64,000 nt of DNA from an uncultured Campylobacter sp. (GCF_938045345.1 NZ_CALIMS010000053.1:1099-65098); one strand, 5' to 3'; shown: positions 1 to 64,000, counted from the first letter of the stretch. Made by a program: numbers and translations. The notes: generated by a model not told the origin, from the sequence alone.

Positions 1-403
1 AGATTGACTAAAGATATTTGTTTTTAACAGTTAAAATTTTAAAAAACACGTTCGCTAAAAGGCTAAAACTACTAGGACTTAAGAGTTAAGGAAGCAGGTT
101 TGGCTCGGTGCGAAACAGAATTGTGATTATACAAGAGCGATGCTTAAAGGGGGCTGAATAAAAAGGAATTTTAAAAAACGATTTGGAAAATTTTAAATTT
201 TATAATGAAATTTTATACTTAACGCGCCTGAGACAAATTTCATCTCCAGCCTCCGTAAAAATTTTATAAATTTCGCAAACGACCGGATCCAAACTAAAAT
301 TTTATTATACCGCGATATGCCGCAGTATCGCGACTGCCAACCGCACCCATTCGCCCAAAAACCCGCCTACAAAACGCTTAAGCGCACGATTATAAGATTT
401 CGC

Positions 404-409
404 TATAAT
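404..409 (+). promoter_or_regulatory. candidate sigma70 -10 box (TATAAT) for the 441..965 gene
   Basis: TATAAT lies 32 nt upstream of the ATG at 441. An AAGGA ribosome-binding site sits at 431-435. Confidence 0.35.
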
Positions 410-440
410 CACGTCCGATTTAAAATTTAAAAGGACCTTT

Positions 441-965
441 ATGCGCGCAATTTTTTCTATCTATATCTTCATCATCGCAGCCCTTATCGGCATTGAGCTC
501 TCGCTCGGCGCACTCGTCGCACCCGTGGTGTTTTTCCCGCAGCAGATTATCGGAGAGGGCGTGCTATCGCACTTCCAAAGTGGCAAACTAATGAGCGAGA
601 TCTTCGTAAAATACGGCGGCATCCTCATCGCAGTCTCGGTCATCTGCCTCGTTTTTGAGATGATAAATTTCAACAACAATAAATCGCAATCCTTTCGCTT
701 GCGCCTTTCGACTCTGATGCTGGCGCTCATAAATATCATACTTGCCCTACTTTTCGTGCTTTACTTTACCGACTATGTCATAAGCGCCCAAAAGATCGGT
801 GCAGAAGCGACGATGACGCCGGAATTTGCCCAAATCCACGCGGCTAGCGAGTGGTGCATGAAACTCATCATCGTGTTTCAAACGGTGCTGTTTTTCGCAA
901 AAATCCTCCCCGCCCTGGCTGCTAGAGATGTCGCGGCGGCGAAAGACGCGCGGAATGAAGATTAG
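441..965 (+). CDS. integral membrane protein, DUF4149-like, about 4 TM helices
   Basis: 174-aa ORF with four long hydrophobic segments, an RBS and a -10 box upstream. Its end overlaps the thioesterase gene start. The family name is from memory only. Confidence 0.55.
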   Translation: MRAIFSIYIFIIAALIGIELSLGALVAPVVFFPQQIIGEGVLSHFQSGKLMSEIFVKYGGILIAVSVICLVFEMINFNNNKSQSFRLRLSTLMLALINIILALLFVLYFTDYVISAQKIGAEATMTPEFAQIHAASEWCMKLIIVFQTVLFFAKILPALAARDVAAAKDARNED

Positions 966-1350
966 AATTTACTACGAAGATACCGACGCGCAGGGCATCG
1001 TGTATCACGCCAACTACATAAAATTTTGCGAGCGGGCGCGCAGCGAGGCGCTTATGCAGGCAGGAGTGGACTTCGCGCGCGCGGACGCACACTTCGTAGT
1101 TAGCGAGCTTTGCGCCAAATTTCTGCGCCCCGCGCGCCTCGGAGACACGCTTGAAATTCGCACGAGCCTAGCCGCGCTCAAAAACGCCAGTGCCCTTTTG
1201 CGACAAGAAATTTACAAGATCAAAGATATTAAAAACGCGGATTTTAACGAGCTTTTATACGCGCAGGACGTAAAAATCGCCTTCGTAAAAGACGGCAGAC
1301 CGATCAAATTTAGCGCCGAAATTTTAGAATTTTTCAAATCTTTGAGATAA
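955..1350 (+). CDS. ybgC: YbgC/FadM-family acyl-CoA thioesterase (hot-dog fold)
   Basis: IRIYYEDTDAQGIVYHANYIKFCERAR matches the 4HBT/YbgC N-terminal motif with the catalytic Asp. The ORF opens at 928, but the ATG at 955 (MKIRIYYED) fits the family start better. Confidence 0.75.
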   Translation: MKIRIYYEDTDAQGIVYHANYIKFCERARSEALMQAGVDFARADAHFVVSELCAKFLRPARLGDTLEIRTSLAALKNASALLRQEIYKIKDIKNADFNELLYAQDVKIAFVKDGRPIKFSAEILEFFKSLR

Positions 1351-1834
1351 ATTTATTTCGCGGGTTCAAATTTACCTAGTCGTATGCGGCACAAACATAT
1401 CGCAGACCGACCTTAGGCGTAAAATCTAAGAATGCGCAGAGCTCTTAGGCAAAATAAAATTTGCAGGCTAGATAAAATTTTACGACATAGAATTTCGCTC
1501 AGCATTGAGGCTCAAATTTAACGCTACGTCGCGACACAAATCCCTTACGCACCCCGAGATAGCCAGATAGAAAACAAAATTTGAAATATCAGAATTTTGC
1601 AATGGCGTTAAATTTTGCCCTACTCCGCCGCTTTATGAAATTTTATCGCTCTTAAATTTAAACCCACGCAGATCGAGTCTGTGTTTTACTCCGCTAAAAT
1701 CCCGCTCGTCCGTGAAATTTAAGCAGGTTAAATTCGCCCCGTCCGCTCGCCCGCCGTAACAAAAATCACGATGCGCGTGCAAAAAGCTACGCGCAAAATC
1801 AAAACGGCGCGCAGAGCAAGCGCCAAAATACGCC

Positions 1835-2491
1835 TCACAGCAGCTCTTTTATCTTCTGCAGATCCTCTTTGAAAAGCTCCGCCTTGCTCGGATTTTGCGC
1901 GATGAATGCAGGATCGAAGCTCGGCACGAAGCTGATGCCGCCCTCATTAAAGACCGAGCCGTGCAGCGCGTCCATGCCCGCTAGATCGCCGTTTCGCAGC
2001 ACGATTTTGCAGCAGAGCTCCCCTAGGCAGAGCACGACTTTGGGTTTTAAAATTTTGATCTCGTCGGTCAGATACGGCGCGCATTTTAAGATCATTTCCG
2101 AGCTTACGCGCCTATTTTGCGGCACCGCGCACCTTATCAGAAAGCTAAAATAAATTTCTTCCGGCGCGCAAATTTGATCTAGCGCCGCTTCAATCTCAGC
2201 CTCCAAGCCGCCGCCAAAACCCTCGCTAACGCCAGGCGCAAGAGCCACGATCATAAGTTTTACGCTCGCGGGAGTTTTGAAATTTTTGATAGTTTTGAAA
2301 TTTTTAAAATTTTGCTCGCTAGAGCTCGTGCGCGTTTTGGCAAGCTCGCAGAGATTACACTCGGCGGTAGCGGATTTTAGCGTATCCAGCGCTTTGAAAA
2401 ATCGCGCGCCGCCGCTTAAAATTTCGGCGCCTACGTAGCGGTAGCCGAACGCTTTGTAATAAAGCAGTCTGCGTAGTTGCGAGCTTTGCAC
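1835..2491 (-). CDS. uracil-DNA glycosylase family 4-like protein
   Basis: It has the CxxCxL...R segment, ALAPGVSEG (GEAPG-like), FLIRCAVPQNRRVSS and a C-terminal VPSFDPAF (HPS-like) motif. It also carries a short NFKNFKTIKNFK insert. Confidence 0.65.
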   Translation of the reverse strand: MQSSQLRRLLYYKAFGYRYVGAEILSGGARFFKALDTLKSATAECNLCELAKTRTSSSEQNFKNFKTIKNFKTPASVKLMIVALAPGVSEGFGGGLEAEIEAALDQICAPEEIYFSFLIRCAVPQNRRVSSEMILKCAPYLTDEIKILKPKVVLCLGELCCKIVLRNGDLAGMDALHGSVFNEGGISFVPSFDPAFIAQNPSKAELFKEDLQKIKELL

Positions 2492-2498
2492 GGCGCGC

Positions 2499-3302
2499 CT
2501 ACGATCTGTTTAAATTTCGCGCGACGAATCCGCGATCAAACTGCACCAAATCTTTGTAAAATTCCGCCCTAAAGCCCTGCTCGCGCAAAAACGCCGACAA
2601 GCTCTGCTTTTGATCGTAGCCCATCTCGCAGGCTAGAAATTTTGCGCGCCGTGCGGCGATCAGCACGATGCGTTTTAAAATTTCATCCCCCCGCTCGCCG
2701 CCAAACAGCGCCTGTTTCGGCTCTTGCAGCACGCGCGCGTCTAATTCGTAGGAGTTTGCGATGTATGGAGGATTTGAGACGATGAGATCAAACTCGCCCG
2801 CGATCTCATCCGCGTAGGCGCAGTGCACAAACTCGACGTCGGCGCCCAAATTTGCGGCGTTTGCTCGCGCCACCTCAAGTGCATCCGCACTGATGTCGCT
2901 AGCCGTGATGCGGCAAGCGGGAAGTAGCTTTTTTAAGCAGATAGCGATTATGCCGCTGCCCGTACCGATCTCGCAAATGCGCGGCTCGCCCAAGCTCTGC
3001 GCCAAAGCAAGCGTCTTTTTTACCAAAATTTCGGTCTCGCAGCGCGGTATCAGCACCCGCTCGTCGACGTAAAATTTAAAGCCCATAAACTCGCAGCTTT
3101 GCGTGATGTATTCAAGCGGGCGACCGTCTTTGAACTCGGCTATCTTGGCGCGAAATTCCGCTTCATGCGCGAGCTCTTCCGAGCATCTTAGCACGAGCTG
3201 CTCACCTTCAAGGCGCTCACAAAGCTTTAAAATTTCGCGCGCGACGTATTTTGAGCCGCACTGCTCCAGTCCCCATCTTAACGCTTCAGCGATCCTCATC
3301 AA
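2499..3302 (-). CDS. prmC: peptide chain release factor N5-glutamine methyltransferase
   Basis: SAM-binding EIGTGSG and the catalytic IVSNPPYI (NPPY) motif are present. At 267 aa the size is typical of HemK/PrmC. Confidence 0.85.
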   Translation of the reverse strand: MMRIAEALRWGLEQCGSKYVAREILKLCERLEGEQLVLRCSEELAHEAEFRAKIAEFKDGRPLEYITQSCEFMGFKFYVDERVLIPRCETEILVKKTLALAQSLGEPRICEIGTGSGIIAICLKKLLPACRITASDISADALEVARANAANLGADVEFVHCAYADEIAGEFDLIVSNPPYIANSYELDARVLQEPKQALFGGERGDEILKRIVLIAARRAKFLACEMGYDQKQSLSAFLREQGFRAEFYKDLVQFDRGFVARNLNRS

Positions 3303-4494
3303 GCTCTCTTATACGCTCATACAGGCTCGGGTGCGAATGATACACTGCGGCGTAAATTTTATGAGCGAGCGGAAACGCCTTGTTTTCGCTGCCCAGCTTC
3401 TTTAGCGCGCCGATCATGCTCTCTTTATCCTGCACGCTCGCGCCATGTCGGTCCGCGCTAAATTCGTGCATGCGGCTAAGCTTGGAGATTACGGGCTCAA
3501 AAAACGCATGCAGAATCGGCGCAAACAAAATCATAAAAACCAGCGTCGCACCGCCGTCCGCGTTAAGTCCTAGGGCGCCGAACACGCCTGCGGGGAGGTT
3601 TCCGAATACCGCGAACGTCGCGCCCAAAAGCACGAAGCTAAGCGCTAAATTTTTCAAAACATCGCCGTGTTTGAAATGCCCGAGCTCGTGCCCTAAAACG
3701 GCTAAAATTTCATCCCCGCTCAGCTTTTCGATGAGCGTGTCGAAAAGCACGACCTTTTTCGTCGCGCCGAAGCCGCCGAAATAGGCGTTTAGGCGCTTGT
3801 CGCGCTTGCTCGCGTCAATCGTAAAAACACCGCTACTTTTAAAACCGCAGCGCTGCAAAAGCTCCTCTATGCGCTCTTTTAGCTCGCCTTGCTCTAGCGG
3901 CTGCATCTTATTAAACAGCGGCGCGATAACGGTCGGATAGATCAGATTTATCAGTAAAACTATGCCGAAGCTTAGCAAAAAGCCCCAGACCCACCAGTGC
4001 GCACCCAGGCTATTTACGCAAAAAACGAGCGCAGAGGCTACCGCAAAGCCAAAAATTAGCGTGAGCGCGAGTGATTTTAGCGCGTCTTTTACGAAAACGG
4101 CGGGCGTTATCGTGGAAAAGCCTAGGCGGCGATCTTTGACGAAGGTTTTGTAAATCTCAAGCGGAAGCGATATCGCGCCGCCGATGATTAAAAACGCCGT
4201 CACAAAGCAGCTCTGCGCAAAAATCCCGTCGCCCGTTAGATCATATATCGCGCGCTGTAACGCGCCAGCGCCCGCAAGTATCCAAATAAGCGCTACCGCA
4301 AAAGAAAAGCAGTGCGAAAATATATTAAATTTTAAATTTACCGCACCGACCTCGCCCGCCTTGCGATAATCCTCCTCGCTAAGCACCACCGCAGGCTCTT
4401 TTAGCTTGGCGCGGATGAAGCTTAGCTCGAGCAGATCGAGCGAAATTTTATAAATCGTGTAAAGCGCGTATAAAAAGATCAAAAACCAAACCAT
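3286..4494 (-). CDS. M48-family zinc metalloprotease (Ste24/HtpX-like), multi-TM
   Basis: HELGHFKH (HExxH) is followed by a downstream EFSAD motif. The N-terminal half has several TM helices. 402 aa. Confidence 0.8.
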   Translation of the reverse strand: MVWFLIFLYALYTIYKISLDLLELSFIRAKLKEPAVVLSEEDYRKAGEVGAVNLKFNIFSHCFSFAVALIWILAGAGALQRAIYDLTGDGIFAQSCFVTAFLIIGGAISLPLEIYKTFVKDRRLGFSTITPAVFVKDALKSLALTLIFGFAVASALVFCVNSLGAHWWVWGFLLSFGIVLLINLIYPTVIAPLFNKMQPLEQGELKERIEELLQRCGFKSSGVFTIDASKRDKRLNAYFGGFGATKKVVLFDTLIEKLSGDEILAVLGHELGHFKHGDVLKNLALSFVLLGATFAVFGNLPAGVFGALGLNADGGATLVFMILFAPILHAFFEPVISKLSRMHEFSADRHGASVQDKESMIGALKKLGSENKAFPLAHKIYAAVYHSHPSLYERIRELDEDR

Positions 4495-4499
4495 CGCGC

Positions 4500-6452
4500 C
4501 TACTTTAGGCTCTCGGCGAGCGAAAGCACTTCGTAATATTCATTTTCCATATTGTTTAACGTTCCTCTTTTTTCTTCAAGCTCTTCAAAAAGCCCCTGCA
4601 TACCGAGCTTTTGATAAATTTCAGGCGTCGAGAGCGCGTGATTTAGCTCCTTTATGCGCGCTTCGATAGCCTCGATTTTAGCGGGGTACTCTTCTAAAAT
4701 TTTATTCTGTTTGTAGCTAAGCTTCGCGGCGCTCGTCTTTTCCTTTTTGTTTTCGCGGCCGCCTTCTTCAGCGCTCGCGCTCGTGCCAGCGTCGGCCTCG
4801 ATCTGATCGATCTCCGCCATCTCGTCTTCAAACTCCAAATACTGCGAATAGGGCATTTGAATTTGATCGATGACGCCGTTTTTTTCAAAAACCCAAAGCT
4901 TATTCGTGATCTTATCGATGAAATAGCGATCGTGGCTTACGATGATTACCGCGCCTTCGAAGCTTAGCAGATAGTCCTCTAAAATATTGATCGTCGCGAT
5001 ATCAAGATCGTTCGTCGGCTCGTCCAAAATCAAGCAATCGTACTGCTCGGTAAAGAGCTTGGCAAGCGCCAGACGGTTCTTTTCGCCGCCGCTAAGAACG
5101 CCCACGGGCTTATCCAAAAACTCCTTCGGAAATAAGAAATTTTTCAAATACCCGTATACGTGCATGTAGCTGCCGCGGACGCTTATGTGATCGCCACCGT
5201 TGGGGCAGAAAATTTCGATTATGCTTTTATCGTCCGTGATGCCGCTGCGGGTCTGATCGAAGTAGCCGATCCTGATCTCGCCGCGTTTGATCTCGCCCGC
5301 ATCGATCTTGCTGCGGCCAAGTAGAATTTTAAGCAGAGTGCTTTTGCCCGCGCCGTTGGCGCCTACGATACCGATGCGCTCGCCCTGCAAAACTCGCGCC
5401 GAAAAGCCCTTAAAAAGCACCTTGCCGTTTAAAATTTTACCGATATTCGTGCATTCAAAAAGCATCTTTTTGCGATTGTCGCCGCCCGTGCCGTTAAAGC
5501 TCCTGCTCGCGCGCTCCAGCTCGAGCCGCACGCGACGGATCGCGCCCGGATTTTTCTTCGCATCCTGCCTCATCTGCATGATACGCGCCTTGCGCCCTTC
5601 GTTGCGCTTTAGGCGCGCCTTTACGCCGCGGTGCAGCCACTCTTCCTCGGCGCGCAGCTGTTTAAGCAGCGTCTCGTGGGACTTTTCGAGCGAAGCAAGC
5701 ATCTCCTGCTTGCGCCTCAGATAGTTCTCATATCCGCCGTCGAAATTTGAAATTTTACCCTCTTCGATCTCGATACTGCGCGTCGCCAAGCGGTCGATGA
5801 AGTAGCGATCGTGGCTGATAAAAACGATCGTCTGCTTCGAGCTAAGCAGCATGTCCTCTAGGAATTTCACCATATAGACGTCGAGGTGGTTCGTGGGCTC
5901 GTCCAGCAGCAGCACGTCGGGCTTTTTAAGCACCAGCGCACCCAGCGCCACGCGACGAATTTCGCCGCCGCTAAGCGTGCATACGGAGCGGTTTTCGTAA
6001 ATTTTAAGTCCGAAATTTTGCAGCACCTGCTCGATCTTATTGTCGATCTGCCAGCCGTCCTTGGCCTCGATAAATTTAATCAATTCGTCTTGGCGCGCTA
6101 AAAGCTCCTTGTTTTCGGGCTGTGCGGCGATTTCACTTGAGATCGCGTCGTATTCGCTAAGGGCGGCGTAAATTTCAGCTAGCTCCCGCCTCAGCGCGTC
6201 TTTGACCGAGAGATTGTCTTCAAATTTAGGCGTTTGAGCGAGCATCTGGATATTTAGCCCGCTTTGAGTGATCACACGCCCCTCGTCGGTCTCGCACAGA
6301 CCCGCAATTATCTTCATCAGCGTGGACTTGCCGCCGCCGTTTTTACCGATCACGGCGACGCGCTCATTGGCGCCTAGTGCGAAATTTACGTCGTCTAAAA
6401 CGACGTGAGAGCCGAATTTTTTCGTAACATCGATAAGCTCGATCAAAGCCAA
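4500..6452 (-). CDS. ABC-F family ATPase (Uup/YheS-like, no TM domain)
   Basis: Two nucleotide-binding domains are present: GKNGGGKST / LSGGEIRR and GANGAGKST / LSGGEKNR. A charged linker and a C-terminal coiled-coil tail follow. Confidence 0.85.
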   Translation of the reverse strand: MALIELIDVTKKFGSHVVLDDVNFALGANERVAVIGKNGGGKSTLMKIIAGLCETDEGRVITQSGLNIQMLAQTPKFEDNLSVKDALRRELAEIYAALSEYDAISSEIAAQPENKELLARQDELIKFIEAKDGWQIDNKIEQVLQNFGLKIYENRSVCTLSGGEIRRVALGALVLKKPDVLLLDEPTNHLDVYMVKFLEDMLLSSKQTIVFISHDRYFIDRLATRSIEIEEGKISNFDGGYENYLRRKQEMLASLEKSHETLLKQLRAEEEWLHRGVKARLKRNEGRKARIMQMRQDAKKNPGAIRRVRLELERASRSFNGTGGDNRKKMLFECTNIGKILNGKVLFKGFSARVLQGERIGIVGANGAGKSTLLKILLGRSKIDAGEIKRGEIRIGYFDQTRSGITDDKSIIEIFCPNGGDHISVRGSYMHVYGYLKNFLFPKEFLDKPVGVLSGGEKNRLALAKLFTEQYDCLILDEPTNDLDIATINILEDYLLSFEGAVIIVSHDRYFIDKITNKLWVFEKNGVIDQIQMPYSQYLEFEDEMAEIDQIEADAGTSASAEEGGRENKKEKTSAAKLSYKQNKILEEYPAKIEAIEARIKELNHALSTPEIYQKLGMQGLFEELEEKRGTLNNMENEYYEVLSLAESLK

Positions 6453-6531
6453 TTTTAAGTTCCTCTAGTGTTAAATTCGGTGATTTTACACAAAATTCTA
6501 TTAAATTTTAATAACTTTTAAAGGTTTAGCG

Positions 6532-7625
6532 ATGCAAAATTTGGAATTTAGCGGCCTGCGCGTAGAAATTTTCGCCCCGCACGAGCCGTCTTTTGCGTCA
6601 GCCACGCGTGCGCAGCCTCTCAGATCCACGCCGGATACCCTGCCCGACACCTCTGCATCCGCGCAATTTGTCTCATCTGAGCTTCCCGCACCTCATACGT
6701 CCGCACAGGATGATCCGCCCGCCGTTTCGTTTGGTCTGTCCGCGCAAGCTACTTCACCTGAGCCTCCCGCGTCTGCAGCACCGAATACACCGCTCATTAC
6801 GTCCATTGCGCCCGTTTCGCGCTCCTCTCTCGCCGTGCCTAAGACACAAGCCATTCAACCCGCTGCGCCGTCCGTGCTAGATACTGCACCCGAATTTACG
6901 GCGACTACCGACTCGATTTCGCCCGAGTCATCGATGCCGAATATAGTGCCAGCCGCGTCCGCACAAATCGCCTCTCCCCGCTTGGGTGCCGTGCCGATCA
7001 TCTACCTGCACGCCTTGGAGTTTAGCGCGCTGGTGTGGGCGAAATTTACGAGTTCGTCTCGCGACAAAGCGGCGCGGATTTCGTGCTTACAGCGATCTAT
7101 CTAAGCGAGACGCAGTGGGGCGATAAGCTTAGCCCGTGGGCGGCAAAATCGCCGTTTAAAGGGGTGCGCGATTTCGCAGGCGGCGGCGCGGCGCACTTAG
7201 AAAAATTTACGGACGAGCTGATCCCGCGTATCGAGCGACATGTATTCGGCGCGGGAAAGCCTTCGTGGCGAGCATGCGCGGGATACTCGCTGGCGGGGCT
7301 TTTTAGCGCGTATGCGGCGTTTGCGAGCGATAAATTTCAAAAGATCGCCTGCGTCTCGGCGTCGTTTTGGTTCGACGGCTTTGATGCCTTCGTTGCCGCA
7401 CACTCGCCGCAAAGGGGGCTGGCGCACGTCTACGCATCCTTGGGCCAGGCCGAGATGAACCCGAAAAATCCGCGTGGAGCACTCTGCGGCGAGACGGCGC
7501 TAAATTTCATCGCAAAATGCCGCGGTGCGGGCGCGCAAGCGGAGTTTGAGCAAAATCCGGGCGGGCATATGCAAGATGAGATCGCAAGAATTTCAAAGGC
7601 GCTTTTAAGCCTCATAAATTCCTAA
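6532..7625 (+). pseudogene. alpha/beta-hydrolase esterase (IroE/enterochelin-esterase-like) split into two frames, with a low-complexity insert
   Basis: ORF 6532..7104 carries LEFSGLRVEIFAP ... AVPIIYLHA. ORF 7035..7625, in a different frame, carries the rest of the fold including the nucleophile elbow GYSLAG. The two frames overlap at 7035-7104. Confidence 0.5.
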
Positions 7626-7633
7626 AATTCGAG

Positions 7634-7696
7634 TAAATTTTAAAATTTAGCGGGGCGGGCAATTAAACGGCAGGCGCGACAAATAGGCGCTGCGAG
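7634..7696 (+). repeat. copy 1 of a ~63-nt direct repeat
   Basis: TAAATTTTAAAATTTAGCGGGG...GGCAGGCGCGAcAAAtAGGCGCTGCGA aligns at about 80 percent identity with 8242-8304. Confidence 0.7.
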
Positions 7697-8231
7697 AGAT
7701 TGAAACAAACGAGCCGAGAAGCGGCACGAAGCGTAAATTTAAAGCGAGCCGCCGCTAGAATTTATCGCCAGCGGTTTTTTGTGCGATGAAATGAAATTTA
7801 AAACAAACCCGCGTTGAAATTTTATAGCGTGAGCGATGCAACAAGAATGGCGCAGCGCAATTCGGCGCGAATGACACAACGCGTCGTTGGTATTTTGACA
7901 GTTTCGATAAGTGCGATATCGTTTTAGCGTAAATCATGCGACGCGGCGCCAGTGCAGCATAGGCGGCGCGATGTATGCGGATTTCAAGCAGACTGCCGCT
8001 AAATTTTTGCAGGTTGCGCTAGCGGTTTAAAACTTAAAACGAGCCGTCGTTGTAAAATTTAAAGCAAATCGTGCCGCGGCTAGGATTTAGCGCGCCTGCA
8101 AGCTAAATTTAAACGGCAGCGCGCGCCGTGTATGATCCCGCCGTTTCATTTAGTGCACCTACGAGCCAAATTTGCCGCTGAAATTTCAAAATTTGCGCTG
8201 CGCCAAAGAGTGCTTTGATATTACGATACGT

Positions 8232-8267
8232 GCCACCCCGCTAAATTTTAAAATTTAGCGGGGTGGC
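8232..8267. repeat. perfect 36-bp palindrome
   Basis: GCCACCCCGCTAAATTTT / AAAATTTAGCGGGGTGGC is an 18+18 perfect inverted repeat. It overlaps the start of direct-repeat copy 2. Confidence 0.9.
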
Positions 8268-8304
8268 CGTCAAGCGGCAGGCGCGATAAAACAGGCGCTG
8301 CGAA
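8242..8304 (+). repeat. copy 2 of a ~63-nt direct repeat
   Basis: See 7634-7696. The first 22 nt are identical, with one indel and scattered substitutions afterwards. Confidence 0.7.
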
Positions 8305-8427
8305 ATATTTTCAACAACCCTAAAATATCCGCAATAACAGAAAAAAATTCTCGCAAAATTTCCATAATAATGGCAAGAATTCCTACAAAAATTACCGCTA
8401 AAATTTCATGCAAAACCGCTGTAAAAT

Positions 8428-9051
8428 TTATCTGCGTTTGATGCCGTAGCCGTCACGATCCACGCATATAAAGCCCGTCGTAGCGCCTCCGTCGCGCGCC
8501 ATCACCACGCCGTCTGCGGCAAATCTATCATCGCAGCCGATCTCGTAGTCTTTTTTAACAACCTCGCTCGCAGGACCCTCGAAAATCTCGTAAAATTCCG
8601 ATACAAACCCATCTTTGTAATAAATAGTGGTTTTGCCCTCGCCTTCCCAGATGCTTACGCCCACGGCATTTGCGCTTTTTGTTTTGGCTTTAAGTTCATT
8701 AAAAGTCCCAAAATCCCAGCCTAGGATTTTTAAAACAGCGCGCTCGTTCGTCTTTTTGTCTATATTATAAAAACTCGCACTTTGGTTTTTATCTTTATTC
8801 ACGGCTATCATGCTTGAGACATCGTCGCCGCCAAAACGGACGTCAAAAGAAACTCCCTCGGGCTTTATCTCGCGCGCAAAATCGCGCAGGGCTAAAATTT
8901 GAACGCGATTTTGCTCGTAATTTTCCGCTAAACCGGACTCCGAAAAGAATAGTTTGTGGATTAAAAACCCCGCAGCTAGTACAAGCGCGGCGCCTGCGAG
9001 AAGCTTAAATAACCTAAAAATTTCCGAGAAAAAATATTTTATAAAATTCAC
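8428..9051 (-). CDS. hypothetical membrane-anchored protein
   Basis: 207-aa ORF with one N-terminal TM helix (LLAGAALVLAAGFLI). I recognise no family motif. Confidence 0.45.
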   Translation of the reverse strand: MNFIKYFFSEIFRLFKLLAGAALVLAAGFLIHKLFFSESGLAENYEQNRVQILALRDFAREIKPEGVSFDVRFGGDDVSSMIAVNKDKNQSASFYNIDKKTNERAVLKILGWDFGTFNELKAKTKSANAVGVSIWEGEGKTTIYYKDGFVSEFYEIFEGPASEVVKKDYEIGCDDRFAADGVVMARDGGATTGFICVDRDGYGIKRR

Positions 9052-9084
9052 GCCCGCTTCCTAAATTTCGCCGAATTTCACCAT

Positions 9085-10071
9085 CTACGCAAAGGGCAGA
9101 ATTTTTTTGTAATTGCTCCACAGCTTGCTATCTTCGCCGAAATATGCAAGCAGTCCGCGCGCGTTGCGATCGAAAGGGTTGGGCTCTTTATGCAGCGCGA
9201 TACGCTGCGACAGGCGCAGATCGTAGGTGTTGTATATCGCGGAATACGGCACCGGAAAGTCCGAAGCGTAAAGCAAGCGCGAATGCACGTCCGTTTGGCT
9301 CGCCAGATGCGGCAGAGCCTTGGCGCGCACCGGCGTCATCAGCGCCGAAACGTCGGCGTAGAGGTTCTTGTGCGTGCGCAGAAGCGCTAAAAGCGCGAAA
9401 TAATCGTGTCCGAAATTTCGCGGGCGACGCGAGAGCGCACGAAAAATATGCGAATACTCGTAGTTAATCGCCATGTGCGCGCACACCGTCGTAACGCCCA
9501 GCTCAAGCGGCGCATAGATCATCTCCAGCGCTTCGCAGCGGCGCGTGCTCGGCACCGAGCTTTCGTTGCCGACGTGGATCACCAGCGGCAAGCCGAGCTT
9601 GGCGAGCTTTTCAAAATACGGCACGTAGCGAGGCAGCCTCGTATCCAGATCCCAATAGTTTTGTAAAAATTTCGCCCCCTTAAATCCAAGCTCAAAGCAG
9701 CGATCGATCTCATCTAGCGCGTCCGCTCGCTTCGGATTGATGCTAAAAAACGGCACGATGAGATCTGGGTTTTTTTGATAAATTTCAAACACGCTGTCGT
9801 TGTCCGCACAGACGGTCTTATCGCGATGGATTAGCTCGCCCGCGTCGCTAAATTTAGCATCCACGCCGAAAAGCACCGCCTTTTTAACGTATTTCGAAGC
9901 TCTAAGCCCGCCGAGCAGAGCGTCCACGTAGGCCTCGTATGGCTCTTTAATCGCGCGCGATACGTCTATGCCGAAGCGCCTGCCGAAAAGGCACAGCGCG
10001 AGCCTGTCGTAAGGGCGGTCGAAGCGCACCTCCTTGCTTAGCAGATGGACGTGAAAATCAAGCGTTTGCAT
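9085..10071 (-). CDS. amidohydrolase-family (TIM-barrel metal-dependent hydrolase) protein
   Basis: The N-terminal LDFHVHLL (HxH) motif, an internal VIHVG and a late ASDFP Asp motif are typical of the amidohydrolase_2 family. Confidence 0.65.
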   Translation of the reverse strand: MQTLDFHVHLLSKEVRFDRPYDRLALCLFGRRFGIDVSRAIKEPYEAYVDALLGGLRASKYVKKAVLFGVDAKFSDAGELIHRDKTVCADNDSVFEIYQKNPDLIVPFFSINPKRADALDEIDRCFELGFKGAKFLQNYWDLDTRLPRYVPYFEKLAKLGLPLVIHVGNESSVPSTRRCEALEMIYAPLELGVTTVCAHMAINYEYSHIFRALSRRPRNFGHDYFALLALLRTHKNLYADVSALMTPVRAKALPHLASQTDVHSRLLYASDFPVPYSAIYNTYDLRLSQRIALHKEPNPFDRNARGLLAYFGEDSKLWSNYKKILPFA

Positions 10072-10182
10072 CGTGGATCCTTGGAGAAAATTTTGCCGAG
10101 TTTATATCAAATTGCGGTAAATAGTTAGAATTTTAATTAGAGTTTAAATTTACGTTCCGCGCCCTGCCTCGCATAGAATTTA

Positions 10183-10325
10183 GCGCGGACGTAGTCCGCC
10201 CCTTATAAAGCGTCGTCGGGGGTTAGGTGGGGTTTGTGGGCGAGCGGAGCAATGCGGTGCTGCGGGGCAGCGCCGCCTCCGCGAGAAGTGTGACCTCGCA
10301 ATTCAAGCCCCCTTTCTGCCCCCAA
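10183..10325 (+). repeat. structured GC-rich repeat element, copy A (solitary, expanded second hairpin)
   Basis: GCGCGGACGTAGTCCGC hairpin, then AAAGCGTCGTCGGGGGTTAGGTGGGGTTT, then GGGGCAG...GACCTCGCAATTCAAG...CTGCCCCCAAGA. It is homologous to the elements at 24.9-25.7 kb. Confidence 0.75.
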
Positions 10326-10666
10326 GATATTTCACATCTATTACGTAAACGCAATAGTACGTTCAACAAAATCAGGACTTGCACAACTAGAGTTTTAAAC
10401 AAAATTTTAAAATGTAAAATTGCAAAATTCTACTAATTGAAATTTATAACTTTACAGCCAAATTAATAGAATTATGTAACGAAAGTTTAGCACTCCATGT
10501 TATCGAACTTGCCGTACGAATATTTTTTCGTGGATGGAATATTTTAAGAAAAATAGGCAAAGGGCAAAGTATATAAAAGAGCGATTACGCACAAAATAGC
10601 CGAGTTGATACAAAAGCAAACCTAAAAGAATTTTCGGCTACAATTTCCCCCAAATAAAGGCAAAAT

Positions 10667-11989
10667 ATGAAAGAAATCTCGCTACTAAGGCTCTCGCTCG
10701 CAATCTACATCGATATGTTTTTGCGCCTCGTGACCACGTTTATCAACACCTACATGATCTCGCGCGTGGACGTCTCACTAGTGGGCGCGCTGGGGGCGGG
10801 CAACGAGATATTTTTGCTCTTCGTCACCGTTTTCGGCTTTCTGGCCGTGGGCTGCTCGGTACTCGTAGCGCAGGCGCTGGGGGCGAAAAACAAAGTCCTA
10901 GCGATGCGCGCGATCCACACGAGCATCGCATTCAACGCGCTCGTAGGGCTTTGTAGCGGCGTTTTCGTCTTTAGCTGCGCGCCGTTTTTACTCCGCGCGC
11001 TGCAAGTGCCCGCCGAGCTTTTGAGCGAAAGCGCGATCTATCTTAAGGTCATCAGCATCGTCTTTGCGATAGACGCCGTCGCGATCGTGCTTAGCGCCAT
11101 CGTGCGCGTTTACGGATACGCAAATTTCATCATCGCAGTCTCTGTAGCGATGAATTTAGTAACGCTCGCGGGCAACTACGTCGTGCTCTTTAGGCCGTTC
11201 GGACTGCCGTACTACGGGCTTGAGGGCATCGGTGTGAGCACCATCGCGGGGCGCATGATCGGTGTATGTTTATTCTTCCTCATCATCACGAAGGTGCTAA
11301 AGATAAAATTTTACCTCACGATGTTTTTAAAGATCAAGCTCGCCACGCTGCGTAAAATTCTATCCGTAGGGCTTCCGAGCGCTGGCGAAAACATGCTGTG
11401 GATCGTGCAGTATCTAGTCGCCTTCGCCTTCGTCGCGAACATGGGCGAGGCGAGCCTTACCGTGCAGACGATCTATTTTCAAATTTCATCATTCATCTTC
11501 TTCGGCGGAAGCGCGATCAGTATGGCAAATGAAGTGATCGTAAGCCGCCTCGTAGGTGCCGCCAAGCCGCAGGAGGCGTACCGGCACACATTTACCGCGC
11601 TGCGCTTTGGGCTCGGGGCGACGGCGTTTTTTGTCGCGATCGTGTTTTTAGCGCGCGAGCAGATCATGGAGATGTTGAGCTTAAACGAGGCGCACAAGCA
11701 AGTCATGCGGCCGCTTTTTTACCTCACGCTGGGGCTTGAGTTCGGACGGACGCTTAATATCGTGTTCGTAAACGCCCTACGCGCAAGCGGCGACGCGAGG
11801 TTTCCCTTTGCGATGGGCGTGATCTTTATGTGGGGCGTCTCGATCCCCGTGGGTTGGCTTTTGGGTATCCATTTGGGATATGGAATTTTGGGCGTTTGGA
11901 TCGGGTTTTTCTGCGACGAGTGGCTACGCGGCAGCGCCAACACGGCGCGATGGATAAGTAAAAAATGGCAGAGCAAAAAGTTAGTCTAA
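10667..11989 (+). CDS. MATE-family efflux transporter
   Basis: 440 aa with about 12 TM helices and the two-fold repeat pattern typical of MATE/NorM proteins. Confidence 0.8.
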   Translation: MKEISLLRLSLAIYIDMFLRLVTTFINTYMISRVDVSLVGALGAGNEIFLLFVTVFGFLAVGCSVLVAQALGAKNKVLAMRAIHTSIAFNALVGLCSGVFVFSCAPFLLRALQVPAELLSESAIYLKVISIVFAIDAVAIVLSAIVRVYGYANFIIAVSVAMNLVTLAGNYVVLFRPFGLPYYGLEGIGVSTIAGRMIGVCLFFLIITKVLKIKFYLTMFLKIKLATLRKILSVGLPSAGENMLWIVQYLVAFAFVANMGEASLTVQTIYFQISSFIFFGGSAISMANEVIVSRLVGAAKPQEAYRHTFTALRFGLGATAFFVAIVFLAREQIMEMLSLNEAHKQVMRPLFYLTLGLEFGRTLNIVFVNALRASGDARFPFAMGVIFMWGVSIPVGWLLGIHLGYGILGVWIGFFCDEWLRGSANTARWISKKWQSKKLV

Positions 11990-13242
11990 ATTTGCTAGGC
12001 TTGCCGATCAGCCTGCGTTTTAAGCGGATGAAATACGCGCGCATCCGCATTAGTAAGGACTGCGAGATCAGCGTGAGCGTGCCGCGCTCCTACACCGCGG
12101 CGCAAGCAAAAGACTTCATCCTAAAGCACGAAAGCTGGATCCGCCGAACGCTAGCGCGACTGCGAAGCAAGCTACTAGCGAGCGATCAGGTTAGAATTTT
12201 AGGCAAAATTTATAAGCTGAAATTTAGCCGCGAGGCTGAGCTCGGCGCGAACTGCGACGCGAATGAAAATTTAGGCGATAGCGGCACGCAAGGCTGCGTG
12301 AACTGGGCGAATGGCGATGCGAATAGTGACGCGAGCGGCGTAAATTCGGCTCATTTACAAAGCGGCGCGGGCATAGGCGGTAGCGGCGGCGATGCGAGCA
12401 GTAGCGCAAATAACGGCACGGGCGGCATGAATTACGGTGCGGGCGGCGGCACGGCAAGTGAAATTTTAAAATTTCACTCGGGCGAACACACTTCGCAAAG
12501 TGGTGCGGCGGGCGAGGATTTGAAATTCAACCTACCGGACGATGCGGCGCAAGGGCTCGCACAACAGAGCAAAGTGCGACAAAGCGGCGAGTTTATAAAT
12601 ACGGCGGCGCAAAATGTCTGCGAGCAATCCTACGGCGAAATTTTAAAATTTAATCCTGCCGCAGGGGATGAAATTTCAAAATTTAAACCCGCTGCGAACG
12701 GAGAAATTTCAAATTTTGACTCTGTCGTGGGCGAAGGAATTTCGGTCGCTAGCGAAAAAACTTCAAAATCCGCGAGCGAAAACGCGCCGCAAAATGTAGC
12801 GCAAAGCGCGCAAGCGGCGGAGCGCGACGAGCCCGATTTTACGATCAAAAATTTTATCCAAAGCTCTAAATTTAAAGATAAAATTTTCGTATCAGGGGGC
12901 GCGATCTTTTGCGAGAGCGAGGGTGAGTTTACGGCGTTTAAAAAGGCCTTTGCGCTTGAGCTTTACCTACGCTATATCGAGAAATTTTCTCCGCGAATAG
13001 GCCGCAAGATCGCGCGAGTGCGGGTGCGCAAAATGCAGACGCGCTGGGGCAGCTGCAACCACGCAAAGGGCTATCTCAACTTCTCGCTAAGCCTGATAGA
13101 GCGGGATCCGCGCTTCGTCGAATACGTCGTGCTGCACGAGCTCGCGCACCTCATCCATGCAAACCACGGAGCGGATTTTTACGCGCTCATCGCGCAGATA
13201 ATGCCCGATTTTAGGGCACGTATCAAGCTAGGCAAGGGGTAA
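11965..13242 (+). CDS. YgjP/DUF45-type (SprT-like) zinc metallopeptidase with a ~210-aa internal low-complexity insert
   Basis: The C-terminus has MQTRWGSC...YVVLHELAHLIHANH (WGSC plus HExxH). The N-terminus has RMKYARIRISKDCEISVSVP...HESWIRR. Typical family members are about 230 aa; this one is 425 aa. Confidence 0.75.
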   Translation: MAEQKVSLNLLGLPISLRFKRMKYARIRISKDCEISVSVPRSYTAAQAKDFILKHESWIRRTLARLRSKLLASDQVRILGKIYKLKFSREAELGANCDANENLGDSGTQGCVNWANGDANSDASGVNSAHLQSGAGIGGSGGDASSSANNGTGGMNYGAGGGTASEILKFHSGEHTSQSGAAGEDLKFNLPDDAAQGLAQQSKVRQSGEFINTAAQNVCEQSYGEILKFNPAAGDEISKFKPAANGEISNFDSVVGEGISVASEKTSKSASENAPQNVAQSAQAAERDEPDFTIKNFIQSSKFKDKIFVSGGAIFCESEGEFTAFKKAFALELYLRYIEKFSPRIGRKIARVRVRKMQTRWGSCNHAKGYLNFSLSLIERDPRFVEYVVLHELAHLIHANHGADFYALIAQIMPDFRARIKLGKG

Positions 13243-13287
13243 AGACCGCCTCAAAGAACTTTTGCAATAGCAATATTTTGCCTATTT

Positions 13288-13774
13288 TTATATCCCTGCT
13301 TTTACACTATCGTCATAATGAACTTCTTTTAATTTAAAAATCTCTATTATTCTTTCGATCTCATTTTTTTGTATTAACGATGTATTGATGTCAAAGATAA
13401 GTCCCTCTACCCATAATTTCTTGAAGCCAAAATTTATTATAAGCGGAGCATTTTCTTTAAAAAATAGTCCAGACGAAAATTGCAAATATATTAATTTTAA
13501 TTCATCATATTTGAATGTCTTCGTAAAATAATTAGATATTACAAAGCCATTTTCATAAAATATAATTTTTCGAAACGTCTGCTCTGTAAATAGCATTATG
13601 AGCGTTAAAAAATATAATAAATGAGATAGAAATACCAATAATATCGCCTCTATACCAACCGGTATACACTAGTAATAATAATACCGCATATGATAAATAT
13701 GGTCTTAAGTGCCCAAAAATTTTACTTCTTTCCACGCGATAAATTTCTTTACCTAGCCATTCTGGATTTTTCAT
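13288..13774 (-). pseudogene. small two-TM membrane protein apparently split by a frameshift at an A6/T6 tract
   Basis: ORFs 13553..13774 and 13288..13638 overlap in different frames. Joining them at the T6 run (plus-strand A6 at 13607-13612) gives one continuous TM helix, IIGISISFIIFF-LTLIMLF. Confidence 0.35.
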
Positions 13775-13942
13775 GGGGTGCCTTTAAATTTGATCTGTTA
13801 TTTTACTTCCGTAAATCTTAAAATGAAATTTTTTAGCTCAAGCGAATTTTAATTACCGTGTCATACACGCTTATCTATACCTAGATAAAATTTTTCACGC
13901 CTTAAATCAGCGAAATTTCGCAAATTTTCGCGGGCCAAAGCG

Positions 13943-14383
13943 CTAATCTAAAGCCGCAAATTCCACGTATTTCTCCATCGCAACCAGCAGGAGCCAGCGC
14001 GCGGTAGGGCTGAAAAAATAGTGGTGTTCTGGGACCTGCTCCATTATAAATTTTAAAAAATCGTGAAAGTACTCGGGCGCAAATTTAACCTCGGCGCTCG
14101 TTAAACTATCGCCCAGATAGTAGATTTCGCCGCTCAAAATCCTCTCTTTTGCCGCGGGGTTTGCGTCTATGAAGCTTCTCGCGCCAGCAAAGCTGGGGCA
14201 GTCCGCAGTCGCGTAATCTTTCAAACCTCGCAAGACGGGCTTGGAGCCGACGAAGGTGAAATTTTCCTCTATAAAGCGCGCTCCGCCCTCGCTCACCTGC
14301 CAGCAATCGCCCAAGCTCGATAGAAACGCAAACATCTCATCATCCGCGGATTTGAAATTTGCAGGCTCATTTTTGCGATCCAT
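13943..14383 (-). CDS. hypothetical cytoplasmic protein
   Basis: The ORF opens at 14497, but the ATG at 14383 (MDRKNEP) is preceded by AAAGGA. I recognise no family. Confidence 0.4.
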   Translation of the reverse strand: MDRKNEPANFKSADDEMFAFLSSLGDCWQVSEGGARFIEENFTFVGSKPVLRGLKDYATADCPSFAGARSFIDANPAAKERILSGEIYYLGDSLTSAEVKFAPEYFHDFLKFIMEQVPEHHYFFSPTARWLLLVAMEKYVEFAALD

Positions 14384-14596
14384 CTTCGTCCTTTTTAAAT
14401 TCATAGTTGCTTTTATTTTGAAATTTTTACGATAAAGAACAAAAAATATGTTTGATTTAATCTTTTTAAAATCATTATATTGAATTAGGCTAATCAAGGT
14501 TTCCCGAGCTCTTTTTATTTCAAGCGAAATCCTTTACCGCCCTTAAAATTCAACCAATTCAAATAATCGTTCTTTCTTTATTTTTTTGAACTTTAT

Positions 14597-15841
14597 TTAT
14601 TTGTTATCATCAGCGAACTGCTCTTTGACAAGATCTTTGATATCGCTTTTAATACTTTTAGTATCAACTATTGAATCCTCACCCAGCTTCTGAAATTTTT
14701 CTTTATCTGCCTTCGTATATTCCTGTTCATCATCATATTTTTTTGTGATCAACCAAATCATCTTGCGACGCAAAAACTTCTCATCTCTAACATTTGACCT
14801 CTCTTTGATCCACCCAATTAGTAATACCATCAACATTATAAAACCAATATAACCTAGAATTGGATACATAATCGATACTAATTTTTTAAAGCCCATAAAG
14901 GATAATATATACCCTACAACTACGGTGCCAATCATAATTGGATAAAAACGTTTTGATTGATTAGATGAGAAACGTTTTGCTAAGGCATAGAATAAACTGA
15001 AAGCAGTATTAAAGATCAAGCCGAAGATAACAAGTGCATACACAAACGCAAATGCAGGGTGAATCTGTTTGGCAATAGCCAACATAGGAATATCAACAGT
15101 CGTTGCAAGTTTTACATTTGCATATAAGATACAGGTTGTAACTGTGATGATAATACCGATTATAAATCCACCCAAAGTACCACCTTTTTCTGCTACACCA
15201 ATCCTCATAATGGATCCCCCTAATACAAAAGCCATTGATACACCTGTCATAACGCAGAGCGAAAAATAATTCAGAACAGAAAACCAGATATTTGGCATTG
15301 GAGTAGAGATTGTATTTGCAATTGTTTCTAATTCTTTAAAATCAAAACGTTGACTTGCAAAGGTATACACTGCCATAATCATAATCATGATAAAAATAAT
15401 AGGCGTAAATATTCCGATCACATTCGTGATTTTTTCAAAATTAAGAAAGCTAACAAGGATTATCAATACGGCACATAGGAGTGCTCCTGACCAGAATGGC
15501 ATGCCAAATTGCTGATTAAGATTTGATCCAGCCCCGGCAATCATGACAAAACCTACCACAAAACAGCAAATAATTAAAGAAATATCAAGAATTTTATTAG
15601 TGATAGATCCAGCAATTTGTGAAAGAACTTCAAAGTGATCATTGGATCTAAAATAACTACCGAATGTAATAATGATTTTACCAAAGACGGCATTGAGGAT
15701 ACCAAGAATAACGGCTCCAAGAATACCCCATTTGCCAAAACTGACGAAATATTGCATCAGATCCTGACCGGACGATAATCCAGCACCGACAATAACCCCA
15801 ACATATGCTAACGCTACATTTAAAATTTGTTTTAACATCAT
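14597..15841 (-). CDS. YkvI-family multi-TM membrane protein (putative transporter)
   Basis: The N-terminal AYVGVIVGAGLSSGQDLMQYFV resembles the YkvI signature (IGTVVGAGFASGQE). There are about 11 TM helices, and the gene is clearly more AT-rich than its flanks. Confidence 0.55.
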   Translation of the reverse strand: MMLKQILNVALAYVGVIVGAGLSSGQDLMQYFVSFGKWGILGAVILGILNAVFGKIIITFGSYFRSNDHFEVLSQIAGSITNKILDISLIICCFVVGFVMIAGAGSNLNQQFGMPFWSGALLCAVLIILVSFLNFEKITNVIGIFTPIIFIMIMIMAVYTFASQRFDFKELETIANTISTPMPNIWFSVLNYFSLCVMTGVSMAFVLGGSIMRIGVAEKGGTLGGFIIGIIITVTTCILYANVKLATTVDIPMLAIAKQIHPAFAFVYALVIFGLIFNTAFSLFYALAKRFSSNQSKRFYPIMIGTVVVGYILSFMGFKKLVSIMYPILGYIGFIMLMVLLIGWIKERSNVRDEKFLRRKMIWLITKKYDDEQEYTKADKEKFQKLGEDSIVDTKSIKSDIKDLVKEQFADDNK

Positions 15842-16064
15842 CCTACCTCTTAATTATAAAAATTTTAATTTGCTTTACTAATATTAAGAATCTTTAAATT
15901 TAAATAATATTAAATGCTAATTAAATTTTATCCAAATAATGACACGAAATTTACACCGAAATTACATCCAAACTCTTAGCGAGATTCCAAGCGAAAATCC
16001 CGTACTTTGGTGAATAAAACCGCAAGACCACCGCTCAAAACAGATCAAGGCAAATCAAGGCAAT

Positions 16065-17159
16065 TTACTTGAAAAAATTCTTGATTTTATCGAGTATCCC
16101 CTCGTCGTCTCCGCCCTTACTGCCGAAGCTTTCTTGAAGCTCGCGCAAAAGCGCCTCTTGCTTCTCGTTCAATTTTTTAGGCGTCTGGACGTTTACCTGT
16201 ACGATCAGATCGCCGTTTTTCTTGGTGCGGATATTCGGCACGCCCTCGCCGTAGATCGTGAAGCGCTGCTTGTCCTTCGTGCCTACTTTGAGTTTCAGCT
16301 CTGCCTTGCCGCGCGGCGTCGGCACCTCGATGCTCTCGCCCAAGATCGCCTGCGTGAAAAACACCGGCACCTCGATATACAGGTCGTCTCCGTCGCGCAG
16401 GAAGTGGCTGTCCTCCTTCACGCGCACTATCACGTACAGATCCCCGATCTCGCCGGTTTTGGAGACGTTGCCTTTGCCGCTTAGGCGCACGCGCTGTCCG
16501 TCGTCGATGCCTGCAGGAATGTCAAATTTAAGACTCACGTCCTCCTCGGTAAAGCCCTTGCCGCCGCAATCCTTGCACCTATCTTTTACGATCTCGCCCG
16601 TGCCACCGCATTCGGAGCAGCTTTGGATGAAGCTCATATATCCGCGCCTGACCGCGACGCGCCCAGTGCCGCCGCAAGCGGAGCAGGTATGCTTCTTTTT
16701 ATCCTTCGAGCCGGTGGCGTCGCAGGTGGAGCACGGCTTTTTGATCTTGTATTTTATCTCCTTGTGAACGCCTTCCAAAGCCTCTTTAAATTCCAGCGTT
16801 ACGGCTAGCTCGGTATCTATGCCGTATGGATCGCTAGGACGAGCCGAGCGACCGCCGCCGCCGAATGCCTGCTCGAAAAAATCGCCGAAAATAGAGCCGA
16901 AGTCAAATCCTCCGCCGCCCGCGCCGCCGTATGCGCCGCTGATGCCCTCTTTGCCGTAGCGATCATACATCCTGCGCTTTTGATCGTCGCTTAAAATTTG
17001 ATACGCTTCGTTGATCTTTTTAAATTTCTCCTCCGATTCCTTGTCGCCTTGGTTTCGGTCGGGATGGAATTGCAAAGCGAGCTTTCGAAACGCCTTTTTT
17101 ATCGTCTCGGCGTCGGCATCGCGCGCCACGCCTAAAATTTCATAATAGTCTTCTTCCAC
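16065..17159 (-). CDS. dnaJ: molecular chaperone DnaJ
   Basis: J domain with HPDRN, a G/F-rich linker and four CxxCxGxG zinc-finger repeats ([32 protein letters not shown]). Confidence 0.95.
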
Positions 17160-17240
17160 GAAATTCTCCTTGAACTATACAAAAGGGGCAATTTTATCTA
17201 AATTTAATAAAACGCAAGTTAAGACTTAACTATTTTTATG

Positions 17241-17246
17241 TATAAT
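17241..17246 (+). promoter_or_regulatory. candidate -10 box (TG-TATAAT) for racR
   Basis: TTTTATGTATAAT lies 43 nt upstream of the ATG at 17289. An AAGGA RBS sits at 17278-17282. Confidence 0.4.
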
Positions 17247-17288
17247 GCAATATTTAAAATTTCAAATCAACGATGCAAAGGATAAAAA

Positions 17289-17960
17289 ATGATAAACGTA
17301 TTGATGATAGAAGACGACAGCGAGTTCGCACAGCTTCTAACCGAATATCTGGCCAAATTTAACATCCAAGTTACAAACTTCGAAGACCCGTATCTGGGCA
17401 TTAGCGCAGGGATCAAAAACTACGATCTGCTAATTTTAGATCTTACGCTTCCTGGGATGGACGGACTTGAAGTCTGCAAAGAGATCCGCGAGAAATACGA
17501 CATTCCGATCATCATCAGCTCGGCTAGAAGCGACGTGAGCGATCGCGTCGTAGGCCTTCAGATCGGCGCGGACGATTACCTGCCGAAGCCTTATGATCCA
17601 AAAGAGATGCACGCGCGCATTATGAGCTTAATTCGTCGCTATAAAAAAGCCAGCGAAAAGGAAGAAACCGCCACAGATAGCGTATTTCGCATCGACGACA
17701 AGCGCCATGAAATTTACTTCGGCGAGGAGTCGCTCGTGCTAACGCCTGCGGAGTATGAAATTTTAGAATACCTAATCAAGCAGCATAGTTTTTCGGTATC
17801 TCGCGAGCAGCTCGTATATCACTGCAAGAGCCTAAAGGACAAGGATTCAAAGAGCCTAGATGTTATCATCGGACGCCTACGCACCAAAATCGGCGACAGC
17901 TCCAAAGCGCCTAAGCATATCTTTTCGGTTCGCGGTATCGGCTACAAGCTCATAGGATGA
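17289..17960 (+). CDS. racR: OmpR-family response regulator RacR
   Basis: The receiver domain (MINVLMIEDD ... LDLTLPGMDG) is followed by a winged-helix output domain. The dnaJ / racR-racS-recR order matches C. jejuni. Confidence 0.8.
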   Translation: MINVLMIEDDSEFAQLLTEYLAKFNIQVTNFEDPYLGISAGIKNYDLLILDLTLPGMDGLEVCKEIREKYDIPIIISSARSDVSDRVVGLQIGADDYLPKPYDPKEMHARIMSLIRRYKKASEKEETATDSVFRIDDKRHEIYFGEESLVLTPAEYEILEYLIKQHSFSVSREQLVYHCKSLKDKDSKSLDVIIGRLRTKIGDSSKAPKHIFSVRGIGYKLIG

Positions 17961-19198
17961 AGCACTCATTAATCACCAAAATTTCGGTTTTTTTTGTAAT
18001 CGCGATCATCTTAGTCTGCGTGCTTTTCATCACGTTCGCACGGATGCAGATGAATAGAGCTCTAGGTAGCATGCAGGCTAATCAAATAAACGCGGTCAAT
18101 AATCTACTTGAGCTATACAAGCGTAATGCCCCTCCCAGCGATATTGAGCGCTACTTCTCCAGCTATGGCTTGGAGCTTGTAAAAGATAAAAATATCATCC
18201 AAAACATCATCACGAGTGGTAAAATTTTTTTCGTCCAAGACACTTCTATCGGCGAGTTTAGTTCGGTTGAGTATAATAATTCACTGTTTTTAAATATCAA
18301 AAACAACTCTTTCGTCGTGGTTTTCGAAAGCCTTGGCACGAAGAATTTAAACGATCCGCTTTGGGTCGGATTTTTGCTTACGATGGCGGTTTTGATCTCG
18401 CTTTATTTATCGATCGTGCGAAGTTTTACGCCGCTAAAAAAACTAAGCAAAAATATCAAAAAATTCGCCCAGGGCAACTTGGACGTAAATTTAGCCGCCA
18501 CGCACAGCGAAGACGAGATTGGGCAGGTCGCACAGGAATTTAACAATGCGATTGCTAAAATTCAAGAGCTAATCCGCTCGCGCCAGCTATTTTTACGCAC
18601 CATCATGCATGAGCTTAAAACCCCGATCGGCAAGGGCAGGCTAATCACCGAAATGCTTGAGGACGAAACACAAAAAGAGCGGCTCGTCAATGTCTTCGAG
18701 CGGCTTGAAATTTTAATCAACGAGTTTGCAAAAATCGAGCAACTGCTCTCAAAAAGCTACTCGCTCAACTATCAGGATTATCATTTCAGCCTCATTTTAG
18801 AGCAGGTCAAAGATATGTCGATGCTCGATAATTGGGATGAGCTTATCAGCACGGATATCGAGTGCGATGCGGTGATAAACGTGGATTTCGGGCTATTTGC
18901 ACTGGCGATTAAAAATTTAATCGATAACGCCCTAAAATACTCCAGCGATAAAAAAGTTCGCATCATCTGCGACGAAAATAAAGTAAGTGTCGCCAACCGC
19001 GGCGCGGCGCTTGCAAAATCATTCGAGCACTACAAGCAGGCCTTTATCAGAAATAAAGACGAGAAAGCCACCGGCATGGGGCTTGGGCTTTACATCATCG
19101 ATAAAATTTGCGAGCTGCATAAATTCCGCTTCGAGTACAATTACAGCGACGGCACACACTACTTCTCGATCGTCTTTTCGCCAAAGGGCGCCATATGA
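17957..19198 (+). CDS. racS: sensor histidine kinase RacS
   Basis: Two TM helices, a HAMP-like segment, the H-box IMHELKTP, and N and G boxes (DNALKYS, GMGLGL). A 4-nt overlap links it to racR. Confidence 0.75.
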   Translation: MKHSLITKISVFFVIAIILVCVLFITFARMQMNRALGSMQANQINAVNNLLELYKRNAPPSDIERYFSSYGLELVKDKNIIQNIITSGKIFFVQDTSIGEFSSVEYNNSLFLNIKNNSFVVVFESLGTKNLNDPLWVGFLLTMAVLISLYLSIVRSFTPLKKLSKNIKKFAQGNLDVNLAATHSEDEIGQVAQEFNNAIAKIQELIRSRQLFLRTIMHELKTPIGKGRLITEMLEDETQKERLVNVFERLEILINEFAKIEQLLSKSYSLNYQDYHFSLILEQVKDMSMLDNWDELISTDIECDAVINVDFGLFALAIKNLIDNALKYSSDKKVRIICDENKVSVANRGAALAKSFEHYKQAFIRNKDEKATGMGLGLYIIDKICELHKFRFEYNYSDGTHYFSIVFSPKGAI

Positions 19199-19764
19199 GC
19201 GGCGGAGATAGGTTCGAAGAGCTCGTTGCAAGCTTTGAAAAGCTTCCCGGCGTGGGCAAAAAGTCCGCCCTGCGCTTTGCGTACTACGTAAGCGTGCAAA
19301 ATTCCTTCCTAGGGCTAAATTTAGCGCACAATATCGAAGAGGCGGTGCGCGGACTGCACAGATGCCGCATCTGCGGTGCGGTATGCGAGGGCGAGATCTG
19401 CGAATATTGCGCTGACGATGAGCGCGAAAGCGATAAAATTTGCATCGTCGAAAACCCAAAAGATATCTTTATTTTAGAGAGCAATAAAATTTACAACGGT
19501 CGCTACTTCGTGCTAGACGCCGCTGACGAAGATAAAATCGCGGCGCTGCGCGAGATGGTGAGCCAAAACGGCGCGAGCGAGCTGATTTTTGCGCTGACGC
19601 CCAGCATCAACTCCGACGGGATCATGCTTTACGTCGAGGATAAGCTCGCGGATCTAAGCTTGAAATTTACCAAGCTCGCTCAAGGCGTACCTACGGGCGT
19701 GAGCCTAGATAACGTCGATATGCTCTCGCTAATAAAGGCAATCAACGGGCGCACCGAAATTTAA
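19195..19764 (+). CDS. recR: recombination protein RecR
   Basis: HhH motif LPGVGKKSALRFAYY, a C4 zinc finger (CRICGAVCEGEICEYC) and a Toprim domain. An ATGA overlap links it to racS. Confidence 0.9.
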   Translation: MSGGDRFEELVASFEKLPGVGKKSALRFAYYVSVQNSFLGLNLAHNIEEAVRGLHRCRICGAVCEGEICEYCADDERESDKICIVENPKDIFILESNKIYNGRYFVLDAADEDKIAALREMVSQNGASELIFALTPSINSDGIMLYVEDKLADLSLKFTKLAQGVPTGVSLDNVDMLSLIKAINGRTEI

Positions 19765-20282
19765 AATTCCGACGAAATTTTAAATTTATGCGGATAAAGA
19801 TATCGGCTAAATTTAAAACATAAAGCAGCGAATAGATTTAGCCGCAAAGCCCAAGCGGCGAAATTTGGGGCGTTAAATTTAAATAGTGGACGTGCGATGA
19901 ACGCGATGAAATTTATTAAAATTTACGCGGCTTCGGCGCGCGAAGCGATGCGGCAGGCACGGCGACAAACGGCACCTCGCTAGCCGCGAGGTTTTAACGG
20001 CGAGTTTGAGCCGTAAAATTTAAGCGCCCCGTTTCGAAGCGAAGTTTCGGACGCGGAATTTAGAGCGCTCAAATTTTAAAAGGCGAAATTTTAAGCAGCA
20101 AATTTCGGGCGCTAAATTTTAAAAGCGGATTTGGAAGTAGCAGACGGGGTTGCGCGATGCGGCGAGCTCGTAAAATTTAAAGGCGAATTTCAAGGCGCGG
20201 AATGGTTTAAATTTTTAAATTTCGCCGGCGCGGGATTTAAAAATTTAAACGTAATTATCTATTATATTATTTAAGGAAAAAG

Positions 20283-21590
20283 GTGAAAAAGGTTCATTTT
20301 ATCGGCATCGGCGGCATAGGAATATCGGCATTAGCGAGATTTTTACACGAGAAAAATTTTATCATCTCAGGTTCGGATATCAAAGAGAGCGAGACGACCT
20401 ACAAGCTAAGAGCGGACGGCATGGAGATCATCACGCCGCACGACGCTTCGGCGATCAAGGATCAGGAGATCGTCATCTACTCCGCCGCGATCAAAGAGGA
20501 CAACGTCGAGCTGCAAGCCGCGCGCAAAAAAGGGATCGTCTGCCTCTCGCGTAAGGAGGCCCTGCCCTTCGTGCTAAAAGACAAGCGCGTCTTCGCAGTC
20601 GCCGGCGCGCACGGCAAAAGCACCACGAGCGCGATAACCTCGGCGCTAATAGACGGCTCGGTTATCATCGGCGCGATCTCCAAGCAGTTCGGCTCGAATA
20701 TGAAATATGAAAACAGCGAAAACATCATCTTTGAAGCCGACGAGAGCGATTCTAGCTTTTTAAATTCCAACCCCTACGTTGCGGTCGTGACCAACGCTGA
20801 GCCCGAGCATATGGATCATTACGACAACGATTTGGATAAATTTCACGCGGCGTATCGCGGCTTTTTGGAGCGCGCCAAGATCCGCGTGATAAACGCCGAG
20901 GATGAGTTTTTAAGCTCGATAAAGCTCGGCTGTATCAAGCTCTTTCCTTCACGCGACATAACGGATCTGAAGGTGCTGCTGCGCGATCATCAGCCGTTTA
21001 TGAGCTTTAATCTTAAAGAGCTCGGGCGCTTCGAGGTTTACGGGCTCGGAAGACACATCGCGATTGACGCGTCGCTAGCGATCCTAGCCGCGGCGTGCGA
21101 GACGGGACTAGAGCAGATCCGTAAAAATTTGCTAAATTACAAAGGCATAAAAAAGCGCTTCGACATCCTGTGCGCCACCCCGAGCTTCGTGCTCATCGAC
21201 GACTACGGTCACCATCCCACCGAGATCAGAGCGACGCTGCAAAGCGCGCGCGAATACGCTAGCCTGCTAGGTCTTAGCAAGATCACGGCGATCTTTCAGC
21301 CGCACCGATTCAGCAGGCTCAAGGCGAATTTAAACGCCTTTAAAGAATGCTTTGCGGGCGTGGAGGAGTTAGTCGTACTGCCCGTTTACGCTGCGGGCGA
21401 GCCTAGTAACGGCATCGATCTAAAAGAGGAGTTTAAGGGACTGGGCGCGCTATTTACCGAGCGAGTCTTTAGAAACGGCGAGAAAATAGAATTTAGCGAT
21501 ATTTTCGGCGTCCGCCACATCATAAACGACGGGCTCGTGATCGGATTTGGCGCAGGCGACATCACCTATCAGCTGCGCGGAGAATTTTAA
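20283..21590 (+). CDS. murC: UDP-N-acetylmuramate--L-alanine ligase
   Basis: HFIGIGGIGISALA and the P-loop GAHGKSTT are present, with a Mur ligase C-terminal domain. The start codon is GTG, preceded by AAGGA. Confidence 0.9.
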   Translation: MKKVHFIGIGGIGISALARFLHEKNFIISGSDIKESETTYKLRADGMEIITPHDASAIKDQEIVIYSAAIKEDNVELQAARKKGIVCLSRKEALPFVLKDKRVFAVAGAHGKSTTSAITSALIDGSVIIGAISKQFGSNMKYENSENIIFEADESDSSFLNSNPYVAVVTNAEPEHMDHYDNDLDKFHAAYRGFLERAKIRVINAEDEFLSSIKLGCIKLFPSRDITDLKVLLRDHQPFMSFNLKELGRFEVYGLGRHIAIDASLAILAAACETGLEQIRKNLLNYKGIKKRFDILCATPSFVLIDDYGHHPTEIRATLQSAREYASLLGLSKITAIFQPHRFSRLKANLNAFKECFAGVEELVVLPVYAAGEPSNGIDLKEEFKGLGALFTERVFRNGEKIEFSDIFGVRHIINDGLVIGFGAGDITYQLRGEF

Positions 21591-21651
21591 GCTTGAAAGC
21601 TCTCGCCGAATTTATTAGACAAACTCCGCTACGGGCGGGCAAGGATAAAAT

Positions 21652-22524
21652 TTGAGATTTTTGGTGTTTATTTTCGCGTTTTTATTTATCGCGGCGATCT
21701 TTTTCGTGCGGGACGAAATTTTAAGCAAAAGGGCTAAAATCATCGCCACGGCGCTGATTGTACTGCTGTGCGCGGGAGCGTATTTTTATGAAAGCGCGAG
21801 CGAGCGCTCCGCCAAGCTTGAGGAGGAGATGGTGTTTAAATTTAACGCAGGCGCCAGATTAAGATGCGGCGGCGCGATAAATTTCACTTCCGAAACGCGT
21901 GGCGCGGCAAATTCCTCTCCCGAAACACGCGGCGCGGATGCGAAAAATTTGGGCGTGCAAGCCGGCGAAGTAAATTTAAACGCGCAGGACAGAGCCGCTT
22001 CCGCCGCGCAAACGAACGAGCAGGCTTCAGCCGCGCAAATAAACGGCGCTGTCTCGGGCGGACAAAATTCCGCACAAAGCCCTACTTCGCAAAATTCCGC
22101 CGAGCCTGGACAAAATTTTAAATCTCAAAATTCTACTAAAAATTTAGACGTAGCTTCACAAAATTCTACGCAGCAGAACGATACACAGAACCGCACGCCG
22201 CAAAATTCCACAGGCCAAGGAGGTACGCGAAGCTCTGCCTCACAAAATTCCGTGCAACTAGGCGACACGCAAACCTCTAATCCCCAAGGCTCCGCGCAGA
22301 ATTTTAACGTAGCCGAGCAAAATTCTATGCAAGGTTCTACAGCGCAGAATTCTAAAGCTACGCAAAATTTTGCTGCAGACAAAGAACAGGCCTCCGCGCA
22401 GATCGTGACGCGAGAAAATTTCACCTACTCCTTTTCGCTGGGCGCTTTCATCGCCAAAAAAAGCGCGGGCGCGGAGTTTAGGGGCAAAACTTATAAAATC
22501 AAAGAGTGCGTTTATGATCAGTGA
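21652..22524 (+). CDS. two-TM membrane protein with a ~175-aa Q/N/S-rich repeat insert
   Basis: TTG start, two N-terminal TM helices and a conserved-looking C-terminal tail. The position between murC and mutS2 matches a much shorter Campylobacter membrane protein (from memory). Confidence 0.5.
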   Translation: MRFLVFIFAFLFIAAIFFVRDEILSKRAKIIATALIVLLCAGAYFYESASERSAKLEEEMVFKFNAGARLRCGGAINFTSETRGAANSSPETRGADAKNLGVQAGEVNLNAQDRAASAAQTNEQASAAQINGAVSGGQNSAQSPTSQNSAEPGQNFKSQNSTKNLDVASQNSTQQNDTQNRTPQNSTGQGGTRSSASQNSVQLGDTQTSNPQGSAQNFNVAEQNSMQGSTAQNSKATQNFAADKEQASAQIVTRENFTYSFSLGAFIAKKSAGAEFRGKTYKIKECVYDQ

Positions 22525-24721
22525 CGAACTCTTTACGCGCCTCGATCTAGGCGAGTATCTAGCCAAATTTAAAAGCTTTTTGGCGCGCGAAAAGCCGCTG
22601 TTTTTAAGCGGCGATAGCAAGCTGAATTTTGAAAAAATTTCAGAGCTTACGAAATTTGATCTCGCGCAGTGCGAGAGCGTCGCGAACCTAGACGACGCGC
22701 TGATGCGCATCTCAAAGCATGGCGTGCTTCATATCAGCGAAATTTACGAGTTTAGCAAGATCGTCCGATATTTTCTGTACCTCAAAAAGCAGCCTTTTGA
22801 GGGCAAACTTGCCGCTTGGCTTGCCAAGATCGAAATTCCTGCGCCTATCGCGCAATTAAAGGATTATTTCGACGATCAGGGCGGCTTTCGCGACGCGATA
22901 GACGAGCGCTTCGGCGCGCTAAACGAGGCGTTTAAGATAAAAAAGGGCGAGATCGAACAGACGCTAAAAAGGCTGATCTATTCCAAAGCCCTTTCGCCCT
23001 ATCTCGCCGACACGCAGATCCACTACATAAGCGATACCGAGGCTCTGCTGGTGCGCGGCGGCTTTAATCACGTGCTAAAAGGCAGCGTCGTAGCGCGCTC
23101 AAGCGGAGGCTATTTTTACGTGCTTCCAGACGCGATCGCAGCTCTGAAGTCCGCTCAAAGCGCGATTTTGGATAAAAAAGAGCAGATCGTATTCGAGCAT
23201 TGCAAGCAGATTAGCGCAGTTTTTAATAAAAACTTAGCCTTTCTGAAATTTATAAACGCCGCTTTCGACGCGATTGACGCGCTGATTGCGCGCGCTGCGA
23301 TGGCAAGAGCGAGCGATTACGAGTTCGTCCTGCCCGAGCCTTCGCGCGACATCGTCCTAGATAGCTTCGCCCACCCCGCGCTTAAAAATCCAAAGCGCGT
23401 GAGCGTGGAATTTAGCGGAAAAATTCTGCTCATCACTGGCGTAAATGCGGGCGGAAAATCGATGCTTTTAAAAAGCATTCTAAGCGCGGCGCTGCTAGCC
23501 AAATACCTCCTTCCGATGCCTATTCGCGCAAGCCTCAGCCGCATCGGCACCTTTAAGGAGTTCGAGCTCATAATGGAGGATCCGCAAAACTCCAAAAACG
23601 ACATCTCGACCTTTGCAGGCAGAATGGTTGCCTTTAGCAAGCTGTTCGGGCGCAAAGAGATTCTAATCGGCGTCGATGAGATCGAGCTGGGTACCGATTT
23701 TGAGGAGGCTGCAAGCCTATACGGCGCGATGATCGAGCAGCTGATGAGCGGCGACGTGAAGATGATCATCACCACGCATCACAAGCGCCTGGCGATGCTG
23801 CTTGCGAAAGATCCGCGCGTGGAGCTGCTGGCGGCACTTTACGACGAGAAAAACAGCGCGCCGAAGTATGAGTTTTTAAAGGGCACGATCGGCAAATCCT
23901 ACGCCTTTGAAACCGCGCTGCGCTACGGCATAGCGCAAAATTTGATCGCCGCGGCGCGCAAAAACTACGGCGAAAACAAAGAAAATTTAAACGAAGCGAT
24001 CTCAAAAGCGATAAATTTAGAGCTTGAGCTAAAACAAAAGCTGGCGCAGACGCAGCAAAAAGAGGAGAAGTTAGACGCGCTGAGCGAAGCGCTAAAAGAT
24101 CAGCGCGAGCGTGCGCAAAGCGAGCTGAGGGCGGAGCTTTCAAGGCTGCAAAACGAATACTACCGCGCGATTTCGGAGGCCAAACGCAGCGTGAGCCTAA
24201 GCGACGTGCGCGAAAAGCAGCGCGCCATAAACCGCGCAAACGAGCTTGCACGAGCCGTGCAGCAGCCCGAACTCAGCACGCCCGAGCCGCAAAGCCTCAA
24301 GGTGGGCGATCGCGTCAAATACGGCAAGATCAAGGGCGAAATTTTATCGCTCAGCAAAACCCAGGCGCTGATGCTAAGCGACGGCATCAGGCTGCGCGTG
24401 CCGCTTAGCGAGCTAAAGCGCAGCGGTGCGACGCCCGCGTCCGTAAAAAATATCAGTATCAAGGTGCAAAAGCCCGCCTCCGCGTCGCTCGTGCTCGATC
24501 TGCACGGCTTGCGCGCCGAGGAAGCAATCAGCAGGCTTGATAAATTTATCAGCCAAAGCCTCGTGATGGGCTTTGATGAGATCATCGTCAAGCACGGCAT
24601 CGGCACGGGCAAGCTCGCGTTCGCGGTCAAGGAGTTTTTAAAATCACACCCGAGCGTCAAGGGCTTTCGCGACGGCACGCCCGCAGAAGGGGGCTTCGGC
24701 TCAAAGGTCGTCTCGCTTTAG
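22514..24721 (+). CDS. mutS2: endonuclease MutS2 (MutS-II ATPase with C-terminal Smr domain)
   Basis: Walker A ITGVNAGGKS, MutS domain V, a long coiled coil and a C-terminal Smr domain (LDLHGLRAEEA). Confidence 0.9.
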   Translation: MISDELFTRLDLGEYLAKFKSFLAREKPLFLSGDSKLNFEKISELTKFDLAQCESVANLDDALMRISKHGVLHISEIYEFSKIVRYFLYLKKQPFEGKLAAWLAKIEIPAPIAQLKDYFDDQGGFRDAIDERFGALNEAFKIKKGEIEQTLKRLIYSKALSPYLADTQIHYISDTEALLVRGGFNHVLKGSVVARSSGGYFYVLPDAIAALKSAQSAILDKKEQIVFEHCKQISAVFNKNLAFLKFINAAFDAIDALIARAAMARASDYEFVLPEPSRDIVLDSFAHPALKNPKRVSVEFSGKILLITGVNAGGKSMLLKSILSAALLAKYLLPMPIRASLSRIGTFKEFELIMEDPQNSKNDISTFAGRMVAFSKLFGRKEILIGVDEIELGTDFEEAASLYGAMIEQLMSGDVKMIITTHHKRLAMLLAKDPRVELLAALYDEKNSAPKYEFLKGTIGKSYAFETALRYGIAQNLIAAARKNYGENKENLNEAISKAINLELELKQKLAQTQQKEEKLDALSEALKDQRERAQSELRAELSRLQNEYYRAISEAKRSVSLSDVREKQRAINRANELARAVQQPELSTPEPQSLKVGDRVKYGKIKGEILSLSKTQALMLSDGIRLRVPLSELKRSGATPASVKNISIKVQKPASASLVLDLHGLRAEEAISRLDKFISQSLVMGFDEIIVKHGIGTGKLAFAVKEFLKSHPSVKGFRDGTPAEGGFGSKVVSL

Positions 24722-24908
24722 GCTCTAGCTCAAAGGTCTTTTCGCTTCAGACGCCAGCGCGAACGATGCGGAATTCGCTCATGTCATCTATGCCTTCGCC
24801 GAGGTTTTGCAAAAGCACGGGTGTTTTTAACGTAGAATTTCGCCGCGGAATTTGTAGCTTGGCTTTTACACTAAAATTTTATGCGGCGTGAGCCGCAATT
24901 CAAATAAC

Positions 24909-25007
24909 GCGGACGTAGTCCGCACCGCTTAAAGCGTCGTCGGGGGATGGGTGGGGTTTGGGGCGGGAAGGGGAGCGACCTCGCAATTCAAGCTCCCTTC
25001 CCGCCCC
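24909..25007 (+). repeat. structured GC-rich repeat element, copy B (best-formed copy)
   Basis: Hairpin 1 is GCGGAC-GTA-GTCCGC. A G-run segment follows. Hairpin 2 is GGGGCGGGAAGGGGAGC-GACCTCGCAATTCAA-GCTCCCTTCCCGCCCC. Confidence 0.8.
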
Positions 25008-25234
25008 AAATGCGGTACTGAGCTTAGACGCAGAATTTTACCTTAAAATTCTGCGGCGAAATTCTAATACAGTTTTGCACAAGAGTTTTATAGTTTAGCT
25101 TTGCGATAAATTTCAGCGAGAACTTGCGCCAAATTTACACGATACAGCCGTTTTCAGTATGGCTTTGCGTTAAATTTTATAAAAATGTAGTTGCACCAGA
25201 ACTTCATACGGTGTAGTCGCAATGTAAAATAAGC

Positions 25235-25320
25235 GCGGACGTAGTCCGCACCGCTAGCGTCGCGCGGGTGGGGGTTGGTAAGGGGGCGCCCCGCTAACTC
25301 TGAGCGCCGCCCCCCCTTAC
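25235..25320 (+). repeat. structured GC-rich repeat element, copy C
   Basis: Hairpin 1 is identical to copy B. The G-run reads GGGTGGGGGTTGG. Hairpin 2 has a different sequence but is still self-complementary (GTAAGGGGGCG...GCCCCCCCTTAC). Confidence 0.75.
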
Positions 25321-25410
25321 GGATTATGTGTAACGCATACGCCGGCTCGAATTTATAAAGATTTCACTATGTTAAATTTCAGTATTTTTAGCTCTTTGTG
25401 TATTTCTTTC

Positions 25411-25458
25411 GGGGCAGGAAAGGGAGCGACCTCGCAATCGGGGCCTCCTTCCCGCCCC
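25411..25458 (+). repeat. structured GC-rich repeat element, copy D (hairpin 2 only)
   Basis: GGGGCAGGAAAGGGAG-CGACCTCGCAATCGGGG-CCTCCTTCCCGCCCC, followed by AAGAGAAA as in copy E. Confidence 0.65.
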
Positions 25459-25611
25459 AAGAGAAACATATCGTGGGTTAAAATTTAAACGGAATTTTAT
25501 AAAGGCAAGTGCTACTTTTAAATTTATAAATAGCGAAACGGCAATATAAATTTGGAATTTAAAATTTCGCTATATAAAATTTTATCTCTAGAGATTAGGT
25601 CGTGGCGACGT

Positions 25612-25712
25612 TTTCTCTTAAGGGGGAAGGGGCGCTACTTGCGAGGCGCTCCCCTTCGCTCTTAAAATCCCCCAACCCCTGGTACGCTAAAGGGGCGAGC
25701 CTTACGGCTCGC
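25612..25712 (-). repeat. structured GC-rich repeat element, copy E (inverted orientation)
   Basis: The reverse complement reads GCGAGCC-GTAA-GGCTCGC, then CCCTTTAGCGTACCAGGGGTTGGGGG, then GAAGGGGAGCGC-CTCGCAAGTA-GCGCCCCTTC, then AAGAGAAA. Confidence 0.75.
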
Positions 25713-25781
25713 GTTAAATTTTAATAGGGGTTGAATTACGGCATGCTAAATTTTAAAATTTAGCCGAAATTTACAGCTCAC

Positions 25782-25944
25782 AAAATTTTAAAATTCCAAA
25801 CACAAAAGAATTTTGAAATTCCAAATACGATAAAATTTAAGCTACGGCGGAATTTTAGAATTCCTATTAGCGGCGGAATTTCAGAATTCTTATAGGCAGC
25901 GGAATTTCAAAATTCCGTAAATTTGAGCGAAATTCTGAAATTCC
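25782..25944 (+). promoter_or_regulatory. array of six imperfect palindromes (GGAATTT-N2-GAATTCC type) upstream of the CorA-family gene
   Basis: The units end at about 25797, 25822, 25864, 25890, 25916 and 25944. The last four are spaced 26-28 nt apart, and the array ends 34 nt before the TTG start at 25978. Confidence 0.5.
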
Positions 25945-25977
25945 GCAAATTTAAAACGATTGAATAAGGAGGTCTCA

Positions 25978-26700
25978 TTGAACCCGATTACCGAAAAGCG
26001 CAGCGTTTCGGGCTACTACTACGCCGAGGAGCGCGAGTATGTGTACTTCGTGACGGATGCGCCGCGCGAGCAAAACTACCGCTTTATTTTTGATGCGGGC
26101 GCGATCTATTCGCAAGATGACGCGGGCGGCGAGGTGCGGCTTAGCAGCGAAGCGGAGTTTTTCGCGGTCGTCAAAAAGATCCTCGCGCAGTATCGCGATA
26201 AAATTTTAGAGCACTCCGCGGAGCTTGAGAATTACGAAAAGATCTACACGCGGCGCGGCGATTTTTCAAAATTTATGAAAAGGCACTCTGTCCTAAAATA
26301 CGAAATCCGCAAATTTCAAAACAAAATTTCGCATTTCTACGAGGCGCTGCTCATCTGCGCAAATGAGCAGCCGGCGCTGAAAAAACAGCTGAAAAACTAC
26401 GCCTACGAAGCGGGCGTTTTTAAAGGCGTGATGAGCGAATATGCCGTCAGGATCGAGGATATCTATCAGTTCATCCAGGGTCTCAAAAACGACAAAATTA
26501 GCCGCAACATCTACATTCTCACGATCATCTCGTCGCTGCTGATGCCGCTAAATTTCATCACGAGCTTTTTCGGGATGAACACGACGGGGCTATTTTTAAG
26601 CGGCTCGGCGCACGGCACGCTCATCGTGACGCTTGCGATGTGCGTGATCTTCGCGGCGATGGTCGGCTTTCTTATGCTCTACGCCAAAAAACGAAGCTAA
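25978..26700 (+). CDS. CorA/ZntB-family divalent cation transporter (short form)
   Basis: The C-terminus has two TM helices with the signature LNFITSFFGMN (GMN motif). The ORF opens at 25960, but the TTG at 25978 lies 6 nt after AAGGAGG. Confidence 0.7.
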   Translation: MNPITEKRSVSGYYYAEEREYVYFVTDAPREQNYRFIFDAGAIYSQDDAGGEVRLSSEAEFFAVVKKILAQYRDKILEHSAELENYEKIYTRRGDFSKFMKRHSVLKYEIRKFQNKISHFYEALLICANEQPALKKQLKNYAYEAGVFKGVMSEYAVRIEDIYQFIQGLKNDKISRNIYILTIISSLLMPLNFITSFFGMNTTGLFLSGSAHGTLIVTLAMCVIFAAMVGFLMLYAKKRS

Positions 26701-26716
26701 AGCGAAGGGATAAAAT

Positions 26717-27130
26717 TTGAACAAAAACGAGCTAAAAAATATCCTAGGCGGATACCTCGGCAGGGAGATTGCGGGCGATTTTAGAGTGCTGAAAGAGCAC
26801 GAGATCGCGCGCTGCAACGACGCGGCGAAATTTCCTTTTGAGGGCGATAGTGGGCTGCTGCGCGAGTTTTGTATATTTGCAGACGGCGGCAGCGGCGATC
26901 TTTGGCTGCTAAGCTCTAGCGGTGAGATCGCGTTTTACGACCATGATCTGGAGTTTTTGTCCGAAGCAAATTTGAAAAAATTCGATCTAAATCTTGCGAG
27001 CTGGCTAAAGATCGCGGAGCTATTTTGCAAATTTGAAGCCCTTAGCAACCCGAGCGCCGCGCAAAAGGCGGAGTTTAAGCAGAGCGTAGCTAAAATCTGT
27101 CCGCAAATTTTAGAAATTTGGGAAATTTAG
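26717..27130 (+). CDS. SMI1/KNR4 (SUKH-1)-like protein
   Basis: FCIFADGGSGDLWLLSSSGEIAFYDHD matches the SUKH core pattern (fa.dGgGd.w.l......ydHd). The TTG start follows AAGGGA. Confidence 0.5.
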   Translation: MNKNELKNILGGYLGREIAGDFRVLKEHEIARCNDAAKFPFEGDSGLLREFCIFADGGSGDLWLLSSSGEIAFYDHDLEFLSEANLKKFDLNLASWLKIAELFCKFEALSNPSAAQKAEFKQSVAKICPQILEIWEI

Positions 27131-27175
27131 GCGCTGCTTGCGACGCCTAAATTTAATCGCAAAATAGGAGCAACG

Positions 27176-28009
27176 ATGAAATTTATCGCATATTACGACT
27201 CGCCGCTTGGTAAAATCACGCTCGCGGGCGATGAGGCGGGGCTTTGTGGGCTGTGGTTCGAGGGCGAGAAATACTACGCGCACGCCCTTGCGACGAGCGG
27301 TGCGGATGAAAAGCAGGACAGCGCCGATCTGTTCGCAAAAGAGAAGCACGCCGCAAGCGAAACACAGCGCGATTTTGCGGCGTTGGAAAAGAGTGGAAAG
27401 AGCGATTTTGCTGTAAAAGCGACGAACGGCGCAGATGAAAAGTACAACGCGCGCGATTTCGCAGAAGCGGAGAGCGGCGCGGACGTAAAATTCTGCGCGA
27501 ACGTACTTGTAGCGAGCGAAAAATTCTGTGAGCGCGATTTTGCGGCTCAGGATGCGAGCAAAAAATCTTACGCGACCGACCTTTCGGCGCAAAGCGTGGG
27601 TGAAAAATTTTGCATAAACAAGCAAAGCGGCTACTTCGAGGAGAAAAATCTGGCCGTTTTCGATCAAACTAAGCGCTGGCTCGATCTGTATTTTAGCAGA
27701 CGCGAGCCGGGTTTTACGCCCGCCCTAAATCCCGTGGGCTCGGCGTTTAGGCGCGCCGTGTGGGAAATTTTGCTCAAAATTCCTTACGGCAAAACTACGA
27801 CCTACGGGCAGATCGCGCGCGAAATCGCCGCGGCGCGCGGGCTAGCGAAGATGTCCGCGCAAGCCGTGGGCGGTGCAGTAGGACACAACGATATCTCGAT
27901 CATCATCCCCTGCCACCGCGTCATAGGCGCGCACGGCAACCTCACGGGCTATGCGGGCGGCATCGATAGAAAAATAAAGCTGCTGAAGCTCGAAGGCATC
28001 AATATGTAG
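27176..28009 (+). CDS. ogt: methylated-DNA--protein-cysteine methyltransferase (Ogt/MGMT) with a ~120-aa insert
   Basis: The active site IPCHRVIG, the HTH segment TTTYGQIA and the N-terminal domain SPLGKITLAGDEAGLCGLWF are all present. The protein is 277 aa against about 160 aa for typical members. Confidence 0.8.
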   Translation: MKFIAYYDSPLGKITLAGDEAGLCGLWFEGEKYYAHALATSGADEKQDSADLFAKEKHAASETQRDFAALEKSGKSDFAVKATNGADEKYNARDFAEAESGADVKFCANVLVASEKFCERDFAAQDASKKSYATDLSAQSVGEKFCINKQSGYFEEKNLAVFDQTKRWLDLYFSRREPGFTPALNPVGSAFRRAVWEILLKIPYGKTTTYGQIAREIAAARGLAKMSAQAVGGAVGHNDISIIIPCHRVIGAHGNLTGYAGGIDRKIKLLKLEGINM

Positions 28010-28725
28010 GGGCTTTTCACGCCCTCAAATAGCACTGCGCCGTAAGAATACAATTTAAGCGGCCGGTAGCGCGCCAAAGGCCCAAAAAAAGCCAGCCGGA
28101 TAGCAAAGCCGCGCAAGATGGGGCTTGTACCAAAAGGACGATAAGCGTTGCGAGCCGTATCGTCAAATGAGCCTAGCTACGCCGCCGAAACGGAGCCCCG
28201 CCTGAAACTCAAATCGGCGCACCGCAAAACGTCCCGCACTGGTGCGCCCATAGAGTGGATTGAGCAAAATTTAAAATTTCGCCGCTTTTTCTCCGCCTCT
28301 CGCAGAAGCCGCATCGATTTAAAATTTTAACGCGCCGAGGACGAACAGATCGGCCGCTGCAAAATCTGCGATAGCCAAAAATCTACAAGCGGCGTCGAAA
28401 CGGGCGCGACAAGAAAACTAATAGGCGGCGTCGCGCCTGCTTCGTAAAACCGCGGCGGGCTGATTGCCGAGGAGCCGCTTAGTGCAGCATTTAAACCGCC
28501 GCGCAAAAAAGATAAAATTTATCTTTTCGCGCATGATGATTTGCGCCGCATCTACAAACAAATGAAGCTCGCAGGCTCTTGGCGGTCGATGGCGCCGCTA
28601 TTACGCCGCTTAAACCTGCGCGGATCTAAAATTTTATAAATTAAAATTCCATGTCGCGGACAATTTAAAATTTCGCGCTTCAAACGATCTGTAAATTCCG
28701 TGCTTCAGGCTGTAGCAATTAGATC

Positions 28726-28983
28726 TTAGCGCTCCCAGCGATGCTTTTTCATACGGGCGCGCTCGCCTCTAAATTCCACGCCTTCGGCCTCTAGCAGTTC
28801 GCGCTGAGTCGCAAAGCTCGCCGCCAAGGCTCCTGCGTGGTTTACGACGCGGTGGCACGGGTAGCTGCCGTAAGGCTCTGCTTGCGAGAGCACGCGCCCC
28901 ACGAGCCGCGAGCAAGCGGGTAGCCCGATCAAGCGTGCGATCTGTCCGTAGCTAGCGACCCTGCCCGCGGGGATCTCCTCCAC
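28726..28983 (-). CDS. MGMT-family protein, DNA-binding/active-site domain only
   Basis: IPAGRVASYGQIA and YPCHRVVN retain the PCHR cysteine. The only in-frame start is a GTG. An ATG (MKFYP) lies 16 nt upstream in another frame, so the 5' end may be frameshifted. Confidence 0.6.
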   Translation of the reverse strand: MEEIPAGRVASYGQIARLIGLPACSRLVGRVLSQAEPYGSYPCHRVVNHAGALAASFATQRELLEAEGVEFRGERARMKKHRWER

Positions 28984-29092
28984 AAGGGTAAAATTTCATA
29001 GATCAAATTTTGTGTCAAAACCATGGCGTAATTATACTTTTTCGCATTTAAATTTAGACCTAAATGTAGCCGCTTTGCAGCGCCAAATTCGA

Positions 29093-29098
29093 TATAAT
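29093..29098 (+). promoter_or_regulatory. candidate -10 box (TATAAT) for 29132..30232
   Basis: TATAAT lies 34 nt upstream of the GTG start, with an AAAGGAG RBS between them. Confidence 0.35.
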
Positions 29099-29131
29099 TT
29101 CTAAAATTTAGCGCTTTAAAAGGAGCGAGCT

Positions 29132-30232
29132 GTGGACGAGAAATTTCAATCAGACACGAAAGAGCTGGACGAGAAATTTGCCGCTATCCCTGAAAATTTA
29201 AAGAAGCGATACGATAGACATAGATTTATCAGACGCGTGATTATGGCGTATTGGTCATCAGCGTTTGCTACTTTTTATTTTTTAATGATATTGGGAATAT
29301 ATTTAGAGTCATTTTTTACAAATATCGGTATAAAATTATCATCTGAAATTTTTATATATATTCGTGATGTCGCGATAATAGTTTTGCCTATATGTGCGAC
29401 GATCTGTTTTTTAAGATACACTAAGACTAAGCGATACAGCAACCTTTTTATCAAAGATCAAGGGGATAATTTGTTGGTTTTTACGATCGAAAATTTTGCC
29501 AGCATAGTTTTGATTTTATATCCGATTCTGCTTATTTTGGGGTCATTTTTCGTCGAAGATAATGACGGAGGATATGGTATTTATGCATTTTTATACGGCC
29601 TCTTAGTGGCTCCAATCTGCTTGTTAATCTTTGCGATATGCTATTTTTTCAATAAAAGCTCATATACACCCGCGTCCGGGGCTTCAGATCTACGCAGGGA
29701 GCCCGATCTGGCGACTCAAAGCGCAAAATCCGCAGAGGAAAGACTAACCGAACTAAACGACCTGGACGCAAAATTTAAAAATTTACCGCGTAATCTAAAA
29801 AATCGCTACGACACACATAGGCTTATCAGACGCTCTAGCGTGACGTTTGTGGGCTTTACGGTTTTAGTTTCGTGGTTTGCAAGCTTTGTAAATAACGTTC
29901 TGGGCGGGCTTCTTTCTCTTGCTGCGGTGTTGGTTTTACCATATATTTTTACGCGAATTTATCTAAAAAGCTATCCGACGAAAAAATATAGCAAACTTTT
30001 TATAAAAAATCAGTGCTTTTCTCTGGCGGTTTTTATAATCGAAAATTTAGCCAGCGTGGCTTTGATCCTCTATCCGCTTGCGCTCATAATAGCGGCGCTG
30101 ATCGCTAAAAATAATGAGAGGATAATAGGTCTGTTTTTGAGCGGTTCAAATGTATTATCGCTTTGTTTTCTCGTTTTTGTAGCGTGCTATCTGTTTAATC
30201 GAAGCACTTATATTCCGAAGGACGAAGCGTAA
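29132..30232 (+). CDS. multi-TM membrane protein made of two tandem homologous modules
   Basis: The first module has EKFAAIPENLKKRYDRHRFIRR, KRYSNLFIKDQ, IENFASIVLILYP and CYFFNKSSYTP. The second repeats these as AKFKNLPRNLKNRYDTHRLIRR, KKYSKLFIKNQ, IENLASVALILYP and CYLFNRSTYIP. Confidence 0.5.
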   Translation: MDEKFQSDTKELDEKFAAIPENLKKRYDRHRFIRRVIMAYWSSAFATFYFLMILGIYLESFFTNIGIKLSSEIFIYIRDVAIIVLPICATICFLRYTKTKRYSNLFIKDQGDNLLVFTIENFASIVLILYPILLILGSFFVEDNDGGYGIYAFLYGLLVAPICLLIFAICYFFNKSSYTPASGASDLRREPDLATQSAKSAEERLTELNDLDAKFKNLPRNLKNRYDTHRLIRRSSVTFVGFTVLVSWFASFVNNVLGGLLSLAAVLVLPYIFTRIYLKSYPTKKYSKLFIKNQCFSLAVFIIENLASVALILYPLALIIAALIAKNNERIIGLFLSGSNVLSLCFLVFVACYLFNRSTYIPKDEA

Positions 30233-30418
30233 ATCTCGCTAAATTTAACCTCGTGTCGGTGCCCTGAATTTCATTAAATTTAGCCGCGCTTTTAAATTTT
30301 ACGACGCGGCGCCTCGCCTAATTTCAAAATTTAGTAGTTTTAAAATTTTACCTTGCCGAGGCCTTCGGGCGAGCGAAATTTAAACCGAATATTCAGCCCC
30401 TCTTTATATGTAAAGGAA

Positions 30419-30424
30419 TATAAT
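30419..30424 (+). promoter_or_regulatory. candidate -10 box (TATAAT) for pepE
   Basis: TATAAT lies 39 nt upstream of the ATG at 30463, with an AAAGGAG RBS. Confidence 0.35.
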
Positions 30425-30462
30425 TTCAAAACAGATATCAACTTTGATTTAAAGGAGAAAAG

Positions 30463-31296
30463 ATGCAAAATCAAAGACGAAACCTGCTAAAAGTAGCCGC
30501 TTTGGCGGCGGGCGCTGCGATGCTCGGTACGAGCGAACTGGTTGCGAGCGAAAAGGCGTTTAAGCTCTCCAAGCGCGATCATAGCAAGCAAAGAGCGCTG
30601 CTGCTCTCAAGCTCGGGCTACAAAGACACGAAGTATCTATCGCACGCGGTGTCGTGGATCGGTAAATTTGCGCAGGAGAACAACCTCGCGGGCAAAAAGA
30701 TCGTTTTTATCCCTTACGCGAGCCTTCGCAGGAGCTACGACGAATATGAAAAGCGCGTCAAAGAGGCGCTTGCGAGCTTAAGCTTGAATATCGTCGGTGT
30801 TCATCACGCTAAAAATGCCGCGAAGGAAGTCGCGAGCGCGGATTGCATATTCGTAGGCGGCGGCAACACCTTCAAGCTCGTGCACGATATGTATGAAAAC
30901 GAGCTCATCGCCCTGATTAGCAAAATGGTCGAGGACGGCACGCCGTATATCGGCTGGAGCGCGGGCTCGAACGTCGCGGGCGCTACGATGATGACGACGA
31001 ACGATATGCCGATCATCGAGCCCGAGTCGTTTAATACCTTCAACATCTTCCCGCACCAGATCAATCCGCACTTCATCTCGGGCAAGCCTGCGGGGCACAA
31101 CGGCGAGAGTAGAGAGGAGAGGCTGGAGGAATTTTTGATCGCTAATCAAAAATCGACGGTTTATGCGATGCCGGAGGGTACGGCGTTTTGGCTTGAGGGC
31201 GAGAAGGCGACCGTGCTAGGGCCTGCTGCGGTGCTAAAGATGAATTATAAACAAAAGGTTAAGTTGATCGAGCCGGGCAGCTCGTTTAAGTATTGA
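30463..31296 (+). CDS. pepE: S51 peptidase (dipeptidase E) with an N-terminal twin-arginine signal peptide
   Basis: RALLLSSSG, the nucleophile elbow GWSAGSNV and FPHQINPHF match the PepE family. A 44-aa leader precedes them (QRRNLLK, a hydrophobic core, then LVA-SE). Confidence 0.75.
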   Translation: MQNQRRNLLKVAALAAGAAMLGTSELVASEKAFKLSKRDHSKQRALLLSSSGYKDTKYLSHAVSWIGKFAQENNLAGKKIVFIPYASLRRSYDEYEKRVKEALASLSLNIVGVHHAKNAAKEVASADCIFVGGGNTFKLVHDMYENELIALISKMVEDGTPYIGWSAGSNVAGATMMTTNDMPIIEPESFNTFNIFPHQINPHFISGKPAGHNGESREERLEEFLIANQKSTVYAMPEGTAFWLEGEKATVLGPAAVLKMNYKQKVKLIEPGSSFKY

Positions 31297-31377
31297 TCGC
31301 ACCCGCTTAAATTTAACCAATAGGTGCGTCAGGCGGCACCGCTCGGCCAAATGCGCAAATCGGTTAAATTTTTAATT

Positions 31378-31410
31378 GCGGCGCTCGGCTAAATTCGGGC
31401 GCCGCTTTTT
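31378..31410 (+). terminator. rho-independent terminator candidate downstream of pepE
   Basis: GCGGCGC-(14 nt)-GCGCCGC forms a 7-bp GC stem and is followed by TTTTT. Confidence 0.55.
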
Positions 31411-31529
31411 AAATTTATGCGATAAAGCGCGCTTTGCTTATGCGGACACGCGATCAAAAGATAAGCATCGATTTAAAGCGGCGCACGATCGCCGAAGCCA
31501 TAAAAAGTAAAATTTAAAACGCAGATAAA

Positions 31530-32039
31530 ATGCCCCGCGTCCACCTTCTTATGCCGCTCGGCGATTTTATTCCGTATATCGCGGACATCCTTGCCGGCTG
31601 CGGCGGGACGGTATATTTGCAAAAAAGCGGCGGCGCTTATAGTGCCGTAAAAATCGATGTGGGCGGCCGCCGAAACTTAAGCGATCGGGAGCAAAGTTTT
31701 AAATTTTTTATTTCGCTAGAATCGCCGCAAGAGCCCGAACTGCCTGCAAAGGTATTTTACGACGATATGTATCGAAGCATCATCGAAGGCACGGGAGGAC
31801 GAGAAACGCAAGAAGCTATAGAGATGATCGCGCTGCGACTCGTCGCAAAAAATCCGGGCGCGGCTATTCGGAAAATTTTCTCCGGAAATAAACTCAAAAA
31901 CGACGAAGAGATCGGTCGCGGGCTTAGCTGCGGCGCTTCTTTTTACAAAGATTATTTTTACGCGAAGCGCTGCATGGACGGTAAAATTTTGAAATTTGAT
32001 CTGAACAACGACAAACTGCCGAATATTACGACGCCGTAA
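31530..32039 (+). CDS. hypothetical protein
   Basis: 169-aa ORF with no recognisable motif. Its coding status is uncertain. Confidence 0.3.
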   Translation: MPRVHLLMPLGDFIPYIADILAGCGGTVYLQKSGGAYSAVKIDVGGRRNLSDREQSFKFFISLESPQEPELPAKVFYDDMYRSIIEGTGGRETQEAIEMIALRLVAKNPGAAIRKIFSGNKLKNDEEIGRGLSCGASFYKDYFYAKRCMDGKILKFDLNNDKLPNITTP

Positions 32040-32247
32040 ACGGGCGGCATCGCCGATTTAAAGATCAAAGGACGCCGCGGCGAGCAAACGAGCACTTCCG
32101 CCTGTATCGCCGCTCGCTTACGCCGAGCGGCGATGAGCTTGTAGCCGAGATTTTAAAAACCGAAAAATACCAAAAGGCGGTTCGGCGCATAAACGTACCC
32201 AGTAGCGCCGATACGTAAGGTTTAAATTTAAGATAAGGGAGCGAATT

Positions 32248-33114
32248 ATGCGGGCAGCAAACGGCACGGATTATGCGGAGTTTCAAAACGAAATTTTATC
32301 TTTTTACCGCGAACATGGGCGGGCGCTGCCGTGGCGACAAACGAGCGATCCGTATGCGATCCTCGTATCGGAGTTTATGCTGCAGCAGACCCAGACGCAG
32401 CGAGTGATCCCCAAATATGCGCGCTGGCTGGAGGAATTCCCCACCGTGTGCGCGCTCGCCGACGCGCCTTTTACACAGGTGCTGCGGTACTGGGTGGGTC
32501 TGGGCTACAACCGCCGCGCGCGCTATTTGCACGAGTGCGCCAAAAAGATCGTGCGCGAATTTGACGGCGCCGTGCCCTCTAATCCTGCCGCACTGCGGAC
32601 GCTTCCTGGTATCGGAGCTTACACCGCCGCAGCCGTAGCCGCGTTTGCCTACGATAAGCCCACGATTTTTATCGAGACGAATATCCGCGCCGTTTTCATC
32701 CACTTCTTTTTCTCGTACCGCGAGGAAGTGAACGATAAAGAAATCGCGCCGCTCGTGCGCGCGAGCCTTTATGAGGAGGATCCGCGAACGTGGTATTATG
32801 CGCTGATGGACTACGGCGCGGCGCTCAAAAAGCGGCGGGACAATCCGAACAGGCAAAGCAAACACTACGTCAAGCAGTCTCAATTTAAAGGATCTCTGCG
32901 TCAGGCGCGAGGAGCGATCATCCGTGCGCTTATCGCGCAGTCGTCGCAAACGCACGACGAGCTCGCCGTAAATTCTTGTGCGGATACGGCCGCGCAAACG
33001 GCGCTTTTTAATCGGGCGCTTGAGGCTTTACTGCGCGAAGGCTTCGTAGCAAAATTTGAGCACCTTTATACTTTAGCCCCCAATTTTAAGGACGACGCCC
33101 CAAGCGCGAAATAA
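32248..33114 (+). CDS. MutY-like HhH-GPD DNA glycosylase lacking the Fe-S cysteine cluster
   Basis: HGRALPWRQTSDPYAILVSEFMLQQTQTQRV and the HhH motif LPGIGAYTAAAVAAFA are present. No Cx6Cx2Cx5C cluster follows LMDYGAAL. 288 aa. Confidence 0.65.
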   Translation: MRAANGTDYAEFQNEILSFYREHGRALPWRQTSDPYAILVSEFMLQQTQTQRVIPKYARWLEEFPTVCALADAPFTQVLRYWVGLGYNRRARYLHECAKKIVREFDGAVPSNPAALRTLPGIGAYTAAAVAAFAYDKPTIFIETNIRAVFIHFFFSYREEVNDKEIAPLVRASLYEEDPRTWYYALMDYGAALKKRRDNPNRQSKHYVKQSQFKGSLRQARGAIIRALIAQSSQTHDELAVNSCADTAAQTALFNRALEALLREGFVAKFEHLYTLAPNFKDDAPSAK

Positions 33115-33612
33115 CTAATCACTTACCGTATGTTGCCGATCATTGCCGAATACGGCGAAGCGGTTATATTCGGCAAAAGAAGCGACGACGCTTTTATGCC
33201 GCAAAATCGATGCGGGCAACCGCAGAAATTTAATCTAGAAAAACGGAAGAAATTTACAATTTTTTATCTTGTCCGAATCGCCGTAAAAGTGCGGATCGCT
33301 CGCGTGGAGATTTTACGACAAGGCGCCGCATCAAAACACCATCAAGAACGCCGAGGATGAGAGGGCAGAAAACCGCGCTGCGGTAATGTCGGCAGTCGAT
33401 GCGCGAGGCGGCTAAATTTAGTAGCCGAATTTAAGCGGATTTGAGCTTTTGCTTTTCGCGTGCATTAAAATTTGAAAGCTTGATTTAACCCTTGGGATAG
33501 TAAAATTTCGCAACGACTTTTATTTGGAGAAAAATGCCATATTAAATACGAAATTCCGCGCGAGCGATGAAATTCTCCGTTTCAAACGCTTTGGGCGCAA
33601 AGGAATAAATAA

Positions 33613-34110
33613 ATGAACTTATCAAGTAGAATAAAAGCGCTAAAGACGCGGCTTAAACTGCAAAAGCCGGAAATTATAACAAATCCTGTACAAAAGGATG
33701 AGCTTGTCGAGCAAGATCTGTGCAGTAAAGATCTGTGCGATTTAGACCATAGCACAATCAAACTCTTATCGGGAGATTTGCAGGTTTTCAATGATTATAC
33801 TTTTAGGTATTATATCCTGGATTTTATTGATTTTTACGAGCGCTTCGGCGATGAAGCGATTATAGAAGATATGTTTATTCAAGCATTTGCACCGCCTATG
33901 CGGCGGGCAAGAGCGAAACAATTTAGCAGAGATGAGGTAAAAATAATCATAGATTTTTTGCAAAAAAATTATGAAAATATTACAAGAATTACGCATTCCA
34001 AGAAATATAAAAAGTTAAAACCCTATGAGCAAGAAGAAATTTATATACCATTCAAACATTTTGAAAAAGAGATAAAAAATGCGATAAATTTTTGGACAAA
34101 AACATTATAG
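33613..34110 (+). CDS. hypothetical protein (first gene of the AT-rich island)
   Basis: 165-aa ORF with an AAGGA RBS. It is strongly AT-rich and I recognise no family. Confidence 0.5.
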   Translation: MNLSSRIKALKTRLKLQKPEIITNPVQKDELVEQDLCSKDLCDLDHSTIKLLSGDLQVFNDYTFRYYILDFIDFYERFGDEAIIEDMFIQAFAPPMRRARAKQFSRDEVKIIIDFLQKNYENITRITHSKKYKKLKPYEQEEIYIPFKHFEKEIKNAINFWTKTL

Positions 34111-34171
34111 TAGCACCTTTAGAAGAAGGTATTAGAAATACTAGAAAAATTATTAAACGTAGGAGGAAACA

Positions 34172-34447
34172 ATGAATAATCTAAAGCTTATACAAAACTG
34201 GTATGCTTCCAAATGCGACGGGGAATGGGAGCATCAATACGGCCTTACGCTGGAAACGGTCGATAACCCGGGCTGGTGGATCGAAATCGATGGCGAGAAC
34301 GGGAAAAAGCCGATAAAAATAAATGTCGATAGAGATGACGAGGATTGGTTTTTCGTCAATGCCACGGAAAACAAACTCAAAGGAAGTTGTGGAGCCGAGA
34401 ATTTAGAGGAGTTATTGGAATACGTGGTAAAATGGCTAACGGATTAA
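34172..34447 (+). CDS. Imm53-like immunity protein
   Basis: LIQNWYASKCDGEWEHQYGLTLETVDNPGWWIEIDG matches my recollection of the Imm53 signature (WY..CDGDWEH.YG..I.TLDNPGW). It has an AGGAGG RBS and is 91 aa. Confidence 0.6.
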   Translation: MNNLKLIQNWYASKCDGEWEHQYGLTLETVDNPGWWIEIDGENGKKPIKINVDRDDEDWFFVNATENKLKGSCGAENLEELLEYVVKWLTD

Positions 34448-34734
34448 AATTTAGCGAAAGCATTATGAAAGAGCTATATAAAATTTATCTGAAAGATAGT
34501 AAAAAGAGCTTCGTAGCCACTGGAAATACTACTCATTACGACGGCAATAAAATTTTACCACAGCCGTTTGCTTTAAGCATCGTTCAATACGATGGCGACA
34601 GCGGATTTTATCTATTTTGTCTCGACAAATCGGGGAAAGAGCAAACCGATACCTATCATGAAAGTATAGAGGATGCGTTTAAGCAGGCCGAATTTGAATT
34701 CGGCGTAAAGAAAAAGGATTGGATAAAGCTTTAG
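34432..34734 (+). CDS. hypothetical small protein, overlaps the Imm53-like gene end
   Basis: The ORF opens at 34345. The ATG at 34432 overlaps the upstream stop by 16 nt, and an alternative ATG lies at 34465. The C-terminal DTYHESIEDAFKQAEFEFG segment looks like a conserved small domain. Confidence 0.45.
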   Translation: MANGLKFSESIMKELYKIYLKDSKKSFVATGNTTHYDGNKILPQPFALSIVQYDGDSGFYLFCLDKSGKEQTDTYHESIEDAFKQAEFEFGVKKKDWIKL

Positions 34735-35011
34735 ATTATGTAAATAAAATATCGCCAACCGATTAAATTTAAAAAGGAGCATTATGAAATTTAAAATTTT
34801 CAAGCCAAAGCTTTATGAAAAGTATAAGGATATGGTTATAGAGGTGTGAGGGTGAATACAACATTGATGGCTAAAATAGATATTTTATCAAATTTGATAA
34901 ATTTTGCTAACGATATGCTTAATGAAAATATGCCCCCGACAACAAGCTACAGCCTAATGAGGCGCTATTCAAACAATGACAACTATCTCAAAAAAGCCAT
35001 AGGAATAAAAA

Positions 35012-35584
35012 ATGAGCACTAGGATAGGTTTAATACTTTTGGGCACATTTTTTGTATTTGAAAGCATTCTTGGCTGCTTTAGCGGAAAGATGTATTTTAA
35101 ATACGGGGGCTGGAGCGCAGTTGAGCCGGTCTACATTATCAAGATTTTTATCATCGGCGTATTGTTTGTTTCTGCAGGAATTTTCATAAACAAAAAAATA
35201 GGTAGAGTGATTAATGCCTTGATAGGTTTAAGTCTTTTAATAATATCTATAGAAATTTTTACAACGCAAGATCCCGCAGGAATACAAAGTAAAATCGGAT
35301 ATCCTTTTCTTATCTCTGGATTTTTGGTTTTACTTATTAGTATCTCGTTTTTTTACCTCGCCCTCCATCCTGAAAAGAACATAAAAAGATACCCAGAGTA
35401 TATGTGGTGTAAGGACTGCTTTAAATTTTATATGTACGAGGACGTCAAAGATACGGATCAAATTTGCTCATACTGCGGCAAAAAGCTTACGGAGTATAAT
35501 GACGGCGACTATTGGCGAAGAAACGCTCCTCATCAAGGTGTTAAAACTCCGAAGATCAAAAAGCGTAAATTTAAAAAGCGATGA
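35012..35584 (+). CDS. multi-TM protein with a C-terminal CxxC...CxxC zinc ribbon (paralog 1)
   Basis: About 4 TM helices are followed by YPEYMWCKDCFKFYMYEDVKDTDQICSYCGKKL and a basic tail. Confidence 0.55.
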   Translation: MSTRIGLILLGTFFVFESILGCFSGKMYFKYGGWSAVEPVYIIKIFIIGVLFVSAGIFINKKIGRVINALIGLSLLIISIEIFTTQDPAGIQSKIGYPFLISGFLVLLISISFFYLALHPEKNIKRYPEYMWCKDCFKFYMYEDVKDTDQICSYCGKKLTEYNDGDYWRRNAPHQGVKTPKIKKRKFKKR

Positions 35585-35616
35585 AATTTTGATTTGTTAT
35601 AGAGGAATATATAAAA

Positions 35617-36048
35617 ATGCTAAATAGAATTTTTGCATTAATCGGATTTTTTGCTTTTTTCACATGGGGACTGGCGGCCGCTCTATCGGGAAAAGTCGAT
35701 ATAAAACCCGGCTTTATGGCACCAGTAAAGCTTGATAGCGCATATCTGCGTACCATCATAGGAATTTTATGCTTTGCGGCGTGCGTTTTCTTTTTATATC
35801 TTGCTTTTCGCTCCGAAAAAAGCATAAAATATTATCCTAAATTTATGCGCTGCAAAGAGTGTCTTAAATTTTATAATTTCTCGGACGTTAAAGATGGGGG
35901 CGTTTGCCCTAAGTGCGGAGGCGAACTGCAAAATTATGCCGAGATAGAAAAATCGGATCAAATAGAAAAGAATAAAAAGCTTGAGAAATATTATAAATTT
36001 GAAGAGGAGTGGCTAAAGAAGGTACAAAATCGGTGCGATGAGGAATAA
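35617..36048 (+). CDS. multi-TM protein with a C-terminal CxxC...CxxC zinc ribbon (paralog 2)
   Basis: About 3 TM helices are followed by YYPKFMRCKECLKFYNFSDVKDGGVCPKCGGEL. The architecture matches the upstream gene. Confidence 0.55.
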   Translation: MLNRIFALIGFFAFFTWGLAAALSGKVDIKPGFMAPVKLDSAYLRTIIGILCFAACVFFLYLAFRSEKSIKYYPKFMRCKECLKFYNFSDVKDGGVCPKCGGELQNYAEIEKSDQIEKNKKLEKYYKFEEEWLKKVQNRCDEE

Positions 36049-36160
36049 AATTTTAAAAGATGAGGTGCCGCCTTAAGGTATAAATTAAAATTTAGATATA
36101 TCCGCACGGAAATATCATAAGGCGTTATAAATAGAATTCCGATAAAGGAGCGAAAATAAG

Positions 36161-36523
36161 ATGAGAATTTTGACATTAGTATTAGTCATAATTTGGATGG
36201 CAATATTTAGCGGCTGCATGAATCCGATACCTAATAAGTTTTTAACAAGCAATAATTATGGATTTGTTAGTCAGTGTGCAGGCATTTTTGACTTCGGAGC
36301 GGATTATGAAATCGATGATAGCAAAATTTATGCCTTTAAAAAAAACGTGCACCGTACAATTTATATTAAAACAGAGCAAAATTTTATACCTACGCAGATA
36401 AACGCAGGGTTGGCGGGACTTGTTCCTATCGAAAGTTGTGGCGATAAGTGGTGTAAAATTTACTATCCTTGCGGTCAAAAAGAGTATTTTGTAAAGAAAG
36501 ACGATATAGTAAAAAGATATTAA
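36161..36523 (+). CDS. small lipoprotein (paralog 1)
   Basis: Signal peptide with the lipobox IFSGC. The C-terminus reads ESCGDKWCKIYYPCGQKEYFVKKDDIV. AAGGAG RBS. Confidence 0.55.
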   Translation: MRILTLVLVIIWMAIFSGCMNPIPNKFLTSNNYGFVSQCAGIFDFGADYEIDDSKIYAFKKNVHRTIYIKTEQNFIPTQINAGLAGLVPIESCGDKWCKIYYPCGQKEYFVKKDDIVKRY

Positions 36524-36545
36524 TTTTATACTTGAAAGGAGAGCT

Positions 36546-36875
36546 GTGAAGTATTTCGCACCTTTTATATTGTTATTATTCTTTTGCGGATGTGAGCCGT
36601 ATTTTATGAAATATGCCGCCAAATGCGCCGGCGCCGATGATAAATCCGCTCAAAAGAATATGTATTGGTTTAAGGATAGGCATAAATATAGTTATTTTTA
36701 TGAGGGAGAATATAGAACCTATGCATCCAAAAATGAAAATGATGTCTTGGCAAGACCCGATTATCCTATATTTGTAATAAGCCACTGCGATGATAAGTGG
36801 TGCGAGGTCGTTGAAAAGTGCAGCGATATAAAAGTATTTGTAAAAAAGAGCGATATAATACCATACAAAAGATAG
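36546..36875 (+). CDS. small lipoprotein (paralog 2)
   Basis: GTG start after AAGGAG, with the lipobox FFCGC. The C-terminus reads SHCDDKWCEVVEKCSDIKVFVKKSDII, parallel to paralog 1. Confidence 0.5.
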   Translation: MKYFAPFILLLFFCGCEPYFMKYAAKCAGADDKSAQKNMYWFKDRHKYSYFYEGEYRTYASKNENDVLARPDYPIFVISHCDDKWCEVVEKCSDIKVFVKKSDIIPYKR

Positions 36876-36981
36876 GCGCCGCCTTAAGGTATAAATTTCA
36901 ATACGCGCAGAGTATCTTAAGCGCGTATAGCGTAAATTTAAAGCAGCTTGAGAAAGCAAATAAAACAAGAAGGATTCAAAA

Positions 36982-37710
36982 ATGAAAAGCGTAAAAGGTA
37001 TTTTCCGTTATCTTTTTCCGGTAAGAGATGGACGAGAACTGTATTGGATTAAAATTCCAAAAGGGCAAAGCGGTCGTTTTGGAAAAGAATTTATATTCGA
37101 GCCCGAATCGATTGCGAAATCGGACGCGCAAAAACTCGGTATAAAAATAGATCCAAAGCTTTTAAGTGATAAGCGAATTAAATTTCATATACGCGATATG
37201 TATTATAAGACATATTATGATATAACATCTTTCGGTATCGATGAGAGCTACGCCGATTCGCGGCAAATAGATCTTGATTTGGAAGACATAAAACAAATTG
37301 TAAAATCGGATGCAGACGATCCTTATTATGTATATGGCTATAGCTTAAACATAGAGCAGATGAGATCTTTTGGATGCCTTGATATGGTTAAGCCCGGTTT
37401 TTCATACTTCTTTGGTTCCTCTGCCGGCCATGAAAGAATAATCAAAGCTCCAAATAGCGGCGATAAAAATATAAAAGGCTGCTATATAAATGTCTTTGAT
37501 AGCGATACGGAAGCCTTTTACGTGGCGCTATTGGACGTTAAGCTGCCTTTTAGCGAAGTTGCAAAAATAGTCGCTCCGCTGAGCGTAGAGGCAAATATCC
37601 ATTATTCTTATAGCCTCTCCGAAGAGCAGATTATAAAATTGGGATTTCCTGAAATTTTAAAAGAAAATGGCGGCAAAATCGACGCTCAAATATCGGTAGA
37701 GATAGTATAA
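36982..37710 (+). CDS. hypothetical protein with an internal repeat (last gene of the AT-rich island)
   Basis: 242 aa with an AAGGA RBS. YVYGYSLNIEQMRSFG is echoed by HYSYSLSEEQIIKLGF. Confidence 0.5.
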   Translation: MKSVKGIFRYLFPVRDGRELYWIKIPKGQSGRFGKEFIFEPESIAKSDAQKLGIKIDPKLLSDKRIKFHIRDMYYKTYYDITSFGIDESYADSRQIDLDLEDIKQIVKSDADDPYYVYGYSLNIEQMRSFGCLDMVKPGFSYFFGSSAGHERIIKAPNSGDKNIKGCYINVFDSDTEAFYVALLDVKLPFSEVAKIVAPLSVEANIHYSYSLSEEQIIKLGFPEILKENGGKIDAQISVEIV

Positions 37711-37841
37711 TCTCATAATTTAAAATTTAGCCGTTAAATGGATTAAGTAATGCAGCCCAAAATTAGAAATTTATGCGTATCACTGGAAAATAAAATTTTA
37801 AATTGACGTGCGTTTAAATTTTAAAATTTAAGCGCCCTTTT

Positions 37842-37850
37842 TGTTATAAT
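37842..37850 (+). promoter_or_regulatory. extended -10 promoter (TGTTATAAT) for 37876 gene
   Basis: TGnTATAAT lies 26 nt upstream of the ATG at 37876, with an AAAGGAG RBS at 37863-37869. Confidence 0.45.
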
Positions 37851-37875
37851 TTCATCAAATTTAAAAGGAGAGACG

Positions 37876-38619
37876 ATGGCTTTGTTAAATCTTTTCAAAA
37901 AAGGTGGCAAAAATAGCGCAAACGCCGCAAAGATCGGCAAGACCGCGCAGGAGCGCAAGGATATAAGCATCGAAATTTTAAAATCGCAGGGCGTGCCGTA
38001 CATTGACCATCTGCCGCTGCGATACGAGACGGACGAGATCACTCCGCGCGAAAAAGACGAGGTCATCGCTCGCGCGATCTGTTCTTACGCGACGATAATG
38101 TGCGCCTGCTCGATCAGAGACGAGGGCAAGCTCGCAGACGAGGATAAGCAGGGCGTGCAGGGCTTTCTAGATAACCGCTACGGCTGCATAGACAAGCTCA
38201 CGCGCATGGAGCGCCGCGTCGTGCAGGGCGAGGCGAGCCGCGACGAGGCCGTGAATATGGGCTGGAAATACGAGTCGCTGTGGTCGCTGATGTAGGCGAT
38301 GGGGCTCGTGGAGGAGCTTAGCTTTCCAAAGGGTATCTGCGACTGCGGATTTGTGATGGATACCTTTAGCGGCGGCGATTTTTCTGCGCGCGTGAAGCTG
38401 CGGGGCACGGATGAAATTTTGCAGGCGCTCGATCTTATCTACCGCTACCACTGGGCGTGCGTCAATGCCCGCGTGCACGGCTCAGACTGCGCGGGGCTCG
38501 ACGAAGAGGTCGTGATGGAGAGGCGCGGCGGGCTAGAATGGCTGTGCTGCAAGGGGGACGAAAACGATAATCTGACGGATGAATATAATGCGTGGGATTA
38601 TCCGGACTTGAATACTTAG
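37876..38619 (+). pseudogene. DUF4272-like gene interrupted by one in-frame TAG
   Basis: ORFs 37876..38295 and 38299..38619 are in the same frame, separated only by the TAG at 38293-38295 and one codon (...YESLWSLM * A MGLVEEL...). The family name is from memory. Confidence 0.55.
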
Positions 38620-39244
38620 CGCTTGTCTTTTTCTGCTTATACTTCGTTGAAATTTAATTTTCAGGCTCGGCAGGCTATCTGCCTGGCCTACACCTAAAAA
38701 TCAAATTTCGCCTCGTTTAAGCGAAAAATACTTCGCCTTAATTCCCGCGTTTTTTCTCTTTGCTATACGTCGTTGCGTCTAAAATTTGCTCGATTACATA
38801 TTTACATACACGCTCCGCCCGCAAATTTTATCCGCGCCTTGTTTAGCTTTGCGGCACCGCCGCTTACACTCCTTCTTTGTACTCAAATTTAGAAACTATT
38901 TTTGCATCGTCGTACCCACAACTGCAAGCATAAGATCGGAATTTAAAACCCGATCGCGCGCTGTTTTTTCTAAATCCAAAATATGTGCCGACGGATCGAA
39001 AGGCATACCGAATGTGAGAATTTATGAATCAATTGGAGATTAAAATTTTAAAATTTTTCTTGCAAACTGCGCAAAGAGGATCACAAACGCAGATCCGCTG
39101 AAATTTCAGACGCGACCTGCCAAATTTCAGGGCGCCGCGGAATTTTAAAATTTAAAGTTGCGGGCGAGCAAGGCGCCTGTCCGCGTATTTTAAGCCCGCT
39201 AAATTTAAGCGGGCAACGTCTGCGCCGCAGACCTAGAAATTGCA

Positions 39245-39775
39245 TCAGCCCTGCGTCGCAGCGCTTCCGCTCGCAAACGCCGCCGCATTGAGCGCCGCGT
39301 CGTAATCGGGCTCATCTACGATGTCGTCCGTGATCTGCTTGTAAGCGATCTTACCTGCGGTATCCACGACGAAAACCGCGCGGCACGTTAGCCCCGCAAG
39401 CGCGCCGTCCGCGATCAGCACGCCGTATGCGCGCGCAAACTCCTTATCGCGAAAGTCGCTTAGGGCGCGTAAATTTTTGATCCCCTCGGTCGAGCAAAAT
39501 CTGCCCGCGGCAAACGGCAGATCCATCGAGATCACGAAAACCTCGGTATTTTTTATGCTCGCGGCGCGCTCGTTAAATTTGCGCGTCTCGGTCGCGCACA
39601 CGTCCGTATCCAGGGACGGCACGGCGATGATGACCTGCGCCTTGCCCGTGCCGCCGCCGACTTTGACCTCGCTAAGATCGGCTGCGACCAGGCTGAGCTC
39701 GGGCGCCTTATCTCCCAGCTTAAGCTCGCTGCCCAAAAGATCGACGCTTACGCCTTGTAATTTGGTTTGTTGCAT
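39245..39775 (-). CDS. tpx: thiol peroxidase (atypical 2-Cys peroxiredoxin)
   Basis: VPSLDTDVCATE carries the peroxidatic Cys and SMDLPFAAGRFCS the resolving Cys. Confidence 0.9.
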   Translation of the reverse strand: MQQTKLQGVSVDLLGSELKLGDKAPELSLVAADLSEVKVGGGTGKAQVIIAVPSLDTDVCATETRKFNERAASIKNTEVFVISMDLPFAAGRFCSTEGIKNLRALSDFRDKEFARAYGVLIADGALAGLTCRAVFVVDTAGKIAYKQITDDIVDEPDYDAALNAAAFASGSAATQG

Positions 39776-40369
39776 GATTTTCCTTTGTTTTAAAATATCT
39801 GAAACGGGCGCATTATAACCCGCGAAAGCAAACGCCTGCTAAATCCGAAAACAGGCGGGCTAGAGCGCCGCCAGCTCGGCCGATATGATCGGCGCGTAGA
39901 TCGCTCTGCGAAGATGAAATTTTATGGCGCGAAGCGGCGGCGCAATTAAAGCGCCTTCCCGAGAATACCACGACTCGCATAAGCACTGATGATCGCGACC
40001 TGGTATAGGTCTATGATAGTGCGCTCCGCCTTGAGGCTGCGCCGAAAGTAAAATTTTATCCTACTTGCGATCCAGCTTACGGCGATTTTGTCCGTGAATG
40101 AAAATCAAAGCGCGATAGCGCCGCACGCGCTTTATCTGTGAATGAATATATCTCTAGTAAAACGATGGGCGCGGCATCATGAGCGCGTTTTAAGTTATGC
40201 TTTAAATTTTTAAATTTAATTGAAATTTTTTGATCTAAATTTGCAATCTACAGAAATCAAAATTTATGGGTTGAAATTTTATTTGAAGCTAGAGCGTGAG
40301 TTAAAATTTCGGCTCGTAAAGCAGGTTAAATTTAAGCGCCGTCTTAAAATTTAAAGAAGCGCCGGGGTT

Positions 40370-40387
40370 GGCGATAAAGCTATCGCC
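40370..40387 (-). terminator. weak terminator-like hairpin after fusA
   Basis: GGCGATA-AAGC-TATCGCC lies 22 nt past the fusA stop. Only a partial T-rich tail (CTTCTTT) follows it on the minus strand. Confidence 0.3.
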
Positions 40388-40408
40388 GCACCCTAGCGCC
40401 CGTTAAGC

Positions 40409-42484
<2,076 letters not shown>

Positions 42485-42493
42485 GACGCCCTC

Positions 42494-42973
<480 letters not shown>

Positions 42974-43033
42974 TCAAATTTTAAAATTTTACTCAAACTC
43001 GGCAAAATCTAGTGCCGGTCTGTTTAGGCTAAA

Positions 43034-43408
43034 CTATTTTTTAGGTCGTTTAGCACCGTATTTTGATCTTGCAACGGTTCGTTTAGCAACGCCTGCAGTA
43101 TCGAGCGCACCGCGGACGATGTGATATTTAACGCCCGGTAGGTCCTTTACGCGACCGCCGCGAACTAGCACGATGGAGTGCTCTTGTAGATTGTGACCTT
43201 CACCGCCGATATAGCTGATGACTTCAAATCCGCTAGTAAGCCTTACTTTGGCAACTTTACGAAGCGCTGAGTTTGGCTTTTTAGGGGTCGTAGTATAGAC
43301 CTTAGTACAAACTCCTCTTCGTTGAGGGCAATTCTTTAGCGCCGGAGACTTCGATTTCTCGGTAAGCTTCTTGCGCTCTTTTCTGACCAATTGATTTATG
43401 GTTGGCAC
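43034..43408 (-). CDS. rpsL: 30S ribosomal protein S12
   Basis: [10 protein letters not shown]...[11 protein letters not shown] matches S12. Confidence 0.97.
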
Positions 43409-43491
43409 ATCTTTCCTTTCACAAAAATTTATTCAAAAAGACTTGGATTATACTTTGTTTAAACTTACAGAAACGTAAATTTAACTAAATT

Positions 43492-43881
43492 TTAATCTCT
43501 AATCAGTACAAACTCTCCGCCGCCGCAGATTACTAGGCAGATCGCGGCAGAGAGATACAGATATACGATTTCCAGCTCAAATCCGCCCACGCCGGTAAGC
43601 GCACCCAACGGAGTGTGCAGGACATAAATTATCATGAGCACGTTTGCGATCACAAGCAGAGCGCCTATGCGGCAAAATACGCCTATGATTATCATCGCTG
43701 GCGCCAGCACCTCGCCTACGTATGCACCGTAAGCCACTAAATCCGGAATTCCTCTGGCTACCAGCATCGATTTTACGCCGTCTATGCCGTGAGTAAGTTT
43801 AAAAATTCCATGCATTAAAAGACAAACTCCAAGCCCCAACCTGACAAACAACAGACCGAAATTTATGTTGATCATATTCAT
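43492..43881 (-). CDS. DoxX-family membrane protein
   Basis: 129 aa with 4 TM helices and the LLMHGIFKL motif typical of DoxX. It sits between rpoC and rpsL. Confidence 0.65.
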   Translation of the reverse strand: MNMININFGLLFVRLGLGVCLLMHGIFKLTHGIDGVKSMLVARGIPDLVAYGAYVGEVLAPAMIIIGVFCRIGALLVIANVLMIIYVLHTPLGALTGVGGFELEIVYLYLSAAICLVICGGGEFVLIRD

Positions 43882-43927
43882 GTCTCATCCTTTAAATTTA
43901 GGTAAATTTAGGGCTTTTTGCCCTAAA

Positions 43928-52650
<8,723 letters not shown>

Positions 52651-52665
52651 TTAAAATTTCGCGAT

Positions 52666-53049
52666 TTATTTGAGTTCGACTTTAGCGCCTGCTTCTTCAA
52701 GCTCTTTTTTAGCCTTCTCGGCGTCTTCTTTGTTAAGTCCCTCTTTAAGAACGGACGGAGTAGCCTCGGTAGCGTCTTTGGCTTCTTTTAGACCAAGACC
52801 TGTTAGGGCGCGAACGACCTTAATTACGTTGATTTTCTTATCGCCCGCATCAAGCAATACGACGTCGAATTCCGTTTTCTCTTCAGCTGCTGCCGCACCT
52901 GCGCCGCCAGCACCTGCGCCGCCAGCTACCATAACCGGAGCCGCGCTTACGCCGAATTTTTCCTCAAATTTTTTAACTAGTTCGCTAAGCTCTAGCACCG
53001 AACGATTAGAGATATACTCCAAAACCTCTTCATCTGTTGAAATTGCCAT
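52666..53049 (-). CDS. rplL: 50S ribosomal protein L7/L12
   Basis: 127 aa with an Ala/Gly hinge and a C-terminal domain ([17 protein letters not shown]...). Confidence 0.97.
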
Positions 53050-53069
53050 TTTATTCTCCTAAATTTTAA

Positions 53070-53549
53070 TTAAGCGCTAGCTTCTTTTTTCTGCTTAAGC
53101 GCATTGAGGCCGATCGTAAAATTTTGAATCGGCGCATTCCATACTTGAAGTAACATCGCGATAAGCTCGTCTCTCGAAGGCATCTTCGAAAGCGCTCTAA
53201 CCTTATCTATGCCGGCTACTTCCCCATCGATATGAGCGGTCTTAAGCTTAAAAATTTCATTTTTCTCTTCAAATTTAGCCGCTACTTTACATACAGAAAG
53301 CTGCTCGCCCCATAAGAAGATATTGGTATCTTTAAAGCTAAGTCCGTTTTTTTCGGCATTTTTTAAAGCGATATTAGCTAGGGTATTTTTGATAACTCGA
53401 ACTTTTACGCCCGCTTCGCGCGCGCTATTTCTAAGATCTTCAAGCTGCTTAACGCTAAGGCCTTTAAAATCGGAAATTACTATAGCTTCGCTAGCCTTGA
53501 AAGCCTCGCCAAGCTCCGCTACTATCTTTGATTTTTCGTCTCTCGTCAT
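53070..53549 (-). CDS. rplJ: 50S ribosomal protein L10
   Basis: 159 aa, placed between rplA and rplL, with a typical L10 N-terminus. Confidence 0.95.
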
Positions 53550-53585
53550 TAGGTCTCCTTTCCGATCGGTGATTTCAAGCCAAGC

Positions 53586-53609
53586 GATCGAAATTTTAAA
53601 ATTTCGATC
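53586..53609. repeat. perfect 24-bp palindrome in the rplA-rplJ spacer (L10 leader region)
   Basis: GATCGAAATTTT / AAAATTTCGATC. It could be a leader hairpin or one of the genome-wide AAATTTTAAAATTT palindromes. Confidence 0.8.
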
Positions 53610-53662
53610 AATTAAGTTAAAAACCTTGAGCTATCTCCAATCTAAGATAAAAATTTAAAATT

Positions 53663-54364
53663 TTATTTTAAATCGATTATTTCTTGATTATCCAGCGTAA
53701 CTGCAGGGCTCATAGTAAGTGAAAGCGATGCATGAGTTACGTATCTGCCCTTCGCAGTCGCCGGCTTATGCTTATTTATGGTTTTAATAAACGTCGTAAG
53801 ATTGTCTAAAAGCTGCTCTTTGCTAAAGCTAGCCTTGCCAAGGCCTGCGTGGATATTTCCCTGCTTATCGACGCGGAAGTTTACCTGTCCACCCTTAGCA
53901 TTTTTAACGGCCTGAGCGACATCCATAGTAACGGTACCGGTTTTAGGGTTCGGCATAACGCCTTTTGGACCAAGAATACGACCTACCTTACCGACTAGTC
54001 CCATTAAATTTGGAGTGGCGATAAGAACATCGAAATTTATATTTCCCTTTTGAATCTCTTCGATCAGATCATCGGCACCCACGATATCGGCACCTGCTTC
54101 GCTAGCCTCGCTAGCTTTTGCGTCTTTTGCAACCACGGCTACTCGAACGCTCTTGCCAGTACCAGCAGGCAAAACGACCGAGCCGCGCACCATCTGATCA
54201 GCATGTCTTGGATCTACGTTTAGTTTAAGAGCGATCTCCACCGTCTCGTCAAATTTAGCAGAAGCTAGAGTTTTTACTGTGCTTACCGCTTCGTCTACAC
54301 TATAAATTTTATTTACGTCAACTTTTTTTAAAAGTTCGTTGAATCTTTTTGAATTTTTTGGCAT
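53663..54364 (-). CDS. rplA: 50S ribosomal protein L1
   Basis: 233 aa with a typical L1 sequence and operon position. Confidence 0.97.
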
Positions 54365-54420
54365 ATATTTCTCCGCAATTAAAGTGCTACCGCTTTTTTA
54401 AACCTTAGCGGTCAAAAGGT

Positions 54421-54846
54421 TTAGTCAGTGACCGTAATACCCATAGAACGAGCCGAACCCGCTATAATCCTAGCAGCCTGCTCTCTATCTTTGGTATTCA
54501 GATCGGCGATCTTTTTCTCGACGATCTCTAAAACTTGAGCCTTAGTTAAGGATGCTACCTTCTTTTTAAGAGGATTGTCCGAACCCTTATCTATCTTCGC
54601 CGCTTTTTTGATCAAATCCGTCGCAGGCGGTTGTTTAGTGATGAAAGTAAAGCTTTTATCGGCATAAACCGTGATAATGACCGGAATACTAAAGCCCGCC
54701 ATATCTTTGGTTCGCTCGTTAAACGCTTTGCAAAATTCCATAATATTAACGCCCTTTTGACCTAGTGCAGGACCTACCGGTGGGCTTGGATTTGCTTTTG
54801 CGGCCGCTATTTGCAGCTTGATTTCGCCAACAACTTTCTTAGCCAT
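54421..54846 (-). CDS. rplK: 50S ribosomal protein L11
   Basis: [30 protein letters not shown] is the L11 signature. Confidence 0.97.
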
Positions 54847-54866
54847 AAATTTACTCCTTATAAAAT

Positions 54867-55397
54867 TTAAATAATCTTTTCAACTTGCGAATATGAAATT
54901 TCAATCGGCGTGCTTCGTCCGAAGATCGAAACATTGAGGCGAAGTTTGCCATGGATCATATCATACTCTTCTACGATGCCGTTGAAATTAGCAAAAGGCC
55001 CATCGACGATCCTAACCGTCTCGCCCTCATCAAAATTAATCTTGGGCTTAGGAGCCTCGCGATTATTGATCTTTTCTAGAATTATTTCGATATCTTTTTC
55101 CGGTAGCGGAGAGGGCTTTTTAGCCTCGCCGATAAAGCGACTAACCTTAGGTAGCATCTGAATTCTATGCCATAAAGTGGTATCCAAATCTAAATTTGCA
55201 AAACAATACCCTGGATATAAGCTACGCTCTTTAATGGTTTGCTTTGTATTTTTGACCTCTATAACATCTTCGGTAGGCACTAGCACTTCGCCGATCTTAG
55301 TCTCAAGCGCTTCGTCTTGCTTTAGCGCTTCTATTGCGCGCTTTACCGCCATCTCGCTGCCGGCGTAAGTTTGTATCGCATACCATTTATTTGCCAT
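54867..55397 (-). CDS. nusG: transcription termination/antitermination factor NusG
   Basis: NGN domain ([11 protein letters not shown]) and a C-terminal KOW motif, in the order secE-nusG-rplK. Confidence 0.95.
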
Positions 55398-55411
55398 ATT
55401 GCGATCCTTAC

Positions 55412-55585
55412 TTAAGCAGTTATCAAAGCGGACATAATAAGATCCACTAGCGCTAAGAACAGTGCGATAACTACGACTACGACTACTACAGAGATATATG
55501 CTGTTTTAGTCTGATCTTTAGTCGGGAAAATTACCTTATCTAACTCTATCTTTGCTTGTTTATAATACTCTTTTACTTTTTCCAT
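55412..55585 (-). CDS. secE: preprotein translocase subunit SecE
   Basis: 57 aa with a single C-terminal TM helix. I place the start at MEKVKEYYK, because the longer ORF (to 55627) overlaps tRNA-Trp. Confidence 0.85.
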   Translation of the reverse strand: MEKVKEYYKQAKIELDKVIFPTKDQTKTAYISVVVVVVVIALFLALVDLIMSALITA

Positions 55586-55597
55586 ACCCAATCCTCG

Positions 55598-55673
55598 TGG
55601 CAGGGCAAGAGGGATTCGAACCCCCAACCATCGGATTTGGAATCCGGCGCTCTACCGTTGGAGCTATTGCCCT
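55598..55673 (-). tRNA. tRNA-Trp (anticodon CCA)
   Basis: Cloverleaf read by hand: acceptor AGGGCAA/TTGCCCT, anticodon loop ATTCCAAAT, T-loop GGTTCGAATCC and an encoded CCA end. Confidence 0.9.
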
Positions 55674-55680
55674 ATAACAA

Positions 55681-55854
55681 TTAGCCTTTTAACTTGACTT
55701 CTTTATGAAGCGTGTGCTTTTTTAATCTAGGGCAATATTTTTTAAGTTCTAGTTTTTCGGTCGTAGTTTTGCTATTTTTATAAGTAGTATAGTTAATATC
55801 GCCACTTTCGGAGCATTTTAATCCGACCTTTACTCTACTTGAATTCTTTGCCAT
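55681..55854 (-). CDS. rpmG: 50S ribosomal protein L33
   Basis: Hand translation gives [57 protein letters not shown] (57 aa). This is below the ORF-track cutoff. It lies between tuf and tRNA-Trp as in other Campylobacter. Confidence 0.85.
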
Positions 55855-55866
55855 TTGGTTTCCTTG

Positions 55867-55909
55867 AATAAAAAAGCAAGCGGAATTTTAAAATTCCGCT
55901 TGCAAAAAA
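55867..55909 (-). terminator. rho-independent (bidirectional-type) terminator after tuf
   Basis: A perfect 28-bp palindrome, GCAAGCGGAATTTT/AAAATTCCGCTTGC (55876-55903), is flanked by an A-run and a T-run. On the minus strand it is followed by TTTTTTATT. Confidence 0.7.
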
Positions 55910-57109
55910 TTAAGCGATGATTTTCGAAACGACGCCTGAACCTACGGTATGACCGCCTTCGCGAATCGCGAAGCGAGTACCTTGCTCAAGAGCAATCGGG
56001 GCGATTAGCTCAACGGTAATCTTAACATTATCGCCAGGCATTACCATCTCGGTTCCCTCAGGAAGAGTAATCGAACCGGTAACATCTGTAGTACGAACGT
56101 AAAACTGCGGTCTATAATTATTAAAGAATGGAGTATGGCGTCCGCCCTCTTCTTTAGTTAGGATATAAACCTCGCCCTCAAATTTAGTATGAGGAGTGAT
56201 CGATTTTGGTTTGCATAAAACCATACCGCGCTCTACTTCCTCTTTCTTAGTACCGCGTAATAAAACACCTACGTTATCGCCAGCTTCACCTTGATCCATC
56301 TCTTTTCTAAACATCTCAACGCCAGTGACGGTAGTAGTCTGAGTAGGTTTAATACCTACGATCTCGATAGTATCGCCAACTTTAACGATACCTTTTTCGA
56401 TTCTACCGGTTACAACGGTACCGCGACCGGAAATCGAGAAAATATCTTCGATCGGAAGAAGGAAATCTTTATCAGTATCGCGAACAGGAGTTGGAATATA
56501 GCTATCAACTGCGTCCATAAGCTCCATAATCTTTGCAGACCATTCGCCGTCTTGTCCGGCTTTGGCTTCCTCAAGAGCCTTAAGAGCAGAGCCCTTAATG
56601 ATTGGAGTCTCGTCGCCAGGAAATTTATACTCTTTTAAAAGATCTCTAACTTCCTCTTCAACTAGCTCTAAAAGATCCGGATCATCGACCATATCGGTTT
56701 TGTTTAGGAAAACTACGATATAAGGAACGCCTACCTGGCGAGAAAGCAAGATGTGCTCGCGAGTTTGAGGCATAGGGCCATCCGCAGCAGAAACAACTAA
56801 AATAGCGCCGTCCATCTGAGCCGCACCGGTAATCATATTTTTTACGTAGTCGGCGTGGCCAGGGCAGTCAACGTGAGCATAGTGACGCTTCTCAGTCTCA
56901 TATTCGATGTGAGATGTAGCGATAGTAATACCGCGCTCTTTTTCCTCTGGAGCGTTATCGATATTGTCGTAGTCTTTTAGCTCGGCTAGACCCTTCCTGG
57001 AAAGAACAGCAGAAATAGCAGCTGTCAAAGTAGTCTTACCATGGTCAACGTGACCGATGGTACCAATGTTTACGTGTGGCTTGTTACGATTAAATTTTTC
57101 TTTAGCCAT
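55910..57109 (-). CDS. tuf: elongation factor Tu
   Basis: [17 protein letters not shown] and NKTD motifs are present. I place the start at the second Met (MAKEKF), giving 399 aa. Confidence 0.98.
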
Positions 57110-57165
57110 CATATCCTCCGTTATTGATTTGTGGATTACACAACAAACTAAGCGACTCTATTTTA

Positions 57166-57240
<75 letters not shown>

Positions 57241-57353
57241 CTAAACTCAGGCAAAGAGAAATCGCTACCAATACCCAACAATGCGACCAAAATTTAGATT
57301 ATGTAAGCATATAAAAGCAGTTAAGTTTTACAGCTCCCAGTAAACCTAAATGG

Positions 57354-57430
57354 TGGAGCGGGAAACGGGGCTCGAACCCGCGACCCTCAGCTTGGAAGGC
57401 TGATGCTCTAGCCAACTGAGCTAATCCCGC
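57354..57430 (-). tRNA. tRNA-Gly (anticodon TCC)
   Basis: Acceptor begins GCGGGAT, anticodon stem-loop TCAGC-CTTCCAA-GCTGA, T-loop GGTTCGAGCCC and an encoded CCA. Confidence 0.88.
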
Positions 57431-57442
57431 ATCAAAAATTCA

Positions 57443-57527
<85 letters not shown>

Positions 57528-57563
57528 CTTTGATGAAATCTGGTCAAACACTGTTACAAAAAA

Positions 57564-57639
57564 TGGAGCTGGTGGACGGGATCGAACCGCCGACCCACTG
57601 CTTACAAGGCAGTAGCTCTACCAGCTGAGCTACACCAGC
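57564..57639 (-). tRNA. tRNA-Thr (anticodon TGT)
   Basis: Acceptor GCTGGTG/CACCAGC, anticodon stem-loop ACTGC-CTTGTAA-GCAGT, T-loop GGTTCGATCCC and an encoded CCA. Confidence 0.9.
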
Positions 57640-57728
57640 ATTTTGAAATTGAAGTGGCAATTATAACCGAAAAATCCCCAATTGTCAAGGCTAAAACAGC
57701 CTATTTTAAAATTTCATAAAATTTCTGC

Positions 57729-57734
57729 TATAAT
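57729..57734 (+). promoter_or_regulatory. candidate -10 box (TATAAT) for 57766 gene
   Basis: GCTATAATG lies 32 nt upstream of the ATG at 57766, with an AAGGA RBS. Confidence 0.35.
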
Positions 57735-57765
57735 GCGCGCAATTTTAAATTTTAAGGAATTTTAT

Positions 57766-57978
57766 ATGAAAATCATACCTTGGATTATCATAGTTTTTAT
57801 GATTTATTTGATTTATTATTTTATCTCCCGCTCCGAAAAGCGCCTAAATACCCTTGAAAAGCGCTTAAATAAAATAGAAGAAAACTTAAGCGAGATAAAA
57901 AAGGCTACCGAAGCCAACAGGCTCTTGATCGAAGAAGCAAAGCTGGACTCTGAAGATGACGCAAAAGAGCAAGAATAA
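57766..57978 (+). CDS. small single-TM protein with a coiled-coil tail
   Basis: I use the internal ATG (MKIIPWIIIVFMIYLIYYFI...) after AAGGA, giving 70 aa. The longer ORF start at 57682 has no RBS and would span the putative promoter. Confidence 0.45.
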   Translation: MKIIPWIIIVFMIYLIYYFISRSEKRLNTLEKRLNKIEENLSEIKKATEANRLLIEEAKLDSEDDAKEQE

Positions 57979-58598
57979 AATTAAATTTAATCCATGATCT
58001 CGCTAGCTTGGCCTTTTTTACTAAATATCTCGTGCTAAAAATTATGAATATATTTTATAGTGCACTTTGGCATTTTTGAAAGAAATTTTGCCGCAATGTC
58101 AGAACCGCGAAGGGCAAGAAGCTCATACGTAACTACTTCTTAAATTTTACGAAATTTAAAATTCGCGCTTTAAGCCTGCTCCGCCAAGCAAATCCACGCG
58201 AATTAATAAATCAAAATTCCAACCATTAGCCGCAAATTCCATAGAATTTCAAACAATACCGCCTAAAATTAGAATTCCTGCTAAAATCCATCTTACAATT
58301 CAACTCCTTAAAATTTTGCGCAAATCCCTCAGCTAAAATTCTAAACTACAAAATTTTAGTATTTAAAATCATATTAATCAGCCCCACCGCAGCAGCAAAG
58401 CCTATGGGTTCACACCGCACGCCACTTCAGGCTGATATATCAGAAAGCTCAAAAGCGCAGACCGCAACTTCTATAAGCTAACAATAAAATTTAATCATAA
58501 TTTTTAAAAACCAAAAATTTAAAAAGTACAGAATTTTACCCCAGGATTTGAATTGAGTAAAAAGACGGCGAAATGCAGGAGCTTCTAAAACGCAAAAT

Positions 58599-59903
58599 TT
58601 ATCCATTGGAATTTTCCTCGCCCACAAGCGCTTCAGCGATGAGTTCCAGCGGATTTACGCACCTCATCTGCGAGCCACTTAAAGAAAGCGAGTTATTTAG
58701 CTGCATCCTGCACGCGCTGCACTCGGCAGAAACTACGCGCACGGGTAGATCCGCCATTGCGCGCGCCTTAGCTAATCCCGCTGCGCGCGCGAGCTCGTAG
58801 CGCTCGGTTTGCATCGTCACGCCGCCAAATCCGCAGCATTTATTAGGCTCATCCATCTCGGTTATTTCGTAGTTTTGAGCGAGCAAGCCGCGCGGTTCTT
58901 TCCAAATACCCTGCATTTTGCGGGCATGGCACGGATCGTGATAAGTAATCGCTAAAGCCCTTTTGCCGCGGCGCATCAAAAGATCACTTAAGTTTGTAAA
59001 TTTATAAAAGTATTCGCTCGCCATAAAAATTTTACTCGCAAGCTTTTGCGCACGGGCTTTCCATTGCGGCTCATTTTCAAAAAAATGCGCGTAATCCACC
59101 CGCAACATCGCAGAGCACGTAGCCTCGGGCACGATAATCGCATCAAGAGCAGGCATGACTTTTTCGAAATATGCTATATTAAATTTTGCCACGCGTTCAA
59201 CCGCCGCAAAATCTCCCGTAAAATACGCAGGAGCGCCGCAACAGGCTTGTTCCTTCATCAAATTTACGTTTAGCTTTAGCGCTCGCGCGATATGTAAAAC
59301 CGCCTCGCCTACGCCCGTGTAAGCGTAGTTTGCCATGCAGCCTATAAAAATTCCAATAGTTTTTTCGCCGCCGTTGTCGATAAGCTCTGCATGAGAGTTC
59401 ATAAAGCTCTTTTTCGCAGGAGCAGGTAGCAAGCGTTCTTTTTTAAGTAGTGGCAAGTCAAATCTAGGCGACATAGAGCTTTGCGTATCTTTTCGCATCT
59501 TAAAGCCACAGCTAAGAAACACGTATCCAAGCGTTGCTGCTAGATCCAGCGCTTTGCGGTGCCCGAGCAGCCAAAACGCAGCTTTTTTGTACCACGCGAT
59601 ACCAAATTTCTCCGCAATGTGCGCGCGAATATTCTCGATTGCCGTATCTATGGGCAAAGACTCGCCGCAAATATCTACGCAGCTGGTGCATAAAAAGCAG
59701 CTCTCAAAAATTTTCTTAGCGTTTTTATCAAGCTTTAGTTCATTCCTGCCGTAAGCGCCCAAAAGATCCACAAATCCGCGCGGGCTCGTTACTTCATCGC
59801 CGTTAATGCCATGAATCGTGCAGACTTGGATACATTTACCACATTTTACGCAACGCTCGCTAAGTGCCGCAAAATCGAACGCTCCAAGCTTTGCCTTACT
59901 CAT
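58599..59903 (-). CDS. Fe-S oxidoreductase, GlcF/GlpC/HdrD-like (two 4Fe-4S motifs plus two CCG domains)
   Basis: CVKCGKCIQVC and CFLCTSCVDIC are ferredoxin-type motifs. CCGAPAY and CCGFGG are CCG-domain motifs. Confidence 0.8.
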   Translation of the reverse strand: MSKAKLGAFDFAALSERCVKCGKCIQVCTIHGINGDEVTSPRGFVDLLGAYGRNELKLDKNAKKIFESCFLCTSCVDICGESLPIDTAIENIRAHIAEKFGIAWYKKAAFWLLGHRKALDLAATLGYVFLSCGFKMRKDTQSSMSPRFDLPLLKKERLLPAPAKKSFMNSHAELIDNGGEKTIGIFIGCMANYAYTGVGEAVLHIARALKLNVNLMKEQACCGAPAYFTGDFAAVERVAKFNIAYFEKVMPALDAIIVPEATCSAMLRVDYAHFFENEPQWKARAQKLASKIFMASEYFYKFTNLSDLLMRRGKRALAITYHDPCHARKMQGIWKEPRGLLAQNYEITEMDEPNKCCGFGGVTMQTERYELARAAGLAKARAMADLPVRVVSAECSACRMQLNNSLSLSGSQMRCVNPLELIAEALVGEENSNG

Positions 59904-59914
59904 AGCCGCGCCGC

Positions 59915-61279
59915 TTAAACGGTTTTAGAAAAGCGCTTCTCGCCCAAATTTTTACCCATATACTCATCAAAGCACATCGCGATATTACGGATCAAAAGCG
60001 TGCCGGTGGGCGTTACGGAAATTCTATTCGGCGAGACTTGCACGAAATCCTTTAGCGCCTCAAGCTGCTTTAAGCTCGCATCAAAGTGCTCGAAAAATTT
60101 TATCTTAAATTTCTCCTCGATCGCCTCTATATCGACGCAAAAATTACTCATCAGCCCCATAATCACCTCTTTGCGCAGCAGATCCTCTTCATTTAGCAAA
60201 ACGCCCCTGCAATATGGCAGCCTGCCCGCATCTATCGCGGCCTCGTAAGCGTCCATATCTTTGAAATTTTGCGCGTAGTGGCGCGCGCCCTCGCCGATGC
60301 TGGTTAGCCCGATACCGATCAGATCGGCGCCGCCCTTGGTCGTATAGCCCTGGAAATTGCGGTGCAGCGAGCCGTTTTTAAGTGCAGTATGAAGCTCGTC
60401 TGCGGGCTTTGAATAGTGATCCATGCCGATCATCTCATATCCGTTCGCGCTCAAAAAATCGTGTGTAAATTTTAAAATTTCAAGCTTTACCTTCGGCTCG
60501 GGCAGCGTCGTCTCGTCAAATTTACGCATAGATTTTTTTATCCACGGCACGTGCGCATAGTTAAAGATCGCGAAGCGGTCCGGATCAAGCGAAAGCGCAA
60601 GCTCTAGCGTGCGCTTAAAGCTAGCTAGGCTCTGATACGGAAGGCCGTAGATGAGATCCATATTTATCGATTTTATCCCCCTCTCGCGCGCCATAGCTAT
60701 GACGTCCCTAGTAAGTTCGAAAGGCTGGATGCGGTGGATTTCCTTTTGCACGCGCTCGTCGAAATCCTGCACGCCGTAGCTGATGCGATTAAAGCCGTTT
60801 GAAACAAGCACGTCAAGCTGCTCGGCGTTTAAAAACCGCGGATCGATCTCGCAGCTGATCTCGGCTTCGGGGCTGAAATTTTTAAAATACTTTTTGATAT
60901 TTTTTATGTGGCGCGCGAGCTGTTCGGCGCTAAAATAAGTAGGTGTGCCGCCGCCGAAGTGCATCTGCACGACTTGCCGCGAGCCGTCCACTACACCGCT
61001 TAAAATTTGCATTTCGCACTCGATATAGTTCAAATACCGATCCATCTTGTCGCGCTTGCCGGTGTAGATTACGTTGCAGCCGCAAAAATAACAGGCGGAG
61101 CGGCAAAACGGCATGTGAAAGTAAAGCGACAGCGGCGTGGAGCTTTTTTGATTTTTCAGCTCGTTCAAATATCCGTCGTAGCTAAAGTTTTCGCTAAATT
61201 CCAAAGCGGTCGGATAGCTCGTGTAGCGGGGTCCGGGGCGCGAAAATTTCGCGTAAGCGTCGAAGTCTATGCTATTCAC
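59915..61279 (-). CDS. hemN: oxygen-independent coproporphyrinogen III oxidase (radical SAM)
   Basis: CRSACYFCGC (CxxxCxxC), GGGTPTY and a HemN C-terminal domain. 454 aa. Confidence 0.9.
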   Translation of the reverse strand: MNSIDFDAYAKFSRPGPRYTSYPTALEFSENFSYDGYLNELKNQKSSTPLSLYFHMPFCRSACYFCGCNVIYTGKRDKMDRYLNYIECEMQILSGVVDGSRQVVQMHFGGGTPTYFSAEQLARHIKNIKKYFKNFSPEAEISCEIDPRFLNAEQLDVLVSNGFNRISYGVQDFDERVQKEIHRIQPFELTRDVIAMARERGIKSINMDLIYGLPYQSLASFKRTLELALSLDPDRFAIFNYAHVPWIKKSMRKFDETTLPEPKVKLEILKFTHDFLSANGYEMIGMDHYSKPADELHTALKNGSLHRNFQGYTTKGGADLIGIGLTSIGEGARHYAQNFKDMDAYEAAIDAGRLPYCRGVLLNEEDLLRKEVIMGLMSNFCVDIEAIEEKFKIKFFEHFDASLKQLEALKDFVQVSPNRISVTPTGTLLIRNIAMCFDEYMGKNLGEKRFSKTV

Positions 61280-61754
61280 GGCCGCCCGCCTTAGTTTTGA
61301 TAAGCTCTTCGATGTCGATGAAAAGGTTCGGATGCAGGCTTTTTACGCGCGAGACGACGGCATCAACGTCTAAGCTTAATCTTTTCGCATTCGGATTTGC
61401 GCCCGTTAGCCTTCTGATCTCGTCCATACACACGATCCACGCGTCGCCGAAATCCACCGGCGTATGCTGCAAGATCGAGCGCTCGAGCTTAAGATTAAAA
61501 TTTTCCTGCATCGCGTTTTTGGTCGTGGCGATGAGATTTGCAAGCGATTTTATCGAGATCATCGTGTGCACTTCGTTATTTTCGTCGATGCCGAACCACG
61601 GCTCCTCGTCGCTCCACGAGCCGCTTTTTAAAGTGAGTTTTTTCTCGTTGTCCTCGCCCTGCGAAATTTCAAAAACCGTCCTTTTCGAGCTATCCAGCCC
61701 GAAGAATTCGCTCGCTTTGTCGATCTTTTTTAGCGCTTTATCTTTTTCTTCCAT
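61272..61754 (-). CDS. UPF0763/DUF2603-family protein
   Basis: 160 aa. GSWSDEEPWFGIDENNEVHT and PVDFGDAWIVCMDEI resemble the conserved Campylobacterota protein found between hemN and argF (from memory). Confidence 0.65.
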   Translation of the reverse strand: MEEKDKALKKIDKASEFFGLDSSKRTVFEISQGEDNEKKLTLKSGSWSDEEPWFGIDENNEVHTMISIKSLANLIATTKNAMQENFNLKLERSILQHTPVDFGDAWIVCMDEIRRLTGANPNAKRLSLDVDAVVSRVKSLHPNLFIDIEELIKTKAGGRE

Positions 61755-61768
61755 GCATTCTCCTAAAT

Positions 61769-62692
61769 TTATCTTTTTTGATCCAGCCAGACCATGACGC
61801 CCTTTTGCGCGTGCAGGCGATTTTCCGCCTCTGCAAAAATTTCATCCGCGTGCGCTTCAAACACGGCCTCGCTTACCTCATATCCGCGGTACGCCGGCAG
61901 GCAGTGCAAAAAGATCGCGCCGTCACTTGCTAGAGCCATTAAACTTTCATCCACGCAAAAGCCCGCAAAGTCGCGAATTCTTTGCTCCTTTTCGCCTTCT
62001 TGCCCCATCGAAACCCAAGTATCGGTCGTCACGACGTTTGCACCCGCTACGGCTTCCTTTATATCGTTCGTTATTAAAATTTTAGCGCCTGAAATTTTAG
62101 CATTTTCTTGCGCCTGCGCCAGTACCTGCGGATCGGCCTCGTAGCCTTTCGGCGTCGCTACTCGCAGCTCAAAGCCAAGCTTGCTAGCAAGCATCAGCCA
62201 CGAGTGAGCCATATTGTTGCCGTCGCCCACGTACGCGGCTTTTATTTTTGCAATTGAGGTGCCACACTCCACGATCGTCATTAGATCCGCCATTAGCTGC
62301 ACGGGATGAAATTTATCGCTTAGCCCGTTTATCACCGGCACGCGGCTAAATTCCGCAAGCTCTATTAGCGTCTCGTGGTGATTTACGCGCGCCATGATTA
62401 GATCGCACATTCGCGAAATCACGCGCGCAGTGTCTTTGATAGGCTCGCCGCGCCCGAGCTGTATGTCGCGACTGCTTAAAAACAGCGCGTGCCCGCCAAG
62501 CTCGTTCATCCCCACGTCAAAGCTAACGCGCGTCCTGGTCGAGCTTTTTTCAAATATCATCGCTAATTTTTGATCTTTTAAATATGGCTTGAAATTTCGT
62601 GCCTTGGCCTCTTTTTTAATCCCAAAGGCTAAATTTAAAATCTCGATTATCTCGTCTTTGCTAAAATCGTTTAACGTAAGAAAGTGCCTCAT
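61769..62692 (-). CDS. argF: ornithine carbamoyltransferase
   Basis: STRTRVSF (carbamoyl-phosphate binding), HPVQ, DTWVSMG and HCLPA motifs are present. Confidence 0.93.
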
Positions 62693-62853
62693 TTATCCAC
62701 CTTATCTTTTATAAATTTACTAAAAAATTCTTTTAAATCACCTTTCGTCATATCGCCCGCAGCCACCTTTACGACTATATCTTCCATCGCCGCATAAAAT
62801 TCCTCGTCGTCCAAAACTATAGAATTTGCCGATAAAAACTAGCGTCAAATATT

Positions 62854-63069
62854 TCATTTATCCTTTAATCGCTCAAAAACAGTCCTATTGCTAGGTTTAT
62901 CCAATTTCGCAATAACGGTGCTCGAAAGCTCGCCAAAATTCTCTATGCACTCATCTTTATTTTCAGATAAAATTTTAGCTTCAAATTTCATCTTTTTTGC
63001 TAGCTTCATTACGGCGTCCAAGACGGCTTCCATTTCGTTACTTTTAATCTCTAGTGCTATTTTATTCAT
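62854..63069 (-). CDS. hypothetical small protein (possibly the N-terminal remnant of a decayed gene)
   Basis: 71-aa ORF ending 2 nt from the hemB stop region. The same frame reopens after three closely spaced stops and runs to an ATGA overlap with argF. Confidence 0.3.
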   Translation of the reverse strand: MNKIALEIKSNEMEAVLDAVMKLAKKMKFEAKILSENKDECIENFGELSSTVIAKLDKPSNRTVFERLKDK

Positions 63070-63071
63070 CG

Positions 63072-64000
63072 CTAGCCCCTGTTTAAAATTTCCGCAATCT
63101 CTTTGGCGTGATAGGTGATGATCATATCAGCACCCGCGCGCCTTATGCCTATCATTGTCTCCATCATCACGCGCTCATAGTCGATCACGCCCGCTTTTTT
63201 ACCCGCCTGCAAAAGCGCGTATTCGCCGCTTACGTTATACGCGCAAATCGGTAGTAGCGTGCGCTCCCGCAGATCTCTGATTAGATCCAGATACGCAAGC
63301 GCGGGCTTTATCATCAAGATATCCGCTCCCTGCGCCTCGTCTTGCAGGCTTTCGTTGATCGCCTCAAATCTATTTGCGGGATCCATCTGGTAGCTGCTGC
63401 GGTCGCCAAAACTTGGCGCGCTCTCCGCCACGTCGCGAAACGGCCCGTAGTAGCCGCTGGCAAACTTCGTCGAATACGCCATAATCGGTAAATTTTCAAA
63501 TCCGCCGTGATCGAGCGTCTCTCGCAAGGTAGCGATAATGCCGTCCATCATGCCGCTGGGCGCGATCATATCCGCGCCAGCTTTGGCATGCACTAAAGCC
63601 TGCTGCGCCGAAATTTCAAGCGTCGCGTCGTTATCCACCGTCTGATGAATGTGATCGATGATGCCACAGTGCCCGTGGTCGGTGTATTCGCAAAAGCACA
63701 GATCGGTGATGACGAGCAAATTTGGAAATTTAGCCTTTATCGCGCGCAGCGAAGTCGCGATAATGCCGTCCTCGCTTAGCGCGTCCGAGCCGATGCTGTC
63801 CTTTAGCGAAGGAATTCCGAAAAGTAAAATTTTATCCAAACCAAGTGCCAAAAGAGCCTCGCACTCTTTTAAAATTTCATCCAAGCTCATCTGAAATACG
63901 CCAGGCATCGAGGCGATCTCCTTTTTGATGCCGCTTCCTTCCACCACAAAAAGCGGATAGATTAGAAAGCGGGTTTGCAGATCGGTTTGTCGCACCAGAT
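63072..64000 (-). CDS. hemB: porphobilinogen synthase (delta-aminolevulinate dehydratase), 5' end beyond the window
   Basis: The zinc site [12 protein letters not shown], the Schiff-base lysine region and the LIYPLFV N-terminal motif are present. The frame stays open to position 64000, so the GTG at 63995 is probably internal. Confidence 0.9.

Follow-up and report, generated by a model that had tools for sequence, protein, structure and literature searches.

A candidate lineage-specific family of modular GC-rich hairpin cassettes in intergenic and prophage DNA of Campylobacter gracilis and close relatives

The window analysed here, a 64-kb stretch (64,000 nt) from an uncultured Campylobacter sp., contains a gap of 1238 nt between mutS2 (22514-24721, + strand, with Smr and MutS_V domains) and a CorA-like gene (25960-26700, + strand). 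These two genes form the left and right borders of a repeat array and are context only, lying outside the element itself. The longest ORFs inside the gap are 40-46 aa. The initial annotation had described the gap as ORF-free and occupied by four related elements, with one more copy (A) elsewhere, and this was confirmed by an ORF scan and by profile and covariance-model searches. An nhmmer profile and an unfiltered covariance-model search each found exactly five copies (A-E) at two loci in the whole window, with E-values from 1e-30 to 1e-6. Directly upstream of the CorA-like gene, at 25845-25945, there are also four tandem units of ~26 nt, CGGCGGAATTT(T/C)A(G/A)AATTC..., a candidate array that could serve as operator or binding sites. 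A second ORF-poor gap (7626-8427) contains a different repeat, AAATTTTAAAATTTAGCGGGGYGG...ACGGCAGGCGCGAYAAA...GGCGCTGCGA, at 7636-7700 and 8243-8305, together with a perfect palindrome, CCACCCCGCTAAATTTTAAAATTTAGCGGGGTGG, at 8233-8266.

The units are 100-160 bp long and contain two different hairpins. From head to tail, the order is an optional upstream hairpin (H0), an AT box, a first hairpin (H1) and, after a short linker that varies, the word AGCGT, then two or three G-runs, a second hairpin (H2) and a tail, which is CCCCAAGAGAAA or CTTACGAAT. A perfect H0 was present in 18 of 96 distinct upstream contexts. H1 is a GC hairpin of 5-7 bp for which 14 different perfect stems occur across the family (for example, GCGGAC/GTCCGC, GCGAGC/GCTCGC, GCGAGCC/GGCTCGC, GCGAGCT/AGCTCGC, GCAGGC/GCCTGC, CGCGC/GCGCG and TGAGCC/GGCTCA), and its loop varies as well (GTA, GCA, ACA, ATA, GAA, GTAA, GCAA or TTAC). 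The apex of H2 carries GCG(A)CCTCGCAA, and the H2 bodies were sorted into type 1 (copies B and D), type 2 (copy C) and type 3 (copy E), each with optional apical insertions. In the 1L body (copy A), a hairpin of ~45 nt replaces the 5' arm and the 3' arm pairs with the G-runs; in the 3L body the apex is longer by ~65 nt. H1 variants are shuffled among the body types, and L102 has chimeric bodies. High conservation was seen in the AT box and in two unpaired words, AGCGT and CCTCGCAA, which suggests sequence-specific recognition; the invariance of AGCGT is partly by construction because this word was the anchor in collecting copies.

Copy A (10183-10331, + strand, body type 1L) was found by both nhmmer and the covariance model. 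H1 spans 10185-10199 and the word AGCGT 10209-10213; the G-runs come next, and the 3' arm and tail extend to ~10331. The extra inner hairpin of ~45 nt stands where the 5' arm of H2 would be, and in this respect the element plan given by the initial annotation, which held overall, has to be amended; orthologues of the same locus in ~14 relatives have the short type 1 body. Copy B (24907-25015, + strand, type 1, 128 bits with the covariance model) comprises H1 at 24909-24923, AGCGT at 24933-24937, G-runs at 24942-24963 and H2 at 24957-25010, then the tail. The plan proposed earlier for this copy also stood, except that it did not list the optional H0 that precedes it (24883-24898, + strand, TGCGGC GTGA GCCGCA); the AT box lies between H0 and H1 at 24899-24908 (+ strand). 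Copy C (25233-25325, + strand, H1 at 25235-25249, H2 at ~25276-25320) has a type 2 body in a short-loop variant, CCCGCTAA. Copy D (25408-25466, + strand) is a 5'-truncated type 1 unit of which only H2 and the tail CCCCAAGAGAAA are left, and its full-length counterpart with the same tail flank was found in L011 and L026. Copy E (25612-25714, - strand) is of type 3, with H1 (GCGAGCC TTAC/GTAA GGCTCGC) at 25695-25712 and H2 at 25612-25665. The H1 stem is GCGGAC/GTCCGC in copies A, B and C and GCGAGCC/GGCTCGC in copy E, and the H2 loop word CTCGCAA is found in A, B, D and E, with CCCGCTAA in its place in C. The H1 stems, H2 arms, loop word and neighbouring A/T hexamers quoted earlier are all present in the sequence. 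Copies A, B and D folded better than shuffled sequences (z of -3.2 to -4.0), and the folds of C and E were weaker relative to shuffles (z of -1.2 and -1.9). Copy B also holds GGGGGATGGGTGGGGTTTGGGG (24942-24963), the sole canonical G-quadruplex motif on both strands of the 64-kb window.

The AT box, with the consensus WWAAAATTTARC in 90 distinct upstream contexts, lies immediately 5' of H1. The -10-like hexamer that had been noticed beside each full copy is present, and in the 90 contexts the box keeps a constant spacing to H1: a TAAAAT-like hexamer stops 5 nt short of the hairpin's first paired base, and in 41 of them the strict form TANAAT has its end 4-7 nt upstream of H1. A transcript would thus be predicted to start where the hairpin begins, which is what one would expect of a dedicated RNA gene. 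On the strand of the element the box is -10-like; read on the opposite strand, it follows H1 as a T-rich tract. Its motif is close to a genome-wide word, AAATTTTAAAATTT. This word and its near variants were seen in nearly every intergenic region of the window (e.g., 25746-25774, 28264-28292 and 52644-52672), where RAATTY-type sites overlap it, and it is similar to the AT box beside H1. On the + strand, no T-tract or terminator was found after H2 in any body type. On the opposite strand the consensus after H1 is GYUAAAUUUU, which is only weakly terminator-like and has AAA conserved at the place where termination calls for U. Among 118 strand-specific detections of perfect GC hairpins in the window, five distinct hairpins had at least five T in the next 8 nt, and two of the five were the opposite-strand H1 of copies B and C.

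We scanned species-representative genomes with a pattern of H1 plus AGCGT, and metagenomes with the H2 apex as query. Both scans together recovered ~190 further copies (~109 distinct and full-length) in ~107 loci, all of which belong to Campylobacter gracilis or its close relatives, plus a P2/Mu-like prophage tail operon. The copies are thus not a local duplication private to one strain, as dozens of related genomes have them, at loci that are orthologous in some cases and not in others. One IMG/VR contig carries the element, and no element match was found in GenBank phages or PLSDB plasmids. The H1 pattern also matched sequences from GC-rich Actinomycetota, Cardiobacterium and others, which were set aside as chance hits. 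The nearest outgroup campylobacters, with 62% amino-acid identity in the flanking amidohydrolase, 36% GC and a different synteny, are without the element. The earlier statement that the element belongs to no Rfam family was borne out by covariance-model scans at gathering and permissive thresholds: the whole window searched against Rfam 15 at gathering score gave five tRNAs only, and the permissive scan of 24700-26000 gave only sub-threshold miRNA-hairpin matches. In the searchable literature we found no description of the element, and repeat families of such a kind are essentially undescribed in Campylobacter.

The recovered loci represent only ~8 genomic contexts, namely mutS2/corA, threonine dehydratase/DUF4230, Aas-175 aa/229 aa, amidohydrolase/MatE (copy A), SNF/LysE, two more on the chromosome and the tail module of the P2/Mu-like prophage. 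The neighbouring genes (amidohydrolase, MatE, MutS2, CorA-like, DUF4230, threonine dehydratase, LysE, SNF and Aas) are functionally unrelated. Chromosomal units sit in a few long AT-rich intergenic regions, where their heads face gene starts (often from 30-250 nt upstream), gene ends or another head. Arrays of up to five copies alternate in orientation, with ~58 nt between heads and 105-150 nt between tails; the L134 array, for example, reads 1< 2> 1L< 2> 1< (body types, with arrows for orientation), with 58 nt head-to-head and 120-150 nt tail-to-tail. The combination of types in the mutS2-corA gap differs in nearly every relative: in 28 relatives it held at least seven type combinations ({2>1<}, {1L>2<}, {1>2<}, {2>3<}, {3>1L<}, {1>3L<} and {1>2>1p>3<}), and the cassette type can differ even where the flanks have 98-99% identity. 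The mutS2-corA arrays are without exception convergent, the first copy being forward and the last backward, with the outermost H1 pointing outward, a rule that fails in L134 and at the LysE-SNF locus. The extra copy B of the window can be explained by unequal exchange between H1 copies. In L020, copy B's own H0/H1 is joined directly to a type 2 body.

The gene pairs that border the arrays differ between genomes, and the arrays coincide with synteny breakpoints. In the outgroups L137, L139 and L140, MerR, Aas (1147 aa) and the amidohydrolase are contiguous, and the C. gracilis group has Aas apart from the amidohydrolase, each at its own element-bordered locus (L129 and window positions 9085-10071). 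Many MAG contigs end inside elements; assembly therefore breaks at the repeats. In L020, a public MAG contig, the last ~40 nt (locus 1-45) contain a Nextera adapter, CTGTCTCTTATACACATCTCCGAGCCCACGAGAC, joined straight to a truncated element. No transposase was seen next to any array, and the head (..AAAATTTARC-H1) and tail (..CCCCAAGAGAAA) of the unit do not match each other in inverted orientation. The search for an empty site yielded none: the window is without the other loci, and the outgroups have a different synteny. Because no transposase or RAYT (IS200-like TnpA) gene, terminal inverted repeats or target duplication was found, the elements can be called mobile only in the sense of recombination.

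In the P2/Mu-like prophage, elements fill the short gaps between genes of the tail module (sheath, tube, tape measure, gpU and gpD). The modules of L018, L133 and L136 carry two or three copies, which are in one orientation relative to transcription, and the C-rich strand is the mRNA sense in all prophage copies. From H1 to the ATG of the next gene there are 27-35 nt, which include a Shine-Dalgarno sequence, and in L133 H1 is followed by UUUUAUUUU. This uniform orientation hints at an orientation-dependent, and so RNA-level, role. The slot before the tail-sheath gene is occupied by a type 2 element in L018 and by an unrelated GC-rich three-hairpin cassette in L133 (1395-1500) and also in L136; at this slot we observed cassette replacement and no clean insertion. 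From these sequences, the intergenic hairpin cassettes of the prophage appear to be exchangeable.

H1 and H2 both covary. In a MAFFT alignment of 30 distinct copies, 96% of the H1 cells were paired and double changes occurred in four of seven pairs, a level that was reached in none of 500 shuffles, with ~30% pairing in slid controls. For H1 and H2 together (144 matches, 133 distinct), in an alignment that was fitted to the structure model and whose cells count sequences and not independent events, 94% of the cells were paired, 23 of 25 pairs had double changes and there were 369 double-change cells vs. 93±7 in shuffles; again none of 500 shuffles matched, and slid controls were paired at 42-59%. 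The initial annotation was therefore correct that the stems differ between copies yet stay complementary. Its further suggestion, that this is the pattern expected of a functional structure in RNA or single-stranded DNA, holds as far as the conserved, covarying hairpins are concerned, but the covariation does not show an RNA, since G.U (75 cells) and A.C (60 cells) mismatches within the stems, with the basal pair left out, were about equally common. In RNA under selection, G.U normally far outnumbers A.C on the strand of the RNA itself. Because the two mismatches are equally common, neither strand looks like selected RNA. The alifold energies were nearly equal, being slightly better for the + strand (-92 kcal/mol) than for the opposite strand (-82 kcal/mol). 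In 1L variants the 3' arm of H2 pairs with the G-runs only via G.U on the + strand, and several imperfect H1 variants have A.C on the + strand, which is G.U on the opposite strand. Strand assignment by G.U/A.C counts, MFE and both-strand alifold was ambiguous. Among the eight orthologues of copy A (locus I), pi was 0.013-0.021 in the element vs. 0.009-0.029 in the surrounding intergenic DNA, both well under that at third codon positions (0.09-0.13); purifying selection on copy A was rejected, as the element does not exceed its intergenic surroundings in conservation.

Our best reading, in which we place about even confidence, is that the family consists of lineage-specific modular GC-rich hairpin cassettes, mosaic intergenic repeats of the REP/BIME, BOX or NIME kind that are reshuffled by recombination. 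The initial annotation had offered a novel structured RNA or a REP-like family; the latter fits better because context, orientation and neighbours vary as they do in REP/BIME-like repeats, and the former is less well supported; even so, strict REP membership fails on size, copy number and the GTAG signature. Between close relatives the cassettes are swapped, chimerised, duplicated, truncated and inverted. We infer that exchange between copies, through homologous recombination and gene conversion, accounts for their spread and reshuffling and that transposition does not; they are also likely to promote rearrangements. Complementarity would be kept either because the hairpin itself matters or because palindromes self-correct by template switching. 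The effect on the cell would be generic and dependent on context: the stem-loops, co-transcribed in neighbouring mRNAs, may act as 3'-end barriers, attenuators or insulators, and the AT box beside H1 may add weak promoter or terminator activity. Against this reading, the copy number is low, unlike that of the classical REP, BOX and Correia families.

There is room for other readings because the -10-like box is fixed, the single-stranded words are conserved, the orientation in the phage is uniform and types change between 98-99% identical flanks. Only tentatively, the cassettes could be either sibling sRNA genes of 100-160 nt shared with the prophage, each with its own promoter abutting the 5' hairpin, or convergent pairs that constitute a recombination-driven shuffling system, in which a swap or inversion between palindromic H1 sites would re-wire promoter, terminator or insulator activity near genes such as corA. 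Taken by itself, the proposal that these are sibling sRNA genes on the G-rich (+) strand, with TAAAAT 5 nt before H1 as a sigma-70 -10 box, seems rather unlikely. Such an RNA would start at the base of H1, present AGCGT and the G-runs as single-stranded recognition sequences and end at or beyond H2, which would protect its 3' end. The AT box at a fixed distance (strict TANAAT in 41/90 contexts) and the head-to-head spacing of ~58 nt, which is that of back-to-back promoters, argue for it; however, the AT motif is close to the genome-wide word, promoters in the prophage would fire antisense to the tail operon, and H2 of every type lacks a following U-tract or terminator. Sibling sRNA loci likewise are few and clustered, but truncated and chimeric copies are tolerated. 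H1 and H2 covary and apical insertions lengthen H2, as in structured RNAs; the pairing in 1L needs G.U and alifold favours the + strand, and against this there is no excess of G.U over A.C.

Less likely still is an RNA read from the opposite, C-rich strand, either a C-rich sRNA or a terminator/attenuator cassette embedded in mRNAs. The order would then be H2, single-stranded C-runs, ACGCU and H1 with its U-rich tract, H0 being a second hairpin. A covarying stem free in sequence has the look of a terminator stem, and two of the window's five T-followed GC hairpins are H1 of copies B and C; on the other hand, GYUAAAUUUU after the stem has AAA where U is needed. This strand is the mRNA sense in all prophage copies and H1 of L133 runs into UUUUAUUUU, but efficient termination there would cut off essential downstream tail genes, and a search for a promoter at a fixed position in the tail spacers found none. 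Similarly, the outermost mutS2-corA copies always point H1 outward, an orientation rule that L134 and the LysE-SNF locus break, and the A.C pairs of imperfect H1 on the + strand become G.U here, although the stems as a whole have no wobble asymmetry. Finally, a cis-leader or riboswitch, a type I toxin-antitoxin or small-protein locus, or a G-quadruplex switch is very improbable: the first, to which heads 30-250 nt upstream of gene starts would point, is largely refuted by downstream genes that are unrelated and of no one class and by copies that face gene ends; the second, for which it counts that low-copy intergenic repeats in E. coli proved to be type I toxin-antitoxin loci, has no conserved ORF, its putative ORFs being without Shine-Dalgarno sequences and destroyed by 3- and 5-nt indels between variants; and the third, prompted by the window's only canonical motif in copy B, is largely refuted by its absence from copies A, C and E.

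The family marks rearrangement breakpoints in the C. gracilis species complex, breaks metagenome assemblies and links chromosome and prophage. If the cassettes are discrete RNAs, they would represent a new epsilonproteobacterial sRNA family with an unusual modular evolution. If they are not, they would offer a compact and tractable case of hairpin complementarity kept in DNA repeats without a strand-specific RNA signature, and a caution for covariation-based RNA discovery.

On the features tested, the family is not a strict member of the REP, MITE/Correia or Rfam families, and its likeness to known systems is partial. Correia elements, the MITEs of Neisseria, are similar in their length of 100-160 bp, in -10-like end boxes that are able to create promoters and in their insertion within operons. 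However, the Campylobacter elements have no terminal inverted repeats and no detectable TA duplication, and Correia elements lack comparable body-type modules. The sibling sRNAs, such as LhrC1-5 of Listeria and the streptococcal csRNAs, are also units of ~100 nt, with several in one intergenic region and single ones elsewhere, and are built of a 5' hairpin, a single-stranded G- or C-rich stretch and a 3' hairpin. They differ in having clear promoters, U-tract terminators, one orientation and demonstrated transcripts, whereas the Campylobacter units alternate in orientation, have no terminator after H2 and include truncated and chimeric copies.

BOX of Streptococcus pneumoniae and NIME/dRS3 of Neisseria resemble the family in their interchangeable sub-units and optional internal modules, their strong predicted secondary structure, their restriction to a lineage and their mosaic arrays that differ between strains, and dRS3 is also found in prophage DNA. 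To our knowledge, the sequences of BOX and dRS3 appear unrelated to those of the Campylobacter family; its copy number is much lower than that of BOX and NIME/dRS3, and dRS3 and boxA/C are conserved in sequence, whereas the stem of H1 is free. With respect to REP/BIME, the Campylobacter unit is 100-160 bp with two unrelated hairpins compared with one imperfect palindrome of 20-40 bp, typically ~35 bp, in REP, it lacks a conserved GTAG signature (GT(A/G)G in REP), no RAYT gene is known for it, and tens of copies in ~8 contexts (the 64-kb window and the recovered loci) compare with hundreds genome-wide. Nevertheless, both are GC-rich palindromic units confined to intergenic DNA, with several unit types in alternating arrays that have characteristic head-to-head and tail-to-tail linkers, and the order H0-AT box-H1 is reminiscent of REP-IHF site-REP. 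Both would be expected to act as 3' stabilisers or attenuators when co-transcribed and to be hotspots of rearrangement.
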